Source: Nitrosopumilus sp. (GTDB lineage Archaea; Thermoproteota; Nitrososphaeria; Nitrososphaerales; Nitrosopumilaceae). Taken from it: a DNA stretch of 64,000 bases. The notes beneath the pieces are model-generated. The model made no database searches. It saw only the letters and a list, made by a program, of their open reading frames with translations, and was not told the DNA's origin. The translations under genes were made by a program, and so were the position numbers. Shown here piece by piece: positions 1-64,000 of this stretch. The stretch covers positions 1,216,001-1,280,000 of the forward strand of contig OZ240211.1 of assembly GCA_965197525.1 (NCBI GenBank), written 5' to 3'. Positions within the stretch are counted from its first letter, which is position 1; every line of letters starts with the position of its first letter.

Positions 1-646
1 AAATATAATCAAGAATAAAAATACAGTAGTTATTTGTAGATTGGTATTTTATCTGGTAGATTTATTATACAACAAGTATAACTAATGGTATCCAGTATAC
101 ATTCAATCTATGTATACATTCAATATTTGTAAATGCGCTGCAAACCCACACACATATAAAAACAGAGCAGTTAGAGAAACAATAGTCAAACAACGGACTA
201 GTCTTCATGAATTCGAACCAAAAGAATTAAGAGTCAAAGATTAAGAATATGCTGTACAATTTAGCAGAGAAGTAAGTATGTGATAAAATATCAACATATC
301 ATAAAAGAACCAAATCAACACAATTGCAGTGTTATTATTATTATTTGCATTCACATGATTGTGACTCTACTTTTAATACGCTCCAACGATCATGTCTATC
401 CATATAATGAACTCTTCTGCGAATATGACGAATAACAAATGTCTGTAGACAAGTCAAGAATCAAACTTGTTTGGACCATATTCTGATGCTGTTATTTATA
501 GCGATAACAGATAGTTGAGAAACCTACTTCTTTATAGTCCAAAAAATGGCATGGCTCTGTATATCACACGAATAGCAGAGGATCTGAAGATAAATCAAGC
601 AGACATCTAGTAACATTCATTTACATAATGATAGATTTTAGAAGAA

Positions 647-1444
647 TTGTCAGCTGAACTACAAGAGATGCCAGAGCAAGGAGAGATAATTCTTGCAACA
701 ATCACAAAGGTGATGGACCATGGAGCGTATGTAACGCTAGACGAGTACGATGGTATCCAAGGATTCTTACATATCTCAGAGATAGCGCCAGGCTGGATAA
801 GATCGATTAATAGGTTTGTCAAAGAGAAGGAAAAAAAGGTTTTACTAGTAAAAAAAGTAAATTTCCATAGAAAGGACATTGACCTGTCGTTAAAACAGGT
901 TTCAAAGGATCAAAAGAAGCAAAAACTCAAAGAAGTAAAAAAGTTTGAAAAGGGTAAGACGTTACTGCAGAATGTTCAAGAAAAGGCAAATCTGACTGAT
1001 GTGGAGATTGAAAAGTTAGAAGACAGCATATACTCCAAATTTGATTCAATTTATGATGCGTTTATATCCATTGGCAGAAACAGAATGGAATCTGTAGCAG
1101 AATTAAAAATTCCAGCAAAGACATCAAAAGTGATTGAGGATATCTGTTCGAAGATCAAACTTCCCTCAGTTGAGATTAGAGGTATTATGGAGATAACAAA
1201 CAGCAAGCCAAACGGAGTTGACATTATTAAAAAAGTGTTACTAGACGCGTTAGCAAAAGATACCACCGTGGATATTACCTATTTGGGAGCACCAAAATAC
1301 AGACTCTCAATTACATCAGAGGATTTCAAATCTGCTGAAAAATTGCTAAAACCGATAATTGAAGACGTTGAACGCAGCATCCAAAAAAAGAAGGGCTCGT
1401 TCAAATTTACAAGAGAAGAGTCAAAGAAGACGAGAGAGAACTAG
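647..1444 (+). CDS. eif2a: Translation initiation factor aIF2 alpha subunit
   Basis: N-terminal S1 domain (GAYVTLDEY...GFLHISEIAPGWIR), C-terminal YLGAPKYR motif; adjacent to nop10 as in archaea. Confidence 0.97.
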   Translation: MSAELQEMPEQGEIILATITKVMDHGAYVTLDEYDGIQGFLHISEIAPGWIRSINRFVKEKEKKVLLVKKVNFHRKDIDLSLKQVSKDQKKQKLKEVKKFEKGKTLLQNVQEKANLTDVEIEKLEDSIYSKFDSIYDAFISIGRNRMESVAELKIPAKTSKVIEDICSKIKLPSVEIRGIMEITNSKPNGVDIIKKVLLDALAKDTTVDITYLGAPKYRLSITSEDFKSAEKLLKPIIEDVERSIQKKKGSFKFTREESKKTREN

Positions 1445-1445
1445 G

Positions 1446-1610
1446 ATGAAGTTTCTTTTACGAAGATGTACAAAGTGTAATAGATATACACTAAAGTTAA
1501 AATGCGATACGTGTGATGTGGAGACCGTTTCAGTACATCCTGCAAAATTTTCACCAGATGACAGATACATGAAGTACAGACTGGCAGAGAGATATTCTCA
1601 AGTGGAATAG
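1446..1610 (+). CDS. nop10: H/ACA RNP protein Nop10
   Basis: From ATG 1446: MKFLLRRCTKCNRYTLKLKCDTC...HPAKFSPDDRYMKYR. Confidence 0.93.
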   Translation: MKFLLRRCTKCNRYTLKLKCDTCDVETVSVHPAKFSPDDRYMKYRLAERYSQVE

Positions 1611-1664
1611 AGTGCCATGTTTTAGATGAAAGTATTTGTTCCAGTTAAAAAATCAAGATAGTTG

Positions 1665-2144
1665 TTACTGGGGCGAATATCTTCCTTTGAGTGTGACCTG
1701 TTCTAGGATGCGAGCCTTGTTGATTGCAGCCTCGACTTGGGCCTTGGTAGATCCCTTTGGAATATCCAGTGTGCCATCAAGTGCGTACAACGTAAAGACG
1801 TACGTGTGCTCTTTATCAGGAGGTGCAGGTCCTCCATAACTGACTGAACCAAAGTCAGTCTCGCCTTCCAGGCAGTCAGAAGGAACGGAATTCTCCTTTA
1901 TCTCTACTTTAGAGTCAGGAGAGATGATGTTCCATAGTACCCAATGAACCCAGACTTTGCCTACAGCACCCATGGCATCGGGGTCATCCATGATCAAAGC
2001 CAGAGAAACAGTACCTTGAGGGATGTCGTTAATTGACAGAGGCACGCTCGTATTACCATTCTTGTAACCGTATTTTCTTGGAATTACTCCACCGTCTGCA
2101 AATGCCGGACTCGTAAGTGTCATGGCCATACCAGATTGTGCCAA
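1665..2144 (-). CDS. YbhB/YbcL family PEBP (Raf kinase inhibitor-like) protein
   Basis: SLALIMDDPDA, WVHWVLWNI, YGGPAPP, HTYVFTLYALD motifs. Confidence 0.92.
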   Translation of the reverse strand: MAQSGMAMTLTSPAFADGGVIPRKYGYKNGNTSVPLSINDIPQGTVSLALIMDDPDAMGAVGKVWVHWVLWNIISPDSKVEIKENSVPSDCLEGETDFGSVSYGGPAPPDKEHTYVFTLYALDGTLDIPKGSTKAQVEAAINKARILEQVTLKGRYSPQ

Positions 2145-2240
2145 CTAGGTAAAATTAAGTATTTCGAAGTGAGGGTAAAATGATGTCGTTTTAAGATAGT
2201 CGCAATATCTCATACATACAACAACAAAGATTGCAGACAT

Positions 2241-2624
2241 TTAAGATTCTAAGACTATCTTGTTCTTTGAAAATGACATTATGGAACTACCGTGACTTTT
2301 GATCTGTTTTTTTAGTTTTTTATCCATGGTGCCAATAATGCAACGACGAGATGACGCATGTTTTATCAGTTCCTTGTCTGCAAAGGTACCAGAGATATCA
2401 ACGGTCTTGAAGTTTTTGATGTATTGTAACGTCAACAAAATGTCTTGTTTTTTGGACGGATTGTCTTGCAGTTTTACCAGCTCTTCTATTACAACTAGCG
2501 GCACAACAAATGTGATTTGACCGATATCTACACCCAGATCATCAATGTTTGTAATTCTTCTAGTCGCTAGATGAATAAGGAAATTTGTATCACAGATTAC
2601 ATCAACCAACTGTACCTGCACCAA
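2241..2624 (-). CDS. PIN-domain protein (Fcf1/Utp24-like)
   Basis: VICDTNFL, VIEEL, FAD, GTMDKKL; in the conserved S6e-aIF2gamma-PIN cluster. Confidence 0.85.
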   Translation of the reverse strand: MVQVQLVDVICDTNFLIHLATRRITNIDDLGVDIGQITFVVPLVVIEELVKLQDNPSKKQDILLTLQYIKNFKTVDISGTFADKELIKHASSRRCIIGTMDKKLKKQIKSHGSSIMSFSKNKIVLES

Positions 2625-3864
2625 TTAATCGCCATCTCTCAGCAATTCGTCTACTGATTGCAACATTGTCGTCCTTGAAGATGCAGACAGGCCGTCTCAG
2701 CTCTATCTCTATCTTGTTTGATTTGACGGACGTAACCTTTCCCAGTACAGGAGCAGTCCCAATGTTTAGACGTAGTAACTCACCTGTCTGGATTGACTGA
2801 ACCTTGATATCCTCTGTCGCACCTACTGCCGTATCAAAGAGGCTGACATCCAGTTTCAATACAGAGGAGTTTGTGGGTAGCGTGTCTGGCTTGCCAATAA
2901 CTGAGCCGATAAAAGAGTCGCTCCTAGTCATGGAAGGATCCAGTTTTGTCCCAATGGCAACCAGACCGCCGGGCTTTACAGAGTCTACAATGCCTGCTGC
3001 CGTTCCAAGCGAGACTATCTCAGTTAGTAATGGTTCGTATATCTTCTTCTTTTCATTTAGTATTCCAGGTTTAATCTCAATCTCATCGCCTACTTTGAAT
3101 ACGCCCCGGGTTAGGCTGCCACCGATTACCCCTCCTTTGATATGCTTTAGTTTTATTCCAGGTTTGTTTACATCAAATGAGCGTAACACATGCATGGTAG
3201 GATCTGCTTTCTCGTCTCGTTGTGGGGTCTTGATATTGGATTCTATGGCGCCAATTAGCGCATCTACGTTTAGTCCTGACTGGGCAGAGATTGGTATTAT
3301 GGGAGCCTTTGCAGCATGTGTTGTCTTCATAAATTTTGCAATATCTGTATAGTTTGCAAGAACCTCATCGTATGGAAGCAAGTCAACCTTGTTTTGAACA
3401 ACGATGATCTGTTGGATGCCCAGTGTCTGTAATGCCAGTAGATGCTCTTTGGTTTGCGGTCTAGGAACCTTTTCGTTTACAGCAGACAGCAACAAGGCGC
3501 CATCCATTACAGCAGAACCTGAAAGCATGTTGGCCATCAGACTCTCATGGCCGGGGCTATCAACAAAACTTACAACTCGTGTTAACTCACTCTCAGAGTT
3601 GCAGTTATGACATTTGGGAGTGGTTGAATATCCCAATGGTTCCTCGCAGTTTGGACACTTGTAAAATGCAGCATCAGAGTAACCTACACGTATTGTGATT
3701 CCACGCTTTAGTTCCTGACTGTGCACACTAGTCCACGAACCACTAAGGGCTTGAATCAGGGTTGTCTTTCCGTGGTCTACATGTCCTGCAGTACCAATGT
3801 TCACACATGGTTGATAACCGTATTTTTTGATGTACCAATCAGGAAGAGTCTCTCGCCAATGCAT
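2602..3864 (-). CDS. eif2g: Translation initiation factor aIF2 gamma subunit
   Basis: GHVDHGKT, RGITI, CxxC zinc knuckle, DSPGH, NKVD; start placed at ATG 3864. Confidence 0.97.
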   Translation of the reverse strand: MHWRETLPDWYIKKYGYQPCVNIGTAGHVDHGKTTLIQALSGSWTSVHSQELKRGITIRVGYSDAAFYKCPNCEEPLGYSTTPKCHNCNSESELTRVVSFVDSPGHESLMANMLSGSAVMDGALLLSAVNEKVPRPQTKEHLLALQTLGIQQIIVVQNKVDLLPYDEVLANYTDIAKFMKTTHAAKAPIIPISAQSGLNVDALIGAIESNIKTPQRDEKADPTMHVLRSFDVNKPGIKLKHIKGGVIGGSLTRGVFKVGDEIEIKPGILNEKKKIYEPLLTEIVSLGTAAGIVDSVKPGGLVAIGTKLDPSMTRSDSFIGSVIGKPDTLPTNSSVLKLDVSLFDTAVGATEDIKVQSIQTGELLRLNIGTAPVLGKVTSVKSNKIEIELRRPVCIFKDDNVAISRRIAERWRLIGAGTVG

Positions 3865-3896
3865 ATGAGTCAAATATAGAATCGGTATATGTTAAG

Positions 3897-4298
3897 CTAT
3901 TCTTTCGTGCCTGTGCTCTCATCAGTAGATGGAGGAGGAGTAGAAGATTCAACAGGTAGGGAACCATCAAACTTACAATTGATTTGATAGACCTCTTCTG
4001 ATATTGTATTGCCGCGCATGAGTTTTCTCTTTCTCTGGCCGGATTCTGCATCTTGTAGACCAACCCCGCGAGATAGTAAGACTCGTTTTCTTGCAGCACC
4101 GTGTACGTCACTTCTCATTGGAACGCCAGACTTGTCGCTGCCACCAGTAAGTTTTAGTTTACCGGTCAGGCCTACCACCGATGCGTCTGTCTCATTACCT
4201 AGCTGTAATCCCAACAACGGGTTTGCATCGGCATCCTTGAGTTCTTTTGAAATTGACTTGCCGTTTATATCAGATATGGTGAGCTTAAAGTTAGTCAA
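3897..4298 (-). CDS. rps6e: 30S ribosomal protein S6e
   Basis: KLKLTGGSDKSGVPMRSDVHG, GQRKRKLMRGNTIS. Confidence 0.96.
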   Translation of the reverse strand: MTNFKLTISDINGKSISKELKDADANPLLGLQLGNETDASVVGLTGKLKLTGGSDKSGVPMRSDVHGAARKRVLLSRGVGLQDAESGQRKRKLMRGNTISEEVYQINCKFDGSLPVESSTPPPSTDESTGTKE

Positions 4299-4415
4299 GT
4301 ATTGGAAAAAAGAGGCAGTGGACTAATTAATCTTTGGACATTGGTACGGTAAACATTCAGGGATGGATTTGAATTCATACATACGGTATTTCTCTTTTTT
4401 AAGGAATCTTACGAG

Positions 4416-4736
4416 TTACAGAATTTTTACTAGATATACTTGTTGTTCTGCTTGCTCGTCAAAACCATACAATGAGATCTGAACAGCCTTGACATGATCG
4501 TTCTCCAAAAAATTAGCGTATGCTCTTTTATCTCCAGTAATCAAATCACAGTTGTTTTCCTCACAAAAAGATGCAATACTCTTATCTGAACTGTAAGCTG
4601 GAGGATTCGGATCTGTACCCACATTTTGAATTTCAGGATAATCTTTTTTGATAACTGACCAATTATTATCAGCCCATCCTCTCCTGTTATAATCTATCAA
4701 AACCTTATGTGTCAAACAATTGACATCATAAGACAT
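4416..4736 (-). CDS. Putative DUF5615/Mut7-C PIN-like protein
   Basis: KVLIDYN ... SDKSIASFCEENNCDLITGD resembles the hhhDEN...D..I...A....hITxD pattern; start placed at ATG 4736. Confidence 0.5.
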   Translation of the reverse strand: MSYDVNCLTHKVLIDYNRRGWADNNWSVIKKDYPEIQNVGTDPNPPAYSSDKSIASFCEENNCDLITGDKRAYANFLENDHVKAVQISLYGFDEQAEQQVYLVKIL

Positions 4737-4914
4737 TGTATTTAGGTTTAAAACAGTAAATTCGTGTAAGACGTTATTCTCCAGACATAAAATATGTACT
4801 GTTAGATACACAATCTAATTTCTTACTAATTTGTAGAGTAGTGTCTAGAACACTGACGATCTTGAACTCATATTGGTGTGCGGGAGAGATTTGATCAATC
4901 AATAATAATAATAA

Positions 4915-5088
4915 TCAAAGCCCAGGTCGATCTGGTATGTAGTCTGATGCCATATTAATTGCATGGTCTTTCATAATCTCAAGATACGTCTCGTAATCTG
5001 CCTCAAAGTTGCAATGAGGGCATTTGACAGTGGTTATATCATCATCTAGTTTGGCAACTCTGTCACATTCTGGGCATTTTGCATCCAT
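4915..5088 (-). CDS. Small zinc-ribbon protein (57 aa, not in the ORF track)
   Basis: Translated by hand: MDAKCPECDRVAKLDDDITTVKCPHCNFEADYETYLEIMKDHAINMASDYIPDRPGL*, two CxxC pairs. Confidence 0.8.
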   Translation of the reverse strand: MDAKCPECDRVAKLDDDITTVKCPHCNFEADYETYLEIMKDHAINMASDYIPDRPGL

Positions 5089-5139
5089 GTTTCTATGTAT
5101 CAGTTAAGATATTTAATCATAGTTATTAACAACATGTAG

Positions 5140-5213
5140 GCGGAGTTAGTTTAGCCTGGTATGACGTCAGCTTCCCAAGCTGAAGGCCGCGGGTTCAAAT
5201 CCCGCACTCCGCA
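5140..5213 (+). tRNA. tRNA-Gly (anticodon CCC)
   Basis: Acceptor GCGGAGT/ACTCCGC, anticodon arm TCAGC-TTCCCAA-GCTGA, T arm GCGGG-TTCAAAT-CCCGC; CCA not encoded. Confidence 0.97.
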
Positions 5214-5409
5214 TCATAATAGCATGGTTTGAGATTTATTCATTATATGATCATATTGTCAAACTATCAGATCTTGAGTCTTTCCAATCTGAGAAACGTT
5301 CATGTCATTATCGATGATCAAAAAAACTATTTCTAATTATTAATACAGAATCTTGTCAACTCTCTGATCGTAGTTTTGGAAGACTAGATGTAATTTTATG
5401 TCTGCACAA

Positions 5410-5653
5410 GTTATTGCCTCTGGCAATCCCGTAACCTGTTGGACAACTACTACCAAAGTTTGGTTTTTCTGTGGCTATATAAGAAGATATCTGGATTTTT
5501 CCCCAGATATAAAAAAGATGGAACTACTGCCGTTAATAGATTTTCGCAGACGTTACTGCCTCTGGCAATCCCGTAACCTGCTGGGTCAGTAGTCCTTAAC
5601 TATACTATACACGACCACATAATAAAGTACTATCTGGAGTTTTTTCCAGATAG
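5410..5653. repeat. Two tandem units, each a 29-bp hairpin repeat A plus a 23-bp hairpin repeat B, with unique spacers
   Basis: A: GTTAYTGCCTCTGGCAATCCCGTAACCTG at 5410 and 5552; B: TATCTGGA..TTTT..CCAGATA at 5488 and 5631. Confidence 0.85.
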
Positions 5654-5683
5654 TTAGTATGTTGAGGCTACCTAGTAGCCATT

Positions 5684-5766
5684 TGTATGGACTCAGGTCC
5701 CATATAAACAAAGACATAATGCTTGCAAATTCGTGCCTAGATTTGCATTAGATCTGAGTCCATACA
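5684..5766. repeat. Long imperfect inverted repeat / stem-loop
   Basis: TGTATGGACTCAGGTC (5684-5699) versus GATCTGAGTCCATACA (5751-5766); inner TGCAAAT/ATTTGCA stem. Confidence 0.85.
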
Positions 5767-6490
5767 GCCATTTACATAGAATCTGAATATGTGTCAAAAT
5801 CATGTCTCGTTAAAATGTTTAAAAAGTTCACGTCTACAAGAAATTCAAAAATGTCGATAACCCATAAACACTAGAGAATGGTTGTTTAAAACACCAGACA
5901 AAAGAATATTTTCAATGTACACACGTACTCTAACCTCGTCACGAATTTTCTGAGGACATCTATCGGATACATGACAATGTTTGATTGTTTCTGCTGATGG
6001 TCTGCAATAATTTCTATAGCATCTTTAGGTATCTGGATAAAGGGTTTTCAAAAAATCATTAAAATTTTTATTAAAATGTACATTAATTCCAACAGTCATA
6101 AAAATATTAAAAATGTAAGCTTAATCATTTTTGGTGGATTGTCGGTATTTGGCAAAGATCTTGTCGTCTTCTTTACTCCATTTAGGAGTCGGTTTTAGAT
6201 GGGTTGTTTTTGTCATGTTTGATTGATTCTTCTTTGATTTATGATTGTTTAAAGTTTGGGTTTACTCTATGAAGAATATAAAATATGTTACAGAACCAAC
6301 AGCAAAAGCAATTGGTAAGATAGATGATTTCAACACTTGTAATCCAAAAAATGCTCAAAATTCCAAGAGCTTTTGGTAATTTTATGATTCGATATCTGAT
6401 CAAAAAAGGATTTGTTATAACAGGTAGAATAAGAAGTCACGAGTAACATGACAGACGAGTATTTTTATACAGTTTCGGTATGATACCAAC

Positions 6491-6742
6491 ATGTCAAATA
6501 AGGTAAACGAATATTCAGATAAGAGAACTATTTCTAATGCTGACACACCACAAAAACGTAAGACGTCAAAGAAGAAAAAATGCCCATCATGTGGTAGTGA
6601 CAACGTTGCAAGTATAGTCTACGGGTATCCGAGTTCCGAGTGGGATTGGGAGAAGGATGTGGACTCGGGCAAGGTGGTTCTCGGCGGATGCTGTGTACGA
6701 AACGAGAAATGGGAATGCAACAAATGTCATTCCAGCTGGTAA
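6491..6742 (+). CDS. Small Cys-rich putative zinc-binding protein
   Basis: CPSCGS...IVYGYP...VVLGGCC...WECNKC. Confidence 0.7.
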   Translation: MSNKVNEYSDKRTISNADTPQKRKTSKKKKCPSCGSDNVASIVYGYPSSEWDWEKDVDSGKVVLGGCCVRNEKWECNKCHSSW

Positions 6743-6892
6743 TACCTTTTCAAGTTTTAGACATAGTTGTATAACTCGACAGAAATACCAATTGTACAAA
6801 TTTGACGGCTCGCAAAACAATTTCACAAACAATAAAAATACATGTTTGGATATGCCATCATGGAAAAAATCTGCTGGGCTAACACAGCTAAT

Positions 6893-7720
6893 ATGGATGA
6901 ATCCAAATTTGTCATAATTGGCATACCTGACGAGGAACAGTCTCACTCATTACGAAAAGGAGCAAAAAATGCACCACAAAGAATTCGCCAAATATCGAAT
7001 CTGTATGATGCGTACAAACGAGACGATACCATTACACTAGCACGACCGTTTTCAGGCACAGAAAAGAAGGTTTGTGATATTGGAGATATCAGAAAAGATG
7101 ATATCGAGTCTGCGTACGACAAGATACCTGCGTCACAGATACCAATTGCAATGGGCGGTGATCATTCCATTACAGCAGGCATCATAAACGCACTAGCAAA
7201 AAAACACAAGAAAATATCTCTGGTATACTTTGATGCTCATCCTGATTTTATAAGTTCAGAAAGAGATTATCACGGTTCGGTGATAGCTGATATCATACCA
7301 AGTATTGACATGACGTCCAGTATACAGGTAGGAATAAGGAATCCCGAGCAAGAAGAGTTGGAGAACATCAAAAAATACGATTTGAGTATAGTTACTCCGT
7401 GTGATGTAACAGAGCACGGAGTAAAACAGATTACAGACTCCATACTAGATAGGTTAGGTGATAACGTGTACATCTCCTTTGATATGGACTCACTTGATCC
7501 CGCATATGCTCCAGGTGTATCTGTTCCTGTTCCTCTTGGTTTGAACAACAACGATGCAATGTACATGCTAAAAAAGATCATACAAAAGAAGAGAGTAATA
7601 GGAATGGACGTCATGGAGGTATGTCCAGATTTTGATATTAATGACAGGACATCCCATATGGCATCAAGAATAATTGCAGAGGCAATTTATTCATCACCGG
7701 GAGAGAATGCCATTGACTGA
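6893..7720 (+). CDS. Arginase/agmatinase-family ureohydrolase
   Basis: GGDHS, DAHPD, SFDMDSLDP metal-ligand motifs; start placed at ATG 6893. Confidence 0.92.
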   Translation: MDESKFVIIGIPDEEQSHSLRKGAKNAPQRIRQISNLYDAYKRDDTITLARPFSGTEKKVCDIGDIRKDDIESAYDKIPASQIPIAMGGDHSITAGIINALAKKHKKISLVYFDAHPDFISSERDYHGSVIADIIPSIDMTSSIQVGIRNPEQEELENIKKYDLSIVTPCDVTEHGVKQITDSILDRLGDNVYISFDMDSLDPAYAPGVSVPVPLGLNNNDAMYMLKKIIQKKRVIGMDVMEVCPDFDINDRTSHMASRIIAEAIYSSPGENAID

Positions 7721-9284
7721 ATTTGAAAACGAATACACCTGGGGGAGGGCAGTTGCAGATAGCACCACAGAAGAGTTTCATGCATCTTTTGATAGTGCAG
7801 TAGGCAAGGTAAGAGAAGAGTTGGGTAACCAGTACCCAATAATAATTAATGGTAAAAGATTACATTATGATGACTGTTTTACAGTCAGGTCGCCTGCAGA
7901 TACCAGAATTACAATAGCCAGATTTCCAAAGACCACACCATCAGATACAGTGTATGCCATAAAAAGTGCCAAAGACGCATTTGATGAATGGTCTAAAACC
8001 ACATACCAAAAAAGAGTAAAAATATTCAGAGATTGTGCTGATGTATTCTCTGAACGTAAATTTGATTTGGCGGCACTAATGTCATTTGAGAACGGAAAGA
8101 ACAGGTATGAGGCGATAGGTGACATTGATGAAACAATCGATTTTATGAGATTTTATGCATCACAACTAGAGAGAAATCAAGGATTCTGCAAGCAGACAGA
8201 CCATCCAAACCCTCATGAAAAGACGCAGGCAGTCATGAAGCCCTTTGGCGTGTGGGGGATTATAGCGCCGTTTAACTTTCCATCAGCGATTGCAATCGGG
8301 ATGACTACAGCTGCACTAATCACAGGTAATACAGCAATCCTAAAACCGGCAAGTGATGCACCCCTATCATCATACCAGTTTGCAGATATTATTCATGGTG
8401 TGATTCCGGATGGTGCAGTCAACTTTGTGACAGGTTCAGGTAGTATCGTAGGCAAGACCATCATAGAGAGTCTAGATATCAGCGGTATTGCATTTACCGG
8501 CTCACGAGAGGTAGGTATGAGAGGATTTCAAGAGTTTACAAGACACACCACAAAACCGTTCATCTCTGAGATGGGTGGAAAAAATCCGGTAATTGTAACA
8601 AAACATGCAGATCTAGAAAAGGCAGCGCAAGGAGTGATAAATGCCGCTTTTGGGTTTGGAGGACAGAAATGCAGTGCCTGTTCCAGAGTGTACGTGCAAT
8701 ACGGGGTGGCCGAACAGTTCATCTCAAAACTAGTTGACGAGACAAAAAAACTAAGGGTTGGGAAGCCGTGGGAGAAAGACGTGTTTTTGGGTCCTGTGAT
8801 AAACAAGGACGCAAAGACAAAGTTCGAGGATGCCGTAAATCTGGCAAAAAGAGATGGGAAGGTGCTGACGGGTGGTTCTGCAATAACCACACAAGATCTT
8901 GACAATGGATATTATGTAGAACCTACAATAGTTGCAGAGTTGCCTGAAGAACATAGATTAATCAAGGAAGAACTGTTTTTACCGTTTTTGTGTGTTCAAA
9001 GGTATGATACATTTGATAATGCGATAAATCTGGCAAATCAGACAGAGTATGGATTGACGGCAGGTATCTTCAGTGACAACGAGAAACAGTTAGACAAGTT
9101 TTTTGCCAAGATTCAGTCAGGAGTGGTATACGCTAACCGTTTTGCCAGTGCAACTACTGCAGCCCTTGTCTCTAGCCAACCATTTGTTGGATGGAAGAAC
9201 TCTGGTTCCACAGGAAAGGGGGCAGGCGGTGAGAACTATCTGCAGCAATTCATGCATAGCCAGACTCAGACACGCTGTGATTGA
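7707..9284 (+). CDS. 1-pyrroline-5-carboxylate (glutamate semialdehyde) dehydrogenase family ALDH
   Basis: PFNFP, FTGS, catalytic EMGGKN and GQKCSACS, EELF, YGLTAG; neighbour of ProDH. Confidence 0.88.
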   Translation: MPLTEFENEYTWGRAVADSTTEEFHASFDSAVGKVREELGNQYPIIINGKRLHYDDCFTVRSPADTRITIARFPKTTPSDTVYAIKSAKDAFDEWSKTTYQKRVKIFRDCADVFSERKFDLAALMSFENGKNRYEAIGDIDETIDFMRFYASQLERNQGFCKQTDHPNPHEKTQAVMKPFGVWGIIAPFNFPSAIAIGMTTAALITGNTAILKPASDAPLSSYQFADIIHGVIPDGAVNFVTGSGSIVGKTIIESLDISGIAFTGSREVGMRGFQEFTRHTTKPFISEMGGKNPVIVTKHADLEKAAQGVINAAFGFGGQKCSACSRVYVQYGVAEQFISKLVDETKKLRVGKPWEKDVFLGPVINKDAKTKFEDAVNLAKRDGKVLTGGSAITTQDLDNGYYVEPTIVAELPEEHRLIKEELFLPFLCVQRYDTFDNAINLANQTEYGLTAGIFSDNEKQLDKFFAKIQSGVVYANRFASATTAALVSSQPFVGWKNSGSTGKGAGGENYLQQFMHSQTQTRCD

Positions 9285-10117
9285 AGTAACGAACTGCCAA
9301 GTAACAATATGTTTCGCTTTCTCTCTTTGATTCGCCTAATGGAATATGCCAACCAATTGACGCCGTATGGGATATAGTCTGAAATCACGTATCCCTCTTG
9401 GATTAGAGTGGGTTTGAGTTCATCTCGTATCCCTTTTAGCATCTGAAACTCAAATTTCTTGGGATATTTTTTGGATAGATGTTTTGCTTCCCGTATCATG
9501 GTATCATCGTGTGATGCTATAGCAAACTCGTTGCCTCTTCTGAATAGTATTCTCATCAGTTTTATGTAGTTGTTATCGACATCTGTATTTGACTTGAAAG
9601 ATATGTTCGCACGCTCCCTGTAAGCGCCTTTTACAAGACGTATTTTTGCACCTGTCTCCAACAGATCGCAAAGATCATTTTGGGTTCTCTTCAGATTGGC
9701 CTGCAAGGCAATCCCGACTCGCTCATACCCTGAAAACAATGTACGGTAAATATCTAATGTAGTGTCTGTGTGCTCTGATGATTCCATGTCAATCCATACA
9801 AAGACGTGTGCACTACGTGCAGCATCAACTATTGTATCAAAATTTCTAACACACTCTCGTTGACTAAGCGAGAGTCCTACCTGGGTGGGTTTGACTGATA
9901 TTGCACCGCGAATCTTCCATCGTCGAAAAGAGTCTATGATCTTTTGATAGTCATCAACAGTCTGCTTGATCTGTTTTTTTGAGGTGTGATACTCGCCTAG
10001 CTTGTTTATGATGGTATGGCGTCTCTTTTGATATGCGTTTTTTGCAGACATCAAAGCATCGTCTATGGTATTGCCAGCAATCCATTGCTTTGCTACCTTG
10101 AACAGAACTTTTTCCAT
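9266..10117 (-). CDS. Monofunctional proline dehydrogenase
   Basis: WIAG, ISVKPTQ, WIDME, IRLVKGAY, IASHD, FEFQML, YIPYG..W..Y..RR. Confidence 0.93.
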   Translation of the reverse strand: MEKVLFKVAKQWIAGNTIDDALMSAKNAYQKRRHTIINKLGEYHTSKKQIKQTVDDYQKIIDSFRRWKIRGAISVKPTQVGLSLSQRECVRNFDTIVDAARSAHVFVWIDMESSEHTDTTLDIYRTLFSGYERVGIALQANLKRTQNDLCDLLETGAKIRLVKGAYRERANISFKSNTDVDNNYIKLMRILFRRGNEFAIASHDDTMIREAKHLSKKYPKKFEFQMLKGIRDELKPTLIQEGYVISDYIPYGVNWLAYSIRRIKERKRNILLLGSSLLQSQRV

Positions 10118-10216
10118 GAGTTGAGTTGCTGCAACCATAAAAGGTATACAACAAACAGGATTAAATGACTTTGGGATTCATACTGAATGTCTGTATTTGA
10201 GAACTTGTCATAGGGT

Positions 10217-11314
10217 TTATGACAACTCTCTGATTGCCTTTTCTATAACCCCCCTATCATAAGCACGGGGATAATATTTGAGATATGCCTTGAGATCGTC
10301 TTTTGCGCCAGAACTGTTATTTTGTTTATCTCTGAGAAATGCGCGATTTTTATATATTTTAGCAGAACGCTTGGGGTTAATCGTGATAGCCTTACTGTAA
10401 AACTCTTCTGCCTTGGCAAATTGCTGAGATTTGAGATAAAAATTTCCAAGACCGTTGTAACTAAGATAAGAGCGAGGATTTATCTTTAGACATTTGTCAT
10501 AGTACTGGACACAATCTGGAGAGTTTTGATCGTTATACATTGCGCCTAGCAGATGCAGAGCAGTAGAGTTGTTTGGGTTTAGTTGGACTGCTTTGCGTAG
10601 CGATTCGACGGCACCGTCCGTATTCTTGAGGATGTTCTGGCGTTCAGAGTCAAAGCATAGTCTGTTTGATGCCACGTTGTCTTGATCAGCAAGCGACAGG
10701 GATGAAATAGTCTCAGATGGTGATGATGATGATGTAGGCACTAAGACCAACAACAGTAATCGACCCTCCTCAGACCACTCTGCATCAAAGACGGTTTCAG
10801 GTATTGCTCCCTCTTGCTGCTCTCCTGCCTGATTTCCCTTTTGGACATAATGAAATATCGTCTTTTCTGTATCGTCATAGCCTGTAATTACAGACGCATG
10901 CTGGGTTATCTCTGGAATACCTGGCAGAATGACGATTGGAGGAATTCCCAAATCAATAATCTTTTTTAGCTCAGTAAGAGAAGAGTGAACTATCTTGCAT
11001 GTAATACCATACCGCTCTGCAAGCTCTATTCCCTCGATGAGAATACTGCCATTAAATGTATGATATTTTTTTGCAGCCTCTGCAGCATCTTGAATTGGCA
11101 GATGCACATCCCAGTACTGGGATATCACGTTGATTGGTAGTGGCAGACAGATGTTCTCCTCTTCGACTAGGGGTAGGAATAGTTGATGGATGTTGTCATC
11201 ATCATTATTACTATTATTATCTCCACTGCCGATACTACCATTATAGTTACCAGCAGGGTTGTAACCGTCCTGAGAACTGTAATTATAATTCACATCATCG
11301 TTGTATTTATCCAT
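10217..11314 (-). CDS. Peptidase-C39-like domain plus TPR repeat protein
   Basis: ICLP...HASVITGYD (Cys/His), C-terminal TPRs (ALHLLG, SYNGLGNFY, IYKNRA); N/D-rich N-terminal extension. Confidence 0.75.
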   Translation of the reverse strand: MDKYNDDVNYNYSSQDGYNPAGNYNGSIGSGDNNSNNDDDNIHQLFLPLVEEENICLPLPINVISQYWDVHLPIQDAAEAAKKYHTFNGSILIEGIELAERYGITCKIVHSSLTELKKIIDLGIPPIVILPGIPEITQHASVITGYDDTEKTIFHYVQKGNQAGEQQEGAIPETVFDAEWSEEGRLLLLVLVPTSSSSPSETISSLSLADQDNVASNRLCFDSERQNILKNTDGAVESLRKAVQLNPNNSTALHLLGAMYNDQNSPDCVQYYDKCLKINPRSYLSYNGLGNFYLKSQQFAKAEEFYSKAITINPKRSAKIYKNRAFLRDKQNNSSGAKDDLKAYLKYYPRAYDRGVIEKAIRELS

Positions 11315-11347
11315 ATATCATACAATTTACAGCGATATTAAAATCAA

Positions 11348-11899
11348 TCAAAGACTGGTAAATCTTGTAATTAATTGGTGTCCGTCCTGACTCATCTCTG
11401 GATGAAACTGAGTACCAAAGATAGCTCGTTCCTTGTGTTGTATAATCTCATATTTACAGCTAGAGGATGTCCCAACACACAACAATGCATCAGGCAGCGC
11501 TGATATCTCATAACTGTGACTTTGAAATACATTCAAAGTGTCACCGGTGCAGATCGGACTCTCTTTGACGGTTTTAACAGTATCCAATCTTTTTACCGGT
11601 GTATCACGGCGTCTAATGGTACCTCCCAGAGTCAGGGCAATAATTTCGGCGCCATAGCAAATGCCAAGCAACTTTACATCGTTTTTAACACAGTGCAAGA
11701 TAATCTTGGAATTGACCTCGTTGGTTTTTTTAGAGTTGCTCACGCGGCCTGAGAGTATAACGCCAGTATACCTGTCCAAGGAATCCATATCAATCATATG
11801 AGGAGCAAACACCTCAAATGGCACTCCGTTTGTATGCAGAAGATTTGTTAGATCTTTTACATAAACAGAGCCGTTGTCAACTACTAGTAGCAAAAGCAA
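11348..11899 (-). CDS. Class I glutamine amidotransferase (GMP synthase subunit A-like)
   Basis: LGICYG nucleophile motif, QSHSY, GTQFHPE. Confidence 0.9.
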   Translation of the reverse strand: MLLLLVVDNGSVYVKDLTNLLHTNGVPFEVFAPHMIDMDSLDRYTGVILSGRVSNSKKTNEVNSKIILHCVKNDVKLLGICYGAEIIALTLGGTIRRRDTPVKRLDTVKTVKESPICTGDTLNVFQSHSYEISALPDALLCVGTSSSCKYEIIQHKERAIFGTQFHPEMSQDGHQLITRFTSL

Positions 11900-14779
11900 C
11901 TAGTTGCCTACCTCAATTGAGATGAAGTGAACCTCAGGAATGCCGTCTTGTAAAACAACAGTGCCTACGTTGACGTGATTGTCCTCTTCCCACATTATTA
12001 CGCGTGTGCTCTGCTCTGTTACAAACTCGTCCATAAACGCGGCTACGAACTCTACAGCATTCTGTCTGTCATTTTCAGTAAAGAAGAACAGATCTCCTTC
12101 ATTAAATGACAGCGGAATCTGAATGGATGTTGGTTCTGCAATAGAGATGCCATTATCGGTAAACAGCGAGCGTATGATATCAATTCTATCATCACGTTCT
12201 AGTTCTATATAGTTCACGTCAGCTATAGTCACAGCAGATGCAACGCCTGAGACCTTTTTGAGGTATTGCTCAAATGCCGCTTCTTGGGTATCACCCAATC
12301 CTACAAAGTACTCTCCGTTAAACGCAGCACCGACTGCGGCAATGGTTCCCAGCTGAGCAACAACACCGCCCGCACCTGCAGTATACACAGGAATAAAGTA
12401 GACATCGTGGTCGCCTACGCGATACAGTATATTATCACCGATTCTTGGATTCCTCAACAACGTCTTTAATTGTGCAAATTCGGGATCTCGGTCAAGCGCC
12501 TCCCTTACTGCAGTAGGGCCGATCAACTTTGTAGTAGAGTTTAGTGGAACTTCATAGAACTGCAAATTACCAAGGCGGTCTAGGTCGTTTTCTACTACCA
12601 TGTATCCTGCCAAGTTTCTGCCCTGTGAACCCTTTAGCTCAAGGGACAACAGCCCCAAGAACTCGGTACTCTCAAACCCTGGAGGCTTTGCCTCAACGTA
12701 ATACGTCTCAAGACCTCGTGGAATCTCATAGAACTCGTTTGCCTGAATGTATGTCTCAGCGTTGGTAACATGATAAAAGTTATACATCTCTGTCTTCCAG
12801 TTAAACAGCTCTACAGGATACCTAATCTGTTCCTCTAACCAGCTAGGTATTGGTACAAACTGCTCTGCATATTGTTCTGCAAACATCTCGGTAAAAAAGT
12901 CATCTCCGGTTTTTAGTAGCTGAATATCACCATCATACGAGTCAACTAGCGCATACCCGACTAGACGCAGATAGGGATTGTCAACAGACCATGGAACATC
13001 AGATGTCTCAAATCCAATAATTAATGGAATTAACCAGTAAGAGTTTATACCATCAGTGACTGGCAGCGAGTCAAGCTCTTTTCCAAATAAATCATAAAGG
13101 AAGTAAGGGTACAAAATTTCCATCCTGTCATGCACGTCCTTGTATCTCATGATATGGACCGGTTCTGCTGGAAATTGCAACAAAAAGTTTGGCTCAAAGA
13201 TCCAACTAAGTGGAGGTCCAACATCAAGACCGCCTATTCCTGAATATGACACCTGTCCTAGTTCTGCGCTTGTATCACCACGCGAGGTTGGGTATCCAGA
13301 CCATACGGGGCCTGAGCTCATACTCTCAAATAACCCACCTTCACCGTAATAGATCTCTCGCTGCTTGAAGAATTCCTCGCTATCGACTATCTGTCCATCA
13401 GTAGCCTCCAAGGTCAAAAATGCATTAGGAACATGAGTATACACCAAGTGTTCGTTGTACCATGCGTTGTCTGCAGATACTGATGATGGAAGGATCGGAC
13501 TCATTGATGCTGTCCAATATAACGTGTTGTTAAATCGAAGAATATCATTATCCGCAAAGCCAACATATGGGATTAGGCCTATCTCTGGTTTTAGTTTGGC
13601 AAATGCTGCCTCCCAGTCCCAAACACGAATGACATCTAACACGTCATTGTTTTGCGCTACATAGTTTTTGATGTTATTAGATGACACGGATGTAAGTTGG
13701 ACGTCATGAACGTTCTCTTGTATGTTGTCTAATTCACCCAGATAACGATTAACGCCTATCTGCTGAGCAGTATACGGTCCCAGATACTCTAGCTTTTTGG
13801 CATCAGCAATAATATTATTCCCAACTACAACTGCAAGAACTACTGCAATAATTGCAACAATCGTTATTATCCTGATATACACATCTCGTTTGAACATGTG
13901 TGTTAGGACACGTGCGCGAATCCTGTCAAGAATAGAAAACGCAATAAAAGCAGAACCAATAATTAAAACGCCACCAATAACATAACGTGTATTGTAATCT
14001 ATCTGGCTTGTAAAAAAGAGGTTTATGCCTACCCATATTATAGCAATGCCAAATATACCCTCAATGGTTGATACATAGTTTAGATACCGTGGTTTGCCAT
14101 CAGTAGTGTCGACCATATACGACGTAATAACTTGGATTATTCTATGAATTCCGACATACAAGACAAGACGTATTCCGACTGCTGCAAGGAGCGGAGGAAT
14201 CAATATTACAAGAGCGGGAATCATTGGAACGACGTTGTTGACTGCGTATGCGGGATCGCTGTCCGGAGTTACAAAGGGTAAGGAGAATAATGCAGTCAGA
14301 TTTTCAACGCCTAGCGTGGTATCTCCGGTAATAAACGATACTGCGGCAAACCCGAACATAATGTTTACAAAAAATGCACCGAACAGCAGAATCTTTGTAA
14401 TCTGCCATAGTACGAATTGGGGAGGAGATAGTTTGTACTCTTTGAAACTCTGTATGTTATTTGAGACAGGCTGCTGGCTGGTACGGCCAAAAAACCCTAC
14501 TCCAGTATTAATGATATACCAAAATATAGAAGAACGTCCAGCAACATTGACGCGCACCAGTGCTATGGCAGCCAGGATTATCGTCGATACAAGGGTATAA
14601 TACAACGGTTTGGTAAACTGTTCGCCGAACTCTGTAAAATTCATCGACAGTATAACTGCCTGATTGCCTGCCAAGACAAAGATTACCGCTACAATGATTG
14701 CAACTAGAACTATGCGTACAAGTTTTCCAGTATTGGGAGGCGGAGCTTGTTTATCCGTAGCGGCGCTATACAAAATCAA
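11900..14779 (-). CDS. UPF0182 family membrane protein
   Basis: Multiple N-terminal TM segments; IRVWDW, HLVYTH, IYYGE, YPFLYD...D, QIRYPVELF motifs. Confidence 0.85.
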   Translation of the reverse strand: MILYSAATDKQAPPPNTGKLVRIVLVAIIVAVIFVLAGNQAVILSMNFTEFGEQFTKPLYYTLVSTIILAAIALVRVNVAGRSSIFWYIINTGVGFFGRTSQQPVSNNIQSFKEYKLSPPQFVLWQITKILLFGAFFVNIMFGFAAVSFITGDTTLGVENLTALFSLPFVTPDSDPAYAVNNVVPMIPALVILIPPLLAAVGIRLVLYVGIHRIIQVITSYMVDTTDGKPRYLNYVSTIEGIFGIAIIWVGINLFFTSQIDYNTRYVIGGVLIIGSAFIAFSILDRIRARVLTHMFKRDVYIRIITIVAIIAVVLAVVVGNNIIADAKKLEYLGPYTAQQIGVNRYLGELDNIQENVHDVQLTSVSSNNIKNYVAQNNDVLDVIRVWDWEAAFAKLKPEIGLIPYVGFADNDILRFNNTLYWTASMSPILPSSVSADNAWYNEHLVYTHVPNAFLTLEATDGQIVDSEEFFKQREIYYGEGGLFESMSSGPVWSGYPTSRGDTSAELGQVSYSGIGGLDVGPPLSWIFEPNFLLQFPAEPVHIMRYKDVHDRMEILYPYFLYDLFGKELDSLPVTDGINSYWLIPLIIGFETSDVPWSVDNPYLRLVGYALVDSYDGDIQLLKTGDDFFTEMFAEQYAEQFVPIPSWLEEQIRYPVELFNWKTEMYNFYHVTNAETYIQANEFYEIPRGLETYYVEAKPPGFESTEFLGLLSLELKGSQGRNLAGYMVVENDLDRLGNLQFYEVPLNSTTKLIGPTAVREALDRDPEFAQLKTLLRNPRIGDNILYRVGDHDVYFIPVYTAGAGGVVAQLGTIAAVGAAFNGEYFVGLGDTQEAAFEQYLKKVSGVASAVTIADVNYIELERDDRIDIIRSLFTDNGISIAEPTSIQIPLSFNEGDLFFFTENDRQNAVEFVAAFMDEFVTEQSTRVIMWEEDNHVNVGTVVLQDGIPEVHFISIEVGN

Positions 14780-14820
14780 CTATTGTTAAGAGTTGGTAAA
14801 TTAATGTCTTACCAGCAAAA

Positions 14821-15954
14821 TCAGGCTATTTTTGCCATTTTCTTGCATGCCATGTAGACTGCAGCGTACGTAGGTACTGTAATTTGCTCATCGTCATACG
14901 GACCAAACGTCTTGTTCTGTAACTTGAACGCTATTGGAGTACTAGCTACAACCTCTACTGTATCATCAGAGAGCAGAGAGGCATCAGTAAATGGATTAAA
15001 GTTTGACATGTCATCAATATCGCAGCGAATCTTCGATAGGCCGCTCTTGCTGTTAAGGGAGCCAGGCAGCCTGAAGATCCTGCTGATGTCTTGGGTTACG
15101 TTGGGATCAATCTTGACGCCAATTGACGGGGCTACATCATCATTGAGGGTTTTTTGGAAATTTGGATATCCGTCAGCAATCAACTCTTTAATTTTTTTTG
15201 GGCGTTTTGATTTTGCACCATAAACATGTTCTGAGAATCTGCTGCGCCATCCCACTTGATCAAAATCAGGAAGATCGTCGCGTTTTGTCTTGCTGGTTCT
15301 TTTCATTCCAAATGTCTCAGGGATGGCACCGCGAAGCGTAATGTAATCTACCAGCTCTTGTCGCTCTTTTGCGCCAATAGGTTGAAACTGTGAATTATAC
15401 ACATAAATATGAAATCCTTCATTTCCTGAAAAGTAGACATAGATGTCAGTTTGATTAACACCCAAGTCAGCAGTCAGAATATCAACTAGTTTTGATACCT
15501 CGTTTTTAGATGCGGCAATGCATTTTTTGCATGGTAGTGACTTGTTGTCTAGTTTTGTAGAGTTGCACTTGTCGCAGGACTTTGAGTGTTTTAAAACGCG
15601 ATTGCAGTCACTGCAAATTGAGATTGTGTGATCAGCTCTGCACGGTAAAGAGAGATCTTTTGCATCAATATCAAATATTAGATCAGCTTCTTTCCAAATT
15701 TTCTCATTCATCGGTCGGTCAGGAAACGTGTAATATGCATTAGAACAGTATACATCTGATGGAGTATTTTCCATTAACATTATATGTAATTTTTTATCAT
15801 CTGGTATGGAGATATGACGAATCATGCCAGAGTCAAATTTTTGATAGCCGTATTCGCGTTCGTGTGAACGTGTGAGTGCTGTTATCTTGTCAAAATTGGC
15901 ATAATAGTATTTCTTAAATGCGTCCTGTAAAAATGATATGTCAGATTGGTCCAC
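14821..15954 (-). CDS. priS: DNA primase small subunit PriS
   Basis: DLIFDIDAKDL, YFSGNEGFHI, DPNVTQDISRIFRLPGSLN; likely GTG start directly after the priL stop. Confidence 0.95.
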   Translation of the reverse strand: MDQSDISFLQDAFKKYYYANFDKITALTRSHEREYGYQKFDSGMIRHISIPDDKKLHIMLMENTPSDVYCSNAYYTFPDRPMNEKIWKEADLIFDIDAKDLSLPCRADHTISICSDCNRVLKHSKSCDKCNSTKLDNKSLPCKKCIAASKNEVSKLVDILTADLGVNQTDIYVYFSGNEGFHIYVYNSQFQPIGAKERQELVDYITLRGAIPETFGMKRTSKTKRDDLPDFDQVGWRSRFSEHVYGAKSKRPKKIKELIADGYPNFQKTLNDDVAPSIGVKIDPNVTQDISRIFRLPGSLNSKSGLSKIRCDIDDMSNFNPFTDASLLSDDTVEVVASTPIAFKLQNKTFGPYDDEQITVPTYAAVYMACKKMAKIA

Positions 15955-15956
15955 GA

Positions 15957-16988
15957 CTAGGATCGCCTCTTCTTTCCAAACTGTAAGGGATTGATAATAC
16001 CATTGCATGCAGGTATCTCAAAGCAGAGACTTTGTGTCTTTAGCTTTTCACAAGAGGGACACATGTACTGCGTTCCACTGCCGCTTGTGCCTGATAGGTG
16101 ATTCAGCTGGTATAGTGTGACGCGTGGGTTGTAATCTGGTGCATTTTTAAACAGTGGCGCGATTTGACTGACTGTCTGCCCTTTGGATAAAAGAAATGTA
16201 GCAAGCATGAATCGTCCAGAATGGGGGAGGTTCTCTCCTTTCTCAAGCGTCTCTATTGCATGTTTTATGCATGGCGGGTATTCCCCGGTATCAACTGTGG
16301 CAGTTACAAACTTTTTTGAGAGTAACACAAGTTTGTTGACTGACTCCTCAAAGCCTGAGATCATCTCAGGGGTCTTGGAGTTGACTATCTTGGAGTTGAT
16401 ATAGGTACCAAGTTCTGTGCGTATCAGTCTGACTGTCTCGTGTGATGACAGATATACAAGACCTTCCTGGACGCGCCTGTTTACTAGCTTCCACTCTCGC
16501 TCATGAAAGTTGACAGAGTGTGTCAGGTAGTCTGATACAGGAATGACAAAAGAGTCGTCGCGTCTCTGAATCTGAATTGAGAATAGCTCGTAAATTATCC
16601 TGACTGCCAGGTCTACTCTAGATTGATCATACATATTCCCAAGATCACGTTCAAGATGGCGTTCTGCACGTCTTGACTCTGCTAGCGCAAACCGTTTGAT
16701 AAGAGTGTGTGACTTTGACTGCTTTAAGAGTACGATGGCCAGTAAAAATGAGAATATCTCTTTTGGCAGCGTTGCCTGATCTGTGATATGACCGGCGGCA
16801 TCCAAGGTAGATTTGTAGATGCCGCCACCAGACGCAATCTTGATTCGTTGGTATGCCATATCAATTAACTGCCTCAAGTCAGGATCCGCTCCAAACTGTT
16901 CTAGTGTAAACCCTTGTTCCTTGAGATATGCGCCTGCATCGCCTAAGAATGGATATTTTGCCTTTTCATCTTCTCCTAGGGTAATCAT
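15957..16988 (-). CDS. priL: DNA primase large subunit PriL
   Basis: YPPCI, LPHSGRF, YMCPSC..LKTQSLC Fe-S cysteines. Confidence 0.95.
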   Translation of the reverse strand: MITLGEDEKAKYPFLGDAGAYLKEQGFTLEQFGADPDLRQLIDMAYQRIKIASGGGIYKSTLDAAGHITDQATLPKEIFSFLLAIVLLKQSKSHTLIKRFALAESRRAERHLERDLGNMYDQSRVDLAVRIIYELFSIQIQRRDDSFVIPVSDYLTHSVNFHEREWKLVNRRVQEGLVYLSSHETVRLIRTELGTYINSKIVNSKTPEMISGFEESVNKLVLLSKKFVTATVDTGEYPPCIKHAIETLEKGENLPHSGRFMLATFLLSKGQTVSQIAPLFKNAPDYNPRVTLYQLNHLSGTSGSGTQYMCPSCEKLKTQSLCFEIPACNGIINPLQFGKKRRS

Positions 16989-17078
16989 ACGATGATAGTT
17001 TGGTTTGTTTGATTTAAAAATATGGTTTTTTGTAAATATCGGACGCTGGTTTAAATTATGTCAAACCAAATATGTAGC

Positions 17079-17918
17079 ATGCAAGTCGGATGTCATGTAT
17101 CCATATCAGGGTCAATTGATAGAGCAGTTGATAATGCAGTAGAGAGAGAATGTACTGCATTTCAGATATTTACAAGAAATCCCAGAGGTTGGCATGCAAA
17201 AGATCTGGGAGCAGAGGATATCAGTAACTTTAAGACAAAGTTAGGACATAGTAAGATTGACAGATTTGCAACATGTGCGCATATGCCGTATCTGCCCAAT
17301 TTGGCAACTCCAAAAGACGACGGATTTGAAAAGTCAGTAAAGACTCTGATAGGCGAGGTTGAAAGATGTGCGCAGCTGGGAATCCCGTATCTTGTGACGC
17401 ATTTAGGCAGTCATCTAGGAACAGGCGATCAGGCAGGAATAAAGAGACTGGTGGAGGGATTGACTAGAGCAGGTCAGACAAAGAATGATGTGGTTATACT
17501 CTTGGAGAATACAGCAGGCCAGAAGAACTCGGTGGGCTCTGATTTTAAACAGTTAGGTGAGATATTCAAGCAGTTAAAACCTGCAAAAAAGTTTGGCGTG
17601 TGTCTGGATACCTGCCATGCATTTGTTGCAGGATATGACCTGAGAACCGATGTTAATGTAAGGGAGACGTTCTCAGAGTTTGACAGGCATGTAGGAGTGA
17701 AACATTTGAAGATACTGCATCTAAATGATGCAAGAGGGGATATCGGGTGTAATTTGGATAGGCATTATCATTTAGGATTAGGCGGGATAGGCAGTACAGG
17801 AATTGCAGCCGTTGTAAAGTTTGCAAACAAACAAAAGATTCCCATAATTTTGGAGACGCCAATTGACGACGAGAGAGACGATTTTGAGAATATCAGAGTG
17901 GCAAAAGGATTTGCGTAA
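17079..17918 (+). CDS. nfo: Endonuclease IV
   Basis: GCHVS, HMPYLPNLA, LLENTAG, CLDTCH, HLND, DRH, ILETP. Confidence 0.96.
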   Translation: MQVGCHVSISGSIDRAVDNAVERECTAFQIFTRNPRGWHAKDLGAEDISNFKTKLGHSKIDRFATCAHMPYLPNLATPKDDGFEKSVKTLIGEVERCAQLGIPYLVTHLGSHLGTGDQAGIKRLVEGLTRAGQTKNDVVILLENTAGQKNSVGSDFKQLGEIFKQLKPAKKFGVCLDTCHAFVAGYDLRTDVNVRETFSEFDRHVGVKHLKILHLNDARGDIGCNLDRHYHLGLGGIGSTGIAAVVKFANKQKIPIILETPIDDERDDFENIRVAKGFA

Positions 17919-17965
17919 AGTTAAAGACGAAAAGATGACGAGAGTGATAAAGGTAGAGATGTACA

Positions 17966-19438
17966 ATGAACTATGAAACAGTAATGAAATTAGCACTTGA
18001 GCGGGGGTTTTACTTTCCTAGCTGTGAAGTGTATGCAGATGCCCAGGCAGGATTCTGGGAGTATGGACCTGCAGGAGTCAGCCTAAAGAACAAGTTTCTA
18101 GAGTTGTGGAGAAGGGAGCTTGTAAGGCGGGATGCGATGCTAGAGATTGACGGCTCACAGATAATGTCAAAGTCGGTATTTGAGGCATCAGGTCATCTGG
18201 GAAACTTTGCAGATCCCATAGTCAGGTGTACAGAATGCAACTCTACATTTAGGGCAGACAAGATGATAGCAGAGACTACACAGATTGAGATACCGGAATC
18301 AGCACCGTTGCAAGAGTTCGATGACGCAATAACAAACAACGGTGTGAGATGCCCAAGGTGCAAGGGAGAGTTCGGAGAGACTGAGAACTTTAACATGATG
18401 TTCAAGGTGGGCATAGGACCGCAAGGTGACGAAGCGTATCTAAGACCTGAGACGTGTCAGTCCATCTTTGTTGATTTCCCAAGACTATACAAGACTATGA
18501 GAGGGAAACTGCCATTGGGTATAGCCCAAATAGGAAAGAGTTTTAGAAACGAGATAGCGCCAAGACAGAGCCTGTTGCGTTTAAGAGAGTTTTACCAGGC
18601 AGAGATAGAGGTGTTTTGCAATCCAGAAAAGCTAGATGATGATGAATCAGCAATAAAATTCTCAGAGATTGCAGAGGTTGTGATCAGAGTTCAAGATGAC
18701 AACCAGACAGAACCTGTTGCAATGACATGCAAACAGGCAGTAGAGACAGGTGTGGTGCCAAACAAGTTTGTCGCATATTATCTGGGAATTTTAACTGAAT
18801 TTTATGAAAAGGCCGGAATTGACATTACAAAAAGCAGATTCAGAAAACTAGGTGAGAAAGAAAAGGCGTTTTACGCAGAGGTCGCATTTGATTTTGAGGT
18901 AGAGACAACACTAGGATGGCTAGAGCTAGTTGCATGCAACTATAGGTCAGACTATGACCTGTCAAGCCACGCAAAGAAGAGCAAGACAAAGTTTGAAGTA
19001 GTCGACGACGATAAAAAGGTGCTACCGCACGTATTTGAGATCTCGATGGGCGTTGATAGGAGTTTGTATACTGTCTTGGAGCACAGTCTACGAGAGGATA
19101 AAGAGAATGATAGAATTGTGTTATCATTGAAACCGTATCTGTCACCTGTTCACGTTGGCATTCTATCACTAGTCAAAAAAGACGGGTTAAAAGAAAAGAC
19201 AGACGAGATATACCTGAAGATAAAGAGGAGATGCGATGCGTTCTTGGATCATTCAGGTGCGATAGGTAGAAGGTACAGACGGTTAGACGAGGTAGGTTCG
19301 CCGTTTGCCATCACAGTTGATCATCAGACGTTACAGGACGGAACAGTAACAATTCGAATGCGAGACAGTATGGAACAGAAGAGAATCCAAGTCTCTGAGA
19401 TTAATGCAGTTATTGGTGAATCGATTGCGTATCCCTGA
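17966..19438 (+). CDS. glyS: Glycyl-tRNA synthetase (class IIa, archaeal/eukaryal type)
   Basis: YLRPETCQ, GKSFRNEIAPRQSLLRLREF, EISMGVDR, anticodon-binding domain GRRYRRLDE. Confidence 0.97.
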   Translation: MNYETVMKLALERGFYFPSCEVYADAQAGFWEYGPAGVSLKNKFLELWRRELVRRDAMLEIDGSQIMSKSVFEASGHLGNFADPIVRCTECNSTFRADKMIAETTQIEIPESAPLQEFDDAITNNGVRCPRCKGEFGETENFNMMFKVGIGPQGDEAYLRPETCQSIFVDFPRLYKTMRGKLPLGIAQIGKSFRNEIAPRQSLLRLREFYQAEIEVFCNPEKLDDDESAIKFSEIAEVVIRVQDDNQTEPVAMTCKQAVETGVVPNKFVAYYLGILTEFYEKAGIDITKSRFRKLGEKEKAFYAEVAFDFEVETTLGWLELVACNYRSDYDLSSHAKKSKTKFEVVDDDKKVLPHVFEISMGVDRSLYTVLEHSLREDKENDRIVLSLKPYLSPVHVGILSLVKKDGLKEKTDEIYLKIKRRCDAFLDHSGAIGRRYRRLDEVGSPFAITVDHQTLQDGTVTIRMRDSMEQKRIQVSEINAVIGESIAYP

Positions 19439-19492
19439 TAACTATGATGAGGATGATGACATACACCACATAATTAAAGATTAACGGATGTT

Positions 19493-19624
19493 AAACCTTG
19501 TTTCCCAATTCAGATATTTCGCACTTTTACGATTAATTTAGTCCGTAAACGGCGTCAAGTCATACGAGAATCATGTTCTTTGTGGTAACTCAGATGCATT
19601 TATCTAAATTAGAAAACAAAGTTT
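19493..19624. mobile_element. MITE-like ~132-bp element, copy A
   Basis: Imperfect terminal inverted repeats AAACCTTGTTTCCCAATT / AATTAGAAAACAAAGTTT; colinear second copy at 40152. Confidence 0.65.
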
Positions 19625-19719
19625 TTCTTTGAAAAGATATTTCAAAACATCATTTGCAATAATACTATATTATTCAAATTTGTAAAATTTTTAAAATCAT
19701 CTTTTAACTGCAGAAAATC

Positions 19720-20247
19720 TCATTTATTCCAATTGTCAAACCCATATAATTGACTTAGATGCGTAGTGTATTTTTTATAGTTTAAATGCTCCTTGGTTTG
19801 AATCAGGCGTTTTTTTTCTAACTCAAATATACCGTGTCGCTTTAGTTCACCCATCTTAAAAATCAACACACGGTATGAAGTATATGGTATCAAATCTACT
19901 ATTTCGTTTGCTTTAAACTCACGACCAAATGACATCATCCATTTGAAACTTTTGCCAAGTCTTGTGTCTCTGGCACATACAGTTGAAAAATTTGTAATAT
20001 CAAATTGTCTATGTTTGTTCGCAAAATTTGCTAGTTTTCTACAAGCACGCCACCGTTCAGTAGTAGATGGAACGTCGTCTCCAGTCAGCACTTGCCTTGC
20101 ATCATCAATTAACGCATCATATCCTTTCTTTAGATCCATGACATTGTCTCCAATATTTACACCACTGGTCTCAAAATCATCAAAATCCATCGATACTTCT
20201 GTCATGCCATCTATTTTAACTAGTTTTACAGGTATGCGATAAGTCAT
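19720..20247 (-). CDS. Hypothetical protein, possibly DUF1016 N-terminal-like
   Basis: RWRACRKL...ARDT...WMMSFGREF...IPYTSYRVLI loosely resembles the YhcG/DUF1016-N pattern; 13 nt downstream of the GHKL gene. Confidence 0.55.
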   Translation of the reverse strand: MTYRIPVKLVKIDGMTEVSMDFDDFETSGVNIGDNVMDLKKGYDALIDDARQVLTGDDVPSTTERWRACRKLANFANKHRQFDITNFSTVCARDTRLGKSFKWMMSFGREFKANEIVDLIPYTSYRVLIFKMGELKRHGIFELEKKRLIQTKEHLNYKKYTTHLSQLYGFDNWNK

Positions 20248-20259
20248 GAATGATTTTCT

Positions 20260-21672
20260 TTAGACTACCTTAAGATCTTTTGCCTCTGTCATAAGATCAC
20301 GATGTGTAATGAATGCCTGTTCAGCTGTTATACTATGCCGCTTGGCACCATTCTTGATTAACTCGCCAAACAGGATAGATTTGACGCGTTGATTCCTTGC
20401 ATCTTCATTCTTTTCATATTTGCGGTACAATGGATGCTGTCTATTGCAATGAAAATTATTGGTCTCTGGATCAAGGAGGCCGTCCCATGGCACATCATAT
20501 CTGTCAACTAGAGTGATATCAAGACCGCTCCCACCACGTTTTTTATTCTTGTTTTCGTCGGATTTTTTCCCATCTGGTTTTTCACGTGTGTCATTTGGAT
20601 CTGTTTTTACATTTTTAGAACCTACTTCTTTTCCAGAACCTACACCCTTGCCAGAACCTACTCCATTCGTTGCATTTGGATTAAGCCATTCATATTCAGG
20701 TTTTTTAAACAGGTTTTGAAAGAATTTTGTCAGTTTTGGGTTGCGTTGCGCATCACCTGTGTGTTTTTCCACATATCCTGCACGTCTGAGAGTCTCGTGC
20801 ATCCATCGCTCTACACTCTTGTACATGTCTGCCACAGCTGCTTGCCCACTCTTGAAACTATTTTTGTTAAGTTTTAGGTATTTAGAGCATTTTTTCGCAT
20901 CCACCATTGCATATACACGATTTTTATGTGGTTCTAAGACGTCAGATATCCATTCTGGCTTTTTTACGGTCACATTTTTGCCCCATACTTCATACTGAAT
21001 ATAACGATATTTGGAGGGTATGTCTTTTTGCATCACTGACAGAGTGATTGGGAATGACATTTTTTTAGATTTTATGATTCCTGTAGTCTGAAATACGTGT
21101 GGAGGATTCCAAGGTTCCAATCTATTACCATTAATAATGATTGTTAGTCTGTTTACCATGGATGGATTGAATACATCTAAGATTATATCACATAACCTAG
21201 ATTGTAATATCTTATAGTCGTTCTCACGCAATTTTACACCATATGATGTACCGCGAATCCTCATGGATGTCGAAGTATCACATTCGTCCCATTTGAGTCG
21301 TCTGTGTTTAACATGCATATCTGACGCAAATGGACCATCATCACCATATGTCTCAGTATGTATGACGGTATTCTTCCAAACTGCAAGGTAGATTTTGGCT
21401 CCGACTCCTGCGAACCCTATTCCACGTCCCTTTGTTTTGGACGAGCCAGATATCTTGTGATATGCTTTGAACTGTTTGCGATTCATGCCAGGACCGTTGT
21501 CAGTAAATGTTATGGTTTTGTCACCAAGTGTTATTTCTACTCTGTCGGCATCTGCATCAAGCGCGTTTGCAATAGCTTCTAAAATTACTATTGATGCTTC
21601 ATCATCGTATGCATCGCAAAAATTTTCAAGCGTATGCATGGCATCTATTTCTATGTCATGTTGTTTTCCCAC
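20260..21672 (-). CDS. GHKL (MORC/Hsp90-like) ATPase
   Basis: EAIANALDA (N box), TDNGPGM (G1), GRGIGFAGVGAK (G2), RGTS (G3), C-terminal CNRQHPLY. Confidence 0.85.
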   Translation of the reverse strand: MGKQHDIEIDAMHTLENFCDAYDDEASIVILEAIANALDADADRVEITLGDKTITFTDNGPGMNRKQFKAYHKISGSSKTKGRGIGFAGVGAKIYLAVWKNTVIHTETYGDDGPFASDMHVKHRRLKWDECDTSTSMRIRGTSYGVKLRENDYKILQSRLCDIILDVFNPSMVNRLTIIINGNRLEPWNPPHVFQTTGIIKSKKMSFPITLSVMQKDIPSKYRYIQYEVWGKNVTVKKPEWISDVLEPHKNRVYAMVDAKKCSKYLKLNKNSFKSGQAAVADMYKSVERWMHETLRRAGYVEKHTGDAQRNPKLTKFFQNLFKKPEYEWLNPNATNGVGSGKGVGSGKEVGSKNVKTDPNDTREKPDGKKSDENKNKKRGGSGLDITLVDRYDVPWDGLLDPETNNFHCNRQHPLYRKYEKNEDARNQRVKSILFGELIKNGAKRHSITAEQAFITHRDLMTEAKDLKVV

Positions 21673-21797
21673 ACAGAGGTGTTAAAGTAAAAAGTATAAA
21701 GATGTATTTAGTCAACTGAATCTCTGAAAAAATATGATTTTAGTAATAAAATCATTCCATATATGATATATTTAGGTCAAAATACTTTTGATTCGCA

Positions 21798-23843
21798 TTA
21801 TAGATGAGCATCACCGCGACTTATCTGGACAATCTGACTTTTTCCAGCAGGTAGTACACGAACGTAATCGTCAATTGGTATACTCTTTGCAATGTCTTCT
21901 TTTAGTTTTGAGAACTCTATTCTGATCTTTTTGGCAGTGTCTGCCATCTCAGAACCGTGCGGTTCAATTATTGCGTAAAGGATAGAATATTTTTTTATAG
22001 GTTCAGGAGGACCGCATGTTAGTACATAGGTTGTGTCCGTATCATCATCAATGTTATTATCAAGGGCATCATTATCATCATCATTGTTATAGTCTCCACC
22101 ATCAATGTTACCATTATCTGAAATAACAGTAATAGCACCACCACCCTCATCATCATCATGTTGGGGAATAATCCCCACTGCCAGTCGCAGGGTATCTGAC
22201 TTGATGAAGTTTCTCTGTCCCTCAATGGTAAATGACCCTTTAGGTAGAAACTCTCCACTGGGAGCAGATTTCTTTACTTGCTGAGGATTTACCCAAAACG
22301 CACTTACACCATACAAACCTTCTCGCCACGCTCTACTGAAACATACAGTTGCATGCGCAATCTCGTTCATAGATGCATCAGGTGCGTCATTAGCGTCTTT
22401 TAAGATAAAGAATGGTGATCCAAAGATATCTGCATGAAATACGCAGTCGTTGTTCCCAAGACGTTTTCTTATTACAGCAGAGTTCGATGCGGCATCACGG
22501 CCGCCGATGGTTAGCATCCCGTCAGTCGTAAAGAACCACCTATACCTCTCATACCACATCTTTTTTCTAATCTCAGATGTGACCATCAACTTTCGTTCAG
22601 ACTCAGTCTTACTCTGAAACTTGGCTAGTTTCTTCTCGGTCTTCTCCTTTATGGCCTGAATAGAGGATATCGCACCTGACTGTTTCTTTGCCTCATTAAA
22701 CAGTGTTGATGCAATGGACTGTAGGGGAGCGTTGGTGTTTATCTTTATCTTTTCATCCAGGATTACAATCAACCAAACACCCTTTTCATTAACCAGTTTT
22801 GCATTATGACTTGCAAGTATGTCCTGAGCTGACTTGTCAGTAACTGACAGGATGCCTGCAGAGACCATTACAAAAAAAGAATTGGCAACACTCGTAATGT
22901 TCTTTGAGCGCTCTTTCACTGTAAGAATGGCTTTTTCTTGCTCTGATATTTGGGTCTCCAACTGTTTGATCTTTTTATCAGAATCACTTGATTGAACAGC
23001 TCTGCCTGCTGCCAGAATATTTTCTGTAAACACTGTATCCAATCCTTCAATAAAGCTGGCAACACTTGTCGTCGTCTCCGGATTCAGTCGTCCTAGTTTT
23101 AGCGGTAGAACATCTGTCTTTTCACCTCGGATAATTACTGCATCATGGTTGCCTGCAGTTACATCTGTGACAATCTTTTTGGCAGTCTCAAATAGTTTTG
23201 TTATCTCGTCCGTATTTAACAGAGTTCCTATCTTCTTCTGATCAACTGCTGCGATCTCAAATATTGCCTCTACGTATTTTTTTGGCAGTCCCAACGTTCT
23301 GCCCAACCATTTTGCAGAACCTAGGTCAGCTGTCTTGAGATCATCAAAAACGTCCTGTGTCAGATTAAAGATATCCAATCCGCTTGATGGTGGGGGCACA
23401 TACTGCAACCCAACACCAAGTTTTCGATGTCTGACATCAATGGAGTGTTGCAGTGCCAGAATCTTCATCTCACTGTTACATAGTATGATGTTTCCATCTC
23501 CAAAAAACTCTCCGACTAGAACAAACTCTTTGCCAAACCCTTCAAAATAGAAATATGCGATACGCTCAGCACCGATCTGTTCTATCTTTTTTAGTTTTAG
23601 TCTAAGAATATCACTTCGTAGACGTTTAAGCAGTCTGTTGGGTTCCATCTGCTCTATCTTTACGCCTGTCAGCCAGACACCGGCAGTTGAGACCATCATG
23701 AATAGATCACTCTTTTCAGTATGGTGAAGTTTGAAGAGAATACTGTCTTTTGTTACGCCGTAGATGTTACTGACGTAGTAATCTTGGACTTGGTCTGAGA
23801 TCTGATTGACAAGATATCGCAGTTCAATCCCAGCTAAGGCCAT
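21798..23843 (-). CDS. rqcH: NFACT family ribosome quality control protein (Rqc2/NEMF/FbpA)
   Basis: LVGEFFGDGNIIL, WYERYRWF, GGRDAASN, FHADIFGSPF, VKKSAPSGEFLPKGSF. Confidence 0.92.
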   Translation of the reverse strand: MALAGIELRYLVNQISDQVQDYYVSNIYGVTKDSILFKLHHTEKSDLFMMVSTAGVWLTGVKIEQMEPNRLLKRLRSDILRLKLKKIEQIGAERIAYFYFEGFGKEFVLVGEFFGDGNIILCNSEMKILALQHSIDVRHRKLGVGLQYVPPPSSGLDIFNLTQDVFDDLKTADLGSAKWLGRTLGLPKKYVEAIFEIAAVDQKKIGTLLNTDEITKLFETAKKIVTDVTAGNHDAVIIRGEKTDVLPLKLGRLNPETTTSVASFIEGLDTVFTENILAAGRAVQSSDSDKKIKQLETQISEQEKAILTVKERSKNITSVANSFFVMVSAGILSVTDKSAQDILASHNAKLVNEKGVWLIVILDEKIKINTNAPLQSIASTLFNEAKKQSGAISSIQAIKEKTEKKLAKFQSKTESERKLMVTSEIRKKMWYERYRWFFTTDGMLTIGGRDAASNSAVIRKRLGNNDCVFHADIFGSPFFILKDANDAPDASMNEIAHATVCFSRAWREGLYGVSAFWVNPQQVKKSAPSGEFLPKGSFTIEGQRNFIKSDTLRLAVGIIPQHDDDEGGGAITVISDNGNIDGGDYNNDDDNDALDNNIDDDTDTTYVLTCGPPEPIKKYSILYAIIEPHGSEMADTAKKIRIEFSKLKEDIAKSIPIDDYVRVLPAGKSQIVQISRGDAHL

Positions 23844-23938
23844 AAACTGGTATAGATTCACGTAGATTATACTCTTGCTATCAATAAGATTACCAAAGAT
23901 TTTAAACAAGGTCAAATAAAGTCACCTTAGAAATTTAC

Positions 23939-24466
23939 TTGGCAAAGTTCAAAAAGAAGAGATCAGCGGCAACTCCGGGATCAGACGATTTAAAGAAAAA
24001 AAAGTCGCTATCAACAAAAGAGGACGATGATAAAACTACTATCCCAGATGTTGAAGGTGGTGGAGCTAACGACGCATCAAAACCTGAAGAGTCTGTAGGA
24101 GATGATAAAGGAGGAGGGGGCGGAGCAGCAGTAAGCCAAGCTCAACTCAGTGAGAGGAATAGAAAGTTAAACAACCTGTTTTGGTTTCGTGTCGTTTTGG
24201 CAGTTATTATTGGAAGCTCGGCGGCGTTCATCTTTGAGGACATTGAAGGCGAGGAGAGAAGATGGGCATCCATTGGTTTAATGATAATTGTATTTATGGG
24301 AACGATAGTTGTTGCAAAGAATATGAATTTGCAGTTACCGCCATCTGATAGAAAGAAGGTAGTCACCCAAGCAATCGGAAGTTATGTCTTTCTGTACTTG
24401 TTTTGCTGGATTGTAACTTATACACTAACCAATGCAGAGGAAGTTACAAGATTCATCAATATTTAG
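23939..24466 (+). CDS. Membrane protein with 3 predicted TM helices and a charged low-complexity N-terminus
   Basis: Hydrophobic segments LFWFRVVLAV, WASIGLMIIVF, GSYVFLYLFCW. Confidence 0.7.
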   Translation: MAKFKKKRSAATPGSDDLKKKKSLSTKEDDDKTTIPDVEGGGANDASKPEESVGDDKGGGGGAAVSQAQLSERNRKLNNLFWFRVVLAVIIGSSAAFIFEDIEGEERRWASIGLMIIVFMGTIVVAKNMNLQLPPSDRKKVVTQAIGSYVFLYLFCWIVTYTLTNAEEVTRFINI

Positions 24467-24473
24467 AGACGTT

Positions 24474-25067
24474 ATGTGGAACTTTAAAACTCCAGGAATA
24501 CCTGATGAGCAGTTTGAACGTACAGCAAACGTTCCAATAACAAAAGAAGAGGTAAGAGTAATTCAAATTAGCAAAGCTAGATTGAGTCCCGGACAGTTAG
24601 TGTATGATGTTGGTTGTGGAAGCGGTTCAGTGACAATAGAGGCAGCAGTCCAGATTGAATCGACAGGACGTGTCATATCAATAGACTATGACAAGAATGC
24701 AATTGCATTGACACAAAAAAATCTGGAAAAGTTCGAGATCTCAAATGTCAAACTGGTGTTAGGGGATGCAAAGGACCAGATTCCAGAGTTAGAAGAGCAG
24801 GCAGATGCAATATTTGTTGGGGGTACAGGAGGAGATACCGTAGAGATAGTCAAATTATGCCAAGCAAAACTAAAGCGAGACGGAAGAATCGTGATAGGAA
24901 CAATACTTGTAGAGACCCTGTATGCGGTGTTGCAGATACTGGATAAATTGGATTTTACAGATATAGATATCACCCAGGTGACTATTGCAAAGAGTAGAAA
25001 GACCAGTACGGGAACCATGATGCTTGCAAAAAATCCTGTGACAGTGATTTCAGCATCTAAACTGTAA
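24474..25067 (+). CDS. cbiT: Precorrin-6B C15-methyltransferase (decarboxylating)
   Basis: PITKEEVR, YDVGCGSGSVTIEAA, AIFVGG. Confidence 0.93.
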   Translation: MWNFKTPGIPDEQFERTANVPITKEEVRVIQISKARLSPGQLVYDVGCGSGSVTIEAAVQIESTGRVISIDYDKNAIALTQKNLEKFEISNVKLVLGDAKDQIPELEEQADAIFVGGTGGDTVEIVKLCQAKLKRDGRIVIGTILVETLYAVLQILDKLDFTDIDITQVTIAKSRKTSTGTMMLAKNPVTVISASKL

Positions 25068-25103
25068 TCTAGATTTTTAATATGGATTATAACATGATAA
25101 GAG

Positions 25104-25841
25104 ATGGCAGGAGTAAGAGTAGGAAGCCTAACTGGCATTGGCGTAGGTCCCGGTGACCCCGAATTACTTACACTCAAGGCTGCAAAGGCGATTCAGAGTG
25201 CAGATATCATCATGTGTCCTGCATCAAATGAGAGCAGGCCAAGCATAGCGTTATCAGTTGTATCGTCGCTAATTGACAAATCAAAAAACCAAGAGATAGT
25301 AAAACTGATCTTTCCGATGACCAAAGATCCTGACATACTAAAACAGACATGGAAGAGGAATGCCAAGATAATGGCACAACAAGTCTTGTCTGGAAAAAAT
25401 GTGGTGTATATTACAGTAGGCGATCCGTATTTGTATAGTACGTGGATTTACATGCACCGTGATCTGACGGCAAACTATCCAGATATGGATATTACCGTAA
25501 TTCCAGGAATTGTCTCAATGTTTACATTTGCATCCAAAGTAGGTGTAAGTATTGCAGAAGGTGCAGAGAAGGTAGCTATAATCCCATCATGCTATGACTT
25601 GACAAGTGTAAAAGAGATTGCAAAGAACTCAGAGGTGATGGTGTTTCTAAAAGATGGAAGATATTTTGATCAGGTGATCGATGTATTAAGAGAATCCGGA
25701 TTCCCCGATGATTCAATCTTTGCAATAGGTCAAGATCTTGGAACAGACAAGGAGATCATAAGAACGCTAAAGTTGGGTCAAGTCAACGATTCCACATTAA
25801 CTACAAAATACTTTTCGATATTGGTGGTAAAACGTGTCTAA
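25104..25841 (+). CDS. cbiL: Precorrin-2 C20-methyltransferase
   Basis: GVGPGDPELLTLKA, LIFPM, GDPYLYST. Confidence 0.92.
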   Translation: MAGVRVGSLTGIGVGPGDPELLTLKAAKAIQSADIIMCPASNESRPSIALSVVSSLIDKSKNQEIVKLIFPMTKDPDILKQTWKRNAKIMAQQVLSGKNVVYITVGDPYLYSTWIYMHRDLTANYPDMDITVIPGIVSMFTFASKVGVSIAEGAEKVAIIPSCYDLTSVKEIAKNSEVMVFLKDGRYFDQVIDVLRESGFPDDSIFAIGQDLGTDKEIIRTLKLGQVNDSTLTTKYFSILVVKRV

Positions 25842-26601
25842 GGTCTATTTTATAGGATGTGGTCCAGGAGATCCCGAGCTCATAACTGTCAAGGCCAAGA
25901 AACTGATTCAGAAGGCAGACGTTGTAGTATATTCAGGTTCACTAATTCCAGAACCCATACTGAAACTATGCAAAAAGGCTACTTTGCATGATGCAGCAAA
26001 GCTAGTCAGAGAGGAGATATTTGATCTCTTGTATAAAAATGCCAGAGACGACAAACTGGTAGTAAGGCTACATGACGGTGATCCGTCAATCTATGGAGCA
26101 ATAAAGGAGCAGATTGATAATCTGGATAAACAGGACATCGAGTCCGTAGTTGTGCCTGGCGTCACGGCATTTCTTGCTAGTGCTGCAGCGCTAGGAACAC
26201 AGTTAACTCTACCCGGAGTCACACAGACCATCATAGTTACAAGGGCTGAATCAAGAACCCGAGTGCCAAAACGGGAGAAGATCTCAGAGCTGGCAAAGCA
26301 CAAGGCAACATTGATCTTTTATCTGAGTGTGCATCTTGTCTCAAACCTGGTAAAAGAGGCGATAGCCAGTGGCGGTTACAAGAAAACCACGCCGGTAGCT
26401 GTAGTGTATAAAGCGAGTTGGGCCGATCAGGTGATCGTCAAAGGAACACTGCAAGATATTGCTCAAAAAGTAAAAGATGCCAAGATTACAAGAACTGCAA
26501 TCGTGATTATCAGTGACGTCATCGAGCCGGAATCATACGAGTACTCTAAACTATACGATAAGAAATTCAGTCATGGGTATAGAAAAGCAAAAATCAAATA
26601 G
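25834..26601 (+). CDS. cbiF: Precorrin-4 C11-methyltransferase
   Basis: GCGPGDPELIT, VRLHDGDPSIYGA, LTLPGVTQT. Confidence 0.94.
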   Translation: MSKVYFIGCGPGDPELITVKAKKLIQKADVVVYSGSLIPEPILKLCKKATLHDAAKLVREEIFDLLYKNARDDKLVVRLHDGDPSIYGAIKEQIDNLDKQDIESVVVPGVTAFLASAAALGTQLTLPGVTQTIIVTRAESRTRVPKREKISELAKHKATLIFYLSVHLVSNLVKEAIASGGYKKTTPVAVVYKASWADQVIVKGTLQDIAQKVKDAKITRTAIVIISDVIEPESYEYSKLYDKKFSHGYRKAKIK

Positions 26602-27361
26602 ACAGATACCGTATATTGCTTTTTATCCCTAGTTGTGATAAATGTTTTTGAAACTGTTCTGGATTACCCGAGGTGTAGATGGTCAATGAGCTGTTTTTTG
26701 GTGAACTGTCTTTTATGGTATTCAGTATTGATTTTGCAACAATGTGTCCTGGATCCATGAATGTGACGTGTGGAAATTCGTCCTCTAGCAGAGATTGTAA
26801 GAATGGCAGATGTGTACTGGAGAGAGTGACTGTATCAATTGAATTTTTTAAAATAGTACTAGACAGAGTTTGTTTTATAATTTTTTTACACTGTTTTTGA
26901 TCTGTTAGAAACATTCCGGATTCCACCAGATCAACTAGTATAGAGCCGTTAATCTTGTGAAATGTTACAGATTTGGGAAAATTATTTTCTTTGATAAATA
27001 CATCTAGTCCTTGACTAGATATAGCAGATTTGGTTCCTAGTATTCCGATATTTTTTGTCATACTGCTAGCAGCGGCTTCACTTAACGGGGGCCTTACGCC
27101 AATGACTTTTGGATGGGATATGCCAAGCATGAGTGTAGGAGTGTTTGATGCCATAACCACCAAGTCAGGCGAAAACCGGTGATTTAGCGCTTTGATGGTT
27201 CTGTTAATGATAGTGCGTAATTGCGCATGAGATTTGTTTCCGTAAGGATAGTTTTTCTGATCAGCAAAGTATATGATCTCAGAACCGGTAACTATTCCTT
27301 GGATTGCCCTGATAATTGAGAGCGATCCAAGTCCAGAGTCAAAGACTGCTAGTCGTGCCAT
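26594..27361 (-). CDS. Glutamate racemase-like protein (both catalytic Cys replaced by Ser)
   Basis: VFDSGLG, D...PYGNKS, ASNT (canonical ACNT), LSSTHLP (canonical LGCTHYP). Confidence 0.85.
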   Translation of the reverse strand: MARLAVFDSGLGSLSIIRAIQGIVTGSEIIYFADQKNYPYGNKSHAQLRTIINRTIKALNHRFSPDLVVMASNTPTLMLGISHPKVIGVRPPLSEAAASSMTKNIGILGTKSAISSQGLDVFIKENNFPKSVTFHKINGSILVDLVESGMFLTDQKQCKKIIKQTLSSTILKNSIDTVTLSSTHLPFLQSLLEDEFPHVTFMDPGHIVAKSILNTIKDSSPKNSSLTIYTSGNPEQFQKHLSQLGIKSNIRYLSI

Positions 27362-27468
27362 GAATTATAGTAAGAGATCCTACGCATAAGAGTTTGTTAG
27401 ATAAATTTAGTCTCAAGTTGAAGAAAATCCACCCCGCCGATTAAGACTAAATTTTGAAACCAATAACC

Positions 27469-28119
27469 ATGCCAAACTTCGATAAGACTTGGGCTCGACA
27501 AGAGACCCAAGGTGTAACAGGCAAACTCCGCGAGGCAGTAAAACCACAGGGTGCTCTAAAGCCACGAATCCAGACTGCAGTAAACAAACTACAAGTCCAG
27601 ATATCAAAGATGGACTCTATGTTAAACAAATTGCATGAGAGAGATGCGCAACTCTTTCAGCGAGTCGTGACTGCAATGCAGCAACATGATACTAGTACAA
27701 GCAGAGTTTTGTCAAACGAATTAGCAGAAATTCGCAAGGTTACAAAAATGCTCGGCAACGCAAGAATGTCATTAGAACAAGTTCAACTTAGATTGACGAC
27801 TATTCATGATCTTGGTGATGCCATGGTAGCAATCGGACCTGCAATGTCTACAATGAAGGGATTAAAGTCATCGCTAGGAAGATTCATGCCAGAAGCTGAT
27901 TCAGAACTGAACAGTATGACACAAACATTGAATGGACTTATGATGGATTCACTTGCAGGAGATTCATTTAGCATGGAGTCTGATACTTCAAGTGAAGAAA
28001 CAGACAAGATTCTTCAGGAAGCATCTGCAGTAGCTGAGCAACAGGTAGGAGATAGATTCCCATCTGTACCATCCTCAACTGGACTTTCGTCACAGTCTTC
28101 TTCTACCTCTACATATTGA
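27469..28119 (+). CDS. cdvB: ESCRT-III / CdvB family cell division protein (Snf7 domain)
   Basis: Coiled-coil Snf7 core (LSNELAEIRK...LEQVQLRLTTI..LGD), acidic C-terminus. Confidence 0.88.
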   Translation: MPNFDKTWARQETQGVTGKLREAVKPQGALKPRIQTAVNKLQVQISKMDSMLNKLHERDAQLFQRVVTAMQQHDTSTSRVLSNELAEIRKVTKMLGNARMSLEQVQLRLTTIHDLGDAMVAIGPAMSTMKGLKSSLGRFMPEADSELNSMTQTLNGLMMDSLAGDSFSMESDTSSEETDKILQEASAVAEQQVGDRFPSVPSSTGLSSQSSSTSTY

Positions 28120-28202
28120 GTAGATTGAAGAGAACGAACGTTCTTTCTTTTTGTTTTATTTGCAGTTTGGCAACAACAGTACCATGCAGTGTCAGTTAAA
28201 GA

Positions 28203-29360
28203 CTAGCTCCAGAGCTTTTCTTTGAACGTGAGTTTCTTGTTCAAGATAAAGTTACTAAATGCAGCAACGGAGATAGCTAAAACCAAGGCAAGTGGGTACT
28301 CCATACCGTAAGAGTCTACTAACTGGAATACCAGTCCTAACTGAATCAAAGCACCCAACGAACTAAACAAGCCAAACTTGCCGTATTGAGTGAAGACACG
28401 TTTTTTAGTAAAGTCTCTGTCCTCAAAAGTCCATACCTTGTTTAAGATGAAATTAGTAGAGATTGATGCAATGATTCCAAATATGTTTGCGTGTAGATAC
28501 CATAGTTCGGTCAGACCGGATGTAAATAACAACGAGATCAGATAATTTACACCAAGACCAGTTGCACCAACTGTAAAGAATCTTGCTGCTTTTGAGAAGA
28601 ATCTTACAGAGGGACGTTTCTCATTTGTTGATTTTATCTTTCCATTTTTGTACAACTGCCATACGGATTTAAAATAATCAAAGATGATCGAGCTGTCTAA
28701 CTTACTGGAACCGAATTTACGATTCTCAAATGTATAAGGAATCTCCTTGACGTTGATTCCTTTTGTCTTTACAAGCATCTCCAAGAGAAATTTGTAGCCG
28801 ATTACGTCAAAATTTAACTCTTTGATAATATTTTTTTTAAAAGCAAAGAATCCAGACATTGGGTCCTTGGTCTTGACACCCAACCCCTTCTTTGCAATCA
28901 GTGTAGCGACTTTACTCATAATCTTTCTTTTAAGGGTCCAACCCTCAATGTGCCCACCGGTGATATAACGAGAGGCAACGACTAGGTCGCATTGGTAGTG
29001 CTTGAAGGCATCAATCATCTTGGGGATAATTTGAGGAGGGTGAGAAAAGTCAGAGTCCATCACCACTATCATGTCTGCTTTGGCGTTTTGTATTCCGTTT
29101 AGTATTGCAGATGACAGACCGTTCTTGGTCTTTCTGTGAATGATACTGATGCTGTGCTCTGTGAACTTTTTAAAATTAGATATGTATTCTTCAACTATCT
29201 TACCTGTACCGTCAGGGGAGTTATCATCAACTACGATGGTCTCTGAAAAAACTCCTTTTGGTATAGATTGTGGTATTGATTTTAGCATATCAACGATGTT
29301 TAATGATTCATTATACGTTGGAACAATGATTGATACTTGTGGGTGTGTTCTTATAGTCAT
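28203..29360 (-). CDS. GT2 glycosyltransferase (polyprenol-phosphate mannosyltransferase-like) fused to a GtrA domain
   Basis: IVPTYNE, VVDDNSPDGT, MDSDFSHPP, RKFGSSKL; C-terminal GtrA TM helices. Confidence 0.9.
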   Translation of the reverse strand: MTIRTHPQVSIIVPTYNESLNIVDMLKSIPQSIPKGVFSETIVVDDNSPDGTGKIVEEYISNFKKFTEHSISIIHRKTKNGLSSAILNGIQNAKADMIVVMDSDFSHPPQIIPKMIDAFKHYQCDLVVASRYITGGHIEGWTLKRKIMSKVATLIAKKGLGVKTKDPMSGFFAFKKNIIKELNFDVIGYKFLLEMLVKTKGINVKEIPYTFENRKFGSSKLDSSIIFDYFKSVWQLYKNGKIKSTNEKRPSVRFFSKAARFFTVGATGLGVNYLISLLFTSGLTELWYLHANIFGIIASISTNFILNKVWTFEDRDFTKKRVFTQYGKFGLFSSLGALIQLGLVFQLVDSYGMEYPLALVLAISVAAFSNFILNKKLTFKEKLWS

Positions 29361-29587
29361 ACTTGTTACTATGATGAGTGATTTTTTGTATAAATATTAG
29401 TTTTTAATTAAAAAAGATGATGTAATAGTGTTATTCTAATTTACTATGATGCATCAAAGATTATGATAGTCAACTATAATATTGGTTGGCTATGGTTTCT
29501 AATAAATAAATTGTGGAATAAGGTAGCCCATTACATGCCTTGGATCATTCAAATATGGCTCTGGAAAGTCACACAGTTATGGCGTGA

Positions 29588-32500
29588 CTAGAAGAACACG
29601 CCGAACAAGGACTCAAACCATCCCTTAATCATGCCGAATACATCCTGATCTTGTTGAATTAGCTCGCATGTGTCGTCTACCAGTTCGGTCCCCGTCGCGC
29701 AAATCGACGGCTGGTTTGGATCCGGTATCGGTTCCGGTTCGACTTGCGTGTCTACGGCAGTGCCTGGCTCCGGGTCGACTTGCGTGTCTACGGCAGTGCC
29801 TGGCTCCGGGTCGACTTGCGTGTCTACGGCAGTGCCTGGCTCCGGGTCGACTTGCGTGTCTACGGCAGTGTCTAACTTTGGCTCAACCTGCGTGTCTACG
29901 GCAGTGTCTGGATCCGGTTCAACTTGCGTGTCTACGGCAGTGTCTGGATCCGGTTCAACTTGCGTGTCTACGGCAGTGTCTGGATCCGGTTCAACTTGCG
30001 TGTCTACGGCAGTGTCTGGATCCGGTTCAGCTGTGGAATTAATAGTGACGATGTCAGATGAAATCACGGTTATCTCATAGGTACGGGAGTTGTCCGTGCC
30101 GTAGTCTCCCGTAGATGTTATGTCCACCGTGTACGATCCAGCGTGCCCGTTCGGCACCGACAACATGTTGAGGACACTGCCGTTTATCTCAAAGTAGTCC
30201 GAGTCTCCTTCCGAGCCTATGCCATACTCTGGGTTCTGGCCGTCCAAGTACGGGTTTCGTGTGGAAATATTCCCGACTGCGCCAGGCACATCACTGCTCT
30301 CAATGACATTGTCGTCCAGTACTATGTACCACGGGCCTAGGTTTTGGTCAAACGCGTCGGCGCGGAAGAGCATGGCATTTATGCGGGTTGTATCTACGAT
30401 GTTCCATTCGGAGATATCGCTATTGAAGGAAGACGTAGACCTGAACATGTCTGCCATGTCAGTCACGCGCGAGACGTCCCAGTCCGAGACGTCGCCGTCA
30501 AAGGAGCTGGCGCGGTTGAACATGCCATACATGTCAGTCACGCGCGAGACGTCCCAGTCCGAGACGTCGCCGTCAAAGGAGCTGGCGTGCCAGAACATCT
30601 CTGACATGTCGCTGACGTTCGAGACATCCCATGCGGAGATATCGGAGTTGAATAATGGGGCGTCCTTGAACATGTACGACATGTCGCTGACGTTCGAGAC
30701 ATCCCAGGCCGATAGGTCACCATCAAAGGATGAGGCACCATCGAACATATGTTCCATGTCAGTCACACGCGAAAAGTCTGGTATGTCAGATGCGTTGTAT
30801 GTCATATTGGATGCGCCCCTGAACGCAGAGTGCATCGACGTCCACTGCGAGTCGCCCCATTGGTCTATCGACATCAGCTTGTGCGCGTCGACATGGTCGT
30901 CGAGGCGGATCTCCTCTATGTCACCGGATATGCGTACAGTATGATTTCCGGCAGAATCGTACGTATGAGTCTGGCTGCCCCTGACACCTTCTTCCATCGT
31001 CCCGTCGCCCCAATCGATCGTGTACGTGCCACGGGCCGGAATCGTCACGGACTCGCCTGCCATGACGGTCTCCCACATTGTGATAAAGTCCAGATCGCCT
31101 GACACGTCTTTTACAGTGACTAGGACGGTGTCAGTGGAAGCGGTCAAGCCGTCACTGACTGTCAGCGTAAAGGTTACTGTCGTGTCGGTATCCACCGACG
31201 GTGCTACGAACGTGGCAATCGGCAAGGAGGCGTCGAATGTTATCTCCATAGTTGAGTCATGGCTCCACGTGTACGTCAGGTCGTCGCCGTCGGGATCGGT
31301 GGCGGCTCCGTTGAGCGTGACTGTCCGACCCTCTTGGACTGCCTGATCCTGGCCGGCATTGGCGACAGGCGGACTGTTGAGAATTGGCCCGTCAGTGACT
31401 GTGACTACAAGCGAGTCGGCGGCAGTGACGGTGCCGTCATCGGCAGTCAGCGTGAATGTTATTGCAGTGTCCGCGTCAACTTGAGGGGTGGTAAACGTGG
31501 TGGACGGCGAGGCCAAATTGGTCAGCCGGATGTCCAAAGACGAGTTGTGGCTCCACGTGTATGTCGGGGTACCGTTGCCAGCATCAATTACAATCCCGTT
31601 GAGCGTTACCGTGGTACCTTCGGGCACGGTCTGGTCAGATCCGGCATCGATGTTAAGCGGGATGCTGGGTGGGATTCCGGTGACGGTAATCACCACGGCT
31701 CTGGAGTTTGACTGGCCAAAACCACCTGAAGACAGTATGGTAATGGTGAACGAGTCCTGCGTACCGTCTGGAGTGGATTTGAACCTTAGGACATTATCGT
31801 TAATCTCGAACTGGTCGCCGTCGTCTGTGCTACCTACAGAATATACGATGTCCTGGTTATCTCTGAGCCATGCATTCTGTGGCGATATGGTTGTGACATG
31901 TAGCGTGGCGTCATCGTACTCTGCTGAGGTGCTGTCAAGTACGATGTACCATTTCCCCAGGTTCTGGTTGAACTTGGGGGCGTAAAAGAACATATATTCC
32001 ATGGTGGTCACCGACGAGGTGTCCCAGCCGGAGATGTCGCCGTCAAAGGAAGTGGCACCGTAGAACATCCTATACATGGTGGTCACCGACGAGGTGTCCC
32101 AGCCGGAGATGTCGCCGTTGAATGAAGTGGCACCTGTAAACATGTCGTTCATGCCAGTCACCGACGAGGTGTCCCAGCCGGAGATGTCGCCGTCAAAGGA
32201 AGTGGCATCGTAGAACATGCTGTTCATGCCAGTCACCGACGAGGTGTCCCAGCCGGAGATGTCGCCGTTGAATGATTGGGCGCCTTGGAACATCTGAGAC
32301 ATGTCAGTCACCGACGAGGTGTCCCAGCCGGAGATGTCGCCGTTGAATGAAGTGGCACCTGTAAACATCAGCGACATGTCAGTCACCGACGAGGTGTCCC
32401 AGCCGGAGATGTCGCCGTCAAAGGAAGCGGCATTACCGAACATCCAGCTCATGTCTGTCAGCAACGAGGTGTTCCAGCCGGAGATGTCGCCGTTGAATGA

Positions 32501-33730
32501 TGAGGCGCCGTGGAACATCCAATACATGTTGCTTACAGACGAGGTGTTCCAGCCGGAGATGTCGCCGTTGAATGATGAGGCGCCGTGGAACATCCTATAC
32601 ATGGTGGTCACCGACGAGGTGTCCCAGCCGGAGATGTCGCCGTCAAAGGAGGATGCGTCTGCAAACATCATCCACATGTCGTTTACCGACGAGGTGTCCC
32701 AGCCGGAGAGGTCGCCGTTGAATGATGAGGCACGGTGGAACATCAAGTGCATGGTGGTCACCGACGAGGTGTCCCAGCTGGAGATGTCGCCGTTGAATGA
32801 TTGGGCGCCTTGGAACATCTGAGACATGTCAGTCACCGACGAGGTGTCCCAGCTGGAGATGTCGTCGTTGAATGATAAGGCGTCGCGGAACACCCGAGAC
32901 ATACCGGTCACCGACGAGGTATCCCAGCCGGAGATGTCGCCGTCAAAGGAGGATGCGCCCGCAAACATCAGAGCCATCTCGGTCACCGACGAGGTATCCC
33001 AGTCGGAGATGTCGCCGTCAAAGGAAGTGGCACCGTTGAACATGTTGTTCGTGTCAGTCACCGACGAGGTGTCCCAGTCGGAGAGATCTGCGTTGAATGA
33101 TGAGGCGTCGCGGAACATCCAGCGCATGCTGGTTACAGACGAGGTGTCCCAGTCGGAGATGTCGCCGTCAAAGGAAGTGGCGCCGTTGAACATGTTGCTC
33201 ATGTCAGTCACCGACGAGGTGTCCCAGTCGGAGAGATCGGCGTTGAATGATGAGGCTCCCTGAAACATAAAGCTCATGCCTTGCGCAACCGAGAGATCTG
33301 GTGTATCGGTTGCACGATATACCATATTTGATGCACCGTTAAATGCTGAGGACATTAACCTCCACTGTATCGCGCCCCATTGATCTATGGAAAGCAGTTT
33401 TTCCGCATTTGCCATGTCTCTTAGACGAATGTGGGCAAAGTCACCTGATATACTGACCTGGTAATCCCCGGGTTCAGCATATTCATGAGTCTGATCCCCT
33501 AAGACATTAGCAGATACGGTTCCGTCGCCCCAGTCGACTGTGTACACGCCTGAGAAGCTGCTTGTAGGTATGGTTATCGACTCGCCGGGCGTCGTTGTCC
33601 GCCAAGTGGTGACAAAAGAATCTACATCTACTTGAGACTCAGAAGGCATGGGTACGGCAACAAGGACAAAAATCACTACTGTAAGAATACATAGACTGCC
33701 TGTTCTTCGCAACGAAAACTGTAAAACCAT
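29588..33730 (-). CDS. BspA-like/DUF285 repeat surface protein with PKD-like Ig domains
   Basis: Signal peptide, [11 protein letters not shown] motif, 25-aa WDTSSVTxMxxMFxxAxSFxGDIS repeats, two PVANAGxDQ-type Ig modules, Pro/Asp linker; visibly GC-richer than flanks. Confidence 0.9.
29741..30028 (-). repeat. 8 x 36-bp in-frame tandem repeat (E/D-P-x-x-x-TAVDTQV)
   Basis: Counted in the protein and DNA; no spacers. Confidence 0.92.
31958..33232 (-). repeat. 17 x 75-bp in-frame tandem DUF285 repeats
   Basis: Recurrent CACCGACGAGGTGTCCCAGCCGGAGATGTCGCCGT; 17 units of 25 aa counted. Confidence 0.92.
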
Positions 33731-34313
33731 GATATCATGTATTTCACAGACATGGTATTATGTATTTCACAGGACACAATTAACTCAAATGTGCGCTCCA
33801 ACTACGGAAGCGGTTCAGGTTTGGAAATTTGACATGTAAACAACCTGTCATAAACCACATTTTTAACAAAAAACACCGTTTCATGATCTTTTTTATCACT
33901 AAACGGTTTCCGTATCACTTTTCTTCGGTTTTCACGGCGCCAGTCCGCGTAATTTGCGCCTGCCGCCATTCAGCGCAGTGGCATGACTATCTAGCGTGCC
34001 GGAAAACATCCCGTACACCCCCCTCTACGCCGTGACGTCAGTGTTGCAGCGAAAGCACCGTACACATACCGCGCGCAACTGTCTCGGTCTGTATATCTTT
34101 ACGGTGTCCTCGTCCATGCGTACTAGCTTTTCCCCATTCCGGCAGAACTACCGTCAACAGCGCGTTGATCGTAGCTGTTCTGTACTCTCATTCCTACAAA
34201 CCATTGCAGTAACTATAACGTTGTAATTCGGAGAAGATCCTGAAAACACCCCAAGTTCACAGTTACATGAAAACATCCGCTAACTTACCAGTGCAAAAAC
34301 AGGTGATAATGGT

Positions 34314-34400
34314 ATGTCTCGAATTGAACAGTCTTAAAATAGACATATTGTTATGTCCCAAATTGAACAGTATCTGGAAATATCCCGAATTTTGAACAGT
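34314..34400. repeat. Three degenerate copies of ATGTCYCRAATTGAACAGT
   Basis: Copies at 34314-34332, 34353-34371 and 34380-34400. Confidence 0.7.
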
Positions 34401-34417
34401 GTATAATTTTAAAAAAT

Positions 34418-34843
34418 TTAATTTAGCTTTACAAAAGGATTCGTTTTATCATCAGTGTCAACGGCAATTTTATCGCCTGTGCGTAATAAGGCTAACACGT
34501 CTCCTGGCACTAAAAAGAGTGGAATGTCAGCTAGCGCACAGCCAGTTGCAACGGTAAGATCCGCCTTTGTGCATATCATTGCAAGTGGCGCCGTACCGTT
34601 TGATTTTATTGAATAGATGGTATAGGCGCCAACACTGCTCCCAACACCTGAAGGAAATACCAAGATGGAGCCTGAGACAGAGGACTCGAAGAGATCGTGG
34701 TTAGAGTCTGTAACGATCCCAGTCTTTTTATCAACTGTGCCCAAAAAGTTAATCGGTTTGTCAGATTTTAAAACAGTGCCTTGTGTCTTGCCAGAGACTA
34801 GAATTTTTGTCGTCGTCATCATCTTCTTCTCCTTCATCATCAT
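34418..34843 (-). CDS. Aconitase X swiveling subunit (DUF126; phosphomevalonate dehydratase small subunit-like)
   Basis: PINFLG.VD..TG.V.D..H, GVGSSVG motif. Confidence 0.88.
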   Translation of the reverse strand: MMMKEKKMMTTTKILVSGKTQGTVLKSDKPINFLGTVDKKTGIVTDSNHDLFESSVSGSILVFPSGVGSSVGAYTIYSIKSNGTAPLAMICTKADLTVATGCALADIPLFLVPGDVLALLRTGDKIAVDTDDKTNPFVKLN

Positions 34844-36039
34844 CTCACTGCCTCGTCTTTGATTATCTGAGAGAGCGGTTTCAGATTTACACCAACACCG
34901 TTTGAATTTTTGAGATAAAATGCACCTTTGATACTATTGGTGGTCACAGCATCGACACTGTCTTTGTTTATCAGAGGAGAAAGACACGTACAACAGTCAG
35001 AGAGTATCTCGCATCCTGCACGTTCTAGTTGCTCAGTATATCCAACCTTTCTTGCTTGCTCTTTTACAGTCCGCGGTACGAACACCATACATCTCTTTTG
35101 AAATGTCTTACCGTCTAGTCTGTTTACAAGGTCAGATATCTCTTCATATCCTAGTTGAGGGCTGCCAAGTGTGATTATATCTCCTTGGGAAGAGGTATTA
35201 AGTTCGTCATGAATGTTCTGCATCTCTTTTTCATCAAAGACTATCTTTTCACAGTTGTCAGTCTCGTCATTTTTTTTATTTAAAATATTACTTGCATTAT
35301 CGTTGTCATCGAAGATAAACTTGGCACAGGTTCCAGAAGTTCCCATTCCTCCACACATTGCCTTGCGTTGTCTGTTATCCATTGTTGGAAGACCGGAAAT
35401 ATTTACAGATGTATCACCTACCTTTCCTGCAAAAAATCCAAGCATTCCGTATGTCAGCTCGTCTGGATCTTTGATACCCATCTGAATCGTAACATTGGGG
35501 CTGTCCTCCTTTCTCAGTGACGAGTAAGGACTCTTGCCAATAATTGCACTGGCAAGTGCGCTAAATGCGCTCTCTTTGTTTGTCTTGAGACCATCATACG
35601 AGTTTGCATGAATTGCAGCATTGCTCTCTGCAAAGGCAACTTGGGTCCCGTCTGAAGGAATGTCAAATATCTCATAAGGAATGCATGAGAATGACGGGAT
35701 GACGCCCATCTTTTCATACGAGTTTTTAATTGATAGCTGTTTTGTGATAAAATTTTCATCAATGGGATAATCTGATACGTTGTCAATATCAAATCCCATT
35801 GGATTCAAGGTTGTTCGTACTCGGACCCGTGCATCCTTGCTAATACTTGATAAAAGTTCTTCTCCTGCATCGCCAATAGTGTTATAGTTTACGCCTGAGA
35901 GATGTGCCCATTTTATTGGTACGAGTCTTTCAGCATCGGTTGCCTCTCCTGTTGCAACTAGGATTCTGTATGCCGTCTGTATGCTCTTGCCATACTTGCC
36001 TCGTAGGCCGTCTTGTTCATCAGGCGTTAGTTCCATCAC
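34840..36039 (-). CDS. Aconitase X catalytic subunit (DUF521; phosphomevalonate dehydratase large subunit-like)
   Basis: AHLSGVNY, TLNP, FSCIPY, AFAESNA..HANS, LGSPQ, SDCCTC, TNSIKG. Confidence 0.9.
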   Translation of the reverse strand: MMELTPDEQDGLRGKYGKSIQTAYRILVATGEATDAERLVPIKWAHLSGVNYNTIGDAGEELLSSISKDARVRVRTTLNPMGFDIDNVSDYPIDENFITKQLSIKNSYEKMGVIPSFSCIPYEIFDIPSDGTQVAFAESNAAIHANSYDGLKTNKESAFSALASAIIGKSPYSSLRKEDSPNVTIQMGIKDPDELTYGMLGFFAGKVGDTSVNISGLPTMDNRQRKAMCGGMGTSGTCAKFIFDDNDNASNILNKKNDETDNCEKIVFDEKEMQNIHDELNTSSQGDIITLGSPQLGYEEISDLVNRLDGKTFQKRCMVFVPRTVKEQARKVGYTEQLERAGCEILSDCCTCLSPLINKDSVDAVTTNSIKGAFYLKNSNGVGVNLKPLSQIIKDEAVR

Positions 36040-36084
36040 AGTTGTTTTGTATTACAGTTATAATATTCTTGTACATGGCGTTAA

Positions 36085-36744
36085 TTGGGAATGAAGAAAA
36101 TTCTAACTGGTATGAGAAAGACCATGAATGCTGTAAAGCCACCAAGAATCACTGCATTACAAGAATTACACGATGCAGAGACAGGACCGTTTAGCATCTT
36201 GATTGGCACAATACTCTCTGCAAGAACAAAGGATGAGGCAACAACAAAAGCGATAAAGGTGCTGTTTGCAAGATACAAGAACTCAAAAGAGTTGTCACGT
36301 GCAAAGGTAAAAGACGTAGAGAAGATAATACACTCTATTGGATTTTTTCATGTCAAGGCAAGAAGAATAATCGAGGTGGCAAAGATTATTGATAAAAAGT
36401 ACAAGGGAGCAGTTCCTGATGATTTGGAGACATTGGTACAACTTCCAGGAGTAGGACGAAAGACTGCTAACTGTGTATTGGTTTATGCATTTGAACAACC
36501 TGCAATTCCAGTTGATATTCACGTTCACAGAATATCAAATAGATTGGGGCTAGTCGAGACAAAAAATCCTGAAGAGACAGAAGTCGAGTTAATGAAGATC
36601 GTTCCAAGAAAGTACTGGATTGACATTAATGACACTTTTGTAATGTATGGTCAGAATATCTGCAAACCAATATCTCCAATGTGTAACGTGTGTCAAATAA
36701 AAAAAGATTGTAAATTTTATGAAACTAGGAAGAACGTCTCTTAG
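36085..36744 (+). CDS. nth: Endonuclease III
   Basis: HhH LPGVGRKTANCV, PVDIHVHRI, CKPISPMCNVCQIKKDC Fe-S motif. Confidence 0.96.
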   Translation: MGMKKILTGMRKTMNAVKPPRITALQELHDAETGPFSILIGTILSARTKDEATTKAIKVLFARYKNSKELSRAKVKDVEKIIHSIGFFHVKARRIIEVAKIIDKKYKGAVPDDLETLVQLPGVGRKTANCVLVYAFEQPAIPVDIHVHRISNRLGLVETKNPEETEVELMKIVPRKYWIDINDTFVMYGQNICKPISPMCNVCQIKKDCKFYETRKNVS

Positions 36745-37423
36745 TTAGAAACAACACGCCTACAACAACTCCCATGCCTGCTGCAATATAGAATGGGAAT
36801 AATGCAAATTGGTTCTTTGCAGGATCACCTGAAAGAAACTCTACTGTCATGATTCCAGAATTGATGGCAGGCGGATCAAGTAGACTCTCCATGCCATAAG
36901 CAGAGTATGCATCAATTACAAATTTACCAATATCCAAGTTGGTAACTACTATTCGCGCACCATTGTTTACAGTCAATCCCGCTCTGTCAGTAAATGATAC
37001 TATAGATTTGGCTTGAGGGTACCATCCTCTATCTAGGTCCCTGTGAACTACAACATAGCCCTCTTTTGGAGTTTGTACTGCAACCCAAAACTTGTAGTCA
37101 GGCTGGGCACCCATCCCAACTTCGATGAACTCGTCGTAAGTCTCTTGGTCATAGAATCGCAGTACGGCGTTTCCACCAGAATGTTCATAAAGTAAATTGT
37201 TATCAATTGTTATCTGCCAGCTAACTCCATGAACTCCATCCAATGCAACTACAGGCGCATTACGTAAAATTGTGTTAAAGTCATCAGATGGAACGTCTAT
37301 TGTATTGATAATTAATGAAGGGTTGTTGGGTTCTTGAGCATGAACAAAAGATGGTGGTGCAAGCAAGAATGTAAATAGTAACAACGATCCTACAGACAGA
37401 AATACCGTATCAAAATGCTTCAC
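36725..37423 (-). CDS. Secreted protein with C-terminal membrane anchor
   Basis: N-terminal signal peptide; C-terminal TM followed by KRRS. Confidence 0.75.
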   Translation of the reverse strand: MKHFDTVFLSVGSLLLFTFLLAPPSFVHAQEPNNPSLIINTIDVPSDDFNTILRNAPVVALDGVHGVSWQITIDNNLLYEHSGGNAVLRFYDQETYDEFIEVGMGAQPDYKFWVAVQTPKEGYVVVHRDLDRGWYPQAKSIVSFTDRAGLTVNNGARIVVTNLDIGKFVIDAYSAYGMESLLDPPAINSGIMTVEFLSGDPAKNQFALFPFYIAAGMGVVVGVLFLTKRRSS

Positions 37424-37453
37424 AGATAAGATTCAAGACGATTAAATAAAAAT

Positions 37454-38602
37454 CTAATCAACAAATGGCTTGGGATGAGCTAAAATAATTTTGGCTACTT
37501 CGGGCCTCAAGATAAATTCAGACGGTGGTTGGTGGTTTTGAATCATCTCTCGTAGCTTAGTACCGCTAATTTGTACTTTGGAGTCATTGTCATGTGGACA
37601 CGCCTTTGGAGTTGTATATGTCAGACATTGTTTGCAATAAAAGAATGCTGGGAAAAACACAGGCGCAATATCAAGTTCCGGATAGTCAGAGAATATTGCC
37701 TGAGCGGCAAACGGATCATAGAATGTGCCAACGCCTGCATGATCTCGCCCGATGATAATGTGCGTGCAGCCGTAATTCTGTCGCATGATTGCATGATGAA
37801 TTGCTTCTTTAGGACCCGCATATTTCATCTCAGTGTGCAGAGTTCCTAACTGGCATCTATTCTCTGGATAGTATAACTCTATTAGGGTTTCATAACATTT
37901 TACAATGACTTTGTCTACGAAATCACCTGATTTTTTCTTGCCTACAAGAGGATTGACAAATACACCATCACGTGTTGTAATGGATGTTTTTTGAAGCATC
38001 TCGTGTGCTACATGTGGTGGATTTCTAGTTTGAAATGCACAAATGGTCTTCCAGCCTGCTTGGGCAAAGGATTCCCTTGTCTGTTTTGGAGTCAGTCTGT
38101 GTTCTCTAATCTCAGTATCGTCCGGTCGCTGAATATAGTCAATCTTTCCACTGACTAGATGGTCGTTCATTGACATGGTCTTGGCAACGCCTGGATGTGA
38201 TACGTCACTAGTTCCATAAACACCGTTTACCACCTCTTCTTTATCAAATGTATACGTCTCATCAACCCGCAGTATTGCGACGCCTACACCAAAAGGATTC
38301 TTTAGCAGCACATTCTGTGACTCTTTCATTTTAGAGGCAGTTGGTTCATCAACATCAAGAACAATTGGAATAGTCCAGGCAACCCCGTTAGCTAGCCTTC
38401 CACGGGATACAACACTCTTGAAATCTTCTTGTCCCAGGAATCCTTCTAAAGGACTAAAGATACCATCTGCAATATTTTCAACGTCGTTTGCCAAATCTTC
38501 AGTAATTGTAATAGAGTATAACGAATCCAAATCATCATTGACTGTTGTAACTCTATTTACGAGTACGCCACCGTGTGGTTTGATCAAACTGGGTTCTGCC
38601 AT
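37454..38602 (-). CDS. sat: Sulfate adenylyltransferase
   Basis: [38 protein letters not shown]. Confidence 0.96.
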
Positions 38603-38609
38603 AATAATT

Positions 38610-39326
38610 CTACTTGCTATCCGTGTGAAGGCCACACTCTTTATTTCCTTCGGTCTCCCACCACCATCTTCCTGCACGAATATCCTCGCCTGGCTTTATT
38701 GCGCGGGTACACGGTTCACAACCAATACTAGGGTAACCTTGGTCAAGAAGACTGTTGTAGGGTAGCTGGTTATCTTTGATATAGTCTTGAATTTGCTGCC
38801 ATGTCCAGTCAATAATAGGATTAATCTTCAAGATGTTATCATGTTTACGATCCAATTCAAAGATTGTCATGTTACTGCGATTAGCAGTCTGTTCTCTTCT
38901 CAGTCCTGTAATCCAGCCATCAAGGGTTGCAAGCATCTTGTTCATTGGATTTACTTTACGAATCTTACAGCACAGTTCTCTATTCTCTACGCTCTCATAA
39001 AACAAGTTCATCCCCTTCTGCCTTACCATATCCTCTACTTGCTTTGCATCAGGGAACAGAACCTCAATTGAGATATTGTATCTCTTTCTAACAATATCAA
39101 TTATGTTGTGAGTTTCCTGAGGCAGCCTGCCAGTATCAAGGGTAAAGAATCGGAATTTAGGATTAACTTTTAGCATCAAGTCCATAACAACGGCGTCTTC
39201 TGCACCAAAGCTTGATGCCTTGGCAACATTAGGGTGCAAGTTATCAGAGGTCCAAGTTAGCGCATCTTGGGTGGTAGTTATCTGAGAGTTGAGATCATCT
39301 ACCTGACTCTGAGTAAATCTTCGCAT
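38610..39326 (-). CDS. cysH: APS/PAPS reductase
   Basis: [35 protein letters not shown]. Confidence 0.94.
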
Positions 39327-39363
39327 ACCTGCAGTAGGGATTTGTTTTATATTAATTGTTAAA

Positions 39364-39438
39364 AAAATCCTAAATTATAAACAAGCAGAGATAAGGACTC
39401 GTGATACGAGTCAGATCATATGTTGTGGTATTTTCAAC
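39364..39438 (+). repeat. Degenerate duplicate of the upstream region and first codons of the thiI-like gene (partner 40298-40374)
   Basis: AAAATCCTAAATTATAAACAAGC...GAGTCAGAT..CATATGTTGTGGT; this copy has ATG>ACG and a 2-nt deletion. Confidence 0.85.
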
Positions 39439-39660
39439 ATGGAAAAAGCATTCAATCTGCTAAAGGAGTCAGGAAAAGAGATCGAAGTACTAGTCACATG
39501 CAGGTTTGATAGTAAAAACAACACCGTTGAGAAGATAAAATATTCCATTGACGAGCTATCAAACCTAAACCCCCGGTCTTTGCCTTATCAATAGTAATGT
39601 AAAAAATCATTAAAAGTAACGCACATGGATATTTTTACATGTCGATGTTTCTTGTGGATC

Positions 39661-39897
39661 TTATTTTACCATACCGTGGTTGTAATCGTTGGTAAATTCT
39701 TCCTTGGATATGCCTGCATACAACAGTACGGAAAATTGGGTCCTAATTTTCAATCTTTTATTTCTCGCTGGCACGACCGTAACGAGATCTTCATTACGTA
39801 GTGTTATGTGACTTCCTTTTCTCTGCGTTATGACAAACTCTTTTTTCTGCAGATACCTTACCATTTGGTTGCCCGACACCCGTGGAAATTTCGTCAT
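39661..39897 (-). CDS. hicA: HicA family toxin
   Basis: SG..M...L....F......KGSH..L, VVP, AGIS.EEF. Confidence 0.88.
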   Translation of the reverse strand: MTKFPRVSGNQMVRYLQKKEFVITQRKGSHITLRNEDLVTVVPARNKRLKIRTQFSVLLYAGISKEEFTNDYNHGMVK

Positions 39898-40109
39898 TAC
39901 TGTTCTATAATGAGCATGTTAAAATCCGTTATATGCCCGCCTTCCTCAGCTGCAAGCTCCATTGCCTCCTTCATGTTCTCCATCATCTCCCCAAACGTCT
40001 CTCCTTCTGATACTGCATGAAGCTCGTCACAGGTGGCAACAAATCCTCCCTCTTCAAGATCCTTGGTTATCACAACCGAGTATGTCTTTTTTTGTACTGT
40101 CGTGCTCAT
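39897..40109 (-). CDS. hicB: HicB family antitoxin (short form)
   Basis: YSVVI...EEGGFVA.C.EL..VSEGET..E...N.KEA.EL; stop overlaps the hicA start. Confidence 0.88.
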   Translation of the reverse strand: MSTTVQKKTYSVVITKDLEEGGFVATCDELHAVSEGETFGEMMENMKEAMELAAEEGGHITDFNMLIIEQ

Positions 40110-40151
40110 AGTGTTATTTCTCTTACAAGCATTAAAGAGTTTATCCCATTG

Positions 40152-40283
40152 AAACTTTGTTTCCCAACTCAGATACTTCGCACCTTTACGATTAATTTAG
40201 TCCGTAAACAGCGTCAAGTCACGCGAGGGTGCGTTCTTTGTGGCAACTCAGATGTCTTTATCTAAATTAGGAAACACTTGTGT
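40152..40283. mobile_element. MITE-like element, copy B
   Basis: Colinear with 19493-19624 (shared TTTACGATTAATTTAGTCCGTAAAC, GCGTCAAGTCA, TTCTTTGTGG.AACTCAGATG); right end degenerate. Confidence 0.65.
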
Positions 40284-40339
40284 TAAAACATCTTCCTAAA
40301 ATCCTAAATTATAAACAAGCGAAGATAAAGATTCGTGAT

Positions 40340-41470
40340 ATGAGTCAGATATCATATGTTGTGGTGTTTCCAACCATCTTTGCAAAGAACAAGATACCGC
40401 AGCTAGTCACAAATATTAAAAAAATTCTCAAAGCAAGAGATCAACGCTTCAGGTCAGTCAAACGAGATGGTGATATTATACTAGTCGATGCAAACGATCC
40501 TGTATTTGCATCATCTGCAATAAATTTGATCTTTGGAGTTGAAAAAATTGCAATTGCCAAACAAGTAAAAAATAACTTTTCAGATATCGTATCAGAGATA
40601 ACATCTGTTGGGGGCAACTTGCTCTTAAAGGGAGAGAAATTCATAGTCAAAGTCGAGGGAGTGTCAAAAGGATTTATAACAAAGGATGTAGAGATTGCTG
40701 CAACCTCAAAGATAATAGATGAAAAGGCAAAGTTGGGGGCACAACCCGGAACTGATGAGCGTTTTGACAAGTTATTATACACATATCTTACAAAAAATAA
40801 TGCATACATCTGTATCTTTATTGATAAAGGAATAGGAGGCATACCATACCAAGCACAACAAAGCCAAAAGACAATATGCGCAGTGTATGATGAGACATCT
40901 GCAGTGTGCTGTTATGAGACAATCAAGCAAGGATATGATGTAGACATTATAGTATGTTACAGACAACAATCAGAGTTGATGAATCTTGCAAAGATAATCA
41001 ATAAGATTATCCCTAGATTGCTGCAAGACAATATCACAATCAAGTTCTTTCATCTTGGTATTAACCCAAAGGGCGTAAAGAATTATTTTGTGTTTGTAGA
41101 ATCAGTGCTAGAGATAATGTTAAGGCACACGCAGCAATACGTCTCACTGGCGTTATCGCCGCTGGTATTTCCAATAGAGTATATCAAAAAGGTATCAAAC
41201 AGAGTATTTCAAGCACAAAAGACTCCCGTACTTGCACTTGCAGGCGTAGATAGTGGCCTCTTTGAGAGTGCAAGAGAGATAGGATTAGAAAAAAGTATAA
41301 AAAAATTAGAAAAGCAAGTCACAATGACTGTGCGTGAGATGCCTGCTACTCCTGCCGGCGCAGCACAAGACGTAGAGAGTGTGATAAAAACAACAAAAGA
41401 GATAACAGTAAAGATAGGGCCTAACAATGTTCATGATATTTTAGATTCGTTGGAGAATTACAAAATTTAA
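40340..41470 (+). CDS. ThiI-like THUMP domain protein (PP-loop degenerate)
   Basis: N-terminal ferredoxin-like/THUMP fold (FIVKVEG...DVEIAAT); no SGGxDS; start placed at ATG 40340. Confidence 0.65.
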   Translation: MSQISYVVVFPTIFAKNKIPQLVTNIKKILKARDQRFRSVKRDGDIILVDANDPVFASSAINLIFGVEKIAIAKQVKNNFSDIVSEITSVGGNLLLKGEKFIVKVEGVSKGFITKDVEIAATSKIIDEKAKLGAQPGTDERFDKLLYTYLTKNNAYICIFIDKGIGGIPYQAQQSQKTICAVYDETSAVCCYETIKQGYDVDIIVCYRQQSELMNLAKIINKIIPRLLQDNITIKFFHLGINPKGVKNYFVFVESVLEIMLRHTQQYVSLALSPLVFPIEYIKKVSNRVFQAQKTPVLALAGVDSGLFESAREIGLEKSIKKLEKQVTMTVREMPATPAGAAQDVESVIKTTKEITVKIGPNNVHDILDSLENYKI

Positions 41471-41493
41471 ACGGGCATGTCAGGTTTTACATA

Positions 41494-42744
41494 GTGTTGA
41501 AGATAGGCGAATTTATCTATCCATGGGGCGGCGGTCATTATTCACGGATGATGAGATTAGATGAGATGTTAAGAAAACATCTAAAAGAAGAGGTGGAGAT
41601 TCATTACTCTAGCAAAGATCATGTGTATGAGAAACTCTTGAAAAGATTTCCCGATAAAAAGGATAGGATACACGAGATCTTGATGCCGACACCAATTGAT
41701 GGCAAACTAGGACCGAGTGTGTCAATGTCGCTTTTAAATGTATTATTACCAGTATCAGATAACCGACCACTTGTTAAACAGATTGCAAGTTATTTAAAAG
41801 AAGAGAGGCGATTGTACAATAAAGAAAAATTTGATCTTGTTATCAATGACGGAGACATGGGATCAAATATTCTAGCGAAGAATCGGGATATTCCAAGCTT
41901 GTTTGTGACAAACCAGTTTAAACCAAGATTGTACAGTTCAAGAGCATATCTCTATCCATCATTGATTTTTATTGCAAAACAGATTGCAAAAGCATCAAAA
42001 ATTCTTGTTGCTGATTCTCCGCCGCCATATACAATGTGCGAGTATAATCTTAATTTTACAAAAGAGGTACAAGAGAAGATAACGTATGTTGGACACTTTA
42101 CAAGTAATGGTAAAAAAAACAAAAATAAGAAACAGGCAGAAACCGAGACGGATCTTCAGAGATTGGTAAGAGACAAAGAGTTTGGATATTGGATGAGAAC
42201 AGGCAACAAATCAACTAATGATGGAACAGGCAAGAGATACGAGGAAGCGTTTCATACAGACGAGATGGCACATGAGAGGAGAATAGTATCGCACGCAAGA
42301 GACGATCCAAGTATTGATTCGGTACTAGGAATGGACAAAAAGAGATATTCAATAGCAGACGCATATGATAAAAAAATTGACTGGCTGCAGATTGATGTTG
42401 GATTTTTGTCAGAGGAAGAAAAAGACACTGTTCTAACATTGTGCCAATATGCAGTTGTAAACGGGTCGCATACGGTGATGGGTGAGATTATGGGCGGAAA
42501 ATCTAAACCAATAATTGGAATTCCGATATATGATGAGCATACAAACAATATCAGATGGGCGCAAGACAAGAATTTAGGAATACTGGCAGTAAATATAGAC
42601 AGAGTAGTCTCAGGAATTGCAACAATTAAGAAAAACTATGAAACATTTGAAGAAAGTTTGAGTAAATTCTCAAAGAATTTTATTCCGGATGGGGCAGAAA
42701 ACGCCGCAAGAATTGCAATAGCAACCATACAAGAAAAGAGATAA
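41494..42744 (+). CDS. GT-B glycosyltransferase (GT28/MurG-like)
   Basis: GGGHYSR, DLVINDGD, GSHTVMGE, PIIGIP..DEH. Confidence 0.8.
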   Translation: MLKIGEFIYPWGGGHYSRMMRLDEMLRKHLKEEVEIHYSSKDHVYEKLLKRFPDKKDRIHEILMPTPIDGKLGPSVSMSLLNVLLPVSDNRPLVKQIASYLKEERRLYNKEKFDLVINDGDMGSNILAKNRDIPSLFVTNQFKPRLYSSRAYLYPSLIFIAKQIAKASKILVADSPPPYTMCEYNLNFTKEVQEKITYVGHFTSNGKKNKNKKQAETETDLQRLVRDKEFGYWMRTGNKSTNDGTGKRYEEAFHTDEMAHERRIVSHARDDPSIDSVLGMDKKRYSIADAYDKKIDWLQIDVGFLSEEEKDTVLTLCQYAVVNGSHTVMGEIMGGKSKPIIGIPIYDEHTNNIRWAQDKNLGILAVNIDRVVSGIATIKKNYETFEESLSKFSKNFIPDGAENAARIAIATIQEKR

Positions 42745-42765
42745 TAGATTATTTTGGTGATCGTC

Positions 42766-42839
42766 TTTGTCTGGCACGCAGGATATCGATGGGCGAACTG
42801 ACTGCAAAGAATGATGAAAAAATCTGCGTGCCGGATAAA
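42766..42839 (+). ncRNA. Candidate structured sRNA (16-bp stem enclosing CUGA and AUGAUGA boxes)
   Basis: TTTGTCTGGCACGCAG pairs with CTGCGTGCCGGATAAA (two G-U pairs); CTGA at 42798, ATGATGA at 42811. Confidence 0.4.
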
Positions 42840-42898
42840 TATAGACAAGGTTTTAGGCGTGCGAACGCTTTTAAAGAAAAAATTAAGTCAGATAATTA

Positions 42899-43207
42899 GT
42901 GCCTAACTGTCCAGAATGTACATCACGAGAAAAGAAGAAGATTCAAGCAAAATACGAAACAGAGACCTTGGAAGAAGATAGGGGTCGGGAAAATCTGTTC
43001 AAGTTGTTTGATGAGATTGATATTCCAATGAAGATGGATTCAGCTACTAAACATTTTATCTGTAAGAGATGCGGACTGTATGCAACAAGAGAGCAGGTAT
43101 CAGATATCAGATACAAGTTAAATCAAAAAGAGAAGACGCGTGATGACAAACATGATGACTATCTGAACTGGTGGCAGAAAAGCAAGAAAGAGAAGTCAGA
43201 AGAGTAG
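42899..43207 (+). CDS. Conserved zinc-ribbon-like hypothetical protein
   Basis: CPEC ... CKRCG motif pair. Confidence 0.75.
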   Translation: MPNCPECTSREKKKIQAKYETETLEEDRGRENLFKLFDEIDIPMKMDSATKHFICKRCGLYATREQVSDIRYKLNQKEKTRDDKHDDYLNWWQKSKKEKSEE

Positions 43208-43220
43208 GAAGAGATTAGAC

Positions 43221-43625
43221 ATGGTGAAGAAGAAGAGCGATATTCCTGATTGGGTTTCTGATGAGATTCAAAATGCAAAATTTCAAAAACCAAAGGAGAT
43301 GAAAAAGTCGGGATATATTTTAGAGCTGTATAATGATGATAACAAAATTGATGTCCAGCTGTATGACGGTGTCGAAGACGGACGGCATATAGTTACAATG
43401 GATTTGACAGAATCAATAAAGATCGACGAGTTGGAGAGGGGAGTAGTCTATGAATTTACATTTGATCAGCACAAGGCCCCGCTAAGTAAAAAAGTATCAG
43501 AGTTCTTGGCAAAAGAAAAAGAGATAGAGATGGACGCGATTTATCAGTTTGAATTAAAATCACTTGAATTGTTGGATGTAGAAGCTGATGGCGATAATGC
43601 ATCTGACGGTAATGATGACGAGTAA
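43221..43625 (+). CDS. Hypothetical acidic protein
   Basis: Clean 134-aa ORF co-oriented with neighbours. Confidence 0.7.
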   Translation: MVKKKSDIPDWVSDEIQNAKFQKPKEMKKSGYILELYNDDNKIDVQLYDGVEDGRHIVTMDLTESIKIDELERGVVYEFTFDQHKAPLSKKVSEFLAKEKEIEMDAIYQFELKSLELLDVEADGDNASDGNDDE

Positions 43626-43627
43626 GA

Positions 43628-44431
43628 CTAGTCTTCTTTGTTAGAGTTTTTCAATTGCTTGCCAAAAGATGCACCCAAGATGGGATTAATGAGATACGGA
43701 AATGTGTGTTTTAACCATACAGCGGCCCTGACAACGGATGGGACTATGATCTCAAGTCTTGGTGAACCAGCGGCCCGGATGATTGCTTTGGCTACAGTTC
43801 TAGAACTAAGAGATGTAGGAGAATATTTTGGCATCTTTGCAAACGAGGGATGTTCAAAAAAATTTGTTCGAACCATTATTGGGCTAACGACTGTAATCCC
43901 AACTTTAGTTCCCTTTAATTCGTGTTTGAGGCCTTCTGAGAACCCCAGCATTGCAAACTTTGATGCACAATAAGAAGCAATACCAGGTAATCCAAAGCTT
44001 GCTGCAACTGACGCAACGTTAACTATGTGACCTGAATCTCTTTTGAGCATGAATGGAAGAATATTCTTGGTACAGTATACCATTCCAAAATAATTCGTAT
44101 CCATCTGTGATTCTATCTCATCAATGGTAAGATCAGATATAGAACCGTATATTGCAAAACCTGCATTATTTACCAAAACATCAACAGAGTCAAATTTCTC
44201 AAATACTGTATCTGTCATTGCTTTTACTTGATCACGTTTCGAGACATCACACGGACATGCCAGCACAGTTACACCAAATTTTGATAGTTCTTTTGCAAGT
44301 AGATTTAGTTTATCCTCTCCCCGCGCCACAAGAACAAGATTACTTCCTTGCTTTGCGAATTCGACTGCGGTCTCTTTGCCGATTCCAGAGGATGCACCAG
44401 TAATCAGGACTAGCTTGTCTTTAAAATCCAT
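43628..44431 (-). CDS. SDR family oxidoreductase
   Basis: ITGASSGIG, NNAG, YCASK catalytic YxxxK; start placed at ATG 44431. Confidence 0.95.
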   Translation of the reverse strand: MDFKDKLVLITGASSGIGKETAVEFAKQGSNLVLVARGEDKLNLLAKELSKFGVTVLACPCDVSKRDQVKAMTDTVFEKFDSVDVLVNNAGFAIYGSISDLTIDEIESQMDTNYFGMVYCTKNILPFMLKRDSGHIVNVASVAASFGLPGIASYCASKFAMLGFSEGLKHELKGTKVGITVVSPIMVRTNFFEHPSFAKMPKYSPTSLSSRTVAKAIIRAAGSPRLEIIVPSVVRAAVWLKHTFPYLINPILGASFGKQLKNSNKED

Positions 44432-44500
44432 ACAACTGAGGAATAGTTTTTGTGATAAAGCAGTTTCGCTAGATAGATGCTTGTTTTTGTATAAAATAAC

Positions 44501-44615
44501 TATGCTGTTCAATATTTGGGACTTTTCAACTGCCTGTTAAGTTAGGGTTTTTTTATCAAGTTAGGGATTTTTATGCTGTTCAATCTCAGGCGTTTTTCAA
44601 TTACCTGTTAAGTTA
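44501..44615. repeat. Two 44-bp degenerate direct repeats at the IS110 distal end
   Basis: TATGCTGTTCAAT-N9-TTTTCAA-N3-CCTGTTAAGTTA at 44501 and 44572 (36/44 identical). Confidence 0.85.
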
Positions 44616-44619
44616 TCTA

Positions 44620-44850
44620 TGTGCGCTCTTTTTAAAGGTTTTCTGAGTTTGTACGTGTTTGAGTACAGCATCAGCTAGGAACAAGGTTTCACTTAGAAGA
44701 TGGTCGGATACATATCTATACGAGCTCTGTCACTCAGCACCATTCTTCATCCATTCATTAGGGTTAATCGCAGTTAGAATCCGAGCATGAAAACTCACAC
44801 TTAACATCGCGCAAATCCCTAACCATAATCTCCTGACATTCAGTCATATG
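44620..44850 (-). ncRNA. Candidate IS110 bridge/seek RNA
   Basis: Non-coding region downstream of the transposase with two large stem-loops (44757-44824, 44696-44748) and segments matching the element end. Confidence 0.5.
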
Positions 44851-44854
44851 CAAT

Positions 44855-46177
44855 TCATTTTTTTGCAAGTTGTTTCACACTCTTTACACTTTTCTTACTC
44901 TTTACACTTTTCTTATCCTTTATATTCTTCAAATGCTTTGCTCTTGCATTTCTACATGATTCTGTACGTTGTCTTTGGCATTCTGCAAAGGTAATTCGTT
45001 TTTTTAGCATCCAAAATATAATACGCAACATCTTAGCCGCCGTTGCAACGATGGCCTTGGCTGTTCCTCGCTTTCTTGCAACACGTTTGTAAAACTCTGT
45101 CAAGACAGTCGTCTCTTTTGCATGTATCCTGTGTGCAAGTGCAGCCTCTGTGAGAACCCATCGCACAGTAGCGTTACCGGCATGTGTTATCCTTCCATGA
45201 TGTGTTATTCCTGCAGAGTTTCTCACTGATGGAGCCAATCCAATGTATGATACTAGCTTGTCAGGATCCTCGAATCTGCTGATATCATCTATCTCTGATG
45301 CGATGGCAAGTGCTGTAAACTTGCCTACTCCGGGTATTGACATGAGAATTTGTACATATTCGTTGTTTCGTACCATGTCATGTATCTTAAGATTGGCTCT
45401 GCCTATGCGCTCATCAAAGGATTTTATGCATTCCAAATACTCTTCTATCCTCCAATCCTTCAGTCTGCGCAACTCTCTGTTAAATGCAGGTGTAAATGTG
45501 GGTCCTGGAATCTTGATTGACTCTTGGAGCAGTATGCCATGGATCATGTTCTTTATCTGAGTTCTGTTCTGCACCATTCTTGTGCGAAAGCGCACCACCC
45601 GTTTCTCCTCGACGGTTTTTGGAGGCGAGACATATGATGCATGGATGTAACCTCCTCTGAGCAGGTCTGCTAGTGCATGCGCATCAAACCTGTCAGTCTT
45701 CTTTTTGGATTTTGCTATGAGGCGTGTACGATAGGGATTTGACAGGGTCACATCCAGTCCCAGATCCACTGCAAGTTTTTTGTATATACCATACCACACA
45801 GATGACGATTCCAATACATATTTGGCATTTTTTGGAAATGCTGAAAACTCGTACTCAATTATCTTAAAGTCATTTTCAATCCTCTCGTTCATCAAAAGAT
45901 TTCCATTCTGATCTACTGCCGCAACCTGAAGAAATTTTTTGTGCAGATCCAACCCAAAGAACACTTTTTGTTCTTCTTTTGTTTTTTTGATTCTTGTAGT
46001 GGAAGATCTTGTTGCAGCCATCACCTGCACGCCCGATCTCTGTTTCATAACAGTATTATTTTTGAGGGTAATCTGTTTCTTGGCATTTCCTGCCTTTTTT
46101 ACCTTCTTTGCACTAAGTATCTTGGAATCTGCGGGTTTATGCTTTGTACCATCTAAATTTCTTTGTCTGTTTCGCAC
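44855..46177 (-). CDS. IS110 family transposase/recombinase
   Basis: DEDD RuvC domain (GLDLHK, VLESS, KTDRFDA), LMSIPGVG, YIGLAPSVRNSAG with catalytic Ser; start uncertain. Confidence 0.95.
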   Translation of the reverse strand: MRNRQRNLDGTKHKPADSKILSAKKVKKAGNAKKQITLKNNTVMKQRSGVQVMAATRSSTTRIKKTKEEQKVFFGLDLHKKFLQVAAVDQNGNLLMNERIENDFKIIEYEFSAFPKNAKYVLESSSVWYGIYKKLAVDLGLDVTLSNPYRTRLIAKSKKKTDRFDAHALADLLRGGYIHASYVSPPKTVEEKRVVRFRTRMVQNRTQIKNMIHGILLQESIKIPGPTFTPAFNRELRRLKDWRIEEYLECIKSFDERIGRANLKIHDMVRNNEYVQILMSIPGVGKFTALAIASEIDDISRFEDPDKLVSYIGLAPSVRNSAGITHHGRITHAGNATVRWVLTEAALAHRIHAKETTVLTEFYKRVARKRGTAKAIVATAAKMLRIIFWMLKKRITFAECQRQRTESCRNARAKHLKNIKDKKSVKSKKSVKSVKQLAKK

Positions 46178-46676
46178 ATATGGTTAGGTATTTTTCAATG
46201 AATATTAATTTTAGTGGTTACAGTCTTGTAAACTTGAACATTCTTGAATGTTTGCAAATCTGTAACAACTTAAACACAAAACCAACCTAATTTAACAGCT
46301 AGTTGAAAACAACTAAAGATTTAACAGTGTAGAAAATCATACTACTGTGGTGATATCTACCACACATATCCAACTCAATAACAAGTACATATACATACGT
46401 TCTTTTTAATATTGGGCGAAGATGTCGAAAACAAAAGATCTAAGATTTGCTCAAAATGAAATCTTGTTTGGAATTCGCATGTGAACGTATATTGAATTTA
46501 ATAGATTGTTACAGGATTTGAACGAAAGAATGTTTGATTAAAAAATTGAAAGTGGGTTAATACTCAACTATGCATGTTTATAATGAATTGTTCAATCTGC
46601 ATTGACTGTCAAACTGGATTGAGCATCAATTTGGATTGACTGTTTGTTTAACTACATAACTCTGAACAGAATAGTA

Positions 46677-47814
46677 ATGACGAGCAAATACATTATTTCT
46701 GGAGCTGCATTGCTTGCAGTAGTCGTACCGGCTTCTGCCATCAACACTGCGTTTGCAACATCAGAACTAACTGACGCCGAACTACAAGACATGCTGGGAA
46801 ATGAAATACATGAGCTTGAGTGGATCAACGAAAACCTGTCCAAACTAGATCCCAATGACGAGGTAACTGCGCTGATCGAAGCCAACAACAACAGGATTGA
46901 GGATCTCTGAAAAATACTATGCACTTGCACCAAAGAAAGAGCTTGCAGATATTAGTGACGAGAAAAAAATTGAGATTGAGATACTGATGTGGAAGATGGC
47001 AGCAACAAACCATCTGTTCCTATCTATGGGACTCGATCCATACACGGGGGAGCTGGATATACTTCTGGATGTTTTAAAGGCACCCAATATAGATGAAATA
47101 AATGAGGAACTTCGGATTATCGCTGGTGATACAGTCCAGATTAACGTTGTTTATGGACAGAACAATGCCAGATTCCAAGGTTCCTGCAACAGCCAGACCG
47201 GATACTGTCCCACGATAATCGGGGCTTCCAAGGGTGAACCTGACAACGTAGACGATATTGACTGTACAATCAATATCGTAGCCACAAAAGGATCCGGGTC
47301 TTCTCAAGTGAATGGTGTTGTGATTCCACACCACTGCAATATCAATCACGACGACTATTACCAGTACAGCAAGGGATCCTCCTCACATCTTGTGGGATCA
47401 CACAACACGGACGGTGGGTGGTGGTGCGACTGTGACTTTGTCGAGATCGACACAAGATCGTCAAGCACCGGTAAAGTCAATGACGCTGGAAGCGACATAT
47501 CAGTAAGTTATGGAGATCTGTCAGTGGATGACTCTGTGTACATGATTGGACAGCATTCAGGCAAAGATTATGGGATAATTGCAAAGACGAACCAATGGGT
47601 ATGGATCAATGGCAACGGGTATACAGATGTATACTTTGTTAAAAATATTGATTTCTCCACTGGAGACAGCGGTGCACCCATCATCAGGGATTCGGATGAA
47701 ATGTACGGCGGAATGAACATAGGAGTCGGAACAGAACACATTGACGGTCAGTCTATCACTGTCAACTATGTGCACGACTGGACGTTCCTCAAGCACAAAT
47801 TGGGTCTTAACTAA
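46677..47814 (+). pseudogene. Frameshifted secreted trypsin-like (S1) serine protease
   Basis: Signal peptide ORF stops at 46910; overlapping frame continues with PHHC, DFVEID and GDSGAP triad motifs. Confidence 0.75.
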
Positions 47815-48354
47815 CCCTTTTTTTCTTTTTTTCCAGTAACAATATGGCCAAGCCAATTATTACTACAATATACGGAATAGATGATATTGGAATGATCGCC
47901 TCAGTTGCATTCCCGCCTCCCTGAAACTGTCTAGGGGAGAATACCCAATGTGCAGTAATGGCCCCAACCCCGATGGCGACGAATTTTACGGTGCTTTTTA
48001 AAACTCTTGCAGTCATCCCAGTCCTGACAGTTTGGTGTGACTTGCTGGGAAATACTACCATACCAGGTACAACTCTGAAAAAACGATGCTCATTTCCATT
48101 CCGCATGATTTTTTTTTTTGCGTAATCTCAAGCATATCTATTGATTCCATCTTGTTTATGTGATGGATTACCAAGCTTACCCTGAGACCCAGTGTATTTG
48201 ATATCTCGTTTATGTAGCTCTCCCTCTCGATCAGCATCCTTATGATGTCTCTGCTTGACTTATTGCTCAGTAACTCTCCAAGTATTTTCAGTTTGTCATC
48301 GTCAGACGAAAAGACCTTGATTTTTTCACTTTCGATTTTTTCATCTTCTCCCAT
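47807..48354 (-). pseudogene. Winged-helix (ArsR-like) regulator with C-terminal TM region, split at an A11 run
   Basis: HTH (LGELLSN..SRDII..L...YINEIS..L....SLV.HH...M); T11 at 48109-48119 shifts frame away from MRNGNEHRFFRV... and two TM segments. Confidence 0.75.
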
Positions 48355-48779
48355 TTGATTAGGAGTGTAGCGTGGCAATATAATAATTCAAGCATTAGGT
48401 TTGTTCTAGTATGAGCTTTTGCATTTGTCAAGTTGTCTAGAATAATCAATTTATCAACTCCTGAGTCAATCCATCATCTATTTTCTGATCGGCCTTGAGT
48501 TGATTACCAACCTGTTCTTCGCAACCCTGATCTATCAGTCAAGCTGATCTCCTACTTTCAGGTCATAGTCACTATGCTCTGCAGGCTACTGTATCACTAC
48601 AAATTGCCAATATTGTGAATTAAACAGATGATAGAACTTTTTTGTATAAATTATGTCAAATTGATAGTTTTTTTTTTTGTTACATCAGTATGACAAAGAC
48701 AAGCAGTCATTCAGGCATGTAAAATCACAGCAAAAATTTTAGAATAATTTAACTACAGATTTGTATTTGATTCGAACCT

Positions 48780-48796
48780 ATGGATCTATATAGTAC
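48780..48796. promoter_or_regulatory. Candidate phosphate-regulon operator upstream of pstS
   Basis: ATGGATCTATATAGTAC; near-identical copy at 50503; palindromic CTATATAG core. Confidence 0.5.
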
Positions 48797-48857
48797 AAAT
48801 GATTGACTATGTTATACCGTTATTATAGGCATATAATTCTAAAATAATGACAGAATA

Positions 48858-50456
48858 ATGAGGACAAAAATAACATCGCTGCTGATAATGGCAACTCTTA
48901 TTGCCTTTGCACCATCATCAAATGCATATGCAGATTTCACACCAGATCCGCCAAAACCAGATCAAGAATTTAATTTAATTGGGGCTGGAGCAACGTTTCC
49001 GTTCCCTCTAATTGATTTATGGAGAGTTGAATACAAAAATGTATACGACAATGTAAATCTAAACTATCAGTCAATTGGAAGTGGCGGCGGTATCAAACAG
49101 CATATTGAAAGAACTGTAAACTTTGCAGCATCAGATAAACCGATGAGTGAATCAGAACGAGAATTGGTTCCAGGCACACTACACATCCCCGAATCAATTG
49201 GCGGAGTAGTGTTAGTGTACAACATTCCAGAAGTTCCTGACAGAGGACTCAAACTAACAGCGGATGCTATTGCAAGTATGTTCTTAGGGGATATTACAAG
49301 ATGGGACGATCCTGTAATAGCTGCAGAAAATCCGGGATTGAATCTTCCAGATAAGGAGATCGTCACAGCACATAGATCAGATGGTTCTGGGACAACGTTC
49401 ATCTTTACTGACTATCTAAGTGTCGTCAGTCCAACATGGGATGAACAGATAGGTAAAGGAAAATCGGTACCATGGCCTTCAGGTCTTGCTGCTGCAGGAA
49501 ATGAAGGTGTTGCGGGAATTATAAAATCTACAGAATACGCAATTGGATATGTTGAACTAGCTTATGCGTTCCAAACTGGAATGACTTATGCATCAGTGCA
49601 GAATGCTGAGAAAAGTGCATTTATCGAGCCTACATTAGACAGTATCTCTGCAGCATCAAGTGGTGTATCTGATAGTTTGCCTGCCGCAGAGGAGAGTTGG
49701 GTTGATGTATCACTTATCAATGCACCCGGAGCTGAATCCTATCCCATTGCTAGTTTTACATATCTACTTGTGTACGACGATCTAGAACCGGTAACCAGAG
49801 ATAGAGAACAGGCAAAAGCTGTAATCCACTTGATCAATTGGATGATCACTGATGGTCAGAGATATTCACCAAGTCTATTGTATGTTCCATTAACAGACAG
49901 TATTATAAAATTGGGCCAAGATGGACTATCCACAATAACCTATGGAGGTGAGCCATTGATAGGAGCAGAATCATCATCAAATGATTCAGAGATGATGATG
50001 GAGAAAGACGACGAGAGCGATACAGGAACACCACAAACACCTAAAGAATCAGACGGTGATTCTGCTGATAATAGTGGCGGCTGTCTAATAGCTACTGCTA
50101 CGTTTGGTTCTGAACTAGCACCACAAGTTCAACAATTACGAGAGATACGTGATAATCAACTGATGAGTACAAATTCGGGCATAATGTTCATGTCTGGATT
50201 TAACCAGCTATACTACGCATTCTCACCAACAGTTGCTGACATAGAAAGAGAGAATCCGATAGTCAAAGAGACTGTAAAGATTGCAATCACTCCATTACTG
50301 TCTTCATTAGTAATAATGGAGAATGCCCAAACCGAATCTGAAGTTTTGGGATATGGAATAAGTGTAATCCTAATGAATGTTGGATTGTATCTAGCAGCAC
50401 CGGCCGTGTTACTCTATGGAATAGGTAAGACAATAAAGAAGAGAAGCGACTCTTAA
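48858..50456 (+). CDS. pstS: Phosphate ABC transporter substrate-binding protein with C-terminal CFI-box-like domain
   Basis: GAGATFP, YQSIGSGGG, HRSDGSGTT, GYVELAYA; C-terminal GGCLIATATFGSELAPQVQ.LRE.RD and TM. Confidence 0.96.
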   Translation: MRTKITSLLIMATLIAFAPSSNAYADFTPDPPKPDQEFNLIGAGATFPFPLIDLWRVEYKNVYDNVNLNYQSIGSGGGIKQHIERTVNFAASDKPMSESERELVPGTLHIPESIGGVVLVYNIPEVPDRGLKLTADAIASMFLGDITRWDDPVIAAENPGLNLPDKEIVTAHRSDGSGTTFIFTDYLSVVSPTWDEQIGKGKSVPWPSGLAAAGNEGVAGIIKSTEYAIGYVELAYAFQTGMTYASVQNAEKSAFIEPTLDSISAASSGVSDSLPAAEESWVDVSLINAPGAESYPIASFTYLLVYDDLEPVTRDREQAKAVIHLINWMITDGQRYSPSLLYVPLTDSIIKLGQDGLSTITYGGEPLIGAESSSNDSEMMMEKDDESDTGTPQTPKESDGDSADNSGGCLIATATFGSELAPQVQQLREIRDNQLMSTNSGIMFMSGFNQLYYAFSPTVADIERENPIVKETVKIAITPLLSSLVIMENAQTESEVLGYGISVILMNVGLYLAAPAVLLYGIGKTIKKRSDS

Positions 50457-50502
50457 AATCTCATAATTTTTTATTTTTATTTCATATCATCAAACGGCTA
50501 TG

Positions 50503-50519
50503 ATGAATCTATATAGTAC
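50503..50519. promoter_or_regulatory. Candidate phosphate-regulon operator upstream of pstC
   Basis: ATGAATCTATATAGTAC, 16/17 identical to the site upstream of pstS. Confidence 0.5.
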
Positions 50520-50581
50520 TATGATATGTTTATAGAACATAATGATCTATTAGATAACCCCACTTGCACCCGTGAAGACTA

Positions 50582-51556
50582 TTGGAGAAGAAGATACCAT
50601 ACCAAAAACCGAAGAGGTATTCTCTCTCCGATAAAATATTCAAGCTTGCAGTGACAATAGCAGGCGTCTTTGTTTTAGTTATGATTGCGTTGCTAGTCTT
50701 TGAGCTGGTTGCTGAATCCTACCCAATCTGGGAAGAAGAAGGATTGTCGTTTATCACAAAGACGGATTGGAATGCAGTAGAGGGAAGGGAATCGTTTGGC
50801 GTACTGCCGTATATCTTGGGTACGCTAGTTACAGCATCTCTTGCAATGCTGATTGGGGTTCCACTAAGTATCGGAATTGCAATGTTTATCTCTGATGCGC
50901 CTGCCAAGATTGGTGGTCCATTAGGTTTTGTAGTTGAGCTTTTAGCTGCTGTTCCTAGTGTAATTTATGGCCTATGGGGGCTCTTTATATTTAGAATTTA
51001 TTTCAAAGATTGGATTGAAGAACCACTACATGAGGCATTTGGTGATTCAATATTTTTATTTTCAGGAACGCCGTTTGGACTAGATATTTTGACTGCAAGT
51101 GTTATCTTGGCTATTATGATTATTCCTACGGTATCTGCAGTATCGCGTGAGGTAATGAAAGCAGTCCCACAACAGCAAAAGGAGGCAGCGTACATGTTAG
51201 GTGCAACAAAATGGGAAATGTTTAGACTGGCCATATTCCCATTCTCAAAGACAGGATTGATTGGAGCATCTATCCTTGGATTAGGCAGAGCGGTGGGAGA
51301 AACAATGGCAGTAACTATGCTAATTGGAAACGCTACAGGCATCGCTGCAATTCCATCTTCTTTCTTCAAAGCAAGTCAAACGATGCCTAGTATTATTGCA
51401 AATGAATTTGTAGAAGCGTCTCCTGCGTCGTTGCATCTGCCTGCGCTGATTGGAGTTGCTCTAGTTCTGTTACTAATTGCAATGGCTATCAATATTGTTG
51501 CACATGTTTTAGTTACAAGAATGCTCAAAGTAAATGAGGGAGCAATCAATAATTGA
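50582..51556 (+). CDS. pstC: Phosphate ABC transporter permease PstC
   Basis: ELLAAVPSVIYGLWG, EAAYMLGATKWE, LGRAVGETMAV. Confidence 0.96.
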   Translation: MEKKIPYQKPKRYSLSDKIFKLAVTIAGVFVLVMIALLVFELVAESYPIWEEEGLSFITKTDWNAVEGRESFGVLPYILGTLVTASLAMLIGVPLSIGIAMFISDAPAKIGGPLGFVVELLAAVPSVIYGLWGLFIFRIYFKDWIEEPLHEAFGDSIFLFSGTPFGLDILTASVILAIMIIPTVSAVSREVMKAVPQQQKEAAYMLGATKWEMFRLAIFPFSKTGLIGASILGLGRAVGETMAVTMLIGNATGIAAIPSSFFKASQTMPSIIANEFVEASPASLHLPALIGVALVLLLIAMAINIVAHVLVTRMLKVNEGAINN

Positions 51557-52488
51557 CTGCCGATATTGCAGTTAGAAGACAAGAGTATAGGAAACTCTTC
51601 AAACAGAATGTAAAGAAGAGATTACTAGTCGATAAGATAGTAAAGATCATCATCATCTCATGTGTTATAATAGCAATCATTCCATTGGGTAGTATTCTAA
51701 TCGAAGTCTTCAAAAATGGTGTAGCGGCAATAAGTTATGAATTTTTAACAGAGACTCCTGGAGCTATAGGTTCGGGCGAGGGCGGAATTGGGCCGGCAAT
51801 TCAAGGTACTCTGATAATAATTGGATTAGCGAGTTTAATTGGAGTTCCGATAGGTGTAATGTCTGGGATTTACTTATCAGAGTATGATAACAATCAACTC
51901 ACAAAATCTATCAGATTTTTTAATGATGTCTTTATGGAGTTTCCATCAATCGTATTGGGGATATTTGCATTCTTGGTAATTGTTTTGATTCTTGGACATT
52001 TTTCAGTCTGGGCTGGTGCGTTTGCATTAGCTTTAATCATGTTTCCTATTGTAGGAAGAACCACAGAAGAATCCCTAAAGATGGTTCCAATCACGTATCG
52101 TGAAGCAGGAACAGCTTTAGGTTTGAAAAAATGGGTGATAACATTCAGAATTGTCATCTCTGCTGCAAAGAGCGGAATGATTACTGGGATTTTACTCTCT
52201 GTTTCCAGAATTGGTGGTGAGACTGCTCCTTTGATAATGACGATTCTTGGGAGTAGTCAATTCTTTAGCGGTCTGGATGTTCCTATGGATGCCTTGCCTT
52301 TAAGAATATGGAGACTGTCTCTATTGCCTTATGATAGTGCACAGCTACAGGGTTGGGGCGCTGCTCTGGTCTTAATCATAATTATTCTAGGAATTAATCT
52401 TGGTGTCAGATACTTTTTTGCAAATAGAGGTAACAGGTTTGGATTCTCCAAACAATTAATTAAAAAAGGGATAGGTAGAAGATATTGA
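51553..52488 (+). CDS. pstA: Phosphate ABC transporter permease PstA
   Basis: [31 protein letters not shown]. Confidence 0.96.
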
Positions 52489-53321
52489 TAGCGTTGAGTG
52501 TTAAACCAACTGTGGTGGAAAGAAAAATCTCTTCTTCAAGGCCGCAAATAGACGTTGATTCTGAGAAATACAAGATGATAGCAGAAGATGTAACAATTAG
52601 CTACAATGGAGTCAAGGCTGTCAAAAACATCACGATGAAGTTTAAAGAAAAATCAGTTACAGCATTAATTGGCCCTTCGGGTTGTGGAAAGACCACGTTT
52701 CTTCGCTGTCTTAACAGAATGCATGATATGACAAAAAATGCAGTCGTAACCGGTAAGGTGATGATTGACGATATTGACTTGTATGACAAGTCAATTGATC
52801 CTATTTATCATAGACGGAAAGTCGGCATGGTCTTTCAGAAGCCAAATCCATTTCCAACAATGTCCATCTATGATAATGTTGTAGCAGGTTTAAAACTAAA
52901 TGGAATCCGAGATAAAAAAATCCTAAACGAGATTACAGAAGATTCCTTAAAGATGGCATATTTGTGGGATGAAGTCAAAGATGATCTTAAAAAATCTGCA
53001 ATGGAGTTATCGGGAGGACAGCAGCAACGTCTCTGTATTGCAAGAGCACTTGCAATTCAACCGGAGGTTTTGTTGATGGATGAGCCTGCATCGGCCTTGG
53101 ATCCAATTGCTACTCAAAAGATAGAAGAGACCATTACTGAATTAAAGAAAGATTATACAATAATTATTGTAACTCATAATATGCAACAAGCAGTAAGATT
53201 GTCAGACTATACTGGATTTATGTATCTAGGAGATTTGGTTGAATTTAGAGAGACAAAAAAATTGTTTACGGACCCAAAGAATGAGTTAACTGCAAAGTAT
53301 GTGCAAGGGCAGTTTGGTTAA
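52485..53321 (+). CDS. pstB: Phosphate ABC transporter ATPase PstB
   Basis: [48 protein letters not shown]. Confidence 0.97.
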
Positions 53322-53993
53322 ATGACTCGGTTAATTGATCCCTCGTTACAAAAACTCTCGTTTATCATGGCAGAGATGGGAGACATGGTTATTGAATCAA
53401 TCTCATTAGCCACTGACTCTTATCTTGATGGTACAAATACCATGGACAAGGTTTTGGCGTTATCTGATGCTATTCGTTCAAAATATTTCGAAGTCGAGGA
53501 TTTGACGTTTGATATGCTGTTACGATTTCAGCCTGTCGCAGATGATTTTCGACTGATTCGCTCCTCCACTGAAATTTCTTATGCATTTTCAAGATTTGGA
53601 AGATATGCATATGACATCACTCAAGTCAGGGATCTGTTTGGGGATGTCTCAGAATGTACTAACGCATCTCTTATCGAATGCACAAAAAAAGTCAAACATA
53701 TGATTAAAGAGGCCGTATTGTCATTTGCAGAATTGGATGTACGAAAAGCAATTAAGATTAGAGAGGATGAGAAGACAATTGATCAAATATATAGAGACAG
53801 ACTCGGGAAATTAATCCAATCAAAGAATACAAAATGCGCTCTTGCCGAAGTGCTGTTGTTAAGATATTTGGAACGTATTGGAGATCATGCAGTCTTTATG
53901 AGTGATGCTATAAACTACATAGTAACAGGGAAACATAGACCCAGTGAGAAACGAATAGAATCGCATTTGAAACAAGATCAAGACAAATCCTGA
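53322..53993 (+). CDS. phoU: Phosphate transport regulator PhoU
   Basis: Two PhoU repeats (RFQPVADD.R; YLERIGDHA). Confidence 0.9.
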   Translation: MTRLIDPSLQKLSFIMAEMGDMVIESISLATDSYLDGTNTMDKVLALSDAIRSKYFEVEDLTFDMLLRFQPVADDFRLIRSSTEISYAFSRFGRYAYDITQVRDLFGDVSECTNASLIECTKKVKHMIKEAVLSFAELDVRKAIKIREDEKTIDQIYRDRLGKLIQSKNTKCALAEVLLLRYLERIGDHAVFMSDAINYIVTGKHRPSEKRIESHLKQDQDKS

Positions 53994-54158
53994 TTGCGTG
54001 CATAGGTGTAATCAGTATGTTGAAGTTGTGTGCGAATCTATTTTTTTGTAAAGTTTGATAGATTAGTCTACAAGCAGATCTTGGCTTGTATTTTAATAGA
54101 TATGATTAATCTAAGTGCTAGTACAAAATAGAGTAGAAAAATAAAGAATTGTATTCGA

Positions 54159-54632
54159 CTATTCCAGTATGGATCGTAGCATCCATGCTGTTTTTTCATG
54201 CTTTTCAATGAGTGCTGTAAGAAAATCTTCGGTGCCTACATCGTTGTGTCTCTCACAAGACACGACATCCTGGCGGAGTGTACGAATGATTTTTTCATGA
54301 TCAGATAACAGATTTTGAATCATGATGCCAGCTGAAGGATAATCTTTAGGAGCTTCTTCTAATCTTGTACTATCTACAAATTCGTGTAGAGTTCCAGGAG
54401 ATTTTGCTCCTAATGATCTAATTCTTTCTGCAATATCATCGATATCACTGTCGATCTCATCGTATTGTTCCTCAAACATCTTGTGATATTCACTAAAATC
54501 TGACCCAGTTACGTTCCAATGATAGTTTCTAGTCTTGGTGTAAAGAACATACTCGTCAGCCAAGAGTTTTGAGAGAATGTCGACCACGCCTGTACGATCT
54601 TGTTCTTTGATGCCTATGTTTACATCAGTCAT
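54159..54632 (-). CDS. dps: Dps family ferritin-like protein
   Basis: KTRNYHWNV.G..F...H..FEEQY, DDIAERIR, HEK.AWML. Confidence 0.95.
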   Translation of the reverse strand: MTDVNIGIKEQDRTGVVDILSKLLADEYVLYTKTRNYHWNVTGSDFSEYHKMFEEQYDEIDSDIDDIAERIRSLGAKSPGTLHEFVDSTRLEEAPKDYPSAGIMIQNLLSDHEKIIRTLRQDVVSCERHNDVGTEDFLTALIEKHEKTAWMLRSILE

Positions 54633-54667
54633 ACAATAGTATGATATTTATTCTTAATTAAATGTTA

Positions 54668-54684
54668 TTAATAATAATTATTAA
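54668..54684. promoter_or_regulatory. Candidate Fur/PerR box between divergent dps and fur-family genes
   Basis: Perfect 8-1-8 palindrome TTAATAAT-A-ATTATTAA. Confidence 0.55.
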
Positions 54685-54725
54685 AAGAGAATAGATATTA
54701 AATAGAAAATCTAATCACAAATACA

Positions 54726-55151
54726 ATGCAACAACTAGAACAGATTATAAAATCATTAAAGGATAAAGGTCTCAGAATTACTCCACAGAGAACTGCAATC
54801 ATGCACTATCTGTTAAATACGGTAGAGCATCCCAGTGCTGAGCAAATTTACAAAAAAATTCGACAGAGTTATCCGATGATAAGCTTGTCGACAGTATACA
54901 AAACGTTAGACATGTTAAAAGAGAAAGAGATGGTAAATGGAATTGAAGTTCAAGGAGAGATGAGGTTTGATGCACATATAGATGAGCACCTAAATTTAAT
55001 CTGTATTGATTGTGGAAAAATCAAAGATGTTGACGAAGGTTCAATAAAAGAGATCCGAAAACGGGCTGCCGGTAAATCAAGGTATCGTATCTTAAAGAGT
55101 AATTTTGAATTGTTTGGGTATTGTAATGTTTGTAAATCAAAATTCAAGTAG
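54726..55151 (+). CDS. Fur/PerR family transcriptional regulator
   Basis: LRITPQR, HPSAEQIY, STVYKTL, HLNLICIDCG, GYCNVC. Confidence 0.93.
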   Translation: MQQLEQIIKSLKDKGLRITPQRTAIMHYLLNTVEHPSAEQIYKKIRQSYPMISLSTVYKTLDMLKEKEMVNGIEVQGEMRFDAHIDEHLNLICIDCGKIKDVDEGSIKEIRKRAAGKSRYRILKSNFELFGYCNVCKSKFK

Positions 55152-55393
55152 GTTGTTTAGAGTATAACATTATAAAAAAATTCTTGCGTAATATAATAGA
55201 ATTGAGATGATAGTGGAATAATTAATTGCTAGTTCCTAAAAATAAAGAGAATGGCACATCAACACTGATATGTATAATATATGATACATTTTAGGCACCA
55301 AACAATCATTATTTGCATGTATTCAGCCTAAATCGTGTTATTGGTTAATCTGATAAATTAAGATTTATAACTAAATCGAGTAAAAAAACATAG

Positions 55394-55792
55394 ATGGAGC
55401 TAGTAAAACAGGTCATCAAAGAGATTGGAACCAAGACAAGAGAGTTTTATGAGTTTGTCCTGCCTCCTATTGATATGTATCTAAACGATGATAGCCTCAA
55501 GGTGGTAATTGACATTCCGGGATTTGAGAAAAAAGATATCAAACTAACACTGTCTGAGAATATTCTATCAATTAAAGCTGCAAAGACGGGGGGAAAGGAG
55601 GATGATCAGAAAGATGGGAAAACACAGACGCCTGTAGTAAATCAGAGACCAAACATCATTGATAAGAAGATCAGATTGCCAGTTGAGATTAAACAGGGTG
55701 AAGAAGAGATAGAATCTGCCAAATTAAAGGACGGAGTACTTGTATTGATTATTCCAGTAAAGAAAACAGGCAAGGATATTTCAATAGAGTGA
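55394..55792 (+). CDS. Small heat shock protein (Hsp20)
   Basis: PPIDM, IDIPG, AKLKDGVLVLIIP alpha-crystallin domain. Confidence 0.9.
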   Translation: MELVKQVIKEIGTKTREFYEFVLPPIDMYLNDDSLKVVIDIPGFEKKDIKLTLSENILSIKAAKTGGKEDDQKDGKTQTPVVNQRPNIIDKKIRLPVEIKQGEEEIESAKLKDGVLVLIIPVKKTGKDISIE

Positions 55793-55797
55793 AACAT

Positions 55798-57372
55798 CTA
55801 ATGTCTTCTAAATAATGCAGAGATTGTCATTATGATGCCAGAGCTGATCATGCCTACTGAGCCTAAAAGTTCGTTTATCTGAAATAGGTATACAGACCCA
55901 AGAAAGATAGAAGAGGCAAATATACTACCGCCAATTAAAACCGTAGGTCTTCTCTTGTTTTGCATATAGAACTGTGATTTATCAAGAAATTGTTCCATCT
56001 CTGGTGCAATTCGGAGCAAGGATTCAACGGATTTAGAAAAAGTAGTAAAAGAAGATTTGAGCTCTTCAACATATCCCCTTGTCATAAGATCCTCTTCTTC
56101 AAATATATTCCTCAACACCTTGACGAATTTGAAATCAACATTATGTGTTTTGTAAATCCCTTCAATTATTGATGCCATTCTCATATACAGCGCTAAATTT
56201 TTTGGCAGCATAAAGGGAAATTTACTCATTGTTTGATTTGCAAGCTCCATCAAACTTTGAACTTCCATCTCATCCGGCCTATTACCATGCATAGCACGAA
56301 TTGATAATTCAATTCCCCGTTCAATTATCATCCTATTAAAGTCAGGTGTCAGCATTCCCAGATCATTCATAGCGTTCACAACGCGGGCAGGATTTTTTTC
56401 AACGAGGGCAAGATAAAGTCGAATTAGTCTAAATCTGGTATCATTGTTTATTTTCCCGACCATCCCATAGTCATATAATATCAACCGCCCATCATTTGTA
56501 ACTGAGATGTTTCCTGGATGTGGGTCTGCGTGAAAGATTGAGTGCTTGAGAAGCATTGTAAAGAAGATTTTGTGAACGTCAACAACTAGTTGTTCTCGAT
56601 TGATGCCCATTTCGTTCAAATCTTTGACGTTGGTAACTTTGATGCCTGGAAGATACTCCATTGTTAGTACGTTTTTGGAGGAGAGATCGTCGAAAACCGT
56701 TGGTACAACTACCTTGCGATTTGACTTCAGATTTTCCTTGATCTTCTTCAAATTTTTGGATTCAATGTTATAATCCATCTCTTCGTAGATTGTTTCGATA
56801 AACTGAGATAGCATTGCCTTTGCAGAGTAGCGTAAGTTGGGATCAACGAATCTTAGTCCCAGCGGAAGTATCTTCTTTAAAACTTTGATATCTTTTGCAA
56901 CAATGTTCTCAATACCGGGTCTTTTTACTTTGATGACAATCTGTTTGCCTGAGACTGATCCTCGATAGACCTGACCTAATGACGCACCTGAGATTGGGTT
57001 TGTATCTATCTCGTCGAATCTATCAGTAAGTGATCCTAGATCATTTTCTATAATTGGTTTTACTTGTGTAAAAGGAGCAGAAGGAACACTATCTTGTAGT
57101 TTCGAGAGTTCAGCCAAGTATGGTTGAGGCAAGATATCTGCTCTTGACGAAAGCCATTGTCCTAGTTTGATGTACACAGGTCCCAATGAAACGAATGTTG
57201 CAAGTGTCTTGCGAGCATTGTTTCTAAATGGTTCCAGATCCAACTCGTATTTTTGTTTTTGATCTTGATCTTTTTGGCGAATCCATTTTTTTCGATCTCG
57301 ACGTAATGCAAGAAATGTGGGTAACAGTTTTAGCAGGACTTTGAGTGCTCTAATAGTATACATCTGATTCAC
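55798..57372 (-). CDS. ABC1/AarF/UbiB family atypical kinase
   Basis: LGPVYIKLGQ, ASLGQV, VIKVKRP, FHADPHPGN, DYGMVG. Confidence 0.94.
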   Translation of the reverse strand: MNQMYTIRALKVLLKLLPTFLALRRDRKKWIRQKDQDQKQKYELDLEPFRNNARKTLATFVSLGPVYIKLGQWLSSRADILPQPYLAELSKLQDSVPSAPFTQVKPIIENDLGSLTDRFDEIDTNPISGASLGQVYRGSVSGKQIVIKVKRPGIENIVAKDIKVLKKILPLGLRFVDPNLRYSAKAMLSQFIETIYEEMDYNIESKNLKKIKENLKSNRKVVVPTVFDDLSSKNVLTMEYLPGIKVTNVKDLNEMGINREQLVVDVHKIFFTMLLKHSIFHADPHPGNISVTNDGRLILYDYGMVGKINNDTRFRLIRLYLALVEKNPARVVNAMNDLGMLTPDFNRMIIERGIELSIRAMHGNRPDEMEVQSLMELANQTMSKFPFMLPKNLALYMRMASIIEGIYKTHNVDFKFVKVLRNIFEEEDLMTRGYVEELKSSFTTFSKSVESLLRIAPEMEQFLDKSQFYMQNKRRPTVLIGGSIFASSIFLGSVYLFQINELLGSVGMISSGIIMTISALFRRH

Positions 57373-57752
57373 TCCAAATATTTTTTAATTTTCTTTGTAG
57401 TAGAATATCCTGCATAACCAGAAACAATGGATGTAATCAAGCTAAAAGCACGATCAGGATTTGTTGGTGATTTATTATGAATGTATTTTTTAATTGCAGA
57501 CGCAGTAAATATACCACATGCCAATCCAACCAAGACTTCAGGCGCATCATGGACTAAATGGCCTATGGGATCTTTTCTGGGATCAATTTTATCGACATGC
57601 ACTAAAAATTTATCATCATATTCACGTATGTGTAAATTACCATAGCGGTACTGTCTTTTAGAACCGTTGCTTTTGCCAAGAAGGGTTACCTCTGCACCTT
57701 CTAACATGAACTCACGTAACTCTTTTGGGACAACTATCTCATCACCGGACAT
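57369..57752 (-). CDS. Conserved hypothetical protein with a C-terminal hydrophobic region
   Basis: QYRYGNLHIREY, VH.D..DP..DP.GHL..DAPE; overlaps the kinase start. Confidence 0.7.
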   Translation of the reverse strand: MSGDEIVVPKELREFMLEGAEVTLLGKSNGSKRQYRYGNLHIREYDDKFLVHVDKIDPRKDPIGHLVHDAPEVLVGLACGIFTASAIKKYIHNKSPTNPDRAFSLITSIVSGYAGYSTTKKIKKYLE

Positions 57753-57929
57753 GATACAAATAGTTCGTAATTGTTTATAACCCTACGCAGTGTCACAGAA
57801 AAGGATTGAGGCTAATATTCAAGAGTTAAATAAAATTGATATCAGCAGATGGGAAATTTTTTGCTAAACATTATGTATAGTTAAAAGAGATTTTTAAATT
57901 ATACATATGTTGAAATTGTTAGAACGATT

Positions 57930-58121
57930 TTATGATTTTAATTGATTTTTTGTAAACGTGTAAAAAGCAATTGAAAATGCTGCAAGCATTAGAATTCCAG
58001 TTATGTATGCAAAGTTAAAATCTGTCGCAAAAACTTTTTGCTGGCTAGAGTAATTATTTATCAGAATTGTTAATAATAACAAGATTAATCCAAGAATGGT
58101 TAGTCTACGATGAGTTTGCAT
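57930..58121 (-). CDS. Small two-TM membrane protein
   Basis: Two hydrophobic helices in 63 aa. Confidence 0.55.
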   Translation of the reverse strand: MQTHRRLTILGLILLLLTILINNYSSQQKVFATDFNFAYITGILMLAAFSIAFYTFTKNQLKS

Positions 58122-58368
58122 ATTGCTACTATTTCAAAATTAATTACGAATTTATACGCTGTTAAATCTGTAGACGTTCTCAGATTTTCGTATTTTTTTT
58201 AAAGCTAAAATTTGAATGTAAGGTGATAAACCCTCAAAGCAAAAAGTTCGATGTGAAGGAAGATGAGATAAAGTAATAATAGTTCTGATTGTTGTCCTAA
58301 TATTAACACGTCATCAAACATCCGATAAATACAAAAGCGCGTTGTACTGGAGACAGGATTTTATCATA

Positions 58369-59673
58369 TTATCCATCATCTGCGCGTCTTTTGCGTTTAG
58401 CTACTATAATAGCTACAACTATGGCTGCTACTATAATAGCTCCAATAATCATTGTATCATAGTCTACTGCTGATGTCTCTTCGATGACTGGTTCGTTGAT
58501 AAAGATGGTTTGTTGCTGAGTTAAAAAGATCTCATCTCTGAGACTGTTTTTGTATCTTAGAGTAATTGTGATATCGTGCTCGCCGTATCTTGGTTCGCCA
58601 TCAAATTCGACTGGAATGTTAAATGGGACCGGGGCGTCAGTCTCAATCTCATCAATAAATTGAGTATTAGGTTTAATATTTGAGCCATCATCCGGCTCAA
58701 CAGTTACAAAACCAAACAATCCACGTTGATTGCCCTCGTTAATTATCTCACCGACAATCACTTGAACATCAGATAGTTCAATTACATCAACATTAAAGAT
58801 GGTAAGATCAATTAGACCCTGCACGTAAAAATCAACTGATTTTGATATCTGCCGTGCTTCGCCATATACATCATAATAGGTAATAGATATAGGAATATGC
58901 AGAGTGTCTCCGATTAGGGATTCTGGGACATATACACTGGTACTGATGTATGCAGTTGATTGGGGATCAACATTGCCAATATGCCAGCTTGAATCAGACA
59001 TTACAATCTTTTCTATATTCATATTTGATGGTTGTGAGGATGCCATAAGATCAGATTGGGTGTTTTCTACAACAACATTGACGTTGGAGATTGGAGCAGT
59101 GCCATCGTTTGTAATTTCAATTACGATGTCGTTTGATTGTAAAGATGTAAGGAATGGTTCTGTAGATTTGACATTTATCACGCTATCGCCTGTCACTTTA
59201 AAGTCAAAGCTAACGAATGTTGTACGAATGCCGGATTCTCTCAAGCGAGAATAATCAACTTTAATAGTTCCTGGATATTCTTGAATTCGTACATTTTGAT
59301 CTATATTCACAGAGAAAGTAAGATAAAAGTCTTCACCGGTTATAGCATTAGCATTACCATCAGAATTAATGATGGCATTTGATCCCGCAGATGACGAGGA
59401 TGAGAAGCCTAATGGGAGTGATAGCTGACCGCTAATACCTGTAATATCATTGCTTCCGATGTTAACTAATACCACTGTAAATGGAACGTTGTTATCGCCG
59501 CTATCAACCTGTATTTTATTACCAGGAGTGCCAAAGTACGCATCAATGTATTTGATATCGCCAAAATCCCTATCAGAAGATGAGCCTGTAATAATCTGAG
59601 CAAAAGAATCATCAAAGATAAGTGGCATCAACGAACCAACTGCGATCACTAGTAGTATTACTTTAAAAGTCAT
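58369..59673 (-). CDS. COG1361-like S-layer/Ig-domain protein associated with the ABC exporter
   Basis: Signal peptide, beta-rich Ig-like repeats (N.G...I.N..V), C-terminal TM followed by KRKRR. Confidence 0.75.
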   Translation of the reverse strand: MTFKVILLVIAVGSLMPLIFDDSFAQIITGSSSDRDFGDIKYIDAYFGTPGNKIQVDSGDNNVPFTVVLVNIGSNDITGISGQLSLPLGFSSSSSAGSNAIINSDGNANAITGEDFYLTFSVNIDQNVRIQEYPGTIKVDYSRLRESGIRTTFVSFDFKVTGDSVINVKSTEPFLTSLQSNDIVIEITNDGTAPISNVNVVVENTQSDLMASSQPSNMNIEKIVMSDSSWHIGNVDPQSTAYISTSVYVPESLIGDTLHIPISITYYDVYGEARQISKSVDFYVQGLIDLTIFNVDVIELSDVQVIVGEIINEGNQRGLFGFVTVEPDDGSNIKPNTQFIDEIETDAPVPFNIPVEFDGEPRYGEHDITITLRYKNSLRDEIFLTQQQTIFINEPVIEETSAVDYDTMIIGAIIVAAIVVAIIVAKRKRRADDG

Positions 59674-60383
59674 GATGCAATAATCTCACCTATATTTGAC
59701 ATTTGATCTTCATCATACGCCTTACCATCTTTAATTGTTATTACCCTGTCAACATTACCAAAATGTTCTCTATCGTGCGTTACTATGATGAATGTTTGGT
59801 TAAGCTTCTCTGCCATAGATTTCATTAACGCAATGGTGGTTTCTGAAGTTAACGAATCAAGATTACCAGTTGGTTCATCAGCAAGTACGACAGATGGTTT
59901 GTTGATTAATCCTCTTGCAAGAGCCGCTCTTTGAGCTTGACCTCCTGAAATTTGATTTGCACGCTGATGCATTTGAGGTTCCAACCCAACTGCTTTTAGC
60001 AGATCTTTAGCATCTTTACGAGTATGATTAGTGTTGCCTGCAATTTGATTTGGTAACATTACATTTTCCAAAACCGATATGTCGCTTAACAGGTTGGAGA
60101 ATTGGAATATGAATCCTAATTTCTTATTTCTAAATGAAGATATTGCACCATCACCTAACTTCTTAACATTTATTCCGTCGATAAAGATCTCTCCTGCTGT
60201 AGGTTTATCTAATAGTCCTATCAGATTTAGCAATGTGGATTTACCAGATCCTGAACTTCCAACAATTAAAACAACATCACCACGGTTAACTGAAAACGAT
60301 ACATTATCCAAAGCCTTTACTCTATTGTTACCTCGTCCGTAAACTTTGGTGAGATTTTTAATATCTAGTACAAGATCAGACAG
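59670..60383 (-). CDS. LolD/MacB-type ABC transporter ATP-binding protein (probable CTG start)
   Basis: GSSGSGKST, FIFQF, ISGGQAQR, LADEPTGNLD; frame extends to CTG 60383 with LSDLVLDIKNLTKVYG. Confidence 0.9.
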   Translation of the reverse strand: MSDLVLDIKNLTKVYGRGNNRVKALDNVSFSVNRGDVVLIVGSSGSGKSTLLNLIGLLDKPTAGEIFIDGINVKKLGDGAISSFRNKKLGFIFQFSNLLSDISVLENVMLPNQIAGNTNHTRKDAKDLLKAVGLEPQMHQRANQISGGQAQRAALARGLINKPSVVLADEPTGNLDSLTSETTIALMKSMAEKLNQTFIIVTHDREHFGNVDRVITIKDGKAYDEDQMSNIGEIIAS

Positions 60384-61563
60384 TTCTCATCGCCTCTACT
60401 GGAAGTAGCCTTGTGGCTTTATACGACGGGTACAACGACGCAGCTACTGCCAAAACAAATGACGTAATAGCAGTTTGGATGATCTTTTCCCAATTATAGG
60501 TTACCTCAAGGGGGATACTGTTGTTAAATGACATCTTTGTCTCTTTAGCATATACGGTATAGCCCAATCCTGCAGCAGTGCCAACACCTGCACCAACTAC
60601 TCCAATTATCATTCCTTGGAAGAGAAATATGATAAGAATGTCCTTTCGTTTAGCACCAATTGCTCTCATAATACCGATCTCTTTAGTTTTGCCGTTGACT
60701 AGCATTGTCTGAATAGTAACAATGGCAAATGCAGATGACATCATACCAAAGTATCCTATTATAGTGATCATGGCTATACCAGACCTAAAACCAGCAAGTT
60801 GTTCTTCTGCTGATTCCTCTGTAGTTTCTGCAACAAAGGAGTCATTAGGGAATGAACGCAAAAAGAATTCTTTGATCTCGTATGCTCTGGAGGGATCGTT
60901 TAATTTTATCATAAATGATCCTGTGGCATCACTCCTACCTAACATATCACGTAGAGTATCAATATGTAGAACTACTGTATAGTCAAATCCTTGGCCGCCA
61001 GGTGACTCAGCTATACCAGAGACAGTAAATCGTCTTACCTGATCCACACCATGGCGGTCAACTATCAAAACTTTGACGCTATCACCAACTTGAGCACCTC
61101 CGAGATCTTGTGCAACATTAGACCCCAAAACAATGGAATTTCGTGAAAACACGTAACTCCCATCAACAATAGTTTCATGAACAGTGGATGCCTGAATGTC
61201 GCGGAAAGGATCGACGCCAACCATTGGTACTCTAGTCTCCTGATACAAATTACCATTCTTCGTCATATTCAGCTCTCCAGTTGATGAAAGCCGCGGCGCC
61301 GCTGCTTGCACATATGGAATTCTTTCAAACCAATTTACAATAGATAGATCAGATTTTGTAATGTAATCAGATTCATCAGTAACAAGAAGATCGCCATTTC
61401 TATAATCAGCAATATCCCGGACTATTGCATCAAAGAGACCTTGAAATATTACAAAATTGACATGGACTACTAAAATTCCAATTGTTACAGCTAAAACAGC
61501 GGCAATCAAACTACCTTTTTTATTAAACAACATCTTTTTTGCTAAACGTAGTCTGTATTCCAC
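60376..61563 (-). CDS. LolE/FtsX-type ABC transporter permease
   Basis: N-terminal TM, extracellular domain, KTKEIGIMRAIGA, PSYKA..L.PVEAMR. Confidence 0.93.
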   Translation of the reverse strand: MEYRLRLAKKMLFNKKGSLIAAVLAVTIGILVVHVNFVIFQGLFDAIVRDIADYRNGDLLVTDESDYITKSDLSIVNWFERIPYVQAAAPRLSSTGELNMTKNGNLYQETRVPMVGVDPFRDIQASTVHETIVDGSYVFSRNSIVLGSNVAQDLGGAQVGDSVKVLIVDRHGVDQVRRFTVSGIAESPGGQGFDYTVVLHIDTLRDMLGRSDATGSFMIKLNDPSRAYEIKEFFLRSFPNDSFVAETTEESAEEQLAGFRSGIAMITIIGYFGMMSSAFAIVTIQTMLVNGKTKEIGIMRAIGAKRKDILIIFLFQGMIIGVVGAGVGTAAGLGYTVYAKETKMSFNNSIPLEVTYNWEKIIQTAITSFVLAVAASLYPSYKATRLLPVEAMRTV

Positions 61564-61676
61564 AAGTTAGATTGCGTACTCTGTTATTTAATAGGTGTGA
61601 GGTACCGACATATTTTAGACAATTTTATATCGTATTAGTTAAATTCATACTATGGTGAAGTAAAATAAGTGGCAAA

Positions 61677-62579
61677 ATGGACAATTTAGATATAAAGATC
61701 TTCAGCCAGCTGCTAGTTGATTGCAGGAGATCCAACAGACAGATAGGTAAAGAGTTAGGCGTGTCTGGAGGAACGGTGATGGCAAGAACAAAAAAAATGA
61801 TAGATCATGGCATCATTGAAAAGTTTGCTATTATAATAAGACCTGCGGTTTTTGGATATAATATTTTGTATATTGTAATAAAAGATATTGATACCAACGA
61901 AATTTTTGAACGAGGTAAGTTTGTAGGCGAATTAGATTATGTAGTTCCATGTGTAGGAGGTATTACACTGTGTAGTATTATAGTAAAAGACAATCTAGAA
62001 GAAAAAATAAAATTGTTAAATGAATTGATAAAAGATGTAAAAATTTTATCTGTCCTTAGAGTAGAGGAACTGAACTTTGAACAAAATTTTACAAAGACGG
62101 ACATAGAAATTGTGGATGAGCTGATAAAAGATCCTAGACAGAAGAAAGAGCAGATTGCAAAAAATACAAAATTATCGACAAAGACAGTAGCACGCTGTAT
62201 TGAAAAGCTTCATGCAAACAACGGAGTTCAATTCACATTAACTTGCAATCCAATAAAGATGGATAAGTTTATCCCTCATGCAATGATGGTATGGGTAAAT
62301 GATCAAATGGACGAAGCCGTAAAAGACTTTAACTGTGCATTTGAAGAGTTATACTTGCAAAATCCTTTAATTACAAAAGACCAAATTATGTTGTATATGT
62401 ATACTGATAGTATCTTTAAAATAGATGAAATAACACAAGAAATCAAAAAAAGAAAAAATGTAACAGCAGTAGATCTCTTCATTCCAAAAGAGATATTGTT
62501 TTCCAATAAATGGTTAGAAGATGTAGTGATAGATTGTAAAAAAGCATCTAAATTACATTTAACATATCATAGAAATTAA
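61677..62579 (+). CDS. Lrp/AsnC family regulator with duplicated HTH
   Basis: MDNLD.KI...L....R.S...IG..LGVS..TV..R; second HTH TDIEIVDELIKDPR. Confidence 0.85.
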   Translation: MDNLDIKIFSQLLVDCRRSNRQIGKELGVSGGTVMARTKKMIDHGIIEKFAIIIRPAVFGYNILYIVIKDIDTNEIFERGKFVGELDYVVPCVGGITLCSIIVKDNLEEKIKLLNELIKDVKILSVLRVEELNFEQNFTKTDIEIVDELIKDPRQKKEQIAKNTKLSTKTVARCIEKLHANNGVQFTLTCNPIKMDKFIPHAMMVWVNDQMDEAVKDFNCAFEELYLQNPLITKDQIMLYMYTDSIFKIDEITQEIKKRKNVTAVDLFIPKEILFSNKWLEDVVIDCKKASKLHLTYHRN

Positions 62580-62603
62580 ATAGTAACAACATTTAATGTT
62601 CAT

Positions 62604-63119
62604 ATGAAGAAAACAAAGATCTTTGAGGGAAAAATTTTAGAACTTTGTGTTTATGAAGGAAATATAGAAGGTAGGAGGGTCAGGCGGGAGATAATTGAAC
62701 ATAGAGGGGCTGCTGCCATGCTTGCTTTTGATGAAAACAATAAAGTGATTTTGGTCAGACAGCACAGATTTCCTCATGGATATGGCTTGGAGATTCCGGC
62801 AGGAACGCTAGAGAAGGGAGAAGATCCAATGAAATGTGCATTTAGAGAACTAGAAGAAGAGACGGGATATAGGGCAAAAAAGATGACACCGTTAATAATG
62901 TACTATCCATCACTTGGATACAGCACAGAATCGATTCATTGCTTTCTTGCTACAGGACTAAAAAAGATGGATGGATTGAAACTAGATGATGATGAGATAC
63001 TGTCTGTTGTAAAAATGGATTTGAGGAAAGTATTGCGGTTAATCCGAACAAGTAAAATCCACGACTCAAAAACTATTTGTGCGGTTTTAACGTATGCTGC
63101 AAAGAAGAAATTATACTAG
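62604..63119 (+). CDS. NUDIX hydrolase (ADP-ribose pyrophosphatase-like)
   Basis: Nudix box GTLEKGEDPMKCAFRELEEETG; LVRQHR, DSKT. Confidence 0.93.
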   Translation: MKKTKIFEGKILELCVYEGNIEGRRVRREIIEHRGAAAMLAFDENNKVILVRQHRFPHGYGLEIPAGTLEKGEDPMKCAFRELEEETGYRAKKMTPLIMYYPSLGYSTESIHCFLATGLKKMDGLKLDDDEILSVVKMDLRKVLRLIRTSKIHDSKTICAVLTYAAKKKLY

Positions 63120-63167
63120 TGCCATGATCATTTATTTTTACTATTGTGGGTATTGGCCCTACAATTA

Positions 63168-64000
63168 TTATTTGTTATAAATTGGTTGGACAAGATCAGC
63201 AACGTCTGCCCAAGATTGTCCTATTCTCTCAAACATATACACCAAATCTAAAAAATCCATTGGAATTTGTTTTGTATTTCCTAATACAGTACGGAGCTTA
63301 CCAAGCTTTGCTTCATATTGTTTGTGAAGAGATATTGCTTCAATAGCTAAAAGCCTATCTGATTTTACAAATGCGTTAATGGATTTTTCAGCATGATTGT
63401 TGAAATTTTTCACGACGTCGTATATCTTTTTCAAGGATTCTTTTGAAAGAGAAGAGTTGTAAATGGAATCCGACAGTTCTACAATAGAATCACCTGCATT
63501 TTCAAGAAGGTTTGCTGCCACTCTATAGTCGAGAATATCAATATTTTCTAAATTGAATGTAGAGGATAATCTTCTGTTAACTAGAGTGCTACGAATCAGA
63601 CGGACAAGTAAAAAATATTGTCTGTTTACCTCAACATCACGATTCGATAACGTCTGTAAATTAGATTTGTCTTCTGAAATTAATCCATTTAAAATATCGT
63701 TATACATACCTAGTGCAAGAGAGCTTATTCGTTTGAGAATTTTTGAAGGGTTAAGCGTTGTTGCATCTAATAGAAATTGCATATTAATATGAGAAGCGTC
63801 CTCTTCAATTATCTCCATTCCAACTAGTCGCCGCATTGAATTTCGAATTTCTTCTCTGTCTTTTCCGGGAATGAATGATTTGGAAGTGATCGCAATGATG
63901 TCATATCCTAAAAGATATGCTCCTGTAATGTCAGCTACAATATTCTCTTCTTTTGGTAAGGGGTAGGAGATCACGAGTTGCTTTGTAGGCCGTGTCTCTT
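63168..64000 (-). CDS. PhoU-domain phosphate uptake regulator (5' end outside the window)
   Basis: AYLLGYD.I.I, GMEIIEE, DVEVNRQYFL..R, LLENAGD, FERIG; frame open to the window edge. Confidence 0.85.
   Translation of the reverse strand, partial: ETRPTKQLVISYPLPKEENIVADITGAYLLGYDIIAITSKSFIPGKDREEIRNSMRRLVGMEIIEEDASHINMQFLLDATTLNPSKILKRISSLALGMYNDILNGLISEDKSNLQTLSNRDVEVNRQYFLLVRLIRSTLVNRRLSSTFNLENIDILDYRVAANLLENAGDSIVELSDSIYNSSLSKESLKKIYDVVKNFNNHAEKSINAFVKSDRLLAIEAISLHKQYEAKLGKLRTVLGNTKQIPMDFLDLVYMFERIGQSWADVADLVQPIYNK

Follow-up and report, generated by a model that had tools for sequence, protein, structure and literature searches.

To our knowledge, bridge (seek) RNAs have been demonstrated to be functional for bacterial elements only. 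Insertion sequences with the IS1111 layout have a short left end, a long right end, a sub-terminal repeat of 7-17 bp and an RNA encoded in the right end (PMC11208160, PMC11187229), and bridge RNAs have been predicted in 93% of the IS1111 elements held in ISfinder (Durrant et al., PMC11208160). Part of the literature cited in PMC11208160 describes the targeting of dispersed repeats as typical of the group. Archaeal recombinases appear in the tables of Durrant et al. (PMC11208160), where Archaea are named in 27 rows; a single one of these refers to Thaumarchaeota, and its protein is a different one. In the literature searched we found no description of a bridge RNA in Nitrosopumilaceae; archaeal IS110 recombinases are counted in surveys, and descriptions of their RNAs were not found there.

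Here we analyse an insertion sequence from a Nitrosopumilaceae genome that consists of a single contig of 2.21 Mb, in a window of 64 kb (the window being the whole stretch of DNA that was analysed). Judged from sequence comparison, the element is very probably a Nitrosopumilaceae member of the IS110 family with an IS1111 layout, and its right end would encode a bridge (seek) RNA. A first-pass annotation of the same DNA had proposed such an RNA, and the proposal is borne out by a two-loop anatomy, by helices that covary and by loop segments that covary with flanks and with element ends. W denotes the window's own copy of the element, and L-numbers (L002, L003, L011 and so on) denote other copies or loci.

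Element, recombinase and target repeat

The ends of the element were fixed by aligning four full copies from the one genome, W and three others (Table 1). The left end opens with TAACCATATGTG at 46186 and the right end closes with CACATAGATA at 44614, followed by AC in the W subfamily. TA stands at both junctions in every copy compared, and TAAC in the W subfamily. Terminal inverted repeats are absent from the tips, as is a target duplication; an 8-bp sub-terminal inverted repeat (left TATGTGCG, right CGCACATA) lies a few nucleotides inside each tip, and its ATGTG/CACAT is retained in relatives. The left end measures 9 nt ahead of the GTG. The non-coding stretch that the first-pass annotation had placed after the recombinase is indeed present, running for about 241 nt from the stop codon (44855) to the element's end at 44614/44612. 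These features give the element an IS1111-type layout, ISEc11 and IS1111 being likened to it by their published description.

Table 1. Features of the element and its surroundings, in positions of the window
Feature	Position	Strand	Remark
Whole insertion sequence	44614..46186	-	TA core counted at both ends; from the alignment of four same-genome copies
Right boundary, alternative	44612		TAAC common to both junctions in the W subfamily
IS110-family DEDD recombinase ORF, 440 aa	44855..46177	-	GTG start within the left sub-terminal repeat
Small hairpin 5' of the RNA core	44849-44831	-	
Candidate bridge/seek RNA core, about 135 nt	44696..44830	-	Target-binding loop, then donor-binding loop
Putative right-target guide, 5' segment of target loop (AUGUUAAGUG)	44798..44807	-	
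Putative left-target guide, 3' segment of target loop (GAUUCUAACU)	44772..44781	-	Left flank + UA core + AC
Putative right-donor guide, 5' segment of donor loop (AAGAAUGGUGC)	44737..44747	-	
Putative left-donor guide, 3' segment of donor loop (UAUAGAUAUG)	44711..44720	-	
TATA-like box in right end (TTTAAAAA)	44629..44636	-	Putative function
Repeat unit interrupted by the element	44572..44615	+	82% identical direct repeat of 44501-44544
Intact neighbouring target-motif copy	44501..44547	+	Unoccupied site TGTTAAGTTAG at 44535-44545

The recombinase matches two Pfam families, PF01548 (DEDD_Tnp_IS110, RuvC-like; E 6.6e-20) and PF02371 (Transposase_20; E 1.3e-24), as well as the NCBIfam family NF033542 ('IS110 family RNA-guided transposase'), for which its score of 226.9 bits clears the cut-off of 140. 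The catalytic D-E-D-D residues and the serine of the Tnp domain match at the level of motifs, in GLD77, LE123, KTD162xxD165A and NS321AG. The C-terminal domain can be aligned to the solved recombinases of ISCro4 and IS621, and the Ser region to ISCro4, with a similarity to the ISCro4/IS621 protein that is weak (E about 1e-5) and confined to this domain. Relatives are present in 35 of 301 Nitrosopumilaceae genomes, and in nearly all intact ones the GTG frame is open through the full recombinase, which the overlapping ATG frame never is. In the W subfamily the recombinase is extended at its N-terminus by about 70 aa rich in Lys and Arg, and it carries a KSVKS repeat at its C-terminus (45970-46177 and 44855-44930, minus strand); relatives of 365-375 aa have neither.

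The repeat that W interrupts, CTGTTAAGTTAGG, is a dispersed one, and W occupies a single unit of it. Removing the element in silico restores CCTGTTAAGTTAGG, like the neighbouring copy. The 11-mer TGTTAAGTTAG has three occurrences in the genome, and the wider motif CTGTWAARTTAGG has 12, against none for a reversed control. This motif often stands in short intergenic arrays with a period of 38-39 or 71 nt, adjoining unrelated genes; it may be a regulatory site, a REP-like sequence or a MITE end. The first-pass annotation had suggested empty target sites in related genomes as a check, which did not succeed as such: no orthologous empty site was found in 34 genomes of the genus, where similarity ends with the neighbouring dehydrogenase gene (about 76% identity), and the intact neighbouring repeat was used instead.

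Places of the target motif include 44501-44615 and 46286-46298 in the window and loci L066-L072. Two inverted arrays of the motif lie 17.6 kb apart; the stretch between them was considered as a mobile element, an idea that was not upheld. A role of the motif as promoter of a paralogous gene family was likewise given up, the genes that adjoin the arrays being unrelated and without a Pfam match.

A predicted two-loop RNA in the right end

A covariance model (R1) was built from the copies of the host genome. Such a search of homologous 3' regions had been named by the first-pass annotation as a way of checking its reading, and it found the RNA at 41 places downstream of related recombinases in Nitrosopumilaceae, with a score of 160.6 bits for the RNA core in the window. 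In a sample of 150 genomes from across the phylum, R1 matched inside Nitrosopumilaceae only, and nowhere in the 33 other families sampled. In the target loop, two stems (outer and inner) lead to an internal loop capped by a hairpin; a short linker follows, and 3' of it the donor loop consists of a stem and an internal loop that is again capped by a hairpin.

Conservation of this fold is evident from compensatory changes, which occur at 19 of the 27 base pairs among 33 distinct sequences. Pairing is kept in 92.7% of cells, a share that falls to 81.5% in shuffled controls and to 32-44% after sliding of the partners, and the observed covariation score was reached by none of 500 shuffles. The alignment used (A4) was fitted to the covariance model and to that extent favours structure; independent folds based on MAFFT agree with the main helices.

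It could be supposed that the tail is nothing but a common 3' UTR or terminator and that it matches its flanks by chance. A scan of 43500-47500 against Rfam 15 (E<=10) returned no family match save two chance snoRNA matches elsewhere in the stretch, and the thermodynamic fold of the whole tail was no better than that of shuffles (z = -0.25), so that stability alone is no evidence; an 8-mer match, moreover, is expected about twice per window. All three results would suit an ordinary tail. However, the structure covaries, the anatomy is explicable without a T-run terminator, and the same register of matches recurs with different sequences at about 30 insertions (p<=5e-5). We thus regard chance matching by an ordinary tail as extremely improbable, and return to a guide RNA as the preferred reading.

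The helices drawn by the first-pass annotation survive in part. In its first stem-loop, the outer stem, CGCG/UGCG and GAG/CUC are conserved and covary, and the nested GUUA/UAAC is not conserved: the full helix occurs in one of the 33 distinct sequences, W's own. Both segments thus lie in a loop, as guides should, which disposes of the annotation's own caveat that they might merely pair with each other. For the donor loop two pairings compete, and the second stem that it drew, GAAGA-AUGGU/ACCAU-CUUC, corresponds to one of them.

The donor loop is followed immediately on its 3' side by a segment (44695-44703, minus strand) that can pair with the 5' strand of that loop, including the right-donor guide. 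The resulting distal duplex is stronger than the proximal stem in most relatives, and compensatory changes occur in both partners. This distal duplex may represent an alternative or masking fold.

A further string, GTTAGGGATTT, was correctly located by the first-pass annotation at 44560-44570 (plus strand) and 44823-44813 (minus strand). The outer stem of the target loop and the target repeat are here identical over 11 nt, a match with an expectation of about 0.03 per window. The suggestion that GUUAGGGAUUU is a guide was abandoned, because the sequence belongs to a conserved outer stem that is retained in relatives with other targets.

Putative guide segments, flanks and element ends

In the terms used for IS621, the 5' segments of the two loops are read as the right guides (top strand) and the 3' segments as the left guides (bottom strand). 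The string TGTTAAGT does occur twice on the plus strand (44535-44542, 44606-44613) and on the minus strand (44806-44799), and CTAACT at 44777-44772 (minus strand) and AGTTAG at 44540-44545 were also placed correctly. Taken alone, such string matches are within chance, an 8-mer being expected about twice per 64 kb. They are significant because of their position, 44606-44613 being the right junction, and because of their covariation with flanks in relatives. The match to the element's own end was half right: 44606-44613 is the real right junction, and 44535-44545 belongs to the intact neighbouring copy of the target motif. Across the junctions compared, members of the family have a TA core in common, which in the W subfamily extends to TAAC; the AGT core that had been proposed does not hold as such.

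In W, UGUUAAGU and the right junction ACTTAACA (44613-44606) are reverse complements of each other at 8/8 positions. The right-target segment changes together with the flank in the three other copies of the same genome and across about 30 insertions; examples are L002 (guide UGUAAAGU, right flank ACTTTACA), L003 (guide AUAAAAGG, right flank CCTTTTAT) and L011 (guide GUCCAUA, right flank TA-TGGAC). L002 sits in a variant repeat, CTGTAAAGT; its guide differs from that of W by one base, and the target repeats do likewise.

The first-pass annotation had let its reading depend on whether the loops covary with their sites, and they do. Over 32 distinct pairs of guide and insertion, the mean exact run of the right-target guide is 5.4 nt against its cognate right flank and 2.96 nt against non-cognate ones (permutation p<=5e-5), an agreement that extends to other genera. 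For the left-target guide the means are 3.0 and 2.17 (p<=5e-5). The target loop matches right flanks strongly and left flanks less so; on the left, some families match well (for example, UUAUG, GGAAC, ACGCA and GUCAA) and several mismatches are U-G or G-T wobbles. The left-target guide of W matches over C-TAAC plus one U-G wobble only, and some insertions of relatives have a guide match of just 3-4 nt.

The donor loop corresponds in the same way to the ends of the element. AUGGU in the right-donor guide is the reverse complement of ACCAT, with which the left end starts after its TA (TA-ACCAT), and AUAGAUA in the left-donor guide equals the right end ATAGA plus TA. Additionally, the left-donor guide tracks variants of the right end (ATGGATA in at least 10 families, ATGAGTA in L026, ATAGGTA in L032 and L064), and the right-donor guide tracks the left end (ACTAT in L011 and L049, ATC in L029, G.CAT in L025). 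The ends vary little, with about four right-end and about four left-end states, so that covariation of the donor loop rests on few independent changes. The UA core is included in the left-target and left-donor guides and in the right-target guide of most relatives, not in that of W, L002 or L003; in the right-donor guide it is not consistent. A handshake-like reading of the post-core bases in the donor loop gave mixed results, with a match in about 7 of 18, and was dropped.

By definition, any guide has the sequence of a short piece of flank or end DNA, and DNA repeats would look alike. The loop segments might then act as DNA, either as protein-binding sites or as copies of ends or targets, with the repeats recognised by the recombinase; that the tail and the target repeat also share an 11-nt identity that is no guide would accord with such a role. 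However, five helices around the segments keep their pairing through compensatory changes, which is expected of a folded RNA and not of duplex DNA sites, and within each loop the two segments address opposite strands and come together at the core, as they do in the solved IS621 complexes (PMC11208160, PMC11208158). We consider recognition as DNA highly improbable, and guide segments within a bridge RNA remain the preferred reading.

Movement, expression and known systems

From work on IS621 and ISEc11, we expect that the DEDD recombinase would bind the bridge RNA and that the element would excise as a circle with its ends joined at TA, giving the predicted junction ...CACATAGA-TA(AC)-CATATGTG... 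In the complex of recombinase and RNA, the donor loop would pair with the circle junction while the target loop paired with a site that matches it, and strands would be exchanged at the TA core without a target duplication, again as the IS621 and ISEc11 work suggests.

The RNA gene could be real and the window copy nonetheless a fossil that no longer moves. Besides W, the genome carries two close copies, one of them frameshifted, and one copy at about 70% identity, together with four further sites that hold only fragments of the right end or of the RNA gene. As the close copies are only 87-89% identical, that is, 11-13% different, movement in the host genome was not recent, and the poor match of W's left guide points the same way. 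On the other side, the W reading frame is intact over 440 aa with its catalytic motifs present, all helices, both donor guides and the right-target guide (8/8) are intact, and unoccupied perfect sites are at hand. In other genomes, relatives of the element also have copies that are 99% identical, which indicates that the family is active. A fossil is thus an unlikely description of W, if one to be taken seriously, and we continue to read W as an element with a bridge RNA.

Several of the other same-genome copies have features of their own. L003 (1501-3053) is broken by its frameshift, leaving an open frame of 207 aa from the GTG, and the match of its left flank to its left guide is lost. Three solo right-end fragments (L004 1501-1684, L005 1501-1686 and L006 1501-1691) have a common internal start, the target-loop hairpin; L004 and L006 additionally have about 155 nt of unrelated sequence in common, which makes a composite repeat of about 345 bp. 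At L007 the RNA gene stands alone, without a recombinase gene and without a right end.

The right end carries a TATA-like box whose first T is 23 nt away from the element's end and, after joining of the ends, 30 nt upstream of the GTG (46177). A spacing of 30 nt between box and start is the expectation for a leaderless archaeal transcript. All 27 distinct right ends, G+C-rich ones included, have only A or T at positions -22 to -16, and the position of the GTG start is fixed in 24 relatives and that of the TATA-like box in 27. We found no separate TATA-like box ahead of the RNA, which begins at the stop codon; the RNA is thus probably made as the 3' part of the recombinase transcript. We suggest that a single leaderless transcript of recombinase and RNA would be driven by the right-end box, which would reach its place 30 nt upstream of the GTG only in the circle and would make transcription circle-dependent.

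These elements provide a natural data set of about 30 insertions in which guides and sites change together, and W and L002 offer a case of natural retargeting by one base inside a single genome. Compact pairs of recombinase and RNA from mesophilic marine archaea may also join the pool of programmable recombinases, and the switching-on of an element under archaeal promoter rules becomes a testable idea. The known mechanism is left unchanged by the finding.

The nearest named relatives are ISHvo9 and ISHvo10 of Haloferax volcanii, at 34-37% identity. They are archaeal IS110-family elements as well, with a two-loop RNA that is weakly similar (model R2, 7-14 bits) and a 3' donor segment, CAUAGGUGAA, that equals the right end of the element. 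For ISHvo10 on H. volcanii pHV4 (L081 715-878, 2124-2140), the target segments match the conserved flanks CGTGCT..ATACAG. Unlike in W, the RNA of both elements lies upstream of the gene, in the left end, and core and ends differ. ISfinder and Durrant et al. (PMC11208160) alike class the two elements with IS1111; the latter authors do so while listing ISHvo9 as 'LE'. With the RNA in the right end in Nitrosopumilaceae and in the left end in ISHvo9/10, the RNA stands at different ends within one archaeal clade, which, if true, would mean that the recombination core has moved round the circle more than once. We put forward tentatively, leaning slightly against it, an archaeal re-wiring that would combine such repeated movement of the core with a leaderless transcript of recombinase and RNA made from the circle only.

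Like IS621 and ISCro4 (PMC11208160, PMC11208158), the element has a two-loop RNA in which the target loop precedes the donor loop, one segment per loop that reads the bottom strand on the left and one that reads the top strand on the right, and a dinucleotide core common to donor and target. In IS621, however, the RNA lies upstream, in the left end, and the core is CT, whereas here the RNA lies in the right end and the core is TA; the right-target guide of the W subfamily also skips the core, unlike those of IS621/ISCro4.

With the IS1111 group as represented by ISEc11 (PMC11187229, PMC11208160), the element shares its DEDD recombinase, its unequal ends (the left very short, the right long), a sub-terminal inverted repeat, which here measures 8 bp, the placing of the RNA after the gene, guides that match the flanks, and site-specific insertion into a repeated sequence without target duplication. 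It differs from such elements in its archaeal host, in a GTG start 10 nt into the element and within the left repeat, in a complete TATA-like box in the right end in place of a junction promoter split into -35 and -10, and in an RNA without an Rfam family match. On this comparison of sequence and layout, we conclude that the element is a real but expected archaeal member of the known IS110/IS1111 guide-RNA system.
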